Assembly (NCBI GenBank): GCA_963847445.1 | Contig: CAWJZV010000030.1 | Coordinates: 448,001 to 512,000, forward strand | Direction: 5' to 3' | DNA from: an uncultured delta proteobacterium | Lineage (GTDB): Bacteria > Desulfobacterota > Binatia > UBA9968 | Length of the DNA: 64,000 nucleotides | Shown here: in pieces, positions 1 through 64,000 of the stretch | Numbering within the stretch: the stretch's first letter is position 1 | How the letters are laid out: every line of letters starts with the position of its first letter | Position numbers and translations under genes: made by a program | The notes under the pieces: model-generated | Told to the model about the DNA's origin: nothing | The model's input: the letters and a program-made list of their open reading frames with translations, nothing else | Databases searched by the model: none

Positions 1-303
1 GTAGGAGCACATCAAACCATCCTCGCGCACCTGGCCATATTCCAGCGAAGCCAAACGATGGGGGCAGCGAATACCTAACAGACCGGGCCGCCCCTTGCCA
101 TCGCGGAAGACCACCAGATCCTCACTCAACATCCGCACCGCGATCGGGATGTCTTGCAGGTTGGCCGACAAACAGACCGGGTGCCAGTAGCGCCGCAGCA
201 TCGCGCCGCCCTTGGTGCCAGGGCCGGTGCGCGGCAAGTCGTCGAGCAATTGCTGGTAGGAACTCTGCGCCATATTGCCGCGGTCAATCTTGCTATCCGT
301 CAT
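1..303 (-). CDS. Rieske [2Fe-2S] aromatic ring-hydroxylating oxygenase alpha subunit (phthalate/vanillate type), N-terminal part, runs off window
   Basis: Manual translation (not in the ORF track): MTDSKIDRGNMAQSSYQQLLDDLPRTGPGTKGGAMLRRYWHPV...LVVFRDGKGRPGLLGIRCPHRLASLEYGQVREDGLMCSY. Contains the Rieske CxH motif and the second Cys at the window edge; GGAGG RBS upstream of ATG 303. Confidence 0.9.
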   Translation of the reverse strand, partial: MTDSKIDRGNMAQSSYQQLLDDLPRTGPGTKGGAMLRRYWHPVCLSANLQDIPIAVRMLSEDLVVFRDGKGRPGLLGIRCPHRLASLEYGQVREDGLMCSY

Positions 304-447
304 TATCGCCCCTCCGCCATGCTGAAATCTTGCTTTTCATTCTAAAGAATATTTATAAACGCAGACGAATTGCTGTCAACAATTGGCTGAGTGTATTAAG
401 TTCGGCAGCACAGACTCAAACCAACGCCACCATGAGGAAGGACGACC

Positions 448-1464
448 ATGACCATCGCAATAACCACTTTAGCGAGGGCAGTGCTGCTCTTTGTCCTGCC
501 GCTCGCCAGCGCCCAGGCCGGACCCACCGCCGATGGCGCGCTCAAGAAGGGCTTCATTCAGTGCGGCGTCAACACCGGCCTCGCTGGCTTCGCCCAGCCC
601 GATAGCAATGGCGAATGGCGCGGCATCGACGTAGACTTATGCCGCGCCGTGGCCGCGGCGCTATTCGGCGACGCCAAAAAGAACCGCTTCACGCCGCTCA
701 CCGCCCAGCAGCGCTTCACCGCCTTGCAGTCGGGCGAGGTCGATATTCTCTCGCGCAACACCACCTGGACCTTCGCGCGCGACGCCGGCCTCGGCCTCAA
801 CTTCGTCGGGGTCAATTTCTACGACGGCCAAGGCTTCATGGTGACGAAAAAACGCAACGTCAAAAGCGCCAAGCAATTGAACGGTGCCGCCATCTGCGTG
901 CAGCCCGGCACCACCACCGAACTTAATATGGCCGACTACTTCCGCGCCAATAAGATGAAGTTCAAACCGGTAGTCATCGAAAAGCTCGAAGAGGTGTTGA
1001 ACGCCTATTTCACTGGCCGTTGCGATGTCTTTACCACCGACGTCTCCGGATTAGTCGCCGTGCGCGCGGCGCGGGCGACTAATCCGGCCGATCATGTGAT
1101 CTTGCCGGAGGTGATCTCCAAGGAACCCTTCGGTCCGGTGGTGCGCCATGGCGACGACCATTGGCATGACCTCGTCAGGTGGACACTGTTCGCCATGATC
1201 GAAGCCGAAGAGCTCGGCCTGACATCGAAAAACATCGACCAGCAAGGCCAAAACGCCAACCCGGTGGTGCAGCGATTCGTCGGCGCCACCGGCGACTTCG
1301 GCAAAATGCTCAACGTCGACAACCGCTGGGCTTACAACATCGTCAAACAAGTCGGTAACTACGGCGAAAGCTTCGAGCGCCATCTGACCCCGCTGGGTCT
1401 CGACCGCGGCATCAACAAGCTATGGAACAAAGGCGGCATCATGTACGCGCCGCCATTGCGCTAA
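448..1464 (+). CDS. aapJ: General L-amino acid ABC transporter substrate-binding protein
   Basis: Signal peptide; CGVNTGLAGF, GIDVDLCRAVAAA, RFTALQSGEVDILSRNTTWT, ISKEPFGPVVR and GGIMYAPPLR motifs typical of AapJ/BztA. Confidence 0.93.
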   Translation: MTIAITTLARAVLLFVLPLASAQAGPTADGALKKGFIQCGVNTGLAGFAQPDSNGEWRGIDVDLCRAVAAALFGDAKKNRFTPLTAQQRFTALQSGEVDILSRNTTWTFARDAGLGLNFVGVNFYDGQGFMVTKKRNVKSAKQLNGAAICVQPGTTTELNMADYFRANKMKFKPVVIEKLEEVLNAYFTGRCDVFTTDVSGLVAVRAARATNPADHVILPEVISKEPFGPVVRHGDDHWHDLVRWTLFAMIEAEELGLTSKNIDQQGQNANPVVQRFVGATGDFGKMLNVDNRWAYNIVKQVGNYGESFERHLTPLGLDRGINKLWNKGGIMYAPPLR

Positions 1465-1501
1465 GCCCGGCTGATAGACACTGCGAAAGCGGCAATTCCC
1501 G

Positions 1502-2488
1502 ATGGCCCGGCAACTCGACACCCGCCAGCGCGCCGCGCTCTATCAAATCCTGTTGGTGGCCGCCATCTGCCTTGTCGGCTGGTATTTCATTCGCAATGCG
1601 GTGGACAACCTGCTGGCACGCCGTATCGCCAGTGGCTTTGGCTTTCTCTTTCGCGAGGCCGGCTTTGAGATCGGCGAGAGTACTCTGGTCTCCTTCAGCG
1701 CCGCCGATAGTTACTTGAAGGCGCTCGCCGTCGGACTGCTCAACACTTTCCGGGTGGCGCTGCTCGCCGTGGTTTTTTCGACTTTCATCGGCGTTGCCGT
1801 CGGATTAGCGCGTCTGTCGCCCAACTGGCTGTTGGCCAAGCTCGCGTCCGGATATGTCGAACTGCTGCGCAATATTCCCCTGGTCGTGCAGCTATTTTTT
1901 TGGTACGCCGTGATCACCGAAAGCTTGCCGGCGCCGGCCCAGGCGCTGCATCCGCTGCCGGGCTTCTTTCTCAGCAACCGCGGCCTGGCGGTGCCATCGA
2001 TCGCCAGCCTGCTACCGTTCGAAGTGGAGTATCCCAGCCTCTCGGGATTCAACTTTTCCGGCGGCGTGGTGCTGTCGCCGGAATTCGCCGCGCTGCTGCT
2101 TGGCCTGACGCTCTACACCGCGGCGTTTATCGGCGAAATCGTCCGCGCCGGCATCCTCGCCGTCGACCGCGGCCAGTACGAGGCAGCGCAGTCCCAGGGA
2201 TTGAGCCAAACCCAGCTCATGCGTCTGATCATCCTGCCCCAAGCACTGCGCGTGGTCGTGCCGCCGGTCACCAGCCAATACTTGAACTGCACCAAGAATA
2301 GTTCCTTGGCGGTCGCCATCGGCTATCCCGATCTGGTGTCCATCGCCAACACGACCATCAACCAAACCGGCCAGGCCATCGAAGGCATCGCCGTGATCAT
2401 GCTCGTCTATCTAACCATCAGCCTGGCAATATCCGCGGCCATGAATGTTTACAACCAACGCATCGCCCTGCGCGGAGCTCGAACATGA
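1502..2488 (+). CDS. aapQ: Amino acid ABC transporter permease
   Basis: SGFGFL, YVELLRNIPL, EIVRAGILAV..GQYEAA loop, KNSSLAVAIGYPDL; follows aapJ. Confidence 0.92.
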   Translation: MARQLDTRQRAALYQILLVAAICLVGWYFIRNAVDNLLARRIASGFGFLFREAGFEIGESTLVSFSAADSYLKALAVGLLNTFRVALLAVVFSTFIGVAVGLARLSPNWLLAKLASGYVELLRNIPLVVQLFFWYAVITESLPAPAQALHPLPGFFLSNRGLAVPSIASLLPFEVEYPSLSGFNFSGGVVLSPEFAALLLGLTLYTAAFIGEIVRAGILAVDRGQYEAAQSQGLSQTQLMRLIILPQALRVVVPPVTSQYLNCTKNSSLAVAIGYPDLVSIANTTINQTGQAIEGIAVIMLVYLTISLAISAAMNVYNQRIALRGART

Positions 2489-3579
2489 ACCGCGGCGCAG
2501 GATGCCGCGCCGCCATTTGGCACTGGACACGGACGCGATTGTTTGGCAGTTGGCCGTCTTCGATCGCTTCCCTGGTGATTATTTATTTGGCCGTAAAGTT
2601 GCTGCCAGCGCTGATCGATTGGGCATTGATCCGCGCCCTGTGGTCGCCGCATAACGCCGCCGCCTGCCGCGATGCCGCCATCGGCGGCGCCTGCTGGGCC
2701 TTCGTCGCCGAAAAGTACCGATTTATTTTATTTGGCACTTTTCCTGCTGACGAGCACTGGCGCCCGGCACTGGTGATCGCATTCCTGCTCGCGCTCTACG
2801 GCGTGAGCGCGTTTCAGCTGGTGCGCCGGCTGAATCTTTTCTGGCTTTGGCTGGCTGGGCTAGTTGGCATCGGCCTACTCATGTGGGGCGGTGTTTTCGG
2901 CCTCACCTACGTCGAAAACGAGCGCTGGGGCGGACTCACGCTGACTCTCCTGCTCAGCACCTTCGGTATCGCCCTGGCGTTTCCCCTGTCGATTCTCTTG
3001 GCCCTTGGGCGGCGTTCGGAGCTGCCGCTGGTGCGCTGGTTTTCGATTGGCTATATCGAATTGATTCGCGGCGTGCCGCTGATCTCGGTGCTGTTCATGG
3101 CCTCGGTCATGCTGCCGCTGTTCTTGCCGCAGGGAGTATCCATCGACAAGCTCCTGCGCGCCCAGCTGGCGATGATCCTGTTCGCCGCGGCCTATCTGGC
3201 GGAAGTGATCCGCGGCGGATTACAGGCGATCCCACCGCAGCAGGAGGAAGCCGCTCTTGCGCTCGGCCTTGGCTACTGGCAGCGCGTCCGTTACGTCACC
3301 CTGCCCCAGGCCTTGCGCGTCGCCATACCGCCGTTGGTCAATACCTTCATCGGTTTTTTCAAAGACACATCACTGGTCGTCATCATCGGCCTGTTCGACT
3401 TTCTCACCACGATCAAAGTCTCTCTGAGCGAACCGGCCTGGAGCGGTTTCGGCATCGAGGCGTACTTGTTCGCCGCCCTGGGATATTTCGCTTTCTGTTA
3501 TCCCATGTCCCGCTATAGCCAAGCGCTGGAGCGCCAAACCGCCCATGGCACCGGCTTGCGCGCGCTGCGGGAAAATTAA
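2485..3579 (+). CDS. aapM: Amino acid ABC transporter permease
   Basis: GACWAFV, WGGLTLTL, YIELIRGVPLI, AEVIRGGLQAIP, FKDTSLV; ATGA overlap with aapQ. Confidence 0.92.
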   Translation: MNRGAGCRAAIWHWTRTRLFGSWPSSIASLVIIYLAVKLLPALIDWALIRALWSPHNAAACRDAAIGGACWAFVAEKYRFILFGTFPADEHWRPALVIAFLLALYGVSAFQLVRRLNLFWLWLAGLVGIGLLMWGGVFGLTYVENERWGGLTLTLLLSTFGIALAFPLSILLALGRRSELPLVRWFSIGYIELIRGVPLISVLFMASVMLPLFLPQGVSIDKLLRAQLAMILFAAAYLAEVIRGGLQAIPPQQEEAALALGLGYWQRVRYVTLPQALRVAIPPLVNTFIGFFKDTSLVVIIGLFDFLTTIKVSLSEPAWSGFGIEAYLFAALGYFAFCYPMSRYSQALERQTAHGTGLRALREN

Positions 3580-3644
3580 CCGCGCCAGTTTGAGCCAAGC
3601 GAAACCGTCATGCTAAAATCATTTTCGTCTGGACGTCAGCGAAG

Positions 3645-4391
3645 ATGAGAAAACTCTTAGTCTGCCAACATGTGCCCCACGAGATCTTGGGCACCCTCAA
3701 TCCCATGCTCAAGCGCGCCGGCTTTCGGATTCGCTATGTCAATTTTGGCCGCCATCCCGATGCGCAACCGAGCTTGGACGGATACGACGGCCTGATTGTA
3801 CTGGGAGGCCCTATGTCCGCCTATGACGACCAGCGGCTTCCCCACCTGGCGGTTGAAATGAAGCTGATCGAGAGCGCCATGGAGCGCAACCTGCCAGTGT
3901 TGGGCATCTGCTTGGGTGGCCAGCTGGTCGCCCGCACCCTGGGCGCGCGCGTCTACGCCAACCATGTCAAGGAAATCGGCTGGTACGATGTCGCGCCGTC
4001 GCCGCATGCCGATGACGACCCGCTGTTCGACGAGTTCGAAGAACGGGAAACGCTCTTTCAATGGCACGGCGACACCTTCGACATCCCCAACGGAGCAATC
4101 CATCTGGCGTCGTCGCGCCACTGTCTGAATCAAGCGTTTCGTTACGGCGACAACGTGTACGCCTTCCAATTCCATCTCGAAGTCGACGAACCGATGATCC
4201 TGCGTTGGCTAAAGGTGCCGGAGAACCGTCACGAGATCGCCCGCCTGCATGGCGACATCGACCCGGATCGAATCCACACCGAGACCGCCCGTCATATCGC
4301 CCGGCTCCATGAGCTGAGCGATCGGGTGTTCGGCGAGTTCATCGAGATCTTCGGTCTCGACAAGAGCCGCCGCCGGCTGATCTCAAGATAG
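3645..4391 (+). CDS. Class I glutamine amidotransferase-like protein (GMP-synthase-like GATase)
   Basis: LGGPMS, VLGICLGGQL nucleophile elbow, QWHGDTF, QFHLE catalytic His-Glu. Confidence 0.9.
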   Translation: MRKLLVCQHVPHEILGTLNPMLKRAGFRIRYVNFGRHPDAQPSLDGYDGLIVLGGPMSAYDDQRLPHLAVEMKLIESAMERNLPVLGICLGGQLVARTLGARVYANHVKEIGWYDVAPSPHADDDPLFDEFEERETLFQWHGDTFDIPNGAIHLASSRHCLNQAFRYGDNVYAFQFHLEVDEPMILRWLKVPENRHEIARLHGDIDPDRIHTETARHIARLHELSDRVFGEFIEIFGLDKSRRRLISR

Positions 4392-4549
4392 CTGCCGTTG
4401 CGCGGCAGCACAGCAACGGGGCAACTTAACTGAACGACGTGAGTGAAGAGATGACAGGATTGGACAATTGGCAGAGTAACGAATTGACTGGACGTGAGAC
4501 TCCAGGGGATACTATTTTAACTGGCAAAATTTGCCCAGACCCATTCGCC

Positions 4550-4681
4550 TCATGGCTCCGGTCGGTGCCTGCTAACTGCCAACAGGTTTTTTCTTTTCTT
4601 CCCGAGCGCCAGCACGGCGAACAACGAACCGAGCGACATGGCAGCGGCAATCAACGACCTTCTGAACATGTCATACATCAT
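4550..4681 (-). CDS. Putative 43-aa small membrane peptide (sORF1)
   Basis: MMYDMFRRSLIAAAMSLGSLFAVLALGKKRKNLLAVSRHRPEP; AGGAG RBS at 4692-4696; sigma54-type promoter directly upstream; hydrophobic stretch followed by a basic tail. Confidence 0.6.
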   Translation of the reverse strand: MMYDMFRRSLIAAAMSLGSLFAVLALGKKRKNLLAVSRHRPEP

Positions 4682-4708
4682 GGCAGTGTTTCTCCTGGCA
4701 AGTTCCTG

Positions 4709-4724
4709 AGCAACAGTAATGCCA
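4709..4724 (-). promoter_or_regulatory. sigma54 (-24/-12) promoter for sORF1
   Basis: Minus strand reads TGGCATTACTGTTGCT, an exact GG-N10-GC match to TGGCAC-N5-TTGC. Confidence 0.7.
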
Positions 4725-4883
4725 GAGCTTACTGCTTGAAATAATCGCGGCTTTTTTGATCGCAGTGCCAGACGAAACCTTGTCAGGCACGGCGCGCTTG
4801 TCAGGATTGACCGCGCCCTGCCGACCTGCGAATGATTGCAATGAACCCCAACACCGGTGGAAAATAACCCAGGAGATTTTTGC

Positions 4884-6011
4884 ATGACCCGCAAGTGGCC
4901 CAACCTAATCGCCGTGCTGATACTGAAGCTGTTGCTAGTGGATACCGGGGCAGCCGCCGAACCCAAGCCGGCCAGCGGCCAGGAATGGGACGCCTTGGTG
5001 AAGAAAGCCGAGGAAGAAGGCGAAGTCGCCATCTATGCCACTGACTCTATCGGCAACGCTCAGTCGATCTGGGCGGCATTTCAAAAGCGTTATCCCAAGA
5101 TCAAGCTGATCGGCACCTCGGTGGGCCGGGGCAGCGATCTGTTCCCCAAGCTCTTTAGCGAACGGCGCGCCGGTAAGTATCTCGCCGATGTCTTTCTCGC
5201 CGGACCCACCGCGGTCCATCTCAACCTCTACCCAGCCAAAGTCCTCGACCCGATGCCGCCGGCGTTGGTCCATCCAAATGTCACCGATCTGTCTAAATGG
5301 TGGCAAGGCAAACATCACTACGTCGACCCCGAGGGGCAGTACAACTTCATGTACGAAAGCGCTCTCTACGGTCCGCCGCTGTCGTTCAACACCAGTATCG
5401 TCAATGAAAAAGAAATAAAGTCGGCTTGGGATCTCGTCCAGCCGCAATGGAAGGGTAAATTGGCCGTCTTGCAATTAAACGCGACTCAGGGTTCCACCGC
5501 GTTGGCCTTCGTCTATCATCATCCCCAGTTGGGGCCCAAGTTCATTGAGCGCGTCTACCGCGACATGGAGCCGACCTTCTTCCGCGATTTGCGCCAGGGC
5601 ACTGACTGGCTGTCCCAAGGAAAGTTCCCTATCTGTTTTCTCTGCCGGCGCATCGACCGGGCGCAGATGCAGGGACTGCCGGTCGCCGAACTCGATCCCT
5701 ACGCCATCACCGAGCGGCCCGGCATCGGCTCTGGATCGGGGGCCATTGTCTTGATGAATCGCCACCCCCACCCCAACGCTGCAAAAGTTTTTCTCAATTG
5801 GTTTTTGTCGCTGGAAGGCCAGATCGCCTTTCGCCAAGCCAACACCGACGAATTGCGGGTTGGCTCCATGCGCGAGGATCTACCGCAGGAAATTCTGCCG
5901 CCGCTGGCGCGCCGACGCAAAGATAAGGAATACTTATTTATCAACCGGCCTGAATGGATGGATTTCAAACCGATCCAAGCACTGCTCGATCAGCTGAAGA
6001 AGGGCAAATAA
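4884..6011 (+). CDS. Orphan ABC-type extracellular solute-binding protein (Fe3+/thiamine/polyamine-like family)
   Basis: Signal peptide MTRKWPNLIAV..; WDALVKKAEEEGEV, SERRAGKYLADV, WDLVQPQWKGK, PHPNAAKVFLNWFLSLEGQ; AGGAG RBS at 4871. Confidence 0.85.
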   Translation: MTRKWPNLIAVLILKLLLVDTGAAAEPKPASGQEWDALVKKAEEEGEVAIYATDSIGNAQSIWAAFQKRYPKIKLIGTSVGRGSDLFPKLFSERRAGKYLADVFLAGPTAVHLNLYPAKVLDPMPPALVHPNVTDLSKWWQGKHHYVDPEGQYNFMYESALYGPPLSFNTSIVNEKEIKSAWDLVQPQWKGKLAVLQLNATQGSTALAFVYHHPQLGPKFIERVYRDMEPTFFRDLRQGTDWLSQGKFPICFLCRRIDRAQMQGLPVAELDPYAITERPGIGSGSGAIVLMNRHPHPNAAKVFLNWFLSLEGQIAFRQANTDELRVGSMREDLPQEILPPLARRRKDKEYLFINRPEWMDFKPIQALLDQLKKGK

Positions 6012-6086
6012 CCAAAGACTATGGTCCAGGGCGGATCGCCCGTCACTGAGATTAAGCGGATGGGTTCGAAAATCCTAGCGGTTACC

Positions 6087-6215
6087 TTAGCGGACGCGAA
6101 AGTCACGAATCGGTCGTTTGGTTCTTTTGGTCTTGCCGAGCATGCGTAAAATTATGACCGCTGCCAGCGGCACCAGCACCACCACCAAGGTTAGTAAGAT
6201 CAGGTCGGTCAACAT
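6087..6215 (-). CDS. Putative 42-aa single-pass membrane peptide (sORF2)
   Basis: Manual translation MLTDLILLTLVVVLVPLAAVIILRMLGKTKRTKRPIRDFRVR; GAGGAG RBS at 6225-6230; clear TM helix plus basic tail; sigma54-type promoter upstream. Confidence 0.7.
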   Translation of the reverse strand: MLTDLILLTLVVVLVPLAAVIILRMLGKTKRTKRPIRDFRVR

Positions 6216-6244
6216 GTCGTGCTACTCCTCAGGGTCGGTTTAAC

Positions 6245-6260
6245 AGCAACCCACAGGCCA
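6245..6260 (-). promoter_or_regulatory. sigma54 (-24/-12) promoter for sORF2
   Basis: Minus strand reads TGGCCTGTGGGTTGCT (GG-N10-GC); IHF-like TTTCAAATAGTTA at ~6277-6289. Confidence 0.65.
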
Positions 6261-6466
6261 CTCCGCAGCGCTTATTTTTCAAATAGTTAGCTTGAGGGAG
6301 CGATAACACTGACACTGTCAACGGGGGGCAAAAGTGACAAGAATGACAATCGAACGACGATCGTTCAGTTGCAGTACGCTATGGCGACGGCTGGTGACGC
6401 GCGCCACAGCGCGAAATGCCGGATGAACCTCAATGGCGGCAACGGCAACGCCCTATCTGGAGCAAT

Positions 6467-6886
6467 TTACTCTTCTCGCCCCGGCTGCACCGTCGATCGC
6501 CGCCCTTTTTTTTCCGATTGATGGTGTTTGTCGTCGAGCATGCGCATTTTGGCGCGCCGCGAGCGCTTGCGCTTCTGCCGGCGGATCTTCTCGATGCGCT
6601 GCATCTCCGCGCTCGCCGCACCGCGCTTTTGGGTGTCGATCTTATCGAGCAAGAGCCGGCGCGCTAAAAAGCGATTGAGCGCCTGGGAGCGTTCCTGTTG
6701 GCATTTGACGCGAATACCGGTGGGGCGGTGATGGAGCACGACGCAGGATGCAACCTTATTGACGTTCTGGCCACCGGCGCCGGAAGAACGCACGAACTGC
6801 TCGTCGATATCGGACTCGCGCACGCCGAGCGCGAGCATGCGCTCGCTGAGCTGTTTTTCTTTATCGGCCGAAACTAACGTCGCCAT
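6467..6886 (-). CDS. Stop-codon-independent peptidyl-tRNA hydrolase / RF-1 domain protein (ArfB/C12orf65-like)
   Basis: [18 protein letters not shown] motif, [11 protein letters not shown], long basic C-terminal tail, no codon-recognition domain. Confidence 0.85.
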
Positions 6887-6911
6887 GGCGGCACATCCAG
6901 AGTGGCAAATC

Positions 6912-7995
6912 CTAGAGCCCGTAAAGCGCTTTGGGATTATCGAACAGAATCTTTCGTTTCACCTCCGGGCTCAGCTCCGCCATCGCCTTGAATCTCGCGA
7001 TGGCGTTGAGTTCGCTGGAAGTGTCACCATGGCCGTAATCTGTGCCGATGACCAGATTGCCCTCGCCGGCGTAGGAAAGAATATAGAGAAAATCGTCATC
7101 GCTTTGGGTCGAAACGTAGATATTGTATTCGCACAGACAATCGCGCGAGATCGGCCGCTCACTGCCCAGCGAGCGGCGCATCGCCTCGTGAATCACCCAG
7201 GGCACCCATTGGCTCGACACCTCGATGAAGCCCCAGCGCAGCTTGGGAAATACTTGCGGAATTTCGCTCATGATCAGCGCGTAACATGACGTCACCGTCG
7301 GCACGCGGAAGGTCGAAAAGCCGCCGCCGGCTTCGTTGGTCATGAGCTTGAAGAGTTCCGGACTACCGTTGCCCAGATGCACCGTGACCGGGATATCGAG
7401 ACGTTCCGCCTCTTCGTAGATCGGGTAATAAAACCGATCGGTCATCATGCGGTCGCGTTCGAAGGGGCGCATGCACACACCGACAGCGCCATGTTCTTTG
7501 GCGAAGCGAATCTGCGGAACCGCTTCCTTGGGCGACAACGCCGGCACCACGCAGGTCCAGCGCAAGCGGTCTTCGGCCGAGCCGCCAGACATCGGCCAAC
7601 CAACGATTCCACGCCCAGCTGAGCGCGATCTCGGCATCGGCGCGGGCAGTGAGCGGCGTGATCCACAGCGAGTTGAACAGCACCTGGATGTCGATGCCGA
7701 GCTCGTCCATGTGCTTGAGCCGCTGCTGCACGTTGGACAGCTCGCGCGCTGCCACCGGCGTTGCGACTTCCCGGCCAAACCGTTGCAGATGCGCTGCCGA
7801 CTCCTGCTCATCGGGCGAGGGAAACTTGTGGCCGAGATTTTCGCCGTCGAGCACCCAGAATTGCCGCTTGGGATTTTCCGGCGACGGCATCAAGGTCGGG
7901 CGAAATTTCTTTTCACCGCCTTCGAGGTAGTCCCAGACCCGTTCGCTCTCCACCACATGGGCATCGGCGTCGATCACGGCGGTTTTGTAGTTCAT
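6912..7995 (-). CDS. Amidohydrolase_2 family protein (LigW/ACMSD-like), one frameshift near 7580
   Basis: N-part IDADAHVVE...[16 protein letters not shown] (7363-7995); C-part [19 protein letters not shown]...IGTDYGHGD...[13 protein letters not shown] (6912-7811). Confidence 0.85.
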
Positions 7996-8174
7996 CTGGC
8001 CAACTCCTTCTGCTTGTGAATAATTACCTGACTGGGACTAAGCTGTCCACAACTAACCCGGCGGCAAAAATTGGCCAGCAGGTCGTAATCCCGCCGCGCA
8101 CCGGATATAAGAGTTCCTAGCTCATCGCGCGTCTCCCACGCCCAAGATTCGCCAGCGCCGATCGATCCGACACC

Positions 8175-9269
8175 ATGAACGAGTTTACCCACCTTCGACA
8201 ACGGATGAGCGGTATTCTGACTGCCTTGGCGGTGGGCGTCCCGGCCGGCTTTCTCTTCGCCTGGCTGCACACGCCGATACCCTGGATGTTGGGACCGATG
8301 ATCGCGGTGGCGAGCCTGAATCTGATGGGCGTGACCATGCACTCGCCGCCCTATGCCCGCCAGTTGGGTCAGGTCATCTTGGGCTCGGCGGTATCGTTGT
8401 ACTTCACGCCGCCGGTGGTGGCCAGCCTCGCTGCCAATCTCCCAGCGGTATTGGCCGCCACCGTCGCGGTATTTATCGTCGGCATCTTCGGCGCGCTGAC
8501 CTTGAGCAAAGCCTCCGGCGTCGACTGGAAGTCGACCTTCTTCGCCTCGATCCCCGGCGGCGCCATGGCCATGGCGGTGCTCGCCGACCGCTATGGCGCG
8601 CAGATGTCGCCAGTGGCGGTGGCGCACAGTCTGCGCGTCTCGGTGGTCGTCATCGTCGTTCCGTTTGTCCTAACCTACAGCGGCATTCCGCTGGAAGCCG
8701 CCGCCTATAAGCCGGACATACCGTTGTTCCCAGCGATCTTGGCGGTCTGGTTGTTGATCAGTGGCGTCTTCGGCGAGATTTCCGAAAGATTTCATTTTCA
8801 CAATGGCTGCCTGTTGGTGCCGATATTTTTCGGCGCGGCGTTGACCATGGGCGGCGTTGAATTATCCTCCGTGCCGCACACGCTCACCGACTTCGCCCAG
8901 CTGATGTTTGGCTTGGTCCTCGGCGCGCGCTACGAACGGGCCTTTTTCGCGCGCCACAGACTGTTCATTCCCTTCGCCCTGCTCAATTCACTCTTCATCC
9001 TGGTCGCCTCGGCGATCGCCGGCGCCGCCCTCGCCTGGGCCTTCGACCTGCCGATCGCGACCATGATCATCGCCACTTCGCCCGGCGGCCTGGCCGAGAT
9101 GACGATTACCGCCCAGGCGCTGCATATCAGCGTGCCGCTGGTGGTGGCGTTTCACCTATTTCGCGTGGTGGTCGTCAACATGGGCACGCAACATATCTTC
9201 GTTGCGGTGTCGCGCCTAGTGAGCCGCCTGCCCACCGACGGCGAACCCGCACCAAACCGCGACCGGTGA
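8175..9269 (+). CDS. AbrB-family (AidB regulator / putative ammonia monooxygenase family) membrane protein
   Basis: Two internal repeats: PIPWMLGPM..GQVILG..FFASIPGG and AQLMFG..ATSPGGLAEM..FHLFRV; about 10 TM helices. Confidence 0.85.
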   Translation: MNEFTHLRQRMSGILTALAVGVPAGFLFAWLHTPIPWMLGPMIAVASLNLMGVTMHSPPYARQLGQVILGSAVSLYFTPPVVASLAANLPAVLAATVAVFIVGIFGALTLSKASGVDWKSTFFASIPGGAMAMAVLADRYGAQMSPVAVAHSLRVSVVVIVVPFVLTYSGIPLEAAAYKPDIPLFPAILAVWLLISGVFGEISERFHFHNGCLLVPIFFGAALTMGGVELSSVPHTLTDFAQLMFGLVLGARYERAFFARHRLFIPFALLNSLFILVASAIAGAALAWAFDLPIATMIIATSPGGLAEMTITAQALHISVPLVVAFHLFRVVVVNMGTQHIFVAVSRLVSRLPTDGEPAPNRDR

Positions 9270-10295
9270 ATTCGTCACCGAGCTCCGCCCAAGATTCTTT
9301 TTCAAGTGAACTATGGAGAGTACAATAACAGCAAGGAACAACCACTTACACGTAACCTGAAATAAGCCAACGGTCGAACTGGAGAGTTCCCAGCCAATAA
9401 TATCCCTACAACATCGGTGAGGGGAACGTCCGACAGTAAGAAGTAGGACAACGATCATATCTAGTTCTAGAGTCTTGTCGCTGCTCATAAGTTCATCGTC
9501 TGCTTGCCACTCTTTAAGGCACCTCAAACGACAATAAAGAATTGATAGGTAGATTGTTGCGACCCCGTGAAGAGTCGCGTGAATTCTTCAACATAGTTGG
9601 TGTCGCAGTTGCGTGGCTAAGTCTGACATACTCTAATGACTAAGCCTCAAATTACCGAGAACGACGCCGTAAGAATAGCCAGCGCGCAGATGACGCGGTC
9701 CGGGACAACCGCTCGGATTTGATGCTCGTCAGTTCCAAGGTCCGCTATGGACTGAGTCGACCACTGGATTTACGCTTTTCCCCGACCGGGGGGTTCGATC
9801 AGACCACGGGAGATCGGGGAAAGCTCGAGCGCCGGTCCGATAACCTGGTACAAGTGACGCGCTGCCCGTGCTGAGTTTCTGTAGCCATTTGCTCCTATCC
9901 GGGATACGCCGTTAGTCGCACAAATCCTTTTTCGCTTGAATTGCCGTAGTAGATCATCGTGAAAGTTTCTTGATGGGCAAGCGGTAAAAGAAACTGCCGC
10001 CACTATGGAGCCAAACTCATGGGTTCATCAGGTGCGGAAAATCATCAACGCATCGGCTGCGTCTGATATTGACTGATTGCTTGAAGGGTTTTGCCTTCTG
10101 TATCGGCACTAAGATTTGAACTTGCCGCTGCTGTCTCGTCTGCTCCACGCCAATTTTCGTTGGCACTGAAACGCAAACCCGCATCACAGAAATCGAGATT
10201 TCAGATATATGTCAGGCGGATCGGGCGGCGCATCGAAATAAAATTTTTTCTTTGGCGCCGTTCCGTTAGGATACAGAATTTTTCCCACGCGATCG

Positions 10296-10311
10296 TGGCA
10301 TATTCATTGCT
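10296..10311 (+). promoter_or_regulatory. sigma54 (-24/-12) promoter upstream of opgGH
   Basis: TGGCATATTCATTGCT (GG-N10-GC); AT-rich tract at ~10232-10252. Confidence 0.65.
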
Positions 10312-10358
10312 ACGATCAATGCTTCGAAAAGCATGACAAATATTTCCCGGATACCATC

Positions 10359-11930
10359 GTGGCCATTCTCAAATTTGACGCACTGACTTCAGCGCAAACC
10401 TCCAGGTCGGATGATTGCACAGGTATACACACTGCATTGCGTTGCATGCTGCGCCTGCTGGCAACATTTATCTGCATAATACCGACCCTCGCTCAAGCGA
10501 ACGGCCGGTTCCAATTTGACGATGTCGCGGCCCTGGCAAAAAAAAGTGCCGCCGAAACATTTCGTCCGCCGCAACTTATTCCAGATTTTTTGCGATCGCT
10601 GTCCTACGATGATTATCGCGACATTCGCTTCGACACCAAGCGGTCATGGTGGCGTGATGGCGGCAACTTTCAAGTTCAGTTCATTCATCCCGGCCTGTTT
10701 TACGGTCACGCGGTGAAAATGAACACCGTCGAAGGCGGGGTGGTGCGGCCGGCAAGCTTTTCGCCTGAACAATTTACTTACGGGAGAAATAAGTTCGCCG
10801 ACAAAATCCCCGCCGATCTAGGCTTTGCCGGTTTCCGTATCGCCTATCCGTTTTATCCGAAGAACGAATTTAATCATGTGGTCGTATTCGCCGGTGCAAG
10901 TTACTTCAGAGCGGTGGCAAAAGGCCAAGTGTTCGGCTTGTCCGCGCGCGGCTTGGCGATCGATACCGGCTTGCCGACTGGAGAGGAGTTTCCATATTTC
11001 AAGGAGTTCTGGTTGGAGCGGCCGGCGCGCGACGCGCGCCAAACGACACTGTACGCGTTGCTCGATAGCGCCAGCGTCACGGGCGCTTACTCGTTTGTGA
11101 TCCAACCGGGAGAGCAGACCGTTGTGAATGTGCGCGCACGGTTGTTTCTACGCAAACCGGTGAAGGAGCTCGGCATCGCGCCGCTCACGAGTATGTTTCT
11201 TTACGGCGAGGATAAACCTCGGCCGGCAGATGACTGGCGGCCGGAAGTGCACGATTCAGACGGGTTGCTGGTGCATTCCAGCGCCGGGGAGTGGCTCTGG
11301 CGCCCATTGGGCAATCCAGAAAAACTTCGAGTCAGCTATTTCGAATTCGACAACCCGCGCGGCTTCGGCCTGCTGCAGCGCGATCGGCGCTTGCATAATT
11401 ATGAAGACTTGGAAACCCGGCAAGAATTACGCCCTAACGCATGGATCACGCCCGTCGGCAATTGGGGCAAAGGACAGGTGAAGTTGGTCGAGATTCCGAG
11501 CCGCAAAGAGGCCAACGATAATATAGTCGCCTATTGGCTGCCACGCACGACACCGCCGGTCGGACAAGCCTTCGACTTCGCTTATCGGATCGACTTTCAC
11601 AGCGCCGATCCGGTTGACGTTAATGCGGGCCGGGTGACCGCCATGCGCATCGGCGTCGGCGACAAAGAAGAATGGAAGAGATTCGTTATCGATTTTGAAG
11701 GACAAAAACTTCGCTCTCTGGGCAATGCTACTCCCGTCAAAGCAATTATCGACGTGGGAAGCGACGGCCAACTCGTGCAACAAAGCGTATCGCGAAACCC
11801 AGTGAACGGCGGCTGGCGCGTGAGTTTCCAGGTTAAGCCACCAAAGGGAAAGCCGTTGGAGCTGCGCGCTTTTCTGCAGCACGGTAATCGCGCGCTCAGC
11901 GAAACTTGGAGCTACCAACTCGAGTCATGA
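10359..11930 (+). CDS. opgG: Periplasmic glucan biosynthesis protein G (true start probably 10446)
   Basis: LSYDDYRDIRF, FAGASYFRA, GLSARGLAIDT, GIAPLTSMF, RPEVHDSDGL, DNIVAYW, LSETWSYQ. Confidence 0.95.
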   Translation: MAILKFDALTSAQTSRSDDCTGIHTALRCMLRLLATFICIIPTLAQANGRFQFDDVAALAKKSAAETFRPPQLIPDFLRSLSYDDYRDIRFDTKRSWWRDGGNFQVQFIHPGLFYGHAVKMNTVEGGVVRPASFSPEQFTYGRNKFADKIPADLGFAGFRIAYPFYPKNEFNHVVVFAGASYFRAVAKGQVFGLSARGLAIDTGLPTGEEFPYFKEFWLERPARDARQTTLYALLDSASVTGAYSFVIQPGEQTVVNVRARLFLRKPVKELGIAPLTSMFLYGEDKPRPADDWRPEVHDSDGLLVHSSAGEWLWRPLGNPEKLRVSYFEFDNPRGFGLLQRDRRLHNYEDLETRQELRPNAWITPVGNWGKGQVKLVEIPSRKEANDNIVAYWLPRTTPPVGQAFDFAYRIDFHSADPVDVNAGRVTAMRIGVGDKEEWKRFVIDFEGQKLRSLGNATPVKAIIDVGSDGQLVQQSVSRNPVNGGWRVSFQVKPPKGKPLELRAFLQHGNRALSETWSYQLES

Positions 11931-14404
11931 GTGAATCTAATTATCAACCAGCGCCATCGTCACAAAGCGCCGTCCGCGGGCGGGCGTGACTTCGATCCCG
12001 CTGCTCAACTTGACCGGCCCAGGGTGCGGCGCCGCGCCGCGCAGAAGCATCGCGCCAGTCAATTGTGCTGCCAATTCAATAACCATTGGCGGGACTGTCC
12101 GAGCCGGTTCGCCACGCCAGAGATCCGACGCATTTCCATGGTGCCGACCAAGATCGAAGTCGGGCTATGGCGCCGTCTCATGGCTAAATTGGCGAACAGG
12201 ACAGAACCCAATCAAAAACACTCTCGGCTGCCAAGCCAGTCGACGGTGACGTATCGAAGAGTGCGGAAATTCAGATCGGCTGGCGGCGCGCGGCAAAGCA
12301 CCGGCGCAACGCATTAGCACTCGTCGTGCTCGCGCAGACCGTGCTTGCAAGTTGGTCCCTGGCGCGATCATTTTCCAGCCCGGAGTTGAGCGCTTTACAG
12401 ATCGCCATCATCGTCAACTTTTCTATTCTGTTTTGCTGGATTTCTTTTTCCTTCTGGAGCAACGTTGCCGGTTTCTGGACGCTCTGGCGTGCCGGTCCCG
12501 TTTGCCCGGTGGCTGAAGCGGCCAAACGCTGTGCCGATCAGCCCTTGCGGTCGCATAACGCACTGCTAATGCCGATTTGCAATGAAGATGTCAGCCGCTG
12601 CCTCGCGGCGATCGAAGCGATATATTTATCGCTTGCCCAGACCGGCGAGCTGGATCATTTCGAGTTTTTTCTGTTGAGCGATTCCAGCGACGCGGAGCGG
12701 CAAGTCGAGGAAGAAATCGCCTGGGCCAAGACCTGTCGCAACGTCGATGGATTCACCCGAATATTTTATCGCCACCGGCGCAACAACGTTAAGCGCAAGA
12801 GTGGCAACATAGCCGATTTCCTACGGCGCTGGGGAGTGAATTATGACCATATGGTTGTATTGGACGCCGATAGCGTGATGTCCGGCGAAAACCTCGTGCA
12901 GCTGGCGCGCTTGATGGAGCGTTATCCAAAAGTTGGCGTTATCCAAACGGTACCGACCATCGTCAACGGCCAGTCGTTGTTCGCGCGCGCGCAACAGTTC
13001 GCCAGTCGTTGCTATGGCTCTTTGTTCAGCGCCAGTCTGCATTTCTGGCAACTTGGCGAGAGTTATTATTGGGGCCACAACGCGATTATTCGGGTCGCGC
13101 CGTTCGTGAAACATTGCGGATTGGCGCGACTGTTCGGCAAACCGCCGTTGGGCGGAGAAATCCTGAGCCATGATTTTGTCGAGGCCGCCTTAATCGGTCG
13201 CGCCGGTTGGGAAGTGTGGCTTGCTCGTGGTTTGACCGGCAGTTATGAAGAATCACCGCCGAGCCTATTGGACGAGCTCAAGCGCGACCGGCGCTGGTGC
13301 CAGGGAAACTTGCAGCATCTGCGGCTCTGGTTCGGTAACGGCATCAAAGCCGGCCATCGCGCGATTCTCATCATGGGCGTCATGGCCTATGCATCGGCGC
13401 TGTTGTGGCTGAGTTTCTTGTTTCTCAACACCGTCGAATTGATCGTGCAGTCGGTCACTACGCCGGTCTATTTTTCACCGCATCCGAGGCTGTTTCCAAT
13501 TTGGCCTGAGTGGCATCCAGAATGGGCGCTCGCTTTGGTCGGCACCACCGCGCTATTGTTGTTGTTGCCCAAGCTCCTGAGTTTTTTATTGATTCTAAAA
13601 AACCGTGAAACGCGGCTCTACGGCGGTTTGGTTTCTCTCTGCGCGAGTATCGCTGCGGAAATCTTGCTGTCGACCCTAATGGCGCCGATCCGCATGTGGT
13701 TTCACAGTAAATTTGTCTTGCTGACGTTACTGGGCCGGCCGATCCGTTGGACAACGCAATGCCGCACGGAAAGTGCCACCGATTGGCGCGCAGCGATTAA
13801 CGCCCACGGATTTTCGGCATTCTTAGCCGGCGCTTGGGTTGTGGTGATGTCCTGGATCAATCCCGCGGTGCTCTTGTGGATGCTGCCGATTTGCCTGGCG
13901 CTCGCCTTGTCGGTGCCGCTTTCTGTGTATTTAAGCCGGCCAGGCCTTGGCCAGGCCGCCAAGCGATGGCATCTGTTTCAAATTCCCGAAGAGAGTTGTC
14001 CGCCGCCAGTAGTTGCCGCAACCCAAGCAAGCTTTGAGCGGCGCCGCGGCCAAGACTTTCCCGGCGGCGGCTTCCTATACACCGTGATGGATTCCTGGGC
14101 GAACCGGCTTCATGTGAAACTACTGCGCGGGCGAACGCCGAAACCGTCCCGACCTAAAGAACGAAACAGAGACCTTTGCGAGCTCGCGCGTAAAAAGGGT
14201 CTGGCGGCGTTGTCTCACTCAGAAAAGGCGCACTTACTCAAAGATGCCGAGAGCATGTCGGCGCTCCACGACGAAATATGCCACGACCGCGAAGCCCATG
14301 TCGCTTCTAACCGGCATACGGACGGCACAGCGACGCCGGTTGGCTACAAGAATCCGGGCCACCACAAACGTCATCATAGCGAATCTTTATCAACGGTTAA
14401 TTAG
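11931..14404 (+). CDS. opgH: Glucan biosynthesis glucosyltransferase H, one frameshift near 12190-12240
   Basis: MPICNEDV, RKSGNIADF, VLDADSVM, YWGHNAIIR, LSHDFVEA, RDRRWCQGNLQH. The 128-aa upstream ORF carries the MdoH N-terminal 'P.IRR.SM.P' motif, and the main frame extends upstream as GWRRAAKHRRNALALVVLAQT. Confidence 0.93.
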
Positions 14405-14537
14405 AGGCTTCAGGCCGAGAGGGCGCCGATGGCGTCTCAAATTACCCGCGATTGGCGATATTTGAATCTTCGTGATCCGCTCGCCGCAACTCGCTGCGAT
14501 TGTTTCGCTGCCCATCGGCTACAACTGCTTGCGTCAC

Positions 14538-15949
14538 TCACTCTACAACTAACTTGGCAACGATCTCATACATCGCGCGAATCGCCGCAGTCAGACGTTC
14601 CACCGGCATGCGTTCGTCGACGCCGTGGACCAAGCCTTCACTGCTCGGCGTGCTGCGCTGGGGTAGGAAACCTAGACAGGGAATTCCTTTGGCGCGAAAA
14701 AAGTGGCAATCGGTAAAGCCGCTGCCGACCGAAAACAACACGGCTGCGCCGGGATCGTGGGCTTTCGCGTACTCGGTGATCACTTTCATCGCTTCTGGAT
14801 TGGTCGGTGAAGTCGCCGCCGTGCGCGAGAGCAAAATTTCGATCTTGACCGAATCGTCGGCGAGCACGCGGCGCAGTTCGTTGATAAACGCCTCGGGCTG
14901 TTCGCCGGGCAGCAAGCGCACGTCGACTTCGGCCGAAGCTTCGGCGGGGATCACGTTGATTTTGTCGGAGCCTTTGATGCCGGTGATGGAAATCGTATTG
15001 CGCACCCGGGCATTGTTGCTGCGGTCTTTGAGAAACTCAGCGGCGAACGTCGGTTCTTGCAGCGCCTTGCGCAGGTCCAAGTAATGCTCGCGCCGGTTGG
15101 CCGGCGCCGTCGCCGCGCTATCGGCGTAGAACTTCTGCACCTCAGGGGTCACTTTGACCGGGCTCTGATAGCTCGCCAAGCGGTTGAGCGCAGCGATCAA
15201 TTTGAGCACCGCTTGATTATCTCCCGGCGAAGCCGCATGACCCGGCGTCCCTGGCGCCGTCAACTTCAACCAGAGCGGCACTTTTTCCGCGACGCCGACG
15301 CTATACAAACGCGCGCGGCCATCATCGCCAACGCGGATGCCGCCGCCTTCGTTAAACACCACGCTGACGTCTTTAAACAGCTCTGGATGCTTGTCGAGCA
15401 AAAAACCTGCGCCGAGCACGCCGCCGGCTTCTTCGTCGGCCGTGCCGAGAAGAATTAAATCGCCTTTGAGCTGGATGTTCTGGCGTTTGAGCGCGAGCAG
15501 CGTCATCAATGCCATTACGCCGCCGCCTTTGTTATCGAGCGCACCCCGGCCCCAAATCACGCCGTCTTTTATCGCACCGCTGAATGGCGGCTCGCGCCAT
15601 AGTTCGGCTTGTGCCGGCACGACGTCCATGTGATGCATCAGCAGGATCGCTTTCTTGGCGCCGTTGCCTTTGAGCCGAGCATATAGGTTCGCCCGGCCCG
15701 GCGCCGACTCGATGACGCGCGCTTCGATGCCTTCCTTGTCCAAGATCGCTTTGAGAAACGCCGCCGCTTTCAACTCGTTGCCGGGCGGATTGGTCGTGTC
15801 GATCTGAACGTAGCGGCTTAGCATCGCAGACCGCTTCGTCTTCGAGCGCCTTCCAGTCGAGTTTGGCATCGGCGCCGAAGCTGACGGCTGCACTCGGTGA
15901 TAAAGGCACCGCCAACAGATCACAACCAGCTATGACAGAACTTTTTCAT
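14538..15949 (-). CDS. M20/M25/M40 family metallopeptidase (secreted), N-terminal frameshifts
   Basis: IDTTNPPGNE, HHMDVVPA, WGRGALDNKG, TADEEAGG, NEGG, GFTD, HGVDER. Confidence 0.9.
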
Positions 15950-16890
15950 CCACCCCTCCGTGCACATTAGTTTGAAAGAAACTCCTTCGACGAGCTGCGA
16001 AAATCTCCGAAATCTGCTTCGGATGAAACCAACGCACATCTTTGTCGCCGCGGAACCAAGTCAGTTGGCGCTTGGCCAAGTGGCGAGTTTGCTGTTGCAT
16101 TTCTTCCAGCGCCGCGTCAATCGTTAAAGCGCCGCGAATCACCTTACCCATCTGCGCATAGCCGACGCTGCCCAGGGGTTTTAGATCGAGCGAATAACCG
16201 CGCGCCACCAGGCCGCGCACTTCATCGAGCAAACCCGCTTGAATCATCGCCGCGCTGCGCCGATTGATGCGCTCGTAGAGCTCGGCGCGATCAAGGTTCA
16301 ACCCCACCTTCAGCACATCGAAGGAGTCTTCTGGAAAACGATGCTCATTTTGCCATTGGCTAATCGGTTTGCCGGTCAGTTGATAAACCTCCAGAGCACG
16401 AACTGTGCGCGAGCGATCGTTGGGATGAATTGTCGATGTTACCGTCGGATCGATCTCGGCCAGCCGCCGGTAGACCGAATGCTAAGCCGCTCTGGGCAAT
16501 TTCCTTTTCCAGTTCGCTGCGAAATATCACATCCTGCGCCGGGCCCTCGAATAATCCTCGCGTCAGCGCCTTGAGATAGAGCCCCGTACCGCCGCAGACC
16601 ATCGGGTTACGCTTGCGCTCATCGATCTGGTAGATCACTTCGCTCGCCAGATGGCGAAACATCGCGGCATTGAACTCCTGGTCTGGTTTCACCACGTCGA
16701 TCAAATGATGGCGCACGCGCTCGCGCTCCGCCAGCGGTCGGCTTGCCCGTGCCGATATCCATGAATCGATAAACCTGCTGCGAGTCGGCATTGACGATCT
16801 CGCCATTCAATTGCCCGGCGAGTTCCAAGCGCCAACGCGCTCTTGCCCACCGCCGTGGGCCCGAGGATGATCAACGATTTTCGGCTTCAT
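15930..16890 (-). CDS. miaA: tRNA dimethylallyltransferase (several frameshifts)
   Basis: Fragments [56 protein letters not shown]; next to mutL. Confidence 0.92.
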
Positions 16891-16909
16891 CGAATAAAAG
16901 ATAACTTCC

Positions 16910-17018
16910 GTTCAAGGTTCAACGTTCAATCGTTCAAAGCTTTCGGTCCGAAGTCCGAATCAGACGTTGAACCCATTCGGCAGGCTCAGGGCAGGCTTTT
17001 GAACCCTTGAACCTTGCA
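16910..17018. repeat. Palindromic 7/8-mer ladder (GTTCAA x4 ... TTGAAC x3) with an embedded REP-like unit
   Basis: GTTCAA at 16910, 16917, 16924, 16932; TTGAAC at 16967, 16999, 17007; CCATTCGGCAGGCTCAGGGCAGGC inserted at ~16973-16996. Confidence 0.7.
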
Positions 17019-17026
17019 CGAGAGTT

Positions 17027-18840
17027 TTACGCTATGCGTTTGAACATACGCTCCAATTGGTCGCGGCTCAGCTCGACCAAGACCGGCCGCCCATGCGGGC
17101 ACTGAGTGGCAAACTCGACCTGGTCGAGATCGCGCAGGAGCGCCCGCATCTCCTCCATCGCCAATTTGCGATTGGCGCGAATCACGCTGTGGCAAGCCAT
17201 GGTCGCCAGGCGGTCTTCAAGATGCTGGCGAAGTCTTGAGGAGGTATCGACCTCAGCCAACTCGGCGACCATCTGGCGTACCAACTGGCTGTAGTCCCCC
17301 TCGGGCAACAGCGCGGGTACAGATGTGATTGCGAAGGAACTCGGCCCAAACGGCTCCAAACTAAAACCGTGACGTTCCATAACGGCCAATTTCTCTTCCA
17401 GCATCATGATCTCACCGGCGCTAAGTTCGACGCTCTGGGGAATCAGTAGATCCTGCCGCTCGACGGCGTTGGCCCGCAACTGATGGCGCAGCCGTTCGAA
17501 GGCGATTCGTTCATGGGCGGCGTGTTGATCGATCAGGATCAAGCGGTCGGTGGCGGAGCAGACCAGATAGCAGCCAAGAATCTGATCGTGGATAGTGAGC
17601 GATGAGAAGAAACCTACCCGCCCCGGCCGCTCGTTCTGCGGCACGGTAAACAGTCACGTCGCGCGATGGCATGCGATTCGACATTTGGAAGCCCGCGAGT
17701 TGAATGGCCCAACAACGACTCTCGTACCGTCGGATCGGCGGCCGGAAGCAAAGGAATAAGCCGGCCGCCATTGGCGCGGCGAAGCTGCGTTAGCTCGACA
17801 GCGGTACAACACCGTCCGGCGCTTTGGCATCGCGCTGCAAAGCCGACCGCATCGACCGTGACACCGTTTCATGGACATCGCTTTGGCGGCGGAAGCGCAC
17901 CTCGTACTTGGCCGGATGGACATTGACATCGACCTCGGCGAAAGGCATTTCCAAGAACAACACCACCGCCGGATATTGGCCTTTCATCAGCAGAGTATCG
18001 TAGCCATGCAGCACCGCATGGGTGATCACTTTGTCACGCACGTAGCGGCGGTTGACGAAGGTGAACAGATAACGCGCGTTGGGAAATGAAGTCGGCGCCG
18101 TGCTCAGGAAACCGCTGACGGTCACCTCGCCCTGGGTGAAAGAGAAGGGCTTCAAGCTCTTGGCCACATCGATCACCCAGCACCTGCTGCAAACGATCCC
18201 GCTCCTGCCGCACCGAAATGTAGTCCGCCACGGTGCGGCCGTCATGCTGCAGGCGAAAGTGCACCTGCGGGTGAGCCAGGGCCAGACGGTTGACTACATC
18301 GCAGACATGGCTTAGCTCGGTCGCCGGCGCCTTGAGAAACTTGCGCCGCGCCGGGGTGTTGAAAAATATGTCGCGAATCTCGATGGTCGTGCCCACGGCA
18401 GCGGCAGCGGCGTGTACTTCACCCTTCTTGCCGCCATCGACCGTCAACTTGGCGCCGCTGGCGCTCGATGCCGGCCGCGACGAGATGTCCATCTTGGCGA
18501 TGGAGCCGATGCTCGGCAACGCCTCGCCGCGAAATCCCAATGTCGCGATGCGAAACAGATCGTCGGCTTCTCTGAGCTTACTGGTGGCGTGACGCTCCAC
18601 CGCCAGGGCCAAATCCTCCGGCGTCATTCCCTCGCCGTTGTCGGTGATGCGAATGACGGCGGTGCCGCTCTTTTCGAGCCAGACGAAGATCTCAGTGGCG
18701 CCGGCATCGAGAGAGTTCTCCATGAGCTCTTTGACCACCGAGGCCGGCCGCTCGACCACTTCGCCGGCGGCGATCCGGCTGGCCATTTCGTCGGATAGAA
18801 TATGGATCTTCAAATTTGTCTGGCTTCGTATAGAAACCAT
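17027..18840 (-). CDS. mutL: DNA mismatch repair protein MutL (frameshifted)
   Basis: IAAGEVVERPASVVKEL.ENSLDA, HATSK, GFRGEAL, VDVNVHPAK, endonuclease motifs DQHAAHER, ACH, CPHGRP. Confidence 0.95.
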
Positions 18841-18891
18841 AACCTAGGGCAAAAGATTGGGTCAACGACTCGATCGATTCTGCCGAAAAAT

Positions 18892-18928
18892 AAAAAGGGC
18901 AAGCCCGCATTCAGCGGCTTGCCCTTTT
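18892..18928. terminator. Intrinsic terminator downstream of the ubiD-like gene (possibly bidirectional)
   Basis: AAAAGGGCAAGCC-loop-GGCTTGCCCTTTT inverted repeat with A/T tails on both sides. Confidence 0.75.
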
Positions 18929-18965
18929 CACGGTAAACCAACGACGAACTTTACTTCTTGCCGTA

Positions 18966-20392
18966 CTACCGAACAGTTCGGCACCCCACTTTTTTGGCGG
19001 TGGCGTCAAGCACTTCCCGGCTCGACTCGGCGACCGGTGGAAAGTCCTTAATCCACTCATAGGGCCGGGTCGCGTCGATGATCGCCCGCGAGTTGAAACC
19101 CTTTTTGGTTGGATGAATAACCGGATCGAGCGGTCCGCTCCAGCAACGGCGCAGGATGTCGATATCCGCCTCGGGTTCGCACCGGCTCGACATCGCCCAG
19201 ATCATGTCGTCGGTATTCGATGGATCGATGTCATCGTCGACGACGATCACGAAACGGCCGAGATAAGCACCGGCGTGACATTGCGAGGCGATCACTGCGG
19301 CCTGCTTGGCATGTCCAGGGTAGCGCTGCTTGATCGATACGCACATCATCAAGCGGCTGCCGCCGGAAACCGTGAGCCAGACGCCCTTAACGTCAGGGAC
19401 GCCGGCCTTTTCCATCTCATCCCAGATCAATGCGGAACGGAGATAGGAACGGTACCAACCCAATTCCGCGGGCGGACGGCCCGGAGGGGAGCCGAGAATG
19501 ATCGGATCGTTGCGATGATACAAACGTTTCACTTCGACCCAGGGCTCGGCGCGTTCGGCGCTGGCGTAATAGCCGGTCCACTCGCCGAACGGGCCTTCGA
19601 CCTTGGGTTGGTCGAAACGAACATCGCCTTCGATGACGATTTCGGCGTTGGCCGGGATCGGCAGGCCGGAGTATTCTCCTTCGATCATTTCAAAAGGTTC
19701 GCCGCGGATGCCGCCGATGAATTCATACTCCGGCACGCCGTAGGGCACTTCGATACTGCCGGCCAGGAACGTCAACGGATCATGGCCGAAGGACATCGCC
19801 ATTTTGAATGGCTTGCCGTTGGCCTGGTATTTTTCCCGTTGAATGCGCCCATGCTTGCCGGGAGAAATATAAAATCCGACCTTGTCCTTGTCATGGATCA
19901 TGACCCGGTAGGTGCCGTAGTTGACCCATCCCTCGTCCGGATCGCGGGTGATATCGACGCTGCCGGTGCCGATGTAGCGGCCGCCATCTTTGTCATGCCA
20001 CTTGCGGCGTGGGAAACTTGAACATGTCGATTTCGCCGTCGCGGTAGACGTTGTCGAACAGCCCGCTCTTCTTGACGAACTTGGGCGGGATCGGTTTGAT
20101 CTTCTTGTAGTTGTCTTTCCAAATCTTGACGAAATCCATCTTGGTTTCGCCGGCCGGCAGGCCCAGGGTCAGCGCGAGACGCTTGCGCGACGACAACGAA
20201 TTGGATAGCACCCGATAATCCTTTGGGATAGCCCTTGATGTCCTCGAACAGGACCGCAGGTCCGTCTTCTTTGTGCGCGACGATTTCAGTAATCGCGCCG
20301 ATTTCCAGATTCCAGTCGCAGCCCTTGAGGGTCTTGAGCTCACCCATTTCATCGGCGATCTGAATCCAGTCTCGCAGATCCTGATATTCCAT
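18966..20392 (-). CDS. UbiD-family prFMN-dependent (aromatic acid) decarboxylase (frameshifted)
   Basis: YQDLRDWI, GPAVLFEDIKGYP, IPANAEIVIEG, EGPFGEWTGYY, VVDDDIDP, AIIDATRP. Confidence 0.9.
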
Positions 20393-20553
20393 TATGTCCT
20401 CCTAATATAAATTCGAAACCGAAGCTCTAACTTGGCCGAAACCAACTTGCCGACGACCTTAGCTAAATTCTCCCGTCGATTCAAGACAGCGCTGTCACAC
20501 GGCCGCGGCAAAATTTAATTGAAAACAACGACTTATCATGTTACCCCAAGACT

Positions 20554-21034
20554 GTGCCGGAAAAATTAAAAAGCTTGGAAGAATTGGCGGCAATCGCCGC
20601 GGCGGCGCGCGCCAAAGGTCAAACGGTGGTTTTCACCAACGGCTGTTTCGATCTGTTGCACCGCGGCCATGTGCACACGCTGCGCCAAGCCAAAGCCGCC
20701 GGCGATTTGCTGATCGTCGCGCGTCAACAGCGATCGATCGGTGAAATCGATCAAGACGCCGCAACGGCCGATTTTACCGGAAACCGACCGACTTGAGTTG
20801 ATCGCTGCCATGGAGATGGTAGACTACGTCATTCTTTTTGACGAACCCGATCCGTACCAGCTGATCGCGGCGATCAAGCCGCAAGTGTTGGCCAAAGGCG
20901 GCGACTGGAGCAGCGATAAGATTATCGGCGCCGATATCGTCGAAGCGGCCGGCGGCCGGGTCGCGCTGATACCGTACTTAAAAGGATTTTCGACAACGGA
21001 AATAATTGAAAGGATAAGAAACTTAGATGGCTAG
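20554..21034 (+). CDS. rfaE2: D-glycero-beta-D-manno-heptose 1-phosphate adenylyltransferase (HldE domain II), one frameshift
   Basis: [42 protein letters not shown]. Confidence 0.92.
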
Positions 21035-21218
21035 AGTTTGTAAAATTTGCGGCAAAGGCCGTTCGGTCGGAATGAACGTCAGCCATGCCAACAACAAGAC
21101 CAAACGTTCGTGGCGGGCAAACCTAAAAACTGTTCGGGGCAAGTTCGGCGACCAAGTCAAACGGTTGCTGGTGTGCACCGATTGCATCCATTCGGGACGC
21201 GTGCAGAAGGTCGCCTAG
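21027..21218 (+). CDS. rpmB: 50S ribosomal protein L28 (zinc-ribbon form)
   Basis: [27 protein letters not shown]...VCTDCIHSG. Confidence 0.95.
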
Positions 21219-23452
21219 ACGACTCGGCCTTCAGTGCAACTCCTCCTTGACCGTTGCCATCGGAATCGAGATTACTGCCGGCGCGGCCACGGCCGCGCAC
21301 CGCTTTGTAAACTCCTTTTACTTTTGAGATGTTCTGGAGCACCTCTTTCAGGTGCTCCGAACTCTTGATCATCACCTCGAACGTGTTGACCGCCCGCTGA
21401 CTGGTGAAGGTCCGAACCTGCGCGCGGGCGATATTGGCATCGGCGCTGGTGATCGCCGAGCTGATCGCCGCCAGCAACCCCGGTTGATCGACGCAGGTCA
21501 CTTCGATCTTGACCGGCCGCGGCGGCTGGCCGTTTTCCTCCCAGGCGACTTCGATCTTGCGATGGGGATCGCTCTCCAACACGGTCGTGCAACCGACGGT
21601 ATGAATCGTCACACCCCGACCGCGGGTGATAAATCCAACGATATGTTCGCCGGGCAACGGATGACAACAAAGCGCGAAGCGCACCAATACATCGTCGACG
21701 CCTTTGACGCGAATCCCCAGACTGCGCTTTTGCTTGGATACCAGCTTGAACAACGACTCGAGCGCGCCGTCGGCCTTTTTGTGCGCCGCTGTCGAGTTTA
21801 TCCGGCGGCACGAGTTTGACGATCGCATGGCGCGTGGTGATCCGGCCATAACCGATGGCCGACAGCAAGGCTTCTTCATCCTTCAAGCCGAGCTCATGGC
21901 TCAACCAATCGATCTTGCCTTCCTGCTTGAGCTGCGCATAATCCAACTGATAGCGATGCAGGTCGCTCTCGAAGATCTCGCGGCCCAGCACCACGCTGCG
22001 TTCGTACTGCTGGGTCTTTAGCCAGTTGCGGATTTTCGATTTTCGCCCGCGGCGTCTTGACCCATTTGAGCCAATCGCGGCTCGGCACCTGCTGCGGCGT
22101 CGTGATGATTTCCACCGTGTCGCCGCTGCGCAGTATATATTTGAGCGACACCAGTTGGCCGTTGACGCGCGCACCGGAGCAGCGGTTGCCGACCTCCGTA
22201 TGAATCCGGTAGGCAAAATCGATCACCGTGGAGCCGCGCAGAAAGTGCAACAAGATCGCCCTTGGGCGTGAACACATACATGCCGGCGGCAAACAGATCT
22301 TCCTTGAGGCTGTGGAGAAATTCCTGCGGATCTTGCAGATTCTCCTGCCACTCGAGCAATTGGCGCAGCCATGAGAAGCGTTGAATATCGCTCACCTGAA
22401 AGGCCTCGCCTTCTTTGTAACGCCAGTGCGCCGCGATGCCCTCTTCGGCGACCCGATGCATCTCGTGGGAGCGGATTTGGATCTCGATGCGCTCGCCGTA
22501 GGGACCGATCACCGTGGTGTGGAGCGACTGATACATGTTGGGCTTGGGCAGCGCGATGTAATCCTTGAAGCGCGTCGGCACCGGTTTCCACTGCGCGTGC
22601 ACGACCCCCAGGGTTTCATAACATTCCCGCGGCGTGTCGACCAAGATACGAAAAGCCACCAGATCGTAAATCTGATCGTAAAGCAGATTCTGGCTCTCCA
22701 TCTTTTGATAGATGCTGTAAGAAATGCTTGGACCGTCCGGTCACTTCGGCGTCGATCCCCTCGGCTTCCAGTTTCTTGCTGATGATCGAGATCACTTCTT
22801 CGATATACTTTTCACGGTCGCTTTTTTTCTTGGCGACATTGCGTTTGAGCTGATAGTAGACTTCCGGGATGAAGATACTTGAGCGACAGGTCTTCCAGCT
22901 CGCTTTTCACCCAGGCGATGCCCAAGCGGTGCGACAGCGGCGCGTAAATATCCATGGTCTCCTGCGCCGTGAGAATTTGTTTGTCGGGCGGCATATGATC
23001 GAGCGTGCGCATGTTGTGCACGCGGTCGGCGAGCTTGATGAGAATCACCCGCACATCCTTGCCCATCGCCAGAATCATCTTGCGAAAATTTTCCGCCTGC
23101 TTCTCCTCATGGCTGGTAAAGTTGGTGCGGCTCAACTTGGTGACGCCGTCGACCAAGCGCGGCGATCTCGCGGCCGAACAAACTCTTGATCTCATCCAAA
23201 GTCGTCAGATGTGTCTTCGACCGTATCGTGGAGCAAAGCTCCGACGATGCTCGGCACGTCGAGCTTCAGATCGGCAATGATATCGGCAACCGCTATGGGG
23301 TGGATCAGATAAGGTTCACCGGACAAACGCTTTTGCCCGGTGTGGACCTTGGCGGAAAAATCGTGGGCTTTGCGGATGAGATCGACATCCGCGGCGGGGA
23401 AATAAGCCTGGACCTTTTCAACGAGGTCGTGAAGTTTGGTTTCTTTGCTCAT
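21157..23452 (-). CDS. rel: Bifunctional (p)ppGpp synthase/hydrolase Rel (frameshifted; 3' end uncertain)
   Basis: [24 protein letters not shown] (HD intact), [33 protein letters not shown] ([11 protein letters not shown]), [11 protein letters not shown] domain. Confidence 0.93.
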
Positions 23453-24108
23453 GGCTGCTCTGGCCGCGCTTGGCGCGCAGCGGTTCGATGCGCCACTCGG
23501 TTACCCTGGAGACCCTGGATCGTTCGGCTTCGACGATCCCGCTGAGCACGCGCACCGCCTGCTCGACGTCGTGATTGACGACAAAGTAATCATAATGGAT
23601 TATCTGGCGCGATTTCACCCCGGGCGTTGGCCAGACGGCGCAGGATCACTTGGCGGTCGTCGGTGCCGCGCAAGGACAAACGGCGCTCCAATTCCGCCAT
23701 GGACGGCGGCAGGACAAACACCGCAACCGCCGCGGGTAGGCGATTTTGATCTTCTGCGCCCCTTGGACATCGATATCGAGCAGAATGTCGCGCCCCGCCA
23801 TGACCGCGCGATCGATGCGGCTTTCGCGGCGTGCCGTAGTAGATAGTCGTGCACCTGCGCCCATTCGGCAAATTCACCGCGCTGTTTCAAGAGCCTCGAA
23901 TTGTGCCATCGCTGAGAAAACGATAATCTCGGCCGGCCACCTCGCCGCGCCGCCGCGCCCGCGTGGTACAGGAAACCGAAAGCTGGATATCGGGATAGAT
24001 TTTCCGCAGGCCGTTATACAGCGTCGTCTTCCCAGCTCCCGGACGGCGCCGAAAGAATAAAGATCAATGCCTTGCCGTTTGGCCAGTTGGAGGTGCGCGC
24101 TGTTTCAT
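23418..24108 (-). CDS. gmk: Guanylate kinase (frameshifted)
   Basis: Fragments LSAPSG..K, GEFAEWAQVH, YYGTP, LLDIDVQGA, VFVLPPSMAELERRL, YDYFVVNHD. Confidence 0.9.
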
Positions 24109-24970
24109 TCGATGTTCTGGGTTTGCTCGCGAATCTTCTCGACCCGTTCCTTGCCTTGAAGCACCAACTGGGTCACCGGCAAGTAGGGCGACTTTGGAGC
24201 TAATGGTGTTGAGTTCGCGATTGACTTCCTGGAGCATGAAGTCGACTTTTTTGCCCACCGGTTCCCGTTCGCGCACGACTTTGGCCAACGCCACGACATG
24301 GGTCTTCAAGCGCACCAGCTCCTCGTTGATGTCGCCTTTCGCGATGGCGGTGGAAACATCCGGATTATTTCGCTCCGGCCTCTCGCCGTTCGGTCCATCC
24401 GCACCGGCGCCCTTTTGCTGGCGTGCTGCCGTTCTCGGCCGCGCGCGCTTCCAGCGCCGCGGCGATTTCCCGCAGGTGACCGATCTGCGACTCCATATCG
24501 GTGCGCAGATGCGTCCCCTCGCGCTCGCGCGACTGTTCGAGCTTCTTGAGCGCGCCCGTTGAGCGCCTTGAGCACCGCCTGGCGTTCGCTCTTGCTGTCG
24601 ATCTCGACCTCGCGCACATGAAAGACATCGGGAATGTTGGAAACCAGCGCGACATCGACTTCGCCGCCGAGTTTGTATTTCTTCTTGAGCTGCGCGACCC
24701 CGGAAAGAAATTGACCGATCAAAGCCTCGTCCATCTCGAGTTTGCGCGCTTGCCCTTTGGCCGACATAGCGGTTGACGAACAGATCGATGCGGCCGCGGG
24801 AGATCTTTTCGCGCAGGAGCTTGCGGATTTCCTCCTCGAAGGACATATACTCGCGCGGCGTGCGCACTTGCAGGTCGAGATGACGGTGATTCACGCTGCG
24901 AATTTGCACGGTGATCCGTGGCGCCGTGAATATTCTGCGACGCCTCGCCATATCCGGTCATACTTTTCAT
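24105..24970 (-). CDS. yicC: YicC/YloC family endoribonuclease (frameshifted)
   Basis: MKSMTGYG, IRSVNHRHLD, ISRGRID, DINEELVRL, GKKVDFMLQEVNRELNTISSK, VEKIREQTQNIE. Confidence 0.92.
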
Positions 24971-25968
24971 GGTGAGTTCCTCAATTTTCAATTTCAGCTT
25001 GTTGAAAGGCACCGCCACCGTGCCGATTTCGTCACCGACAAATCCCGCCGCCACATTGGCGATCACCGCGGCAGCCTCAAAATCGCCGCCGCAGGCCAGC
25101 ACCAGAGCGCACACCGCCACCACGGTATCGCCGGCGCCGGTCACCTCGAAAACATCGCGCGGTTCGGTGGGAAAATGTCTCGGCTTGCAGCGCGGCCGAA
25201 ACAAACTCATGCCGTCCGCGCCGCGGGTAATCAGCACGCCCTGGGCGCGCCATTGGCGCAGTAATTTCGCCCCGGCGGCGAGCAGCGTCTTGTCATCGCG
25301 AATGTCGATTGCCGGCCGCATCCGCCGCTTCGCTTTTATTGGGCGTGATCAGCGTCGGGGAACGATAACGGGCGAAATTTTCTTTTTTGGGATCGACCAC
25401 ACAGATGAATTTTCCGTTTGCCAACCCGAGCGGCAAGCGCCGACAACAGTTCAGCGTGCACGGCTCCCTTGCCGTAGTCCGAGATCACCACGCCGTCGCA
25501 ACGCTCGGCGCGGTCGAGAATAAACTCGCGCAGCCGTTTCAAGGTCGCACAGTGAATCGGCTCGCGGCTCTCGCGATCCAGCCGAACAATCTGTTGATGA
25601 TGCGGGCTGGCGATGATCCGGCTCTTTTGAATGGTTTGAAACTTGCGATCGGTGAAAACTCCGGCCGTCGAAGCACCGACGCGGCGCAGGATGCCGAGAA
25701 TGCGCTTGCCGGCGTCGTCGTTGCCGATGACGCCGCACGCGGTCACCCGTCCGCCCAATGCTCGTATATTATGAATAACGTTCGCGGCACCGCCGAGACG
25801 GCGATCCTCAGACACCACCCGCAACACCGGCACCGGCGCTTCCGGCGACAACCGCTCGACATCGCCCATGACAAAACGGTCGAGCATCAGATCGCCCACC
25901 ACCAAAAGATGCGCGTCTTTGAATCTTCCGAGGATCTCGAGGAGGTTGTTCATCGATGCAAAATGCAA
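24967..25968 (-). CDS. rfaE1: D-glycero-beta-D-manno-heptose-7-phosphate kinase (HldE domain I), frameshifted
   Basis: VVGDLMLDRF..VERLSPEAPVPV, LGGAANV, ISDYGKG, ITRGADGM, EVTGAGDTV. Confidence 0.92.
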
Positions 25969-25974
25969 TTGCCG

Positions 25975-27100
25975 CTAATTTCCGGTCCCTAGAAGTTCGT
26001 AATAATAAGCTTCGTTCTGCGCCGCCATCTGCGTCAGCGTAAAGTGATCGAACACCCGCTGCCGCCCTTGCAATCCCATTTGGCGAGCCATGGGCGGATC
26101 GTTGACCAGTTGGGCAACCGCATCGGCGATCGCCCTGCCGTCGCGCGGCGCAACCAACAAGCCGGTTTGCCCGTCAAGAATCGATTCCGCCAAACCGCCG
26201 ACTCGGCTGGCCACTACCGGTTTGCCGGCCGCCATCGCTTCCAGTGCCGCCACCCCCAAACCCTCGAACAAAGAGGGCATGACGAATATATCGATACGCG
26301 CGAAGAAACTCCTCGGGCTTGGCAACGAAGCCCAAGAAATTTCACCGAATCGTCGAGCCCAAGCGCGCGCGCTTTGTTTTCCAAGCGTTGCGTCGAGATC
26401 CGTCGCCGCCGATCAGCCACTTCAAGCCGCACTCCTTGAGATTGCAGATGCGCCGGCCGCTTCGAGCAGAAACTCGATCCCCTTGCGCTCTTCCAGGACA
26501 GCGAGACACCCCAAAGTCACAACCCGTCGTGGCATGTCTCGCGGTCATGCCACGGCGGCAAACCGGCTGGGATCGATGCCGCTATGAATCAGCCGAATCT
26601 TGCGCCGCTCCACCCCAGCATCGACCAAGCAGCTCGACGAATGGTTTGCGAGATCGCGACCACGCCGTCGACACGGCGATTATAAAGGCAGCGGGTGTAC
26701 CAATTTTTTCTCTCAGCGTAATCCATCCGGCGCGTGACGATGTACTGTCGGGCGCCGGCCGCCGCGCGGCTAACCACAAGGAAAGCGCGTGGGCTCTTTT
26801 GGTGTGCAGATGAACGATGTCGTACTCGCCGTCATCGATCTGCCGCCGCAGCCTCGGGATCGCCCGTAGATCCAAATCGTTGCGAACAACCAATGGGCAA
26901 TCTGGCCGACCGTTAACTTGCCAGCTTCAGCGAACAATCGGCCTTCTGGATGAGTCAAGAGATCGTTACGATGCCCCTGCGCCGCTAGGTAGGATAGCAA
27001 GACCGAAGACTTGAGCCTCTCCGCCACCCCAGTTTCGTTCCGGATCGACGTGCAGAATCTTCAGCAGCTTGCGGCCATCACTGCCGCCGCTCGTCGTCAC
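25975..27100 (-). CDS. Glycosyltransferase family 4 (frameshifted)
   Basis: LKILHVDPERNWGGGE, DIVHLHT, IFVMPSLFEGLGVAALEAMAAGKPVVASRVGG. Confidence 0.85.
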
Positions 27101-27855
27101 GTTTCTCCTTCGATTTCAAGTTCCCATAATTTAGCATACTTCAAAAATACGTAAACCGCCGCCGTCAACGCCACATAGAAATCCGGCGAACCCTTCCATG
27201 AAACCACGCTTGAGAATGTACGAGCGAAAAAACCGCACCGCCGGCCGCAGCAAAGCATCGCTCAAGCCGCCACCGGCCGCCGGACTTTCTCAGCTCGGCC
27301 GACGAAATCGAGGTAAAACGATTGATTCTGTTGAATATGGTCATCGATGCTTCGATAGGAGAAGTGATGCAGCGGCTGTTGCAGCCGGCGCACCTTGCCA
27401 TCGACGATGATTTTCTCATGGGGATCGACGCCACCCCAGGTCGCGCGGTCGCGCCGGAACAAGCGCACGTCATAATCCGGATACCAGCCGCCGCGCCACC
27501 ACCAGCGGTCAAGATAGCGCACTAAGCGCGGAATCGCGTAACCTGTGTAATCGCCATTATCCTGGATCAAGCTCTCGGCGATCTCCTTTTGCAGTTCGTC
27601 GGTCACCCGCTCATCGGAGTCAACCAATAACACCCAATCCATGGTCGCCAAGGAATGGGCGTAGGCCTTTTGATCTCTGTAGCCGGCCCATGCACGCTGG
27701 ACAAATCGTTGGGTGTAACGCTGACAAATCTCCGGCGTACGATCGCTACTGAAGGCATCGACAACGACGATCTCATCGCACCAAACGAGACTCTTTAGAC
27801 AATCCTCGATGCGTTCTTCTTCGTTAAAACAAACCACAATTGCCGAAATGGTCAT
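27097..27855 (-). CDS. GT2 beta-glucosyltransferase, WaaE/KdtX-like (C-terminal frameshifts)
   Basis: ISAIVVCFNEE, DAFSSDRT, WVLLVDSDERV, GWYPDYDVRLF, PHEK, C-terminal YAKLWE. Confidence 0.87.
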
Positions 27856-27929
27856 GCGACTAATGCTTGCCTCAAACTCTCTTCATTATGATTGGCGAGT
27901 TTGCTATAAGTGGCGCAGGAGTTATCGCC

Positions 27930-28673
27930 GTGAAAAACTTGGAGAGTGTTTACCAACTGCCCGGCATGCTGACGACGCATGAGGTCGATTGCCTGTATCG
28001 ATTAGGGCAATTCAACGAGCAAAAAGGTGTCATCGTCGAAATCGGCAGCTGGAAAGGCAAGTCCACCGTTGCCCTCGCGCTCGGCGCCGCAAAAGTCAAC
28101 GCAGAAAAGATTTACGCGATCGATCCCCATCGGATTATGCCGGAAGAAGGCTATCTGGAAGACACGGAAGCGGATTTTCTGGCGAACATCAAACAGGCCG
28201 GGGTCGCGAATCAGATTGTCCCATTGGTCATGACCTCGGAAGCGGCGGCGCAACATTGGGATAAGCCGATTCGCCTACTCTGGATCGACGGCGACCATCG
28301 CTACGAACCGACCAAGCTCGACTTTTCATTATGGGAGCCGCATTTAGTCGAAGGCGGTATTTTGGCGATGCACGATACGATTAGAAAAAATGGACCTAAG
28401 CGCGTGCTTTGGGAAAATGTTTTCCGGTCGGAGCGTTTCCAAGAAATTACCATCGTCGACAACATCACGGCGGTGAGAAAGGTGAAAAAAGCGTCCTTCG
28501 AAGCCAAATGTCTCAAAGCGCTAACCCTTTCAACACGGGCGGCCTATATCGCCGCACGCAAAATCGGCGTTCCCAAATCCAAAGAGATCGGCAGGACGCT
28601 TCTGAGCAGAGTCACGGCTCAAACCTGGACGCGACTGCTGGTTTTGGTTTTCTCAGCGAGCATCGCGCGGTAA
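27930..28673 (+). CDS. Class I SAM-dependent methyltransferase (Methyltransf_24-like)
   Basis: IVEIGSWKGKST, YAIDPH, LLWIDGDHRYE, GGILAMHD; AGGAG RBS at 27917 and extended -10-like TGCTATAAG at 27902. Confidence 0.85.
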   Translation: MKNLESVYQLPGMLTTHEVDCLYRLGQFNEQKGVIVEIGSWKGKSTVALALGAAKVNAEKIYAIDPHRIMPEEGYLEDTEADFLANIKQAGVANQIVPLVMTSEAAAQHWDKPIRLLWIDGDHRYEPTKLDFSLWEPHLVEGGILAMHDTIRKNGPKRVLWENVFRSERFQEITIVDNITAVRKVKKASFEAKCLKALTLSTRAAYIAARKIGVPKSKEIGRTLLSRVTAQTWTRLLVLVFSASIAR

Positions 28674-29545
28674 TGAAAATAGCGTCCCTTGGCGCGATAT
28701 TTTTGTCGGATGTCACCCATCATTGAATACCACGCCAATGTCCACATGGAACGCAGCAAGTTCGGGACGATGGATGTTAACGACTGCTTTTTATAAATGA
28801 GCCGACTCCGCCCTTGCTGTTCGTGGCGATCGCGAAAAAATTCCTCCGTCAACCTGCTCCAGTCAACGATGTGATAGACCGCGGCACGGTGCTCGTAACC
28901 GATCCGCCCTCCGGCTTTGAGGACGCGTTTGGCGAATTCGACGTCCTCGGATATGCCGGATCTACCAGGACCCAGTTCCTCATTGAATGCACCGATTTTT
29001 GAAAACATTTCCCGGCGCACCGCCATATTGGCGCCGGTGAGAGTTTTAATCTCCCTGAGGCCCAATGGATATTTAACAAAATTTATGGTTCTGAACTTCC
29101 TCTGAGCACGAATGAAATTTTCATCATGTTCGATTTCCGGCGGCACAAGGATCGGCCCCTGCATGACATCGAAGGTTTCGTGCTTGAAGAAATATGCCGC
29201 CACCTTCAGCCAGTCGGGAGTGACGACGACATCATCGTCGAAGAAAGCGATAATCTCGCCTCGCGCCACTTTGATCGCCGCATTTTGCGCCCGACATTTG
29301 CCTGGGAGAGGTTCTTCAACCATGCGAAATTCGGCGCGTCCGGAGCCGCGGAAACCGTCGACGACCTGCTCGATCTTTTTCGAGATTTCAACGTTTCGGG
29401 AATTATTCACCACGATCACTTCGTGCTCGACGCCTGAGCCATCAAAATGTTCACGAATAGAGCTCAGCAAACCGCGCAGCAACTCCCACCGGTCATAGGT
29501 TGCGATGACAATGCTAAATTCCATAATCCTGCTAGTTTTCAGCAA
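28619..29545 (-). CDS. Glycosyltransferase family 2
   Basis: SIVIATYDR, VIVVNN, AFFDDDV, GANMAVRR, SEDVEF. Confidence 0.88.
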   Translation of the reverse strand: MLKTSRIMEFSIVIATYDRWELLRGLLSSIREHFDGSGVEHEVIVVNNSRNVEISKKIEQVVDGFRGSGRAEFRMVEEPLPGKCRAQNAAIKVARGEIIAFFDDDVVVTPDWLKVAAYFFKHETFDVMQGPILVPPEIEHDENFIRAQRKFRTINFVKYPLGLREIKTLTGANMAVRREMFSKIGAFNEELGPGRSGISEDVEFAKRVLKAGGRIGYEHRAAVYHIVDWSRLTEEFFRDRHEQQGRSRLIYKKQSLTSIVPNLLRSMWTLAWYSMMGDIRQKYRAKGRYFHYRAMLAEKTKTSSRVQV

Positions 29546-30434
29546 CCCATCGTAGACGATAGAATCGATATTTTAGCGACCATGGACAGAGCCGCGAGGC
29601 TTCGACTATGGCGGCTTGGGCTTCTACTTGCCGGTCTTTCTTCCAAAGACCCTTGGCCAGGCGGTAATAACGGTAAGCCAGGCGGGACGCCACGCGTTGC
29701 TGGCCCAAAGTTATTTCGGCTTGCGGGTTTTCTGCAAGGAGTTTTCTAATGACGCTAATATTCTCCGTCAACCTCCGCTCCTGATCGCCACTCGTGTTAC
29801 CGGAATGCTTTCGGTAATAAAACACCACCTCGTCGATGTAGGCGATCGGATAGCGCCGGAAGATTCTAAACGACAAGTCCAAGTCCATTGATATTCTAAG
29901 GGTTTCGTCATGCCCCCCCAATTCGTCGTAACAGGCTTTCGATATCAATGAGGCCTGCAGTCGCACGAGACTCTTATCGAACAAATCCGCGAGACCTACG
30001 CCCTGATTGGCTAAGCGCCGGGATTTCTCGGCCGGGATGATAGTCTCGCGATTATGCGAGGGTCCGCCAAGATAGGCGCCATTGGCAAAGACCATGCCGC
30101 ATTCTGGATGGCTCTCGACATAACGATACAGAGTGGCCAAGTGATTCGGCGCGCACAGGTCGTCCGAGTCTTGAATCGAGATCCATTCGCCCCGAGCCAG
30201 CTTGACCCCGGCATTGCGAGCCGCAGATGGACCAGAATTGTCTTGATGTAAATAGCGGATACGCTCTCGATAGGGCTCGAGACGTTTCTCCGTGTCATCC
30301 GTCGATCCGTCATTTACAATGATAAGTTCAAAATCCTGAAATTGCTGTTGCAGAACGCTATCGATGGTCGCAGGCAATAATTCCGCGCGATTGTAAGTCG
30401 CGATGATCATCGAAACTTTAGGCGACGGTAGCAT
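29532..30434 (-). CDS. Glycosyltransferase family 2
   Basis: VSMIIATYNR, IIVNDGSTD, GPSAARNAG, QDSDD. Confidence 0.9.
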   Translation of the reverse strand: MLPSPKVSMIIATYNRAELLPATIDSVLQQQFQDFELIIVNDGSTDDTEKRLEPYRERIRYLHQDNSGPSAARNAGVKLARGEWISIQDSDDLCAPNHLATLYRYVESHPECGMVFANGAYLGGPSHNRETIIPAEKSRRLANQGVGLADLFDKSLVRLQASLISKACYDELGGHDETLRISMDLDLSFRIFRRYPIAYIDEVVFYYRKHSGNTSGDQERRLTENISVIRKLLAENPQAEITLGQQRVASRLAYRYYRLAKGLWKKDRQVEAQAAIVEASRLCPWSLKYRFYRLRWVAEN

Positions 30435-30445
30435 GCGATTGATGC

Positions 30446-31357
30446 TTAAACCTGGCTATGACGATCCAGGTCTCTGACGCCGCGCAGTTTGCCCATCAAA
30501 TAGCCACAACATTTCATGATCCGACCTTCGGTTTTATATGCCTTCTGAGATTTTCCGGCGATGCGATACAAACCGTAGCGCAAAGAATTAGCCAGCAAAT
30601 TCGGCATCACCCGGAAAGCTATCGAATCGTGCCGATAAATACTTCGGCTCAATCCCTTTCGATATTCGACCATTCTATTGTAGGCCCGACCATAGCGGTT
30701 GGGATTGAGTTCATGGTAAACGATAGCGCCCGGCGTATAACCAATCTTAAATCCGGCATTGCGTATACGGATGGAATACTCGGTGTCCTCACTAAACCCA
30801 GCCGCACCGGGTCCAAGCCGAGAATCGAAAAATCCCACCTTATCGAAGACCTGCCGAGTAAAGGACATATTTGTGCCGGTTAAACCCCGGATTTCGTGAA
30901 TATTTTCTCCATAATCAATGTAAGGGATATTGTACTCACGCAACCTTGAGCGGTCAGCATGATTCCCGTCCGCATCTACCCCGGGTAGAATTCGGCCCTG
31001 AATCGCGTCAAAGCCCTTACCGTCATACGCTTCCAAATGCTTGACCAGCAGTTGAGAATCCACGACAACATCATCATCGACGATCAACACGATGTCGCCT
31101 TTGGCTGATGCGAGACCGCGATTCAGCGCACTGGCTTTACCCTTACGCGTTTCGGTTAGCGCGTGAAACGGTACGTCGCGACCGGCTTGAGCATGCTCGG
31201 CAAGCACCCTCGAGGTGTCATCCACAGAGCCATTATCCACAGCGATCACTTCGGCGTTGCACGCGGCGGGCATCACCAACGCGTCGACGCTCTTCAACAA
31301 CCGCTGAAGACTTCCGCTACGGTTACAGGTGGGGATAATAATGCTGAAGATCAACAC
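30446..31357 (-). CDS. Glycosyltransferase family 2 (paralog of 28619-29545)
   Basis: SIIIPTCNR, VDNGSVDDT, GKASALNRG, IVDDDV, GTNMSF, LGPGAAGFSEDTE. Confidence 0.88.
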   Translation of the reverse strand: MLIFSIIIPTCNRSGSLQRLLKSVDALVMPAACNAEVIAVDNGSVDDTSRVLAEHAQAGRDVPFHALTETRKGKASALNRGLASAKGDIVLIVDDDVVVDSQLLVKHLEAYDGKGFDAIQGRILPGVDADGNHADRSRLREYNIPYIDYGENIHEIRGLTGTNMSFTRQVFDKVGFFDSRLGPGAAGFSEDTEYSIRIRNAGFKIGYTPGAIVYHELNPNRYGRAYNRMVEYRKGLSRSIYRHDSIAFRVMPNLLANSLRYGLYRIAGKSQKAYKTEGRIMKCCGYLMGKLRGVRDLDRHSQV

Positions 31358-31484
31358 ACTCTAGTTTCAATAACTCAGTACGGCCGGGAAATTCAGGCTA
31401 TTGGGAAAGCACGGCATGGTGCCCCAAGGCCAAGCTCTCCTACCCTCACAATCCCTTAACGGCAACGAAGTATGAACATTGGAT

Positions 31485-32111
31485 TTAGGCTTTTTCTCCA
31501 ATAACAACCACCCCCGGCGCAAAATCTATGTTCAGAAGACGAAGCAAACCCCGATAACGCCAGGCCCTCAGCCTTTTTCGCAAATTCATCCGGCAAACGC
31601 GATAACCCCAAACTTTGACAAAACCGGCGCTGGCCATCCATCCTGCTAAATGACGAATACGGTATGGAGTAATGTGCGTGCTGTCGGACCAGAATGACAT
31701 CGGGTGATAAACATTAGGCGTTGAAACGAAAAGCCGTCCATTTGGAACAAGCAGTCGATGAGCTTGACGGAGCAACTCCAATCCTACTCCTGGCGGCATA
31801 TGCTCTATGACTTCGAAACAGGTGATCGCATCATACGCTCCTTGGACCGCCGTCAGATCATAGAAGTCGTGCTCATAGGTACGATCGACATCCATGCTCT
31901 TGTACTCCACCGGGAGGTGGGATTGTTGGTCAATGAAGGCCTTGAGAGACCGATCGTTGGCTCCGATATCGAGAACCCGCATATGAGGACGTAAAAACTT
32001 TATCAATGGGTCTCGATAATCCGGAATAATCTTGATTTTCAAGATCGGTTCGGGGATCTGCTGCTCGACGAGATTTTTCGCTTGGTTGATGAGCGTCCAA
32101 TCAATATCCAT
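31485..32111 (-). CDS. Class I SAM-dependent methyltransferase
   Basis: RVLDIGAN, YDAITCFEVIEH, LVPNGRLFVSTPN, WSDSTH; start uncertain (32111 or 32186). Confidence 0.8.
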   Translation of the reverse strand: MDIDWTLINQAKNLVEQQIPEPILKIKIIPDYRDPLIKFLRPHMRVLDIGANDRSLKAFIDQQSHLPVEYKSMDVDRTYEHDFYDLTAVQGAYDAITCFEVIEHMPPGVGLELLRQAHRLLVPNGRLFVSTPNVYHPMSFWSDSTHITPYRIRHLAGWMASAGFVKVWGYRVCRMNLRKRLRAWRYRGLLRLLNIDFAPGVVVIGEKA

Positions 32112-32241
32112 CCGCACCAACTCTCTTTGAGACTGATCTGTTGATCTCGAATATTTACGGTTCGCCACAGACCGGCGCAAAACCATCTCCCATTATGATT
32201 CGCGCATCACAGGGGCGCATGAGGCGTCAATTAAACCGCGA

Positions 32242-33171
32242 CTATACCCAACTATCATCTTGCGCGTAGCCGAATTCAATTAAAAGATCTCCGGCTTCTT
32301 GAGCAAAGACACGTCGATCTTCGGCGCTCAACTTGTTGCGCCAGGCGTCCTTGCGTCCACTGGTGACGACCATCGTCGAAACAATATTATCCTCTAATTC
32401 AAAAAATCGCAGCGCTTGCCGCAACATTCGTTGAGAATTCTCAACGACATCTTCATAGCGAATCTCCTGATAATCGATAGCAGATGCACGAGCTGCTTTT
32501 CTGCCGTCCATGATAAGCCTTTTCCACCTGCGGGCAGCTGCTCGGACCGTCTTCGGACCCCACGATAGCGATAAATTTGAAACCGCGACGTCTCGACCGT
32601 CTCTAACGATATGTATGCACTTGCTGTGCGGGAAAAGCTTTGGCAGAGTGTCTAGATAGGTCAGCAGCCCGGGAGTCTTGTTTATCCAATTGGGCTTATT
32701 CATGCGGGCGCAATGGATTGCGAAAAGCCGATCAACGTACAGTCGTGCAGAACTATAGACCTCTTCGGGTTCTACACGCCCCATGCGCAATGGAGCTAAC
32801 CAATCTTCGGTTTCCTTGACCAGCTCATCCAAGCGGTAATGAATGCAATAACTTTCACCGAATGGAAATGACTCGTAACGTTGCTTAAGGCCATTTCCCT
32901 CGTCTGGAACAATGCTATAGCGAACTGCCTTCCGTTCATAGGTATTGCAGGTTCTTTGAAAAGACGCACGCACTAGCGGTTCGCAGGCGAGCCGGGCCAT
33001 TCGCCGAGAGATCCCATCGCCATAATACCAAGAAGCCGACCGACACAGCACCAACAAGTTTCTTAAAAACCGTGTTTCATAGAGCGGTGCGATCAATGGA
33101 TGCTGCCCCAAGAGATTAATCAGCAACGTGGTTCCCGATCTTGGAACCCCGACTATGAACCCGGGTTTCAT
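32242..33171 (-). CDS. PAPS-dependent sulfotransferase family protein
   Basis: 5'-PSB motif FIVGVPRSGTT, NKTP, 3'-PB motif IHIVRDGRDVAVS, IRYEDVV. Confidence 0.9.
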   Translation of the reverse strand: MKPGFIVGVPRSGTTLLINLLGQHPLIAPLYETRFLRNLLVLCRSASWYYGDGISRRMARLACEPLVRASFQRTCNTYERKAVRYSIVPDEGNGLKQRYESFPFGESYCIHYRLDELVKETEDWLAPLRMGRVEPEEVYSSARLYVDRLFAIHCARMNKPNWINKTPGLLTYLDTLPKLFPHSKCIHIVRDGRDVAVSNLSLSWGPKTVRAAARRWKRLIMDGRKAARASAIDYQEIRYEDVVENSQRMLRQALRFFELEDNIVSTMVVTSGRKDAWRNKLSAEDRRVFAQEAGDLLIEFGYAQDDSWV

Positions 33172-33323
33172 TTCCTCGTAGTCCTGTGGCGTCAGTTAAA
33201 ATAATCACTGCCGCAGCGCCGCTCAAGAAACCCGACAGCTCTGGCGAATTCGCGCCGTTACGGAACGGTCGCTCGTGAGATGCAAAGGAGATACCGCGAT
33301 ACACCAACCAAAGTTAATTACCG

Positions 33324-34046
33324 CTAAGAGTCTCGTAAGCCATTGCGATTCGGGTATGGCAGGGCTCGAGCGACAAACTGATATGCAAGTAAAGTTTTCC
33401 AAAGTCTAACCATAGCGAAATGTATTTCGTGAATTGGCGCAACATGGGGACTCCGCGTCCACGGCAGAACCAGTTGCACTGGCAACGGCGTTGGCACAAC
33501 GTCGACAACGCGACAAGCAGCGTTTTGTAACAGTGCCTTGAAACTCGACAACGTATAAAAGCGCAGATGGGTTCGATCCAAGATCCCTCGATCTTGGTAA
33601 TCAAATTTACCGAACAGCAACATGATCCGAATCAATAAATTTGCAATGTTCGGAACCGAAATAATAACCTGGCCTGTCGAATTTAGGCAGGTTAGAGAGC
33701 GTCCTAAGACCACCTCCGGCTCGCGCAAATGTTCTAAGACATCGGCAAAAATAATAAAATCGAATTCCGCCTCGAACGGGAAGTCAAAGGTTTCGAGATT
33801 GGCAAGATAAAACCTAGCATAATACGGCTGGGCGCCCTTTGCCAAGAATTCGTCTTTTTCAACCCCAACCACGTAATGCCCTCGTTGCCTGAGGACCGCC
33901 CCCAAGTATCCATCTGCGGTTCCCACGTCCAAAATTCTTAGCGGGCGTTGTAAATCATCTAAAAATTTCAATATCCAGTAGTGACTACTGTACTTAAAAC
34001 TTTTTAACCGGTAGTTGAATTCTTGGGCTTTTGCCTCGTCCCTCAC
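33324..34046 (-). CDS. Class I SAM-dependent methyltransferase
   Basis: ILDVGTADG, FDFIIFADVLEHL, ISVPNIA, GILDRTHLRFYT; GTGA overlap with the upstream GT. Confidence 0.87.
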   Translation of the reverse strand: MRDEAKAQEFNYRLKSFKYSSHYWILKFLDDLQRPLRILDVGTADGYLGAVLRQRGHYVVGVEKDEFLAKGAQPYYARFYLANLETFDFPFEAEFDFIIFADVLEHLREPEVVLGRSLTCLNSTGQVIISVPNIANLLIRIMLLFGKFDYQDRGILDRTHLRFYTLSSFKALLQNAACRVVDVVPTPLPVQLVLPWTRSPHVAPIHEIHFAMVRLWKTLLAYQFVARALPYPNRNGLRDS

Positions 34047-34819
34047 TCCGCCCTCCGGTATCGGGCGGGAAAACATTCGAATTGTTTCTGCGCGATCCAA
34101 GAGGAGCGATGCAGTATATACCGTAAAAGCACGACCAGAATGCTCACACCGTAGACCACGCTGGCGCTAAAACTAGCACTCGAAGCTTCGGCAAAATAGC
34201 GCGTCGGCACGGGCACCTCTTTGATGCGAAATCCCAGGTGAACCGCTTGGACTAACATTTCCTGGTCGAAAACAAAGTTATCCGAATTCAACAGGAACGG
34301 CACTTCTTCCAAAACCCGCCGGGAGAAAGCCCGATATCCAGTGTGATACTCGGCAAGCGTCTGATGGAGCACTTGGTTCTGAATACCGGTCAGGAAGCGA
34401 TTGCCGAGGAATTTCCACCAAGGCATTCCTTGTTTAACCACGTCGCCGCCGAGCAGGCGCGAACCAAGGACCACGTCGGCGTCACCGTTCTTGATCGGCG
34501 CAATCAGATTGGGCAACAATGACGGATCGTATTGATAGTCGGGATGAAGCATGACGACGATATCCGCGCCGGCCTTCACGGCCTCGGTATAGCAGGTTTT
34601 CTGGTTGCCGCCGTAGCCAAAATTGCGCGTGTGAACGAACACCTCCAAATGGAGTTCTTTAGCAATCGTGAGGGTCTCGTCCCGGCTGCCGTCGTCGACT
34701 AGGATCACTTGATACACGTCCTCCATGGGAATGGCGTCGTAGGTGATTCGTAATGTCTTGGCGGCATTGTAGGCCGGCATGACTACGATCACTTTCGGCT
34801 TGTCCGGAGCAACTGCCAT
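34043..34819 (-). CDS. GT2, DPM1-like polyprenyl-phosphate glycosyltransferase
   Basis: VVMPAYNAA, VDDGSRD, GYGGNQK, MLHPDYQY, EYHTGYRAF, FVFDQEML. Confidence 0.9.
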   Translation of the reverse strand: MAVAPDKPKVIVVMPAYNAAKTLRITYDAIPMEDVYQVILVDDGSRDETLTIAKELHLEVFVHTRNFGYGGNQKTCYTEAVKAGADIVVMLHPDYQYDPSLLPNLIAPIKNGDADVVLGSRLLGGDVVKQGMPWWKFLGNRFLTGIQNQVLHQTLAEYHTGYRAFSRRVLEEVPFLLNSDNFVFDQEMLVQAVHLGFRIKEVPVPTRYFAEASSASFSASVVYGVSILVVLLRYILHRSSWIAQKQFECFPARYRRAE

Positions 34820-34833
34820 GGAGTTTCAGATAA

Positions 34834-35718
34834 CTAATTGCGTAGTAACGCTGGGGCGCAAACTCGTTGCCGCGACTTGACGGCGTCCAAGCGATTCGAC
34901 TCTCGGACCACCTTTTCGATGATCCTGCGCCGCAACTGAGGGCTGGCGTAATCTCGACCTAGATAGCTCCGTAGGACGAACATTTTCTGAACGTCGCTTA
35001 AATACCTGCCGAGAGTACGATTCAGTTGAACCAAATTCTTGATCCGGCGGTTTTCGGATAAGACGCGAAACTGGCGCACACCCTCGAGATCGAGCAAATA
35101 CAAGGCGATCCTCTCGCTACCGATTGACATTGCCGCGAGAATATTAGCGTCCTTCAGGTCGTTATGGTAGACGCCCTGACTGTGCAGCGCGTGAAACAGC
35201 GATCCCAGGGTAGTCAGAAATGCGCGGCGGCACCTGACTCCCGCCTGAGTCGGCTGGCAACTCAGGGTTTCCCGCCATAGGGAGTCCACGGTCACGCCTC
35301 CTCGGATCTCTTCGGAAAGAAAGAAACTCCGGGTGACCGCGCCCCATATCCGTTCTTCGACGGCAGCGATCGGTTTTGCCGTTGCGATGCCATTACGTTT
35401 CAAAATAGCTGCACCGCGCAGTGATTTTATCCCACCCGAAGGGCTAAATATCGATGCTAAACGATGACGCAGCGAAAATGTATTGTAACGTTTGACATAA
35501 ATACACCGCCGCGCGCCGCCAAGGTCGAGCGTCACTCTCGCCACCTTGATCTTGCGTTGATCTTTGATGACTTCACAGCCGGGATGATCGAAAAGCTCAT
35601 CGGGATTTTTTAACAGCGCCACCACGGCAGGATCGGCATAATTAGGATCGAGCCAGATCTGACATCCCCGAGAGCGATGTAAAACAAATTCAGGATACAC
35701 GGATGGCGGCCGGCCCAT
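34834..35718 (-). CDS. Lipopolysaccharide kinase (Kdo/WaaP/InaA family)
   Basis: IYVKRY, YHNDLKDANIL, LLDLEGV, KNLVQLNR. Confidence 0.85.
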   Translation of the reverse strand: MGRPPSVYPEFVLHRSRGCQIWLDPNYADPAVVALLKNPDELFDHPGCEVIKDQRKIKVARVTLDLGGARRCIYVKRYNTFSLRHRLASIFSPSGGIKSLRGAAILKRNGIATAKPIAAVEERIWGAVTRSFFLSEEIRGGVTVDSLWRETLSCQPTQAGVRCRRAFLTTLGSLFHALHSQGVYHNDLKDANILAAMSIGSERIALYLLDLEGVRQFRVLSENRRIKNLVQLNRTLGRYLSDVQKMFVLRSYLGRDYASPQLRRRIIEKVVRESNRLDAVKSRQRVCAPALLRN

Positions 35719-36845
35719 GACAAACTTCGTTGAGGACGGCTTCAAGCCGTTGGAAATGGCTATTCCACGAGTACTGTTCTCCGAGCTGTCGTGCCGCATT
35801 GCGAAATTCCGGCTTCGACGCACTGTTCGAGCATGCTCGACAGCCGCGTTTCGAGTTGCATAGAATCGCCGGCATCTTCGACGACTCCTTGCCTCAAGCA
35901 GCCGGTCAATAAGGCGCCGGCGCCAACCTCCCGGCTGACCACTACCGGCACACCGGAAGCGAGAGACTCGAGCACGACATTGCCGAACGCCTCCTGTAAC
36001 GCCGGCAAGGCAACCAGATCCGCCATGGCGTAATAATTCTCGATGTCATCCTGGCGGCCGACAAAAAGAATACGATCTCCTGCGACCGACTTAGCCCAAT
36101 TTTGGTAGTGGCCCATGCGCCCATCGTCCCCGACAACCATCAAGTAGGCCTGGCTCAAGGGTGGGCGATGCCAAATCGCGATGAGACGGTCCAATCCCTT
36201 GCGCGAAAATCCGCTGCCGACGAACAAAACCAATCGCGCCTGGTTGGGAACTTTCCAGCGCGCGCGCAGGTTGGCGCCGACCTTCGCGCGCCGAGACGGA
36301 TGAAAGCGCTGCTGGTCGACGCCATTGTAGAGAACGGCAATTTTGTCCTTCTTGACCCGGTAATTCGACGCGATGTCGCACTTGACCTCGTCGGACACTG
36401 CGATCACCTTCTTGAAGTGCCCGTCGGAAAACTGTTTTTTCTCTATCCGCAAGAGACTTTGGTGATAGAAACTCAGACGTTGCCAGAGCCGCCGCCATAC
36501 CCCCCGTTGTTGCTCCATTCGCAGCAGGAAGCCACGATGGGTACCGCCGCCGCTGCGGAGGATATCCTGGGACAAAAGGCGCCCGAAGCTGACAACGAGA
36601 TCGCATCGGTGATTCTTGATAATTCTCGGAGCGAGCAGGGCAAAGCTCCACAATCGCCACGTTCGTCCCAATCGAAGCACTGGAATAGTATGGCCGATTG
36701 TGCCGCGCGGCGCCGCCACGCCATACTCACTGCAAAATAAATGCACCTGATGGCCGAGATCACGCAACCCCTCAGCAGTCTGATAGAGATCCCTTTCGGT
36801 GCCGCCGTTGAGATCAAGCCGTTTATGCACAAGTGCGATTTTCAA
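35690..36845 (-). CDS. GT4 glycosyltransferase, WaaG-like (frameshift near 35820)
   Basis: GGTER, VIAVSDEVK, LYNGVD, FVGSGFSRKGL, EAFGNVVLESLASG; C-terminus RNAARQLGEQYSW in the alternative frame. Confidence 0.87.
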
Positions 36846-37570
36846 ACTTGAGTTTTCCTGGCTTTAACGACGATATTGTCCGACAACAAAAGCGCAGGAT
36901 GAAAAAGGAAGGATAGGATTTGCCAATTGTAGCGCCGCTGCACAGGGTCTTTCTCGGCGCGAATCACCGTGATGAAACTAAAGAGCCACATGAACGGCCA
37001 AAACAATATCGTAAAAAGCCGCGCGGCAAATTTTACCCGCGTTTTGGAAAGCCCGGCAACTTCGAACCCATAATGAAACAGCAGGTAATAGAGCTCGTAG
37101 AAATGCAACAAATAGATATTCGGAGCTTGACCCGGCTTGCTCGAATAGTGCGCCGGTCGAACCCGGCCGCGCAAAAACCCGGTGAACAAAAACCGCACTC
37201 GCGACATCAGATTAAGCACGTTGGGCGTGCTGATGAGCACTACCCCGCCCGGCTTGAGGACCCTGGCCAGTTCGCGAATCAGTTGGGGCTGATTTTCGAT
37301 ATGCTCTATCACTTCGACCAAATCTACGGCGTCAAAACTTGCCGTGCGAAACGGCAAGAACGCATTGAGGTCGACCCCAGCGACACGCTCGATTCCCGGC
37401 GTCATTGCGGGGGGCGGAGAATAATCGGTGGCAACTACATCATAGCCAAGCCGAGCCAACATTTCAGCGCTATCGCCGCCACCGCAGCTCAAATCCAACA
37501 TTCTCTTTCCAACCGGGTCCTCCGTAGACCACGCCGAAGATATTGCGTCGAAAATAGCGTTGTTAGGCAT
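36842..37570 (-). CDS. Class I SAM-dependent methyltransferase
   Basis: MLDLSCGGG, FDAVDLVEVIEH, RVLKPGGVVLISTPN. Confidence 0.85.
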   Translation of the reverse strand: MPNNAIFDAISSAWSTEDPVGKRMLDLSCGGGDSAEMLARLGYDVVATDYSPPPAMTPGIERVAGVDLNAFLPFRTASFDAVDLVEVIEHIENQPQLIRELARVLKPGGVVLISTPNVLNLMSRVRFLFTGFLRGRVRPAHYSSKPGQAPNIYLLHFYELYYLLFHYGFEVAGLSKTRVKFAARLFTILFWPFMWLFSFITVIRAEKDPVQRRYNWQILSFLFHPALLLSDNIVVKARKTQV

Positions 37571-37675
37571 TTTCCAGCTGCTCGGGTCCTTGCTATCAGG
37601 ACAGAGGTAAAGTTACTTTCTCATTCTCCATGGTAGTCCGTAGTTCGATGATCGTTCAGCCCTGGGGAACGATAT

Positions 37676-38554
37676 CTAGCCGTTTCGCGCGCTAGTCCTG
37701 TCCGGAACCCAGCACATCAGCTTGCGGAAACTTCCGTTCGGATCTATGCCATCACATTCGTTACGGCGCTGACGTGTGCGCGCCTCAAGCCAGCGGGCGA
37801 ACCGACAATCTTGTGTCGTCAACTTCACCACGCCGAGATAGGCGTGTAAGAAACGCAGGCGATCTTGCAGGGTGATATGCGCCAAGGGCAATCGGTTGAG
37901 CTGCACCAAGTTGCGCTTCCTTAACTTACCGGTCAGCCATGGCGGATAGAGCCGGGTGCGGTCGTTATCCATGAGGTAGAAATTCGGGAAATCTGCACTC
38001 CACCCCGAAATGAATATATTCGTCGCTACCAGATCGCCATGCACGAAACCCAGGTCGTGGAAACGGCGCACCATCTGCCCGAGTTGCACCAGAGCGCTGC
38101 GTTTTCTTTTGACCTGAGCACAATTATCACGGGAATAAGTCAAGCCGGACAAGAAAACTGGCGCTGGCTGACCGTCGATTTTTTCTGTCAGCACGAGGGA
38201 CGACTCAGCCAAGCCCCAATGACGCCTTTCGCCAAACAGGACGGTGAGCGGCACAGCAAATCCGGCGGCATTGAGTGCCAAACCCTGTTGCCAGAACCGG
38301 CGCGCCTTGGTTGGGCGCAGCAGATCTTTAACCATCGTCAGGCCAGGGCGGCGATGAAAAACTTTCAAGAAATAATGACTCTTGTTGGTATCCGGCGGCC
38401 AAGTGAATGGCAGAGTTTGCGGATGTTTGGAATATGGCTGGCGGTCGACGATGGCGGCGAGCCTCTCTAACATCTGGGCGTCTGCTATGTCCCTCAACAC
38501 CCAGAAGTCCCAGTTACCGGACCGGAGGGCTCCGTAGTCAGCCACACTCGGCAT
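37676..38554 (-). CDS. Lipopolysaccharide kinase (Kdo/WaaP family)
   Basis: YFLKVF, FVHGDLVATNI, LMDNDRT, RNLVQLNR, DRLRFLHAY. Confidence 0.83.
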   Translation of the reverse strand: MPSVADYGALRSGNWDFWVLRDIADAQMLERLAAIVDRQPYSKHPQTLPFTWPPDTNKSHYFLKVFHRRPGLTMVKDLLRPTKARRFWQQGLALNAAGFAVPLTVLFGERRHWGLAESSLVLTEKIDGQPAPVFLSGLTYSRDNCAQVKRKRSALVQLGQMVRRFHDLGFVHGDLVATNIFISGWSADFPNFYLMDNDRTRLYPPWLTGKLRKRNLVQLNRLPLAHITLQDRLRFLHAYLGVVKLTTQDCRFARWLEARTRQRRNECDGIDPNGSFRKLMCWVPDRTSARNG

Positions 38555-39596
38555 GTTTTACTACTTCCGCAATACCGCCGTTAAAAACTCGCTTAAGCTT
38601 CGCGGCGATTTCATCCGTGCCAATCGACCGCATACACTGCCGGCCAATTCGGCAGTGTTTGCGATAACATGGGCTGCAAGGGGCCTCGCCTTTGATCGCC
38701 AAGCTGGCGAAACCGTAAGGCCCAGTTCTCGCCGGATCGGTTGCTCCCCATAACGAGATCACCGGGACAGTCAGCGCCGCGGCGATATGCATCAGCCCGG
38801 TGTCGGGTCCCACCGCCACTTTTGCCCTGGCGATGATCCCGATCGCCTCACGTAACGAAGTGCTACCGGCCAAATTGACTACGCCCGGCTCGCTCAATGC
38901 TAAAGACTGCTCGGCTAACTGCCGGTCATTGACACCACCAAGCAAGACCACCCCAAGCCGGTGGTCGCGCCGCAGCAGATTGGCGCAAGCGGCGATTTGA
39001 TCGGCGAACCAATTTTTGCTCTCCCAACGAGTGCCGACAAACAAAACCGCGAATGGCGATTCGATGTCTTTGAGATGGCCATCAACCGCATGTCGTTCGG
39101 CCTCAGTCAAGGCGAAATCCCAGCGCAGTGGCGTGAGCGCCAGCCCAAGAAATGCGGCGAACTTGAGGTAATGATCGAGCTTGGCGATGTTATTGCCGCA
39201 GGGTTCAATGAACAAATTATTGAACAGCCAATTACACTCCTTGGCGTCAGTGCGGTGAAATCCCAAGCGGTGCGGCGCACCACTGAAGCGGCTGATGACA
39301 CCGCTCTTAAGATGGCGCTGCAAGTCCAGCACCAGATCGAAGTTGTGGCGGCGAATTTGTTTGAGAAAAGCGCCAAAGCTCTTCCACCAGCGGCGCCGGT
39401 CGAACAGGATCACTGCGTCGATCGCCGAGTTGCCTTCAAGCAGCGGCGCCGCCGCCGGTTCCACCGACCAGGCAATAAACGCCTTGGGATAACCGGCGCG
39501 CAGCAACCCGGCTAGGGGCAAGGCGCGGGTCACGTCGCCGATCGAGCCATGCAAGACCAGCAGGATACGCTGGGCATCGATTTTAGCTGGAGGCAT
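38538..39596 (-). CDS. GT9 heptosyltransferase (WaaC/WaaF-like)
   Basis: GSIGDV, FDLVLDLQ, WESKNW, VGPDTGLMHIAAAL, LWGATDP.RTGPY, CSPC...C. Confidence 0.88.
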   Translation of the reverse strand: MPPAKIDAQRILLVLHGSIGDVTRALPLAGLLRAGYPKAFIAWSVEPAAAPLLEGNSAIDAVILFDRRRWWKSFGAFLKQIRRHNFDLVLDLQRHLKSGVISRFSGAPHRLGFHRTDAKECNWLFNNLFIEPCGNNIAKLDHYLKFAAFLGLALTPLRWDFALTEAERHAVDGHLKDIESPFAVLFVGTRWESKNWFADQIAACANLLRRDHRLGVVLLGGVNDRQLAEQSLALSEPGVVNLAGSTSLREAIGIIARAKVAVGPDTGLMHIAAALTVPVISLWGATDPARTGPYGFASLAIKGEAPCSPCYRKHCRIGRQCMRSIGTDEIAAKLKRVFNGGIAEVVKHAECG

Positions 39597-40352
39597 TGTA
39601 ATACTCTAGGAAACCGTCCCAGGCTCCTCGCGGGAAGTATTGCCGTTGCGGATCGAGTTTGCCGATCGATCTCGACAAGCGCTGGAGATTATTTTGGGCC
39701 AGCGGCACGGGTAGTTGCCCCAAGAACAAAATCGCTTTATCGAAATCGATGACATGACTCTCCACGCCCGCGGCGGTCGAACGGACCAGAATATTTTTGA
39801 GGTTGAGATCGTGATGATACACACCCTCGCGATGCATCCGGCGAATCGCCGCCGCAACCGCCTTCAAGACCGCCTCGATGCCGACGCTTTGGCAGAATCC
39901 GCTGTGCAGCGCAGCCCAAAGATCATGGGCGCCTTCCAATTGCCGCGTCACCAACCAGCCGCGGTAGAATCGGTCCGGCGATTTTTCCGACACAAGCGGC
40001 ATAAACCTCCACCGTCGGGAAACCTCTGCGGCGCAGCTCCTCGGTAACAGTCAGCTCGCGAAACGGCCGGGGCGGCCAGGAAAAAAACCATTTGCCGGTA
40101 ATCGAGCGCAACATCCCGCCATGACGATAGCGCCGGAACAATGCCGTGGTGCCATCGGCCAGTTGCACCGAGCGCATGTCGCCGCGCCCATAATAGCCCG
40201 CCACGCGTACCGTATCGCTCGATCTCCAAGCAGGTAGAAAACAAAATTTCCCGCTGTCGATCTGCCCTGACCACCAAGCGATTGCCCTGCGGGTCGGTCA
40301 ACTTTTGAAAACCTTCAGGTATCGCGCCCCAGATCATATTGTCGGAAAACAT
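39583..40352 (-). CDS. Kdo kinase KdkA-like (frameshifted)
   Basis: GRG, FRRYRHGGMLR, RPFREL, YRGWLVT, YHHDLNLKNIL, VIDFDK, NLQRLSRS..K. Confidence 0.83.
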
Positions 40353-40368
40353 ACCGGCGGGAACAGTT

Positions 40369-40614
40369 TAGCCTGGAGTGTTCATGCTACCTGGAAACTG
40401 CCACAGACTGGCGATCGAGGTGGAACCCTATAGGAGTGAAGGCATCGGCGCCAAATGTTTCATCGTCGTGATCAGCGCGCGGCAAGCGGTTTGACCCTTT
40501 AACGGGTGGTTTCACAGCAGATTCCCTCGTCGCTTCATCAAGGCAGAGCCGCTTTGCCTTCGCTCCTGAAAGGTTTCGTCTCGATCGCGCCTACACCACG
40601 AATAATCCAGGCTA
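40369..40614 (+). ncRNA. Unidentified ~250-nt structured non-coding element, copy A (between waaF and the kdkA-like gene)
   Basis: Homologous to 51546-51798; nested long stems: TAGCCTGGA/TCCAGGCTA termini, 40411-40427 with 40572-40588, 40432-40444 with 40555-40567; strand inferred from G-U wobbles. Confidence 0.65.
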
Positions 40615-40644
40615 GCAGATGTTACCCTGGCGGTGACGGTATAT

Positions 40645-41736
40645 TTAAGCGGCGAGAAATTCCGGTAGAAAGCGTTCGCGATCGCCGCTTGCCTGGCCGG
40701 CTAGGAGTTTTTCCACCGCGGCTAAAACCGTTTGAGCGCGAATCTGGCGAATGCAATTCTCATGGACCAACGGACACCTTCGGCCGCCATGGGAAGTACA
40801 GGGACGGCAACCGAGCTGTTTCTGAATAACGATGGCATTGCCGCTGTACGGATAGAACCCCAGATCTGGCGTGGTCGCACAGAATAGCGCCACCGTCGGC
40901 ACCTTGCGCGCCACGGCGATATGCATCGGACCGCTGTCGTTGGTGACGAAAACCTGGCAGCGCCCGATGGCGGCGGGTAGCTCGCGCAAGCTAAACTTGC
41001 CGGCAAGATCGAGCGCCGCGCCGCCGCAGCGCTCGAACAATCGCTTGACCACCTCGGCATCTTCCGGGGCGCCGAAAAGCAAAACCTGACAATCGAGCTT
41101 TGCCTTGACCAGCCCAATGAACTCGGCGAACCCTTCCAGCCACCAGCGCTTGGTCGGCCATACCGAGCCGGAATTTACGCCGATGGCCGGTTTGCCATCA
41201 ACGACGCCGAATTGCCGAAGTTTATCGGCGACGGCATCGTCGATTTGCCGGCGCGGCGGCAGATCGAGCTCCCTGGCACAATCTTGCACACGCACCCCGA
41301 GGGGCTGCAAAATCGATAAGTTCCGCTCGACATCATGACGAGCGGGATCGCGCTCGGCGCAATGATGAAAGAAAAACCAACCTTTGCTCTGGCGAAAGCC
41401 GATGCGTTGCGGAATGTTCGCTCGATAGAGCATGAAAGCGCTGCGCGCCGACTTATGCGGCGTCAGGGCCACGGTATACCGTTGCTGCCGCAGCATCGCC
41501 GCTTGCGTGGTCAAACCGCGCCAGCCGCGATGCGCTCTTTGCTTGTCATCGACGAGGATCTCGTCGATCGCCGGATGATCCTGCAAGAGTTCTCGACCGA
41601 GCGGGGTGCACATCAGCGACAGTTTTCTGACCGGAAATCTGCTCCTGATTTCGGCGATCAAGGGCAACGTCAGCACCAGGTCGCCGAGAAAGCTCGTCTG
41701 CAACACCAGCGCATTGTCCCAATTCACCGCGAGCAT
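40645..41736 (-). CDS. waaF: ADP-heptose:LPS heptosyltransferase II
   Basis: QTSFLGDLVLTLP, PHKSARSA, GSVWPTKRW, VTNDSGPMHIAVA, CRPCTSHG..CP. Confidence 0.85.
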   Translation of the reverse strand: MLAVNWDNALVLQTSFLGDLVLTLPLIAEIRSRFPVRKLSLMCTPLGRELLQDHPAIDEILVDDKQRAHRGWRGLTTQAAMLRQQRYTVALTPHKSARSAFMLYRANIPQRIGFRQSKGWFFFHHCAERDPARHDVERNLSILQPLGVRVQDCARELDLPPRRQIDDAVADKLRQFGVVDGKPAIGVNSGSVWPTKRWWLEGFAEFIGLVKAKLDCQVLLFGAPEDAEVVKRLFERCGGAALDLAGKFSLRELPAAIGRCQVFVTNDSGPMHIAVARKVPTVALFCATTPDLGFYPYSGNAIVIQKQLGCRPCTSHGGRRCPLVHENCIRQIRAQTVLAAVEKLLAGQASGDRERFLPEFLAA

Positions 41737-41739
41737 TTT

Positions 41740-41908
41740 TTACATCGGCACCGCCTCGTCGATCAACATCACCGGGATGTCGTCCTTGATCGCGTACATC
41801 AGCCGGCAGGACTGACAAACCAGCCCGTCGCCTTGGTCATTGAGATGGATGTCCCCTTTGCACTTGGGACAGGCGAGAATGTCGAGCAGATCTTTACTGA
41901 TTGCCATG
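41740..41908 (-). CDS. Trm112/YcaR family small protein
   Basis: MAISKDLLDILACPKCKG...LVCQSCRLMYAIKDDIPVMLIDEA. Confidence 0.9.
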
Positions 41909-41957
41909 GTTACAGCCTCCAATTTCGCTTGCAAACGCAGATTCGAATGAGCCTAGC

Positions 41958-42821
41958 CTAGCGCAGATACGGCGTGTAGGCGTCCCAGCCGCGCCGGTAA
42001 GCGCGCTGGCTTTGACTGACATCGCGATTGACGAAGAAGCGGTTATACATCGGATGGCGCAGCGATCGCACTTCATGCTCCAGAGAGAACTTGGCACTGC
42101 CATCGACAGGGTCGACGATATTTTTGAAGCGAAATTGATGGTTACGCACATCTTCCGAGATCCCGCCGCGGCTTTGCAAAAATCCGTAGGGAGTGGAAAA
42201 ATTCGCCACATAGATCGCGATATGATGACCGTCGTAGGGTCTGATGGGCCGGTCGGTTTCGCGGAACAACAGCGACTGATGGCGGCCGATCTTGACCCGG
42301 CCGAACTCGCCCTGGCCGTCTGACTCGACGACGGTCGGCGCGCCAAATGCCGTTTGGTAGAAGCGCAAGATCCCCGCCATGGCGCCGCGCGGCACGGCAA
42401 ACTCAACATAAGGCATCCCCGCCGCCATGTCGCCGAACGCCGCCGGTTGGCTGGCGTGGCAGCGGAAGCGATTGCCCCAGGGACAGGTAACGATCATGCA
42501 ATCCCCGTCTGGTTGAAAAGCGAACTGGGTGTCCTTGAGCCCATCGGCGACCGCTTCCAAGCGCTGCGCCAAACCTTCCAAATGCGGCACCACCAGGCCG
42601 ATGTAGCCATCGATCACCTGAGGGCTGCGCGTCGGCAAGTGAAATTGTTGCTCGCCGATGTTGGCCCACATGTTGTTGAGGCCGACGTTGAGATACGGAT
42701 CGCGGGTGCAACCCAAGCCGACGACATAGAATAACGTCGCCAAGCTCTGATCGGGAATCTGCACGTTGACATGTTCGAGGGAAATGATATTGCCGACATC
42801 CTCTTCGCTATAGTCGCCCAT
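41958..42821 (-). CDS. Conserved hypothetical protein, VOC/glyoxalase-like fold
   Basis: LEHVNV..PDQ..ATLFY, QFHLP, CPWGNRF, GHHIAIY, EHEVRS; intact 287-aa ORF with GAGG RBS. Confidence 0.65.
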   Translation of the reverse strand: MGDYSEEDVGNIISLEHVNVQIPDQSLATLFYVVGLGCTRDPYLNVGLNNMWANIGEQQFHLPTRSPQVIDGYIGLVVPHLEGLAQRLEAVADGLKDTQFAFQPDGDCMIVTCPWGNRFRCHASQPAAFGDMAAGMPYVEFAVPRGAMAGILRFYQTAFGAPTVVESDGQGEFGRVKIGRHQSLLFRETDRPIRPYDGHHIAIYVANFSTPYGFLQSRGGISEDVRNHQFRFKNIVDPVDGSAKFSLEHEVRSLRHPMYNRFFVNRDVSQSQRAYRRGWDAYTPYLR

Positions 42822-42824
42822 GGT

Positions 42825-43769
<945 letters not shown>

Positions 43770-44351
43770 TCAATATCCTCGATCGGCGCCTGAGCGGCGC
43801 GCCAATATCCACTCGGCGGCTAATTTTAGATTGTCGAAAACCGGTTGAATGAGAAACATCGTCGACGAGAACCTGTTCGCCGTTGCTGCGCACTAAGACA
43901 GGCGTGGCCCCCACCCGCAGGGCGAGCTCACGATCGACATTCTGATCGCCCACCACGTAGGATCGCTTGGGCGCCAAGGCCAGATCGTTGGCGGCGCGGT
44001 GAATCATCCCTGGATTCGGTTTACGGCAATCGCAGGCCAGCCGATAGCCGTCGATGCCCTCGCTCGGATGATGCGGGCAATAATAGATCGCGTCCAACAG
44101 CGCTCCCTGCTGCGCCAGCCGTCTAGTAGCAGCCGATGAATTTGCTTTAACCCCGCTTCGCTGAGCCAGCCGCGCGCCACTGCCGACTGATTGGTCACCA
44201 CCACGGTCTTGAAACCGCCATCACGCAAGGCGCGGATCGCCGCCGGTACGCCGTCCAGCAGTTCGATCTGATCGGGACGGCAAAGATAGCCGACTTCACG
44301 AATCAACGTGCCGTCACGGTCGAGAAATATCGCCGGTTGGAGTTTCGCCAA
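43770..44351 (-). CDS. gmhB: D-glycero-D-manno-heptose 1,7-bisphosphate phosphatase (frameshifted)
   Basis: FLDRDGTL, VTNQSAVARG, YYCPHHP, CDCRKPNPGM, VVGD. Confidence 0.92.
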
Positions 44352-44352
44352 G

Positions 44353-45474
44353 TCATGATTCCCGGCAATGCGCTTGACGAATCCTGGCGGCCAGCGCCGA
44401 CACCAGTCGATCGCCGCCGGCGACATCCATGCCAACCCTGAGCGCCAGCAGTTTATCGCGCGCGAAGGGAAAGCGAATCAACTTGAGAATATCTTTCTCG
44501 GTGGTCACGATCAAATCGACCAACCGCGCCATCCGGCTAATCTCCTGCCAGTCCTTGGCGCTGTAAACATGGTGATCGGGAAACTCCAAGGTATGGACGA
44601 TTTGCCCTTCCCACTCATGGATCGTCTGGTAAAAATTATCTGGATTGGCGATCCCGGTGACCGTCAGGATCTTGCTATGATGCAGCACGGTCAGCGGATA
44701 GTGCTTCCAGCGGCGGGCATCGTAAGTGATCAGATCCAAGGGTTGCAACGTACCGGTAAAAACCGCGCTGGAACGATCAGGCGGCAAGTAACGGCGCCAT
44801 TGCGCCTCCGCCCCGGTGACCAGCCAAAAATCGCCACGCTGCAAGTTGCGCCGCGGTTCACGAAACGGACCGGCCGGCAGCACGACACCGGAACAGTCGC
44901 TGCCGAGAAGCACTAGATCGACATCGCGTTTGACATGACGATGCTGGAAGCCATCGTCGAGGATAAACGCATCGATCATCTCGTCGCGGCGCAACAATTC
45001 CTCGCGCCGATTGCACGCGGTCCGCGCCGACACCCACGGTCTGGTCGTAGAGACGCGCCATCATCAAAGGTTCGTCGCCAGCCTGCGCCAGCTCGTGCCT
45101 CGTTTTGCGCCATATCGCCGCTCAGTTTGCACGGTTGCAAGATCACCGGCTGAGTTTCCTTGCGCCGGTAGCCCCGGCTCAGGATCGCCACTTTCAGGCC
45201 TTGACGGCGCAATTCACCGGCGAGCCAAAGACAGGTCGGCGTCTTGCCGGTGCCGCCGACCGTCAGGTTGCCGATGCTGATCACCGGCCTGGGCAGGCGA
45301 ACCGACTTAATCCATCCCCGAGTGAAAAAGCACATTGCGCAGTTGAACAACCACGGAATAACCGATCGACGCCGGCCATAATAGGATTCCCAGCAGCTTG
45401 CCAGCGAAACCCCTCCGCTCCCACACCCCGCGCACCGTCCGACTAGCCATAGCACGCTAAATCGAGTGCTCCAT
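44353..45474 (-). CDS. lpxK: Tetraacyldisaccharide 4'-kinase (frameshifted)
   Basis: [53 protein letters not shown]. Confidence 0.93.
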
Positions 45475-45482
45475 TTATCTTG

Positions 45483-46788
45483 CTATATTATCCAACCGGC
45501 GCCGCGCGCCACTAGCGAGTCTGACAAATAACGCGCCGCCAGGGCGTAGTTATTCGTTGAACCGCGCCATCGCCATTGGCCGAAGCCGCCAGCGGCTAGC
45601 CGTCCCATGGCGATGCGCTTGGCATCGTCCGATAACAAATTCGCCAAAGCGGCGGACAAGGCATCGCCATCGGCGACTTCGACGGCGGCGCCTTGAGCTT
45701 TGAACTGCTCGGCAACCGCCTGCATATTGGCCATGTAGGGTCCGAAGAGTATCGCTTTGCCGGACCGCGCCGGTTCGAGGATATTGTGGCCGCCGACATC
45801 GACCAGACTGCCGCCGACAAACGCGACATCGCCCACATGCAAAAAAATCACTGAGCTCGCCGACCGTATCGAGAAGCAAAATGTCCGTTGCAAATAACCG
45901 ATCATCCGCGGCGACACTGCGGCGGCACCAGCTAAAGCCGCTACCTCGCAAGAGCGCCTCAACTTCGGCAAACCGCTCGGGATGGCGCGGTGCCAAGACC
46001 ATCGACAGCTCGGGAAAGCGTGGCCGTAGCGCGGCGAAACTTGCCAGCAGCATCTGCTCTTCGCCCGCATGGGTGCTGCCGGCGATCAGAAGTTTCTTGC
46101 CGTGCCGCGGCACGTCGGTGAATCGCGACGACTGGGGCGCCGCTCCGGCCCATTTGAGACTGCCGACCACCGACACCTTATTGGCATCGGCGCCAAGTCT
46201 AACGATCCGCGCCGCGTCTTCGCCGGTCTGCATGCCAATGGCGGCGAACCGCCGCACCACCTGGCGAAAAAAACCGCGGAATCTTTCGTAACGAGGCAAG
46301 GACCGTGCCGACAAGCGGCCGCTCACTAGAACCGTCGGGATGCCGCGGCGAAAGCATTCTCTCAACAAGTTGGGCCAGATCTCGGTCTCGACGAAAAGCA
46401 TCAATGACGGGTTCCACTGGGTCAAGGCACGCCTGACGGTCCAGCAAAAATCCAAGGGTAAATAAATCACCGCATCGACCCCGGCAAACTTCTGCGCGGT
46501 TTCATTACCGGTGGCGGTGAACGTCGAGAGCACGATGCGCCGCTGGGGATGGCGATTTTTCAACTCGCGCACCAGGGCGGTGACCGAACCCACTTCGCCC
46601 ACCGACGAGGCATGGATCCACACCGGCCTGGCTGCCGCCACGGCGCGCAGCTGGGCATGCGGGAAATAACCCAAGCGCTGGGCCAGTCCCGCGCTGAATC
46701 GCTTACCGATTAATTGCAGCAATGGCGTAAACGGCAAGATCAGCAAAAACACCATGGTGAGAAGGATATTATAGCCGAGAAACCACAT
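45483..46788 (-). CDS. waaA: Kdo transferase (frameshifted)
   Basis: WIHASSVGE, YLPLD, VETEIWPN, AGSTHAGEE, LAPRHPER, DTVGEL, FVGGSL..GGHNILEPA. Confidence 0.94.
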
Positions 46789-46803
46789 GAACCCGCCGGC
46801 TTC

Positions 46804-48586
46804 CTAGTGCACCAATTCGACTTCGTTCACTGGGCGATTTTCGAGTAATTGCAGCGAGTACAGCCGGCTGTATTCGCTATCCCGCGCCATCAACTCGTCA
46901 TGGGTGCCCTGTTCGGCGATCGCGCCGTCGACCATGACGACGATTCGGTCGGCCTTGCGAATCGTCGACAACCGATGGGCGATGACGATCGTCGTCCGCG
47001 TGCTCATCAGAGTCTCCAACGCTTCCTGAACCGAACGTTCGGAATCGGCATCCAAGGACGAAGTCGCTTCGTCGAGGATCAGGATCGGCGCATCCTTCAA
47101 TAGCGCCCGCGCGATCGCGATGCGTTGGCGCTGTCCGCCGGAGAGCTGCAAGCCCATTTCGCCGATCTCCGAATCATAACCGTTGGGCATCGCGGCGATG
47201 AACTCGTGGGCATGAGCCGCCTTGGCGGCGGCGATGATCGCCGTCCATATCGCGCTCGGGATCGCCGTAGGCGATATTGTTACGAATGCTATCGTTGAAC
47301 AAGAAAGTGTGCTGGGTGACGATGCCGATTTGCCCGCGCAGTGATTGCACGGTGAGCTCGCGAACATCCACGCCGTCGAGCAGAATGCGGCCGGAGTTGA
47401 CGTCGTAGAAGCGCGGGATCAAGTCGACCAGGGTGCTTTTACCGACGCCGCTCATGCCCACCAGGGCGACCATTTGGCCGGCTTCGACGGTCAGATCGAT
47501 ATTTTTCAGCACCGGCGTTTCGCCATAGGCGAAGCTGACATGTTGCAGATCGATTTTGCCCGAGAACGGTTTGGCGGGCTGGGCTCCCGGCTTGTCGCTA
47601 ATCTCCGGTCTCTCGTCGAGTATTTCGAAGACCCGTTCGGCGCCCGCAAGTCCCTGATGAACCGCCGTGTAAGTGCGGCTCAGCCCTTTGAAAGGCGCGT
47701 ACATCAAAAACATCGCCGCCATGAAAGCAAAGAATTCGCCTTGCGTGCGCCCGCCGCCGATGACGCTCCAACCGCCGTACCAAACCACGCCGCCGATGCC
47801 GAACGAGGCTAACAGCTCCATCGACGGCGCAACGATTGACTTGATCCGGCTGGCGCGCAGCGACTCTTTGAACAGCCGCCAGTTCTCCGCCATGAAGCGC
47901 CGGTCTTCGTAATCTTCCATGCCGAAAGCTTTGACGATGCGGTTGCCCTGAATGCTCTCTTGCAACAGCACGGTGAGCCTGCCGGTGCTCACTTGCCCGC
48001 GCTTGGTAAATTTTTTGATGTTCCGGCTCAGTCGGATGATCGGCAGCACGGAGGCGGGAAATACGAAAAAGGCGATGGACGCGAGCACCCAATCCTTGAG
48101 GAACGCGACCGTGACCAGAGCGATCAGCGACGTGGTATCTTTTAGAAACGATGCCAACGCATCGGTGATCGCGAAGCGCAGCAAGACGACGTCGCTGTTG
48201 ACCCGGGCGATCAGCGTTCCGGTGGGATGGCGGTAGAAAAACGACAGCGACAGCGATTGGAAGTGGCGATTGAGCGCATTGCGCACATCGTTGATGATGC
48301 GCAGGCCGACATAGTCGGTAAGATAGCTTTGACCAAAGTTCATCAAGCCGCGAAACGCGAACAGACCGATCACCAGAAAAGGAATTAAGTTCAGCATGGC
48401 TTGATCGCGCTTGCCGAACACATCGTCCATGATCGGCTGGACCAGAAATGGAATCGAACCATCGGTGGCGCCGAACGCCACCATACAAATCATCGCCAAA
48501 ACGAAATAGGGCCAGATATACGGCTTTAAGAACTGCAACAAACGGCGGTAGGTTTTCATTGAATTGGATCGTTCGGTTTTTTTCAT
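46804..48586 (-). CDS. msbA: Lipid A-core flippase MsbA (frameshift near 47240)
   Basis: 6-TM domain plus [30 protein letters not shown]; located between lpxB and waaA. Confidence 0.92.
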
Positions 48587-49716
48587 GCCATCATACCGAT
48601 TGCTATCGCCGCCACGCGGTCGGCGGCGCCCGGCGCGCCCAAGCGCTCGCGCAGGCGGGTAAGTTCTTCGACGATGCCGGCGCGCAATTTGTCGTCGGTT
48701 AACAACCGGCGGCTTTCGGCGATGAGCCGCTGCGGATTGACGTCGCCCTGGATCAGCTCCGGCACCAAACGCTTGCCGGCAATCAGATTGACCATGCCGA
48801 TATGCTCAACCCGGACCAGGAGCCGGGCAATCCAATAAGTGAGCCAGGACATGCGGTAGATGATCACCATGGGCCGAGTCAGGAGCGCGGTTTCGAGAGT
48901 CGCCGTGCCCGACGCCGTCCAAACCAGGTCAGCCGCCCGCACCGCGTCATAGCGATCCTGTTCGACGACGGGAATTTTGCTGTCGCCAATCATCGCCGTC
49001 AAATCGCCGGCATCGATGGTGCTCGCGCGCAGACAAAAGAATTGAACATTGTCGCGGGCGCGCATCTGTGCCGCGGCCGCCAGCATCACCGGCAGATGAC
49101 GGCTGACCTCGCCATGGCGGCTGCCGGGCAACAGGGCGACGGTTTTTTGAGTTGGATCGAGGCCGTGATGCGCCAGGACCGTATCCCGGCTTTGACTCGT
49201 GGTGACCGTCTCTAACAACGGATGGCCGACAAACTCCACGTCAACGCCATGGCGCCGGTAAAAATCCACTTCAAAGGGAAACACCACCGCCATCCGGTCG
49301 ACCGATTTGGCGATCTGGCGCACCCGCCCGCGGCGCCAAGCCCAAATTTGCGGACTGATGTAATAGAGCACGGGAATTCGCAGAGCTTTCGCGACTCGCG
49401 CCAGCCGCAGGTTAAAGTCGGGAAAATCGATGAGGATCAGTAGGTCGGGCCGTCGCTGTTTGAGCGCGCCGCGCAGCAGTTGGTAGGCCCGCCAAATATT
49501 TTTCACGTTGCCGGCGAGCTCCACTAGCCCCATACCGGTCAGTTTCGCTACGTTAAAAAGCGCCTCGAAATCGGTTTTCTGCAGTTGTTCGCCGGCGACG
49601 CCGAATATCTTGAGCTGGGCATCCCGGCGATGCAAGGCATTCACCAGATTAGCTCCATGAACATCGCCGGATGCTTCGCCAACCACCAGCATGACCTGCT
49701 TCGTTTGCTTAGCCAC
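48583..49716 (-). CDS. lpxB: Lipid-A-disaccharide synthase
   Basis: VGEASGDVHG, IDFPDFN, YYISPQIWAWR, FVGHPL, LLPGSR, SGTATLE, VPELIQ. Confidence 0.95.
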   Translation of the reverse strand: MAKQTKQVMLVVGEASGDVHGANLVNALHRRDAQLKIFGVAGEQLQKTDFEALFNVAKLTGMGLVELAGNVKNIWRAYQLLRGALKQRRPDLLILIDFPDFNLRLARVAKALRIPVLYYISPQIWAWRRGRVRQIAKSVDRMAVVFPFEVDFYRRHGVDVEFVGHPLLETVTTSQSRDTVLAHHGLDPTQKTVALLPGSRHGEVSRHLPVMLAAAAQMRARDNVQFFCLRASTIDAGDLTAMIGDSKIPVVEQDRYDAVRAADLVWTASGTATLETALLTRPMVIIYRMSWLTYWIARLLVRVEHIGMVNLIAGKRLVPELIQGDVNPQRLIAESRRLLTDDKLRAGIVEELTRLRERLGAPGAADRVAAIAIGMMA

Positions 49717-50669
49717 GCGCAGGTTGAGTCGAAAGATTGGCCAGCTGAGCGCTGATCGTCGAGGCGATTTCCAAAGCCCGCAGCCCTTCCGTGCCACCGA
49801 CCAAGGGCGGCGTTCGCGTGCGCACACAATCGAGAAAGGAATCGATCTCGTCGGCTAGGGCGTCGCCATCCTTGATCTCGATATTCTCAGCGCGGATGTC
49901 GAGCCAGCCGGCGCCCGGCTTGGGCTTATGATAAATCTGCGCGCGCCGTTGATCGTAGTCGATGGAGATATAGGCGTCGGGTTGGAAAAAGCGCACCTTG
50001 CGTTCGCGCTTGATCGACACCCGGCTGGCGGTGACATTGGCGATGCAACCGTTCTCAAAGGTGATGCGGGCATTGGCGATGTCGGGCATTTCGGTCAACA
50101 CTGGCACCCCCACCGACTCGACCCGCACGAATCGGCGAGCGCACCAAACTAGTGATGACGTCGATGTCGTGGATCATCAGATCCAAAACCACGTCGACAT
50201 CGGTGCCGCGCTCGATGAACGGCGCCAAGCGGTGACATTCGACAAACTTCGGATCCTTGATGATGCCTTCGAGGCGGCGAATCGCCGGATTGAACCGTTC
50301 CAAATGGCCGACTTGCAGTAACGCTCCCTTGGCCGCCGCCAACGCGACCAGCTCCTTGGCCTGGGCCAAATCCGCCGTCAAAGGTTTTTCCACCAGCACA
50401 TCGATGCCAGCATCGAGAAAATCACGGGCAACCTGGTGATGATAGCGCGTCGGCACGGCGATACTGGCACAGCGAATCCGGCCAAACAGTTCGCGATAGT
50501 CGGTAAACGCTGGCGCGCCCACCGACTGGCCGATCTCCCGCGCGCGATCGCCGTCGACATCGACTACGCCGATAAGCTGCGCCTTTTCCGACGACGCATA
50601 CTTTTCGGCGTGGAACTTGCCGAGATAGCCGACGCCGACCACCGCTACGGGTAATATTTCTGACGACAT
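49709..50669 (-). CDS. Gfo/Idh/MocA oxidoreductase, GnnA-like (frameshift near 50130)
   Basis: VVGVGYLGKFHAEKY, LVEKP, QVGHLERFNPA, RGTDVDVVLDLMIHDID, DIANARITF, TASRVS; position between lpxA/lpxI and lpxB. Confidence 0.8.
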
Positions 50670-50682
50670 TTTTCAGTGTTAC

Positions 50683-51498
50683 TTAGGCGGCGACCGCGAC
50701 GACGGCGATGCCCGAGGCGTCCGCTTCGCGCAGCAATTCATCCTTTTCGATCAAGATCGCCTTGCCCGCCTCGATGGCGAGCACGGCGCCGCCGACCTGG
50801 CGAAGCGCCCTGATCGTTTCGACACCGACGGCCGGCACATCGAAGCGCAAATCCTGCGTTGGCTTACTGACCTTGACGACGACACAGCCGGACTTGGCCA
50901 ATTGGCCGCCGCGCTGAATCGCCGCGTCGGTGCCTTCCACCGCTTCCACCGCGACGATCACCTGATTCTTGACCACCACCGTCTGGCCGATTCCCAAGCG
51001 GCCGATTTCCTTCGCCATACGAATGCCCATGGCAATATCTTGCCATTGCGCGGCGTTGGGCGCCCGGCGCGTCAGAACCCCTTCCTGCGGGATGATACTG
51101 GACAAACAGAAAGTCGAGTCGATGATCCTTATGCCGTCGCTGGCCAGTTCATCGGCGATACCGCGCAAGAGCGCGTCGTCGTCGCGGCTTTTGATCTTGG
51201 TAAGAAATCGCGCGCCGCGCAGATCCGGGCGAAAGTTGCCCAGCAGTCTGACCTTGCGAATGCCGCCGGCCATCACCGCCTCGGTCACGCCGGCTTTCTG
51301 AAAAGTCCGGATAATCTTGCCCAACTGGCCGACATAGATCCAAGTGAACTCGTCGACGCGTTTTTCCAGCGCCGCGTCGGTCTCCTCCCGGTGCGCCAGT
51401 GCCACCACCGAGTAGCCCTGACGCTTCGCTTCCTCGGCAAAGATCAATGGCAACTTGCCGTTACCGGCAATTAAACCGATCTTGCCGATCTTGTTCAT
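50683..51498 (-). CDS. lpxI: UDP-2,3-diacylglucosamine pyrophosphatase LpxI
   Basis: IGLIAGNGKLP, MAGGIRK, DDALL, IGQTVVV, AVEAVEGTD, QDLRFDVPAVG. Confidence 0.93.
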   Translation of the reverse strand: MNKIGKIGLIAGNGKLPLIFAEEAKRQGYSVVALAHREETDAALEKRVDEFTWIYVGQLGKIIRTFQKAGVTEAVMAGGIRKVRLLGNFRPDLRGARFLTKIKSRDDDALLRGIADELASDGIRIIDSTFCLSSIIPQEGVLTRRAPNAAQWQDIAMGIRMAKEIGRLGIGQTVVVKNQVIVAVEAVEGTDAAIQRGGQLAKSGCVVVKVSKPTQDLRFDVPAVGVETIRALRQVGGAVLAIEAGKAILIEKDELLREADASGIAVVAVAA

Positions 51499-51545
51499 CG
51501 CTGTGGATTGGTAAGAAGCTGCGGCACGGTTGAAAAAGCAAGTTT

Positions 51546-51798
51546 GGGTTATTCATGCTCGCAAGAACCAAAGACAGAGTGTCTATCGAGGTGGAACCCC
51601 AGCTGAAAAGTCGAGCGAAGGCATCGGCGCCAAATGTTTCACCGTCATGCTCGGCGCTGGGCAAGAGGTATGACCTTTTCACAGGTGGTTTCACAGCAGA
51701 TCGCTTCACTTGCCTCATCAAGGCAAAGCTGCGCAGAGCTGCTTTGCCTTCGCGCCGGAAGAGTTTCGCCTCGATCGCCGCTGCACCACGAATAATCC
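51546..51798 (+). ncRNA. Unidentified ~250-nt structured non-coding element, copy B (between lpxA and lpxI)
   Basis: Shares identical blocks with copy A (ATCGAGGTGGAACCC, GAAGGCATCGGCGCCAAATGTTTCA, GGTGGTTTCACAGCAGAT, GCTTTGCCTTCGC, CACCACGAATAATCC); termini GGGTTATTCATG/CACGAATAATCC pair. Confidence 0.65.
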
Positions 51799-51813
51799 TG
51801 GCGGGCGAGCGCG

Positions 51814-52590
51814 CTAACGGCACACGCCGCGTTCGGAAGCGGCGATAAAAGTTGCAAACTGCTCGATCTCCGGTAGCGCCGGCAACTCACTGCGGATTTT
51901 CTCCAAGGCCGCGGGAATCTTGAGTTTGGAACGAAACACAATGCGGTAGGCTTTGTGGATCGCGTCGATCTTCGCTTTGTCAAAACCGCGCCGCTTCATC
52001 CCTTCGATGTTGAGGCCATGCAATCTGGCGCGGTCGCCGGTGGCATTGCAAAATGGCGGCACATCTTTGGAAACCATCGAGCCCGCGCCGAGAATCGCCC
52101 CGCTGCCGATGCGAACAAACTGATGGATTCCGACCAAACCGCCGACGATGACATTATCCTCGATCGTCACATGGCCGCCGAGAGTGGCGCCATTGGCGAT
52201 GACATTACGATTGCCGACAATGCAATCATGGGCGATATGGCAATACATCATGAGCAGGTTATGATTCCCCACCCGGGTGATCATGCCGCCGCCGACCGTG
52301 CCGGGATTGAGCGACGCGAACTCGCGAATCTGGTTGTCGTTGCCAATCACCAGCTCGCTCGGTTCGCCTTGGTACTTTAAATCCTGAGGAATCGTCCCGA
52401 CGGTGGCGAATGGGAAAATAACGTTACCCCGCCCAATCGTCGTTAACCCGTCGATCACAGCATGGGATTGAATCTTCGTTCCCTCGGCGATTTTGACCTG
52501 AGCGCCGACCACGACATAGGGACCGATCTCAACGTCACTCGCCAGCTCGGCATGCGGATCGACGACCGCGGTGGAATGAATCTTAGCCAA
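51814..52590 (-). CDS. lpxA: Acyl-ACP--UDP-GlcNAc O-acyltransferase
   Basis: IHSTAVVD, hexapeptide repeats, [36 protein letters not shown]. Confidence 0.95.
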
Positions 52591-52604
52591 TTGCGCCGAC
52601 CGCC

Positions 52605-53049
52605 CTACGCCATTGCAACTTCCATGGCTGAGATCAGCGCTTGCGCCGCCACCTTGCCATCCACGCTGGCGACACCTTGCATTTTCCAATAGGCGCCACG
52701 GCGCTTTTCGACAGGTCAGCTCGATGCGCAACTGATCGCCGGGTACCACCGGGCGCTTGAACTTGACTTGATCGAGGCCGGTCAGCATAAAAATCCGCTT
52801 ATCATTCATGCCGCCGCGGGTATTATGAGCGAAGATCGCGCCGACCTGCGCCATCGCCTCACAAATCAACACCCCCGGCATGACCGGATGATCCGGGAAA
52901 TGGCCCTGAAAAAATGGTTCGTTGAATGAAACGTTTTTGATGCCGACGATGCGCTCCGCGCCCTCGATTTCAACGATCCGGTCGACCAAGAGAAACGGAT
53001 ATCGATGCGGCAAATAGTTGAGGATTTCCTTAGCATCCAATGTAAGCAA
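52605..53049 (-). CDS. fabZ: 3-hydroxyacyl-ACP dehydratase (appears fused to lpxA only because of a frameshift near 52705)
   Basis: [46 protein letters not shown]; C-terminus [22 protein letters not shown] in another frame. Confidence 0.94.
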
Positions 53050-53058
53050 TGGCGTTCC

Positions 53059-54106
53059 CTACCTTTTTAGCAGTTGGGAAATTTGCCGCTCCATGGCGCG
53101 AACCGAAGCCCAGAGCTTGGGCAGTTGCGGCAACAGGGTCATGACTTTGAGCCACTCATGGTGCGGCGCCGCGGCGATACCGCCGGACAAAATCACCCCA
53201 GGCGGCACCGACTTTGGAATGCCTGACTGCGGACCGATCATCGCACCGTCGCCGATTTCCACATGATTGACGATGCCCACCTGGCCGGCGATCGTCACAT
53301 TCTTGCCAACCTTCGTACTGCCGGCGATACCGGCCTGCGCTGCGACGACGGAATGTTCGCCGATAATTACGTTGTGGGCGATCTGCACGAGATTATCGAT
53401 CTTAGCACCGCGCCGAATCACGGTCTGACCCAAAGTTGCACGATCGACCGTGGTGTTAGCGCCAATCTCGACATCGTCCTCGATCACGACAATGCCCACT
53501 TGCGGAATCTTGACCCGACTCTCGCCCCGGCCGGCATAGCCAAAGCCGTCACTGCCAATCACCACCCCGGCGTGAAGTATCACCCGGTCGCCGATGCGGC
53601 AACCGTCTCTGACCGCGACATTGGGATGAAGCATGCAGTCCCTACCGATCTCGACATCGGCACCGACAAAAACTCCCGGATAGAGCACGGAATTGTCACC
53701 GACTTTGGCGCGTGCGCCGACAAACGCATGGGGGAAAACCGTGACTCCGGCACCGATGACCGACGATGGATCGATGCTCGATTGCGGACTACAAGTTTGC
53801 GCCAGCGCAAGCGCCGGCGCAAACAGCTGAAGAATCTTGGCGAAGGCGATGTAGGGATCCGCGGCTTCGAGAAACGACATCGGCGACCGTCCGGCAAGCG
53901 CCGCGGCGCTACCGTTGCCGACGATCACCGCGCTGGCGCGGCAGCGATCCAAGTATTTGGCGTAACGGGGGTTAGTTAGAAATGTGATCTCACCGTCCGT
54001 CGCTTCGTCTATCGGTGCCACTCGGCGAATGGCCACGTCACCATCGCCGATCACCTTACCGCCGACCAACGGCTGCCAATGCCGTTAAAGTTCTCTCCAG
54101 GGACAC
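53059..54106 (-). CDS. lpxD: UDP-3-O-acylglucosamine N-acyltransferase
   Basis: [58 protein letters not shown]. Confidence 0.95.
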
Positions 54107-54616
54107 TTATTTTTTTGCCCGGCTATTGAAGGTCTCGATCACTTTGGTGGTGATATCGACGCCTTGATCGGCGAAAAGAATCTGCGAACGATCGAGAATC
54201 AGGGTAAACTTTTCGGCTTTGCCAAATTCGTTGACCACCCCTTCGAGTTCTTTGAGAATATCCTGCATCATCTCGCGTTCTTTCAACTGAATTTCCTGCT
54301 GTAGATCGGTCATGGTGCGCTGCAACATGACCGATCGTTTCTGGAAATCGCTTTCGAGGTTGCGCCGCTCCTCCTCTTTGAGCAACGGCCCTTTCTTATC
54401 GAGATCGTTACGTATGCGCTCAAGCTCCTGACGCTCTCTAAGCGTATCCGCCTCGGCTTTCTTGACCTGTGTCTGCAAGCGATCACCGGCACGTTTTCCG
54501 GCGGCGGACTCTGAGACCACGCGTCGCACGTCGATAAAACCGATTTTCATCCGATCCTGCGCCCAACCCGGCACCCAAGATAGAGCTAGTAGTAACAGCA
54601 CGAGCCAATATTTCAC
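54107..54616 (-). CDS. skp: Periplasmic chaperone Skp/OmpH
   Basis: Signal peptide, KIGFIDV, coiled-coil body, DITTKVI; located between bamA and lpxD. Confidence 0.9.
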   Translation of the reverse strand: MKYWLVLLLLALSWVPGWAQDRMKIGFIDVRRVVSESAAGKRAGDRLQTQVKKAEADTLRERQELERIRNDLDKKGPLLKEEERRNLESDFQKRSVMLQRTMTDLQQEIQLKEREMMQDILKELEGVVNEFGKAEKFTLILDRSQILFADQGVDITTKVIETFNSRAKK

Positions 54617-54659
54617 TCAAAACCTCCAGTCAATTTTGTGATGGCAAAGAAGCAAACGG

Positions 54660-57061
54660 TTACGGCTGTGCGCCGACGGAGAAGCCGAGCACTGCGGTCT
54701 CGTCAACAGATTTCTTGATGATGGCAAAACCGAGATCAACGCGCAAAGGACCAAAAGGAGACATCCAGCGGCCACCGACGCCAACCGAACTTCGCAGATC
54801 GCTGAAGTTAAACGAGTTGAAAGAATTGCCCGCATCAAAAAACGCCACACCCCGCAACCCGTATTGCTCCATGACTGGGAATGCGATCTCGGCGTTGAAC
54901 ACCGCTGCTCGGTCGCCGCCGACCACCTCAGTACCGGTACATTTGGTTACGCCATTCGTGGTCGTGCAACCGGAAGGCTCACGCGGCCCCATACTTCTAT
55001 CCTCGAACCCACGCACCGAATTGATGCCGCCGAGGAAATAACGCTCAAACAAAGGCAAATCATTGCCGCCGCTGTTGCCAGCAAAGCCGACACCGTAACC
55101 GAGCTGTCCGCCAAGTCCTAAGACGTAGGAGCCGCCCCAGTTCGGATCCTTAAACAACTGGTAATACCAACGGGCAGTCAAATCGGTTTTCAGAAAGCGA
55201 CTATCCCCACCCAGGCCTGCCATCGTCTGCGATAAACCTACTTTAGCGCCCGATGACGGTGCAAAAAAATGATCGCGGCTATCATAGGTTAGCCCCGGCG
55301 TTACGCTACTGGTCAGAGTGACTCCCCTGTTCATCCTTAATCGATGAAGACGCGGTCGCCGACACCTGCGTAATATCATCTCGGGTGAAGGCATAAGACA
55401 AGCCACCGCGCATGAAATCCCAAAAGGTAACTTGCTGGGTTGGACTAGCGTCGGATCCCAACGCCGCGGCATTAGCTGAGCTTTTGAAGAATGGCCAGGA
55501 AAAATCCTTGAGTGGGTAACTGCTATTGACGCCGAAACCCATCTTCTTTTCGTCGAAATCGTCATACTCGCGAGTAGTGTTAAACGCGTCCAGCCCCAGC
55601 GATACTTTAGAATCCAGGAAATAGGGGTCAGTCACGTTGAGGATGTAATCTTGCCGGCTCGTGCCAAGGCTAAAATTGCCGCTCATCGATTGGCCCCGCC
55701 CCATGAAGTTCTTTTCCGAAACATTGGCATTGAAAAGAAACCCATCACCGCTGCTGTACCCGGCGCCGACCTGGAAGGTCCCCGTCGGCCCTTCCTTGAC
55801 ATCGACCACGAGATCCAGCGCATCCGGCTGGTCGGTCTTTTTCGTGTTTAGCTGGACATCTTCAAAATAGCCGGTGCGCTGCAGGGCATTGCGGCTTTGG
55901 GTCACTTTGACGCCGGAATAAAGCTCTTGTTCGTTGACCAGCAATTCGCGGCGCACGACTTTGTCGCGTGTCTTGGTGTTTCCCGCGACCAGCACCCGGT
56001 TGAAATATACCGGCGGCCCCTTGGCGATCACCAGGGCGACATCGACGACCTTCTTCGCTTGGTTGACCTGGGTTATCGGATCGACCTGCACGAACGCGAA
56101 TCCCTTGTTCGCATAGCGTCTCGTTTAGCGCGGTGATATCTTCACGCAAGCGGCTGCCGCGAAAGATTTGTCCGGTGGTAAGCTTAACCGACTTGAGCAT
56201 TTTCTGACCGTCGTCGATCAAGTCCCCACCGATCTCCACTTTGCCGACGCGATATTGCGCGCCTTCATTGACCCGGAAGATCACTTCGAGACCGTCGCGC
56301 GCCCTAACGATGACCGGTTCGTCTATTTTGTTATCAACGTAACCATTGTCGTTGAAATGATTCGACAGAATCGCCACGTCATTGGCTAACATATCGCGAT
56401 CGAGCACGCCGCGGTTGGTGAAATAAGAAAAAATCCACTCCTCTTTCGTACCCAGCAAATCCTTGAGTTCACCTTCGGAGAACGCTCGATTGCCTTCAAA
56501 CGAAATGCGCTTGATCAGCAACCGATTCCCTTCGTTGATATCGAGCACCACCGAGACTTGATTGTTCGCTTCCGCCGACACCGCGAAGTCCACCGCGGCA
56601 TTCACATAGCCCTGATCGGTGTAGAGCTTACGGACTTTGTCGACACCTTCCGATACTTTATTGCGGTCCAAGATCGTTCTCGGGGCCACCCCCAGAGCGG
56701 TCTCGATTTTGTCGCGCGACACCTGCGACTGGCCTTGGATGCGGACTTCCCGGATATAGGGTTTTTCTTTAACCGCGTAAGTCAGGACATTGTCCGGCGA
56801 CAACTCGGCCTGCACATCGTCGAAGAAACCCATGCGAAAAATCGCTTTGACGTCTTGTTCGATGGCGGCAGCGTTGAATGAATCGCCCGGCCGGCTCTTG
56901 ACGTGCAAACGGATGCCGTCCTCCTCGACCCGGACATTGCCACCGATGCGCACGTCTTTGAGCCGAGTCCCCTCTTGAGCGAAACCGGCACTGACGCCCA
57001 ATCCAGCGACGGCGACCGATAGAAAAATAAAAAAGCTGCTGAGAAATTTGCTGGGCTTCAT
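54660..57061 (-). CDS. bamA: Outer membrane protein assembly factor BamA (frameshifted)
   Basis: POTRA repeats (GNVRVE, MGFFDDV, GNTKTRDKVVRRE), GAGYSS, GGINSVRGF, W.SPFGPLR. Confidence 0.94.
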
Positions 57062-57154
57062 GGATGGCTTCGGTCAAATCGCTCTCCAAAGTTGCCAACG
57101 ATTCCAATTTATTAGCAAATCGAACCATTTTTGTAAAGGATTCGGGGCCTAAAA

Positions 57155-57833
57155 CTAACCTGCGAACAACTGACCGTCGCGCAGTTCGATGCGCCGGCCG
57201 ATTCTATTGGCGAACTCATGGTTATGGGTGGCGACGATCAGGGCGATTTTCTTTTCCTGATTGAGCTGAAATAACAGCTCTTGCACTTCTTCGCCAATGC
57301 GCAGATCCAACGACCCCGTGGGTTCGTCGGCGAGCACCAAACTGGGCTGCAGAATCACCGCCCTGGCGACCGCGACCCGTTGCTGCTCACCGCCGGAAAG
57401 CTTGCCCGGCCGATGGCTCATGCGGTCTTTTAGTCCGACACTTTCCAGCAAGCGTTCGCCTTCGCTGCGCGCCTGTTGCGCATCCATCCCTTGAATCAGA
57501 GCCGGAAACATGACGTTTTCAATGGCCGAGAAATCCGGCAACAAATAGTGAAATTGAAAAACGAAACCGATCTGGCGATTACGAAACTGGCACAGCGAAG
57601 TCTCATCGTTCAACGGCAGCTCTTTGCCGCGGAAAAGAATCTGCCCCGAGGTCGGCCGGTCGAGAGTACCGAGGATATGCAGCAACGTGCTCTTGCCGAC
57701 CCCCGACTGTCCGACAACCGCGACGCGCTCGCCTTCGGCCAAATGCGAAATTGGCGCCGCGCAAGACATGAATCTCGGTGGCGCCCTCGGTGAACGACTT
57801 GCGCAAATCGCGCACGGCAAGCAGTTCACTCAT
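57155..57833 (-). CDS. lolD: Lipoprotein-releasing ABC ATPase (N-terminal frameshift)
   Basis: [54 protein letters not shown]. Confidence 0.92.
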
Positions 57834-59073
57834 AACGAATGATTTCCACGGGGTCGAGCTTGGCCGCCTGGCGCGCTGGATAGAGGCTCGCCAACAAACA
57901 AACGACAAACGACGCCAGAGCCACCAGGAGAAAGTTGCTCCAATAAATTCGTACCGGCACCGTTTGAATCAGGAAGACGCCGTCCGGCAATTGAAATTCA
58001 TACTTGGAAATCAGGATACAGACCAAAAAACCCAAGACCACGCCGAGAATCGTTCCCACCACACCGATCAAACAGCCCTTCAGTAAAAATATCATACGGA
58101 TGCTCTTTTGGGTCGCGCCCATGGAACGGAGGATGGCAATATCCTTGCGCTTCTCCATGACCACCATGACCAGGGTCGAGACGATATTGAAAGCGCCGAT
58201 CAAAACCATCAGCAGCAAGACCAGAAAATAAACGGTCTTTTCCAATTTCAGCGCGGAAAACAGATTGGGCCACAAGCGGGTCCAATCCTCGGCGAAATAG
58301 GGGAATCCCAGCTGCCGCTGAATCCGGTCAGCGATTTCTCGCGAGCGGCTGACGTCTTGAACGCGCATCTCAATATTGGTCACGCTATCGCCCAGTTCAA
58401 AAAACTTCTGGGCATCGGTGAGACTCATAAAAATCAAGGTCGAATCGATCTCGCTCATGCCGCTCTTGAGAATGCCGCTGACGACAAAACGGCGCACTTT
58501 GGGAATAACCCCGATGGCGGTGGGACTGCCCAACGGCGACACCACCTGCACCGCGCTGCCGCGAAAGACACCCAACTGATTGGCGAGCCGTTCGCCGAGA
58601 ATAATCCCCGGCAAACTTACGGTGCGCTCATCGACCTGGATCGGGTGCTGGCGCTTGAGACCGTCAAGGCTGCCCTCGCGCATGAAACTTTGGAGATTCA
58701 CCACGCCATTGACGCGATCGGGATCGACGCCGCGAACCACCACGCCGGTAACGCGCGGCCCCGCGGTCAGCATCACCTGGCCGTAAATCGTCGGTGACGC
58801 CGCCACGACACCCGGCACCTTACTCATTTGCTGCGCCAGTTTATCATAATCCCTCATCGGCTCGCCGGAGCGAACCAAGGCGATATGCGCGTTGATGCCG
58901 AGCAAGCGGTCGCGCAGGGTTTCTTCGAAGCCGGTCATCACCGACATGACGACGTTCAACGTCATGACGCCGATCATGACGCCGCAGATCGAGATCAGGG
59001 TGATCAGCGAGATAAACGTTTCGCGCCGGCGCGCCTGCAAATAACGCAGGCCGATAAAAAATTCGTAGCGCAT
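57826..59073 (-). CDS. lolC: Lipoprotein-releasing ABC permease LolC/E
   Basis: IGLRYL, SVMTGFE, NLFSALKLEK, AFNIVSTL.M.V.EKRKDIAILRSMGA, YPARQAAKLDP. Confidence 0.9.
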   Translation of the reverse strand: MRYEFFIGLRYLQARRRETFISLITLISICGVMIGVMTLNVVMSVMTGFEETLRDRLLGINAHIALVRSGEPMRDYDKLAQQMSKVPGVVAASPTIYGQVMLTAGPRVTGVVVRGVDPDRVNGVVNLQSFMREGSLDGLKRQHPIQVDERTVSLPGIILGERLANQLGVFRGSAVQVVSPLGSPTAIGVIPKVRRFVVSGILKSGMSEIDSTLIFMSLTDAQKFFELGDSVTNIEMRVQDVSRSREIADRIQRQLGFPYFAEDWTRLWPNLFSALKLEKTVYFLVLLLMVLIGAFNIVSTLVMVVMEKRKDIAILRSMGATQKSIRMIFLLKGCLIGVVGTILGVVLGFLVCILISKYEFQLPDGVFLIQTVPVRIYWSNFLLVALASFVVCLLASLYPARQAAKLDPVEIIRYE

Positions 59074-59093
59074 CGGGTGGATTGACGTGAAGA

Positions 59094-60600
59094 TTAACGG
59101 TGCGGGCGCAATAGCGGGAAAAGGATAACATCTCGGATGGACGGAGAGTCGGTGAAGAACATCACTAAGCGGTCGATGCCGATACCTTCGCCGGCGGCCG
59201 GCGGCATGCCATACTCAAGCGCGCGAACATAATCATCGTCGATGGGATTGGCTTCCTCGTCACCGGCGGCGCGGGCTTGCATCTGTTCGAGGAAGCGTTG
59301 CCGCTGATCGGCAGGGTCGTTAAGTTCCGAGAATGCGTTAGCGAGCTCCCGGCCACCAATGTAAAGCTCGAAACGATCGACCATGGCCGGGTCGTAATCG
59401 TTTTTGCGCGCCAGCGGCGAGACTTCGACGGGGAAGCCGGTCAAAAACGTCGGCTGAATCAATTTCGTTTCGGCGACTTCTTCAAATACCGCCACCAACA
59501 GCTTGCCGTAAGGCACATCGAGATCGATCTTCAAACCGCGCTCTCTGGCGAAGGCTTGCAAACCCGCCAAGCTCGCCACGTCTTTCTCTTCGGCGCCGCC
59601 ATGAAGCAACACCGCTTCGCGGATGGTTAAACGCCGCCAAGGCCGGGTCAGGTCGATGGCGGCGCCGTTATACGCCAGCTGCAAACCGCCGGCGAGATCT
59701 TCAGCGATGGCGACAAACAACTCCTCGGTCAATTGGATAAGATCCTCGAAGGTCGCGTAGGCTTGATAGAACTCAACCATGGTGAATTCCGGATTATGCC
59801 GCACCGAGATCCCTTCGTTGCGAAAATTCCGGTTCAGTTCGAAGACCCGCTCAAAGCCGCCGACCAGCAGCCGCTTGAGAAACAGCTCCGGCGCGACCCG
59901 GAGATACAACTCCAAATCGAGAGCGTTGTGATGGGTCGTAAACGGCTTCGCCGCGGCGCCGCCGGGAATCGACTGCATCATCGGCGTCTCGACTTCGAGA
60001 AAGTCGCGCTCTTCGAAAAACCGCCGCACCAAGCGGACGATGCGCGAGCGTTTTTCGAACACCTCACGGACCTCAGGGTTGACCATGAGATCGACGTAAC
60101 GCTGGCGGTAACGCGCCTCGACATCGGCCAGACCATGCCACTTCTCCGGCAGCGGCCGCAGACACTTGGTGAGCAGCCGCAAGCCAGCGGCCTCGACAGT
60201 CAGCTCATTGGTCTTGGTGCGAAACAGATGGCCCGACACACCGACCAGATCGCCGATATCGAAGCTCTGAAACAAGCCGTAGGCATCATCGCCGAGCTTA
60301 TCTTTACGCGCGTAGACTTGCAGCCGGCCGCGCCGGTCTTGGATATGAAAGAAGGACGCCTTGCCCATGCGCCGGATCGCCATGATCCGGCCGGCCACGA
60401 CGATCTGCGCCGGATTGGCATGCAGCTCTTCGTCGCTCGAACTACCGGCTGCGGCAAAGACAGCGGCCAGCGAATGAGTCGGCTTGAAATCGTTGGGGTA
60501 AACGATTTGGCCGGCATCGCGGAGCTTGGCGAGCTTTTGCTTGCGGACTTCGACCTGCTCGTTTTCTTCTGCGACGACCAGAGGTTGCGTTATCAGACAT
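59094..60600 (-). CDS. lysS: Lysyl-tRNA synthetase class II (N-terminal frameshifts)
   Basis: AGRIMAIR.MGKASF, RYRQRYVDL, GGAAAKPF.THHN, FRNEG...HNPEFT, GMPPAAGEGIGIDRL. Confidence 0.96.
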
Positions 60601-60664
60601 GATGCTTTCGCTGACCGGCGGCGCCGGCGGAAGAATATCTAAAAATTGCCCGCAGGAGAAAAAA

Positions 60665-61528
60665 TTAAAGACCGAGATTGCGATGAATCGCCAGCACCGA
60701 ATAGGACTTATTCAACGTGTAAAAATGCAACCCAGGCACGCCAAACTTAATCAATTCCTCGCACTGCCGGGTGGCATAATCGATGCCCAGTTCAACCGCG
60801 CCGTCGTCATCGTTCTCGACTTTCCCCAGTTCTGTCTCCAGATTCGCTGGGATCTTCGAACCGCAAAGCGCTGTGAAACGGCGCACCTGCGGCGCCGATA
60901 GGAGCGGTAAAACCCCGGGAATGATCGGCGCGGTGACGCCAAGCTTGCGCAGATCGTCGCTGAAGCGGTAAAAATACTGATTATCGAAAAAAAGTTGGGT
61001 GATGATCGCATCGGCACCGGCATCGACTTTCTCTTTTAGGAAACGCAAATCAGCTTCCCGGCTCACCGCCCGGGGATGGACTTCCGGAAAGCCCGCCACC
61101 GCCACAGAAAAAGACCGCATCGCTACCGCCTCGCGAACCAATTCGATGGCGTGATGGAATCCGTCCGGATGCGGCTGCCAGTCGGTCATGCCCTGGGGTG
61201 GATCGCCGCCCAGAGCGAGAATATTTTCAATACCATGTTCTTTGAGTTTTCTCAGCACGGCGCGCGCATCGTCCTTAGACTGTCCGACCACGGTTAGGTG
61301 ACACATGACATCGAAACCGCAACCGGAATGAATCGTCTCCACGATATCGACGGTTTTTTCGCGCGTGCTTCCGCCCGCCCCGTACGTAACAGAACAGAAG
61401 GCGGGGTTTATCCTCTTGATCAGCTCGATTTCGCTGAAGAGGTTTTCCTCGCCTTTTTCTGTCTTTGGAGGAAAGAACTCAACCGATAGGGTCAAGCTAG
61501 GCTGGCTGTAAAGCTCGGCTAATCTCAC
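60665..61528 (-). CDS. metF: 5,10-methylenetetrahydrofolate reductase
   Basis: SVEFFPPK, SVTYGAGGST, AGFPEVHP, LKEKVDAGA..ITQLFFD, GLHFYTLN. Confidence 0.95.
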   Translation of the reverse strand: MRLAELYSQPSLTLSVEFFPPKTEKGEENLFSEIELIKRINPAFCSVTYGAGGSTREKTVDIVETIHSGCGFDVMCHLTVVGQSKDDARAVLRKLKEHGIENILALGGDPPQGMTDWQPHPDGFHHAIELVREAVAMRSFSVAVAGFPEVHPRAVSREADLRFLKEKVDAGADAIITQLFFDNQYFYRFSDDLRKLGVTAPIIPGVLPLLSAPQVRRFTALCGSKIPANLETELGKVENDDDGAVELGIDYATRQCEELIKFGVPGLHFYTLNKSYSVLAIHRNLGL

Positions 61529-61629
61529 ACAAGTCCTAGATGACTACCTGGCGCTCACTACTATTAGTAGCACAATGGTTCTGGCGTCGACAAATGTACA
61601 GCGAGAGAAAATGCAAAAATCTTCCAGGG

Positions 61630-62035
61630 TTACACGGTTTTGACCCGTTCGCGGGCGGCGATTGGGTCGCACCCCGAATCACTTTCCGGAGTGATTAGCC
61701 GACGCAGCGCATCGGTGTGATCGAGCCAAAGTTGCTTGATGTCGTCCGGCAGGCCATGGGCCTCGATGGTCTCCTCGCAAGATCTGCCGCCTTCTGGCGA
61801 AGTGGCCGCCCATGATCGGATGCTTGGCATGGACCTGGTCAAGCGGACGGCCGTGATATTCCACTGGCGCACCGAGAAAACCGGCGGCGAGTTGGTACTC
61901 CATTTCTTTAATGCGCGCCTTGTCGGCGTTGCGAAAGAAAAAACCGATCATGCGATCGGCGAACACGCGGTCGACGAAGGTATCGATGACGGCGCGAAGT
62001 TTGACTTCGCCGCCTAATTGCTCAAATGGCGTCAT
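61630..62035 (-). CDS. Group I truncated hemoglobin (frameshift near 61775)
   Basis: FEQLGG..., IGFFF, FLGAPVEYHGRPLDQVH (proximal His), GHF; C-terminus ETIEAHGLPDD in a second frame. Confidence 0.82.
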
Positions 62036-62100
62036 GGTCGTGGAAATCTTGAATTGGCTCCGAAGTCAATTCACAGGCCATCCCGAGCCGCGCGAAAATG

Positions 62101-62421
62101 CTACATCATTCCCAACTGCAGCCGCGCAGCTTCGGACATTTTGCTTTGCTCCCAAGGCGGATCCCAGACCAGATCGATGGAGACATCGCTGACGCCCGAA
62201 ATCGTTCGCACCTTTGCTTCGATTTCCGCCGGCATCGACTGCACCGCCGGACAATGCGGCGAGGTCAGCGTCATGCGAATCGCCACCGCCCCTTCGCCGC
62301 TGACCTCGACCAGGTAGATCAAACCGAGCTCGTAGACATTCACCGGGATCTCCGGGTCGAAGATGGTGCGCAGCGCCTCGATGACTTCAGCTTCGATAAT
62401 CGTTTGATTGATGCTTTCCAT
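62101..62421 (-). CDS. DUF59/SufT-like Fe-S assembly protein (PaaD-like)
   Basis: ALRTIFDPEIPVNVYELGLIY, MTLTSPHCP, LVWDPPW..MSEAARLQLG. Confidence 0.9.
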   Translation of the reverse strand: MESINQTIIEAEVIEALRTIFDPEIPVNVYELGLIYLVEVSGEGAVAIRMTLTSPHCPAVQSMPAEIEAKVRTISGVSDVSIDLVWDPPWEQSKMSEAARLQLGMM

Positions 62422-62434
62422 TTTTATCACTTGG

Positions 62435-62983
62435 CTATTCAATACCGAGTTGATGTTTGGCTTCCACAGACATGCGGCTCTGGTTCCACTGCGGCTCCCA
62501 GACCAGTTCGACTGCCGCCTCGCGCACATCCGTCACTTCGAGCAACTTGCGCTTGATATCGGCTTTGAGAAACTCGCCCATGCCACATCCCTGGGCGGTC
62601 AAAGTAAAATGGATCGTGGCTTTGTGGCCGCCGCTGGGCAGCGCCTCGACCTGGCAGTCATAGATCAATCCCAAGTCGACGATATTGACCGGGATTTCCG
62701 GATCGAAACAAGAGCGCAATTGCTCCCAGACGCGATCCTGCACCGAACCCGAAGCTGCCGGCGTTTCAACCCTTGGCGACGGCCCCTCTGACAAGCCCAG
62801 AGCGTCGCCGTCGCGGCCATCGACGCGCACCGTATAACCGTGATCGGTCATCACGGTGTAGCCGCCGCCCAGCGCCTGGGTGAGCCAGACCTTGCCGCCG
62901 GCGCGAAGCGACAGCGGTTCGCCGCTTGGCACCATCACCGCCGCACAGTCCCGTTTAAGAATAATCGGTTGGTCAGTTGTCAT
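62435..62983 (-). CDS. sufT: Fe-S cluster assembly protein SufT
   Basis: RDC.A..VP.G, TQALGGGYTV, CFDPEIPVNIVDLGLIY, TLTAQGCGMG. Confidence 0.9.
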   Translation of the reverse strand: MTTDQPIILKRDCAAVMVPSGEPLSLRAGGKVWLTQALGGGYTVMTDHGYTVRVDGRDGDALGLSEGPSPRVETPAASGSVQDRVWEQLRSCFDPEIPVNIVDLGLIYDCQVEALPSGGHKATIHFTLTAQGCGMGEFLKADIKRKLLEVTDVREAAVELVWEPQWNQSRMSVEAKHQLGIE

Positions 62984-63014
62984 GATCGCGGTCTCATTTC
63001 GTTATGGGTTCAAT

Positions 63015-63467
63015 TCATTCGGTCTTGGCCGGCTGATTTTCGCCTTTGAGCGCCGAGTGCACGGTGTGCCAGGCCAGACTTGCGCATTTCACCCGCGCGG
63101 GAAATTTGCACACACCGGAGAGCACCGCGAGCTTGCCCAACCGCTCGGCGCCGCTTGCGCCCTCCGGCTCGCCGGTCAACATGTGATGCACATTGTCAAA
63201 AAGTTCGTAGGCCGCGCTTTCGGGTTTACCCTTGAGCTCGGTGGTCATCATCGATGCCGAAGCTTTCGAGATGGCGCAGCCCGAACCTTGAAAGCTGATA
63301 TCTTTGATCACACCCTCTTCCACCTGGAGAAACACCGTGACGTGATCGCCGCACAGCGGATTATAACCCTCTGCTTGGCGATTGGCCGCGGCCATGACGC
63401 GAAAGTTCCGCGGACTCTTGTTATGGTCGAGGATGACTTCTTGATAGAGATCGTCGAGTTCCGACAT
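63015..63467 (-). CDS. sufU: SUF system sulfur-transfer protein SufU
   Basis: LYQEVILDH...PRN, NPLCGD, GSGCAISKASAS, FPARVKCASLAWH. Confidence 0.95.
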   Translation of the reverse strand: MSELDDLYQEVILDHNKSPRNFRVMAAANRQAEGYNPLCGDHVTVFLQVEEGVIKDISFQGSGCAISKASASMMTTELKGKPESAAYELFDNVHHMLTGEPEGASGAERLGKLAVLSGVCKFPARVKCASLAWHTVHSALKGENQPAKTE

Positions 63468-64000
63468 TAGCCAAACACCTTCAAGACGCGCTCGATGGCG
63501 CGCACCAGCACGTCAATTTCTTCGATGGTATTGTAGAATGCAAAGGACGCCCGCACCGTCGCCGGCACGCCGAAACGCTGCATCACCGGCATGGCGCAAT
63601 GGTGCCCCGCGCGCACCGCGACGCCTTCCTGATCGAGGATGGTGCCGACGTCATGGGCATGCACCTGGTCGAAAACAAATGACAACACCCCGGCCTTTTC
63701 CTTCGCCGTGCCGATAATGCGCAGCGCGGGGATTTCTCCCAACGCCTCGGTGGCGTAGCGAAGTAATTCGTCCTCATGGGCGACAACCGCCGGCCAATCG
63801 AGGGCGCGCAAATAGTCCACCGCCGCGCCCAATGCGATGCCATCGGCAATATTGGGCGTGCCCGCTTCAAACTTGTACGGCAGGACGTTGTAATGAGTTT
63901 TTTCAAAAGTCACGAGACTGATCATGTCGCCGCCGCCCTGATAGGGCGGCATTTTTTCCAGCAACTCGGCGCGGCCGTACAACACCCCTACCCCCGTCGG
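63467..64000 (-). CDS. sufS: Cysteine desulfurase SufS (C-terminal part, runs off window)
   Basis: MPPYQGGGDMI, KFEAGTPNI, HAHDVG, VRAGHHCAMP, RASFAFYNT. Confidence 0.95.
   Translation of the reverse strand, partial: PTGVGVLYGRAELLEKMPPYQGGGDMISLVTFEKTHYNVLPYKFEAGTPNIADGIALGAAVDYLRALDWPAVVAHEDELLRYATEALGEIPALRIIGTAKEKAGVLSFVFDQVHAHDVGTILDQEGVAVRAGHHCAMPVMQRFGVPATVRASFAFYNTIEEIDVLVRAIERVLKVFG

Follow-up and report, generated by a model that had tools for sequence, protein, structure and literature searches.

Among the described systems closest to the element reported here are bacterial MITEs whose ends are shared with an IS residing elsewhere, for example Nezha with ISNpu3. As far as the account of it in PMC3184786 goes, Nezha is likewise small, non-coding and intergenic, with a stable fold, IS-like terminal inverted repeats (TIRs) and direct repeats; relatives have filled as well as empty sites for it, and its matching IS resides in other species while being absent from the host. 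The passages of the same source on ERIC and Correia/nemis, fold-back MITEs acting on the RNA level, also present imperfect palindromes in operons, and for ERIC they give a TA flank, a length of about 127 bp and orientation-dependent effects on mRNA. The Chunjie MITE of Geobacter uraniireducens, as summarized there, is similar in size (178-235 bp) and belongs to a deltaproteobacterium, a likeness by description only. From Nezha as there portrayed, our element differs in its sequence family, its host (uncultured Deltaproteobacteria-type MAGs) and its partner family, IS1380, as well as in having arms that pair about 80 nt deep while the part shared with the IS is 15 nt. It resembles ERIC and Correia in a hairpin kept by compensatory changes; unlike ERIC, it has a CTAG flank, a length of 250 nt and no orientation bias.

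The starting point was the lipid A/LPS cluster within a 64-kb stretch of DNA (hereafter the window) of the genome G000, in which a first-pass annotation had described two gaps, 40369-40614 and 51546-51798, as homologous and in the same orientation. They are indeed homologous, the mean column identity being 81% in an alignment of 336 columns; each of the six identical blocks it quoted occurs in both copies, and the indels between them (8, 10 and 1 nt) are, as it claimed, no multiples of three. Its limits were roughly right, but the true extents are slightly wider, 40368-40615 for copy A and 51539-51805 for copy B, once the TIRs and the flanking CTAG are added. The gaps do adjoin LPS/lipid A genes, with the correction that these genes lie on the minus strand; with the plus orientation of the MITE defined by the strand with the longer left arm, both copies are antisense to their host operons. 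The features are as follows.

39583-40352, minus: Kdo/WaaP-family kinase gene, here two ORFs; ATG 15 nt from the copy A flank
40368-40371, plus: target-site duplication left of copy A, today TTAG and thereby different from CTAG at one position (from the sequence, the flank consensus CTAG and the single CTAG of the G014 empty site)
40372-40611, plus: copy A, MITE proper, 240 nt (limits from alignments of 20, later 38 copies)
40372-40386, plus: left TIR of copy A, CCTGGAGTGTTCATG; differs from the TIR pattern at 2 positions
40411-40427, plus: inner-arm stem, 5' side, pairing with 40572-40588 in the copy A fold
40438-40444, plus: innermost arm stem, GAAGGCA side, pairing with TGCCTTC at 40555-40561
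40555-40561, plus: innermost arm stem, TGCCTTC side (copy A fold)
40572-40588, plus: inner-arm stem, 3' side (copy A fold)
40597-40611, minus: right TIR of copy A, CCTGGATTATTCGTG on the minus strand, 0 mismatches; equals the ends of IS1380-family ISs
40612-40615, plus: target-site duplication right of copy A, CTAG (sequence)
40645-41736, minus: heptosyltransferase gene (Glyco_transf_9); stop codon 29 nt from the copy A CTAG
50683-51498, minus: lpxI, downstream of copy B
51539-51542, plus: left flank 4-mer of copy B, decayed, CAAG (sequence and flank consensus)
51543-51801, plus: copy B, MITE proper, 259 nt, with 8-nt and 10-nt insertions relative to copy A
51543-51557, plus: left TIR of copy B; differs from the TIR pattern at 3 positions
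51787-51801, minus: right TIR of copy B; agrees with the TIR pattern at every position
51802-51805, plus: right flank 4-mer of copy B, decayed, CGGG (sequence and flank consensus)
51814-53049, minus: fabZ and lpxA as a single ORF; stop codon 8 nt from the copy B flank

The nature of the element is read first from its ends. The same 15-nt TIR, CCYGGATTATTCATG, is present at both of them, in the aligned copies as in those of the window. Among 119 unique full-length copies, CTAG stands on both sides in 48 and on one side in 35, while ten have an identical non-CTAG 4-mer on both flanks (CTAA five times, CTAT twice, and ATAG, CTGG and TTAG), against two with 4-mers of reverse-complement symmetry; 13 have unequal flanks, neither being CTAG, and a further 11 could not be placed. 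G000 has six copies in all (three by BLAST matches, three found via TIRs or arms), and two orthologous empty sites were seen. At the LPS locus of copy A, G014 has a single CTAG where G000 has, on the strand of the genes, CTAG-element-CTAA; conversely, G000 has, at C34, a single CTAA where G022 has CTAA-element-CTAA. Short, non-coding, bordered by TIRs and a 4-bp duplication, dispersed and patchy among relatives, the element is a MITE.

Its distribution follows the same pattern. Present in 9 of 41 genomes in a first draw, the element was found in 32 of the 123 genomes of the order and in a single family only (31 of 89 in family f1, 0 of 5 in f2 and 0 of 28 in f3). Matches to the TIR pattern number 73, 63, 55, 22 and 14 in five congeners, versus 2-6 for the reversed control, and copies per genome range from none, in 91 of the 123 genomes, up to roughly 30 or more elsewhere, an estimate derived from 55-73 end matches at two ends per copy. 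Lengths run from 211 to 266 nt, with one copy of 117 nt. Subfamilies differ in their entire core, the cores of other subfamilies being quite different, and a core of about 100 nt is still recognizable between genera, at about 70% identity. The conserved reading frame which the first-pass annotation had held to speak against an RNA was not seen across 38 copies: In most of them each of the six frames is interrupted by stops, and subfamilies are out of frame with one another. The neighbours are unrelated genes in either orientation. Of 62 copies placed with respect to genes, 13 are sense and 18 antisense to co-directional gene pairs, which amounts to no bias. The remainder comprise 8 copies with convergent neighbours, 5 with divergent neighbours and 18 at a distance from genes.

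Why, then, do two copies lie between the genes of LPS/lipid A operons? They do so because CTAG is rare (45 occurrences in the window, against 83.1 expected) and tends to fall at or near TAG stop codons. Both are old insertions, since they are common to related species, orthologues of copy B being present in G003 and G004, and since decay has erased their CTAG flanks in part or in full. Both are, in other words, old passengers within operons, with which copies of the element are probably co-transcribed; nothing points to any role for the cell, regulatory included.

The partner is suggested by complete ISs in related genomes, all four of which (L231, L232, L233 and L229) are flanked by CTAG on both sides. 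In three of them, L231, L232 and L233, CTAG and the adjoining 15 nt agree with the ends of the MITE, L231 coming from the genus of the window. Profile NF033539 identifies their ORFs as IS1380-family transposases, with scores of 384.3 bits for L231 and 352.9 bits for L223 (cut-off 180). The ends of IS1380-family elements generally start with CC, and their duplications measure 4-5 bp. A 5-bp target duplication is stated for one member, ISEcp1, in the pertinent passage of PMC2887853. Within this family (e.g., ISEcp1 and ISPme1), the 15-nt ends and CTAG flanks of the NF033539-encoding elements are those of the MITE; yet the ISs are 1.6-1.7 kb long and carry a transposase gene, whereas the MITE has 250 nt, no transposase and an unrelated interior. 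Because the similarity ends just past the TIR, about 19-22 nt in, the MITE is not a simple deletion derivative of the IS. The enzyme that the first-pass annotation expected to be encoded elsewhere thus has a candidate in relatives, an IS1380-family transposase, but none in G000: No matching-clade transposase turned up there or in G008, G009, G023 and G085, genomes rich in copies, so that the copies of G000 are probably orphans. At E<=1e-20, no more than 7 of the 90 family genomes have a matching transposase, and G018, home of the best-matching IS, has no MITE match; co-occurrence is therefore weak, and we infer mobilization from the shared ends only.

The best reading, to which we assign a probability of about 85%, is that the element is a non-coding fold-back MITE of about 250 nt moved in trans by an IS1380-type transposase. 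Such a transposase would recognize the 15-nt TIRs and would cut CTAG, less often CTAA, with a 4-bp stagger, thereby duplicating 4 bp on both sides of the element; the G000 copies would by now be immobile. Against this reading count, besides the weak co-occurrence, the pairing of the inner arms, the conservation of copy B beyond third codon positions and the core still recognizable between genera. The earlier suggestion of a non-autonomous mobile element with its enzyme elsewhere was right in kind, though its examples, a guide/bridge-type RNA or an ssDNA substrate, are not supported. No IS1380-derived MITE was reported in those portions of the literature on the IS1380 family and on MITEs that our searches returned, in which the link made here, between a MITE and strictly CTAG-targeting transposases of the IS1380 family, was likewise not found.

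One property of the element goes beyond what a model based on TIRs only explains: the deep pairing of its arms, which extends over about 80 nt, the inner arms lying about 30-95 nt from the ends. Folding reproduces the outer part of copy A as it had been drawn by eye, with a terminal stem, an asymmetric loop, a long stem and the GAAGGCA/TGCCTTC stem; the minimum free energy is -104.1 kcal/mol (z = -5.2, none of 200 shuffles being as good), and the opposite strand is nearly as stable (-100.1, z = -4.6). In alignment A2, the inner-arm stem corresponds to columns 48-63 with 239-264, which are 95-97% paired, and the innermost stem to columns 89-100 with 223-234, 96.9% paired; the column pair 91-231 is GC in 23 copies, AU in 15 and broken in none. 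Across 38 copies the arms are 92.4% paired, as against 31-44% when the partners are slid, and cells changed on both sides of arm pairs number 45 versus 19.9 in shuffles (none of 500 as high). A tree of 119 copies yields 36 inferred double changes from one Watson-Crick pair to another, spread over 22 of 44 arm pairs and recurrent at some (four times each at 53-216 and 56-213). The head behaves differently. Cited earlier as differences that preserve pairing, the GGCAAG/CTTGCC helix and the swap of C-G for T-A fail over 38 copies: The paired cells amount to 70.5%, a level reached by 489 of 500 shuffles; the multibranch head is not conserved, its helices being no better than shuffles. Hence the statement that structure is kept holds for the arms only, by virtue of compensatory changes, and either selection or a mutational mechanism may account for it.

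This leads to the alternative that survives best, tentative though it is: that of a MITE whose long arms also form a functional hairpin, of ssDNA or RNA on one strand, with pairing selected for efficient transposition or for action on host mRNA. Besides the compensatory changes, it draws on arm changes in plus orientation, which lead to G-U more often than to A-C (147 vs. 104, p = 0.008), something that a model based on TIRs only likewise leaves unexplained and an excess of only 1.4-fold obtained by parsimony on an approximate tree, and on reversions to a pair, which occurred 42 times from G-U and 10 times from A-C. Singleton variants in the first 38 copies run the other way, with 9 G-U against 13 A-C, and RIBOSUM-scored folds of the two strands are about equal (-115 vs. 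-106, in a set still containing 5 reverse-strand duplicates). The absence of orientation bias and the antisense placement of the window copies also weigh against selection on one strand. Template-switch correction of quasi-palindromes happens during replication, and it would yield an equal compensatory pattern without selection. A contig of an RNA library, X16 (182 nt), spans 40287-40468, linking the kinase gene with the left arm of copy A, and counts in favour of the hairpin; however, contigs of this kind reveal neither strand nor level, and DNA can occur in such libraries. Further in favour of a selected hairpin, a sister MITE in G072 has other TIRs and a 5-bp duplication, TTSAA, yet the same inner-arm module. 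Since this module stands behind two TIR types and two kinds of duplication (CTAG of 4 bp here, TTSAA of 5 bp in G072), one may speculate, with a good deal of doubt, that the 80-nt arms are a portable hairpin cassette, selected strand-specifically, that raises the mobility of the IS1380-type ends attached to it. If so, DDE transposition would include a strand-specific step on ssDNA or RNA, which to our knowledge is not known for the IS1380 family.

Far less credible is the view that the gaps are genes for a new structured non-coding RNA that serves the cell within the LPS/lipid A cluster, a new structured RNA family having been the first proposal of the first-pass annotation. The strong fold and the covarying arms would suit it, as would the position of copies in operons beside stop codons and the conservation of copy B, which diverges somewhat more slowly than third codon positions (89.4% identity with G003 against 81.9%, and 83.8% with G004 against 74.2%). 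Copy A, instead, diverges at the third-codon-position rate: It is 86.9% identical between G000 and G003, and the third codon positions of the adjacent gene 87.3%. Rfam gave no match at gathering scores on the whole window, nor any at E<=1 for loci L001-L003 (9.7 kb), and no promoter-like or terminator-like site was seen within copy A or copy B. With a head at shuffle level, whole cores swapped among subfamilies, variable copy number, unrelated neighbours in either orientation and an empty site at the same LPS locus in G014, an RNA gene is very improbable.

It is also hard to believe that an IS5-family transposase moves the element, even if the target would fit: The part of PMC11677980 dealing with IS5 gives a 4-bp target duplication whose consensus accommodates CTAG and CTAA, both of them named as insertion sites, and an IS5-like element of G008 is flanked by CTAG on both sides. 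Its ends (GAGTCTGGGC...) are unrelated to those of the MITE, whose TIR was found on none of 14 DDE_Tnp_1 loci of G008, G009 and G023, whereas IS1380-family ISs agree with the MITE in the 15-nt TIR as well as in the CTAG flanks. Least plausible of all is that a Y1, RAYT or IS110 enzyme moves the element and that it belongs with the IS200/IS605-type PATEs, the REPINs or the guide/bridge-RNA elements, for although the element is hairpin-rich and slightly strand-asymmetric, with no enzyme encoded nearby, it matches no Rfam family, it shares its ends with a DDE-type IS1380 element, and it has both TIRs and a 4-bp target duplication, which contradict this identity, IS605-type elements and PATEs lacking both according to the definition given in PMC3119063.

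With the IS1380-linked MITE as the preferred reading, annotation of the gaps of copies A and B should name them MITE copies instead of candidate RNA genes, and the same element is to be expected repeatedly across this family of uncultured Deltaproteobacteria-type genomes. Its approximately 120 diverged copies form a data set on whether the fold-back structure of MITEs is selected or a mutational by-product. As a minor observation, many contigs of G008 start within the element, where short-read assemblies break.

The two gaps of about 250 nt in the lipid A/LPS cluster, copy A (40368-40615) and copy B (51539-51805), are confirmed as homologous folded stretches in the same orientation, with a mean column identity of 81% in alignment, and the identical blocks quoted for them in the first-pass annotation were all found in both. 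The long fold-back proposed for copy A is borne out by folding (-104.1 kcal/mol, z = -5.2 on the '+' strand; -100.1 kcal/mol, z = -4.6 on the '-' strand). The surrounding genes lie on the minus strand throughout, and both copies are antisense to their operons. They are two of the six copies of the element in this genome (G000).

Element ends (15-nt terminal inverted repeats, TIRs) and flanking genes in the window, and further copies in G000
39583-40352, minus strand, Kdo/WaaP-family kinase gene, split, flanking copy A
40372-40386, TIR
40597-40611, TIR
40645-41736, minus strand, heptosyltransferase gene, flanking copy A
50683-51498, minus strand, lpxI, flanking copy B
51543-51557, TIR
51787-51801, TIR
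51814-53049, minus strand, fabZ-lpxA, flanking copy B
C45:70297-70541, further copy
C34:114473-730, further copy
C9 and C48, two further copies, 215-nt variants with the same arms and an unrelated, AT-rich core

The split kinase gene consists of two overlapping ORFs (39948-40352 and 39583-40002), of which the second only matches PF06293; the split is probably an assembly indel, because the gene is one unbroken ORF of 256 aa in G004 and contigs from public sequencing runs are one base short, at 40206/40207 in three runs and also at 39971 in two. The fabZ and lpxA parts share one 411-aa ORF (51814-53049, minus strand), joined by an odd linker and with the FabA-like domain at residues 13-115, which may be another indel or a genuine fusion.

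The element is a fold-back MITE tied to insertion sequences (ISs) of the IS1380 family with strict CTAG targeting, a fresh member of a kind already known, and its copies in G000 are probably orphan relics. Its ends are sharp in successive alignments of 20, 38 and 119 copies: it starts with CCYGGATTATTCATG and finishes with the reverse complement. Among the 119 unique full-length copies, CTAG stands just outside the ends on both sides in 48 and on one side in 35; 13 have differing 4-mers, neither of them CTAG, and 11 have flanks that could not be placed. An identical non-CTAG 4-mer occurs on both sides in ten copies (CTAA five times, CTAT twice, ATAG, CTGG and TTAG) vs just two with reverse-complement-symmetric 4-mers, the mark of a direct 4-bp target duplication, and not of a longer inverted repeat or a duplication of TA only. 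The latter, IS630-like possibility is ruled out also by the co-variation of positions 1 and 4 of the 4-mer across both sides, and by a CTAA empty site that fits a 4-bp duplication. Two orthologous empty sites confirm this duplication: the locus of copy A is empty in G014, with a single CTAG lying after the heptosyltransferase stop and before the ATG of the kinase gene, and a single CTAA on contig C34 of G000 corresponds to CTAA-element-CTAA in G022. An empty site for copy B could not be placed, since the spacers of G014, G015, G006 and G019 align too poorly to the G000 flanks. Because CTAG contains the stop codon TAG, insertions just past stop codons fit this target, which is under-represented in the window (45 occurrences vs 83 expected from dinucleotide-preserving shuffles, 100 of 100 shuffles having at least 45) and serves the MITE as well as the local IS5-like element.

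Which transposase would recognise such ends? Four complete ISs of 1.6-1.7 kb were found (L231, L232, L233 and L229), all four with CTAG...CTAG flanks, and three of them begin and end with CCCGGATTATTCATGGTT, except that one end of each differs by one or two bases; these ends equal those of the MITE over 15 nt, and the similarity stops beyond. The ORF of L231, which lies in a genome of the window's own genus (G018), scores 384 bits on NF033539 (cut-off 180). Upstream of an intact IS1380-family transposase at L223 in G067 (PF13701, 450 bits; NF033539, 353 bits), 57 nt from the start codon, stands CTAG and then CCTGAATTTTTCAC, a left end for which no right end was found at this locus; the L223 protein, used as query over the family, has relatives in 7/90 genomes, a tally including the unpublished G080. 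The shared 15-nt ends and the CTAG flanks make the element a MITE whose ends and target are of IS1380 type, and an IS1380-family transposase of this type would be the enzyme that moves it. A non-autonomous mobile element with its enzyme encoded elsewhere, one of the two readings initially offered, was right in kind. No matching transposase was found in G000, G008, G009, G023 or G085, and no MITE match in G018, the home of L231; a review describes a comparable case, Nezha, whose matching IS is known only from another species (PMC3184786). Halves of a substrate-binding-type protein gene apparently flank the IS1380-family element in G018 (L231:651-1148 and 2792-3283), and these flanking halves suggest a fairly recent insertion.

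The IS1380-family member ISEcp1 is described with a 5-bp duplication (PMC2887853). IS5 is described with the same 4-bp CTAG/CTAA duplication as the MITE (PMC11677980), but ends of the IS5 kind were not found on the MITE. The ends also differ in the IS4/IS5-kind transposases of copy-rich genomes, 14 DDE_Tnp_1 loci and the DUF772/IS5-like loci. One IS5-like element of G008 (L164:1243-2701, contig C8; DUF772 plus DDE_Tnp_1, with an in-frame TGA) has CTAG...CTAG flanks and the unrelated ends GAGTCTGGGCGGCAGAA. Other ends were likewise found on the first IS1380 fragments (L082-L085), the L082 transposase being only 23% identical to that of L231, and on the IS1380-like element L224 of G110 (CCATAACTCCGC). 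A parent sought through the TIR in G008 gave TIR pairs or lone TIRs flanking ordinary genes (L031-L035); none of the 46 TIR hits of G041 is spaced like an IS; and lone arms in G067, G073, G074, G092, G121 and G066 neighbour TPR, metallo-beta-lactamase-fold, PAP2 and Mfd-like genes, with no transposase.

The element was present in 9/41 genomes of a first draw and in 32/123 across the order (a tally including the unpublished G005), in 11 of 27 genera. The positive genomes of the order are confined to one family (31/89), with 0/5 and 0/28 for the other two families. Copy-rich congeners have 55-73 end-pattern hits, vs 2-6 in the reversed control, and many of their short-read contigs begin within the element. 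Of the 58 stretches that a scan of named species genomes for the arm motif returned, 57 belong to seven MAG records (under the labels uncultured delta proteobacterium, Deltaproteobacteria bacterium, uncultured Syntrophobacter sp. and Thermodesulfobacteriota bacterium) and one to a bin carrying the label Streptomycetaceae. Another, different repeat, about 100-170 nt in length (L022:198-363 on G004:C6; for example C24:109861-109962 in G000) has more than 100 BLAST matches over many G000 contigs, none within the window's range.

Both window copies are old: copy A is common to G000 and G003, with a decayed trace in G004, and copy B to all three. Between G000 and G003, copy A has 86.9% identity, vs 87.3% for the third codon positions in the adjacent gene; for copy B the values are 89.4% vs 81.9% with G003 (12 gap positions) and 83.8% vs 74.2% with G004 (23 gap positions), so that in-place constraint, if any, is at most mild. 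At the copy A site of G004 (L039:2593-2831) the spacer measures 239 nt, and its sole recognisable TIR is the one by the downstream ATG (...ATGATCCGGG then CTAG), the remainder, without element match, being decayed or replaced. A 1786-nt contig from a public sediment run has the element at the same site with 31 differences. No contig in the public runs bridges the copy A locus as an empty site would; in run X7 one contig, of low depth, skips 70 nt.

A reading as coding sequence fails: a 72-aa ORF spans the element in L002, but the frame is lost in other copies, and no reading frame is conserved across them. The alternative originally proposed, a new structured RNA family, is unsupported, given the lack of an Rfam match (none on the window at gathering scores, none on three loci at E<=1), of a conserved head and of an orientation bias. 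The two helices drawn in the head pair in 70.5% of cells, with 489/500 shuffles as good, and the supposedly pairing-preserving C-G to T-A swap comes down to one cell; in other subfamilies the whole core is replaced. Of 62 copies placed relative to neighbouring genes, 13 are sense and 18 antisense, 8 fall between convergent and 5 between divergent genes, and 18 are far from any gene. No promoter-like or terminator-like sites were found inside copy A or copy B. RNA runs contain small shares only; one 182-nt RNA-library contig reaches into the left arm from the kinase gene and hints only weakly at co-transcription, as such contigs show neither strand nor level.

The pairing of the arms, the long fold-back stems, is really maintained. 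In 38 copies they pair well past the 15-nt ends, in 92.4% of cells vs 31-44% with slid partners, and both-side changes amount to 45 cells vs 19.9 in shuffles (0/500 as high); when 119 copies are placed on a tree, parsimony counts 36 double changes from one Watson-Crick pair to another, spread over 22 of the 44 arm pairs and in part repeated at the same pair. Mutual information computed for every pair of columns is dominated by a two-subfamily split and little informative. The '+' orientation, that with the longer left arm, has 147 changes to G-U vs 104 to A-C (p = 0.008), a modest 1.4-fold bias, which is absent from the singleton counts of the 38 copies (9 vs 13); consensus folding favours '+' in the 38-copy set (-23.6 vs -6.5) and hardly in a larger set with RIBOSUM scoring (-115 vs -106). 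Arm pairing may be kept up either by selection on a hairpin or by template-switch correction of quasi-palindromes.

In another genus, G072 carries a sister MITE about 265 nt long (L218-L222; 199 candidates at first look) with ends CCCGGATTCCGCAGTTG and 5-bp repeats such as TTCAA, TTGAA and TTGAT as flanks, a TTSAA-like duplication; it has the inner-arm module of the window element behind different ends. The maintained pairing of the 80-nt arms, together with this reuse of one arm module behind different transposase ends, is worth a second look.
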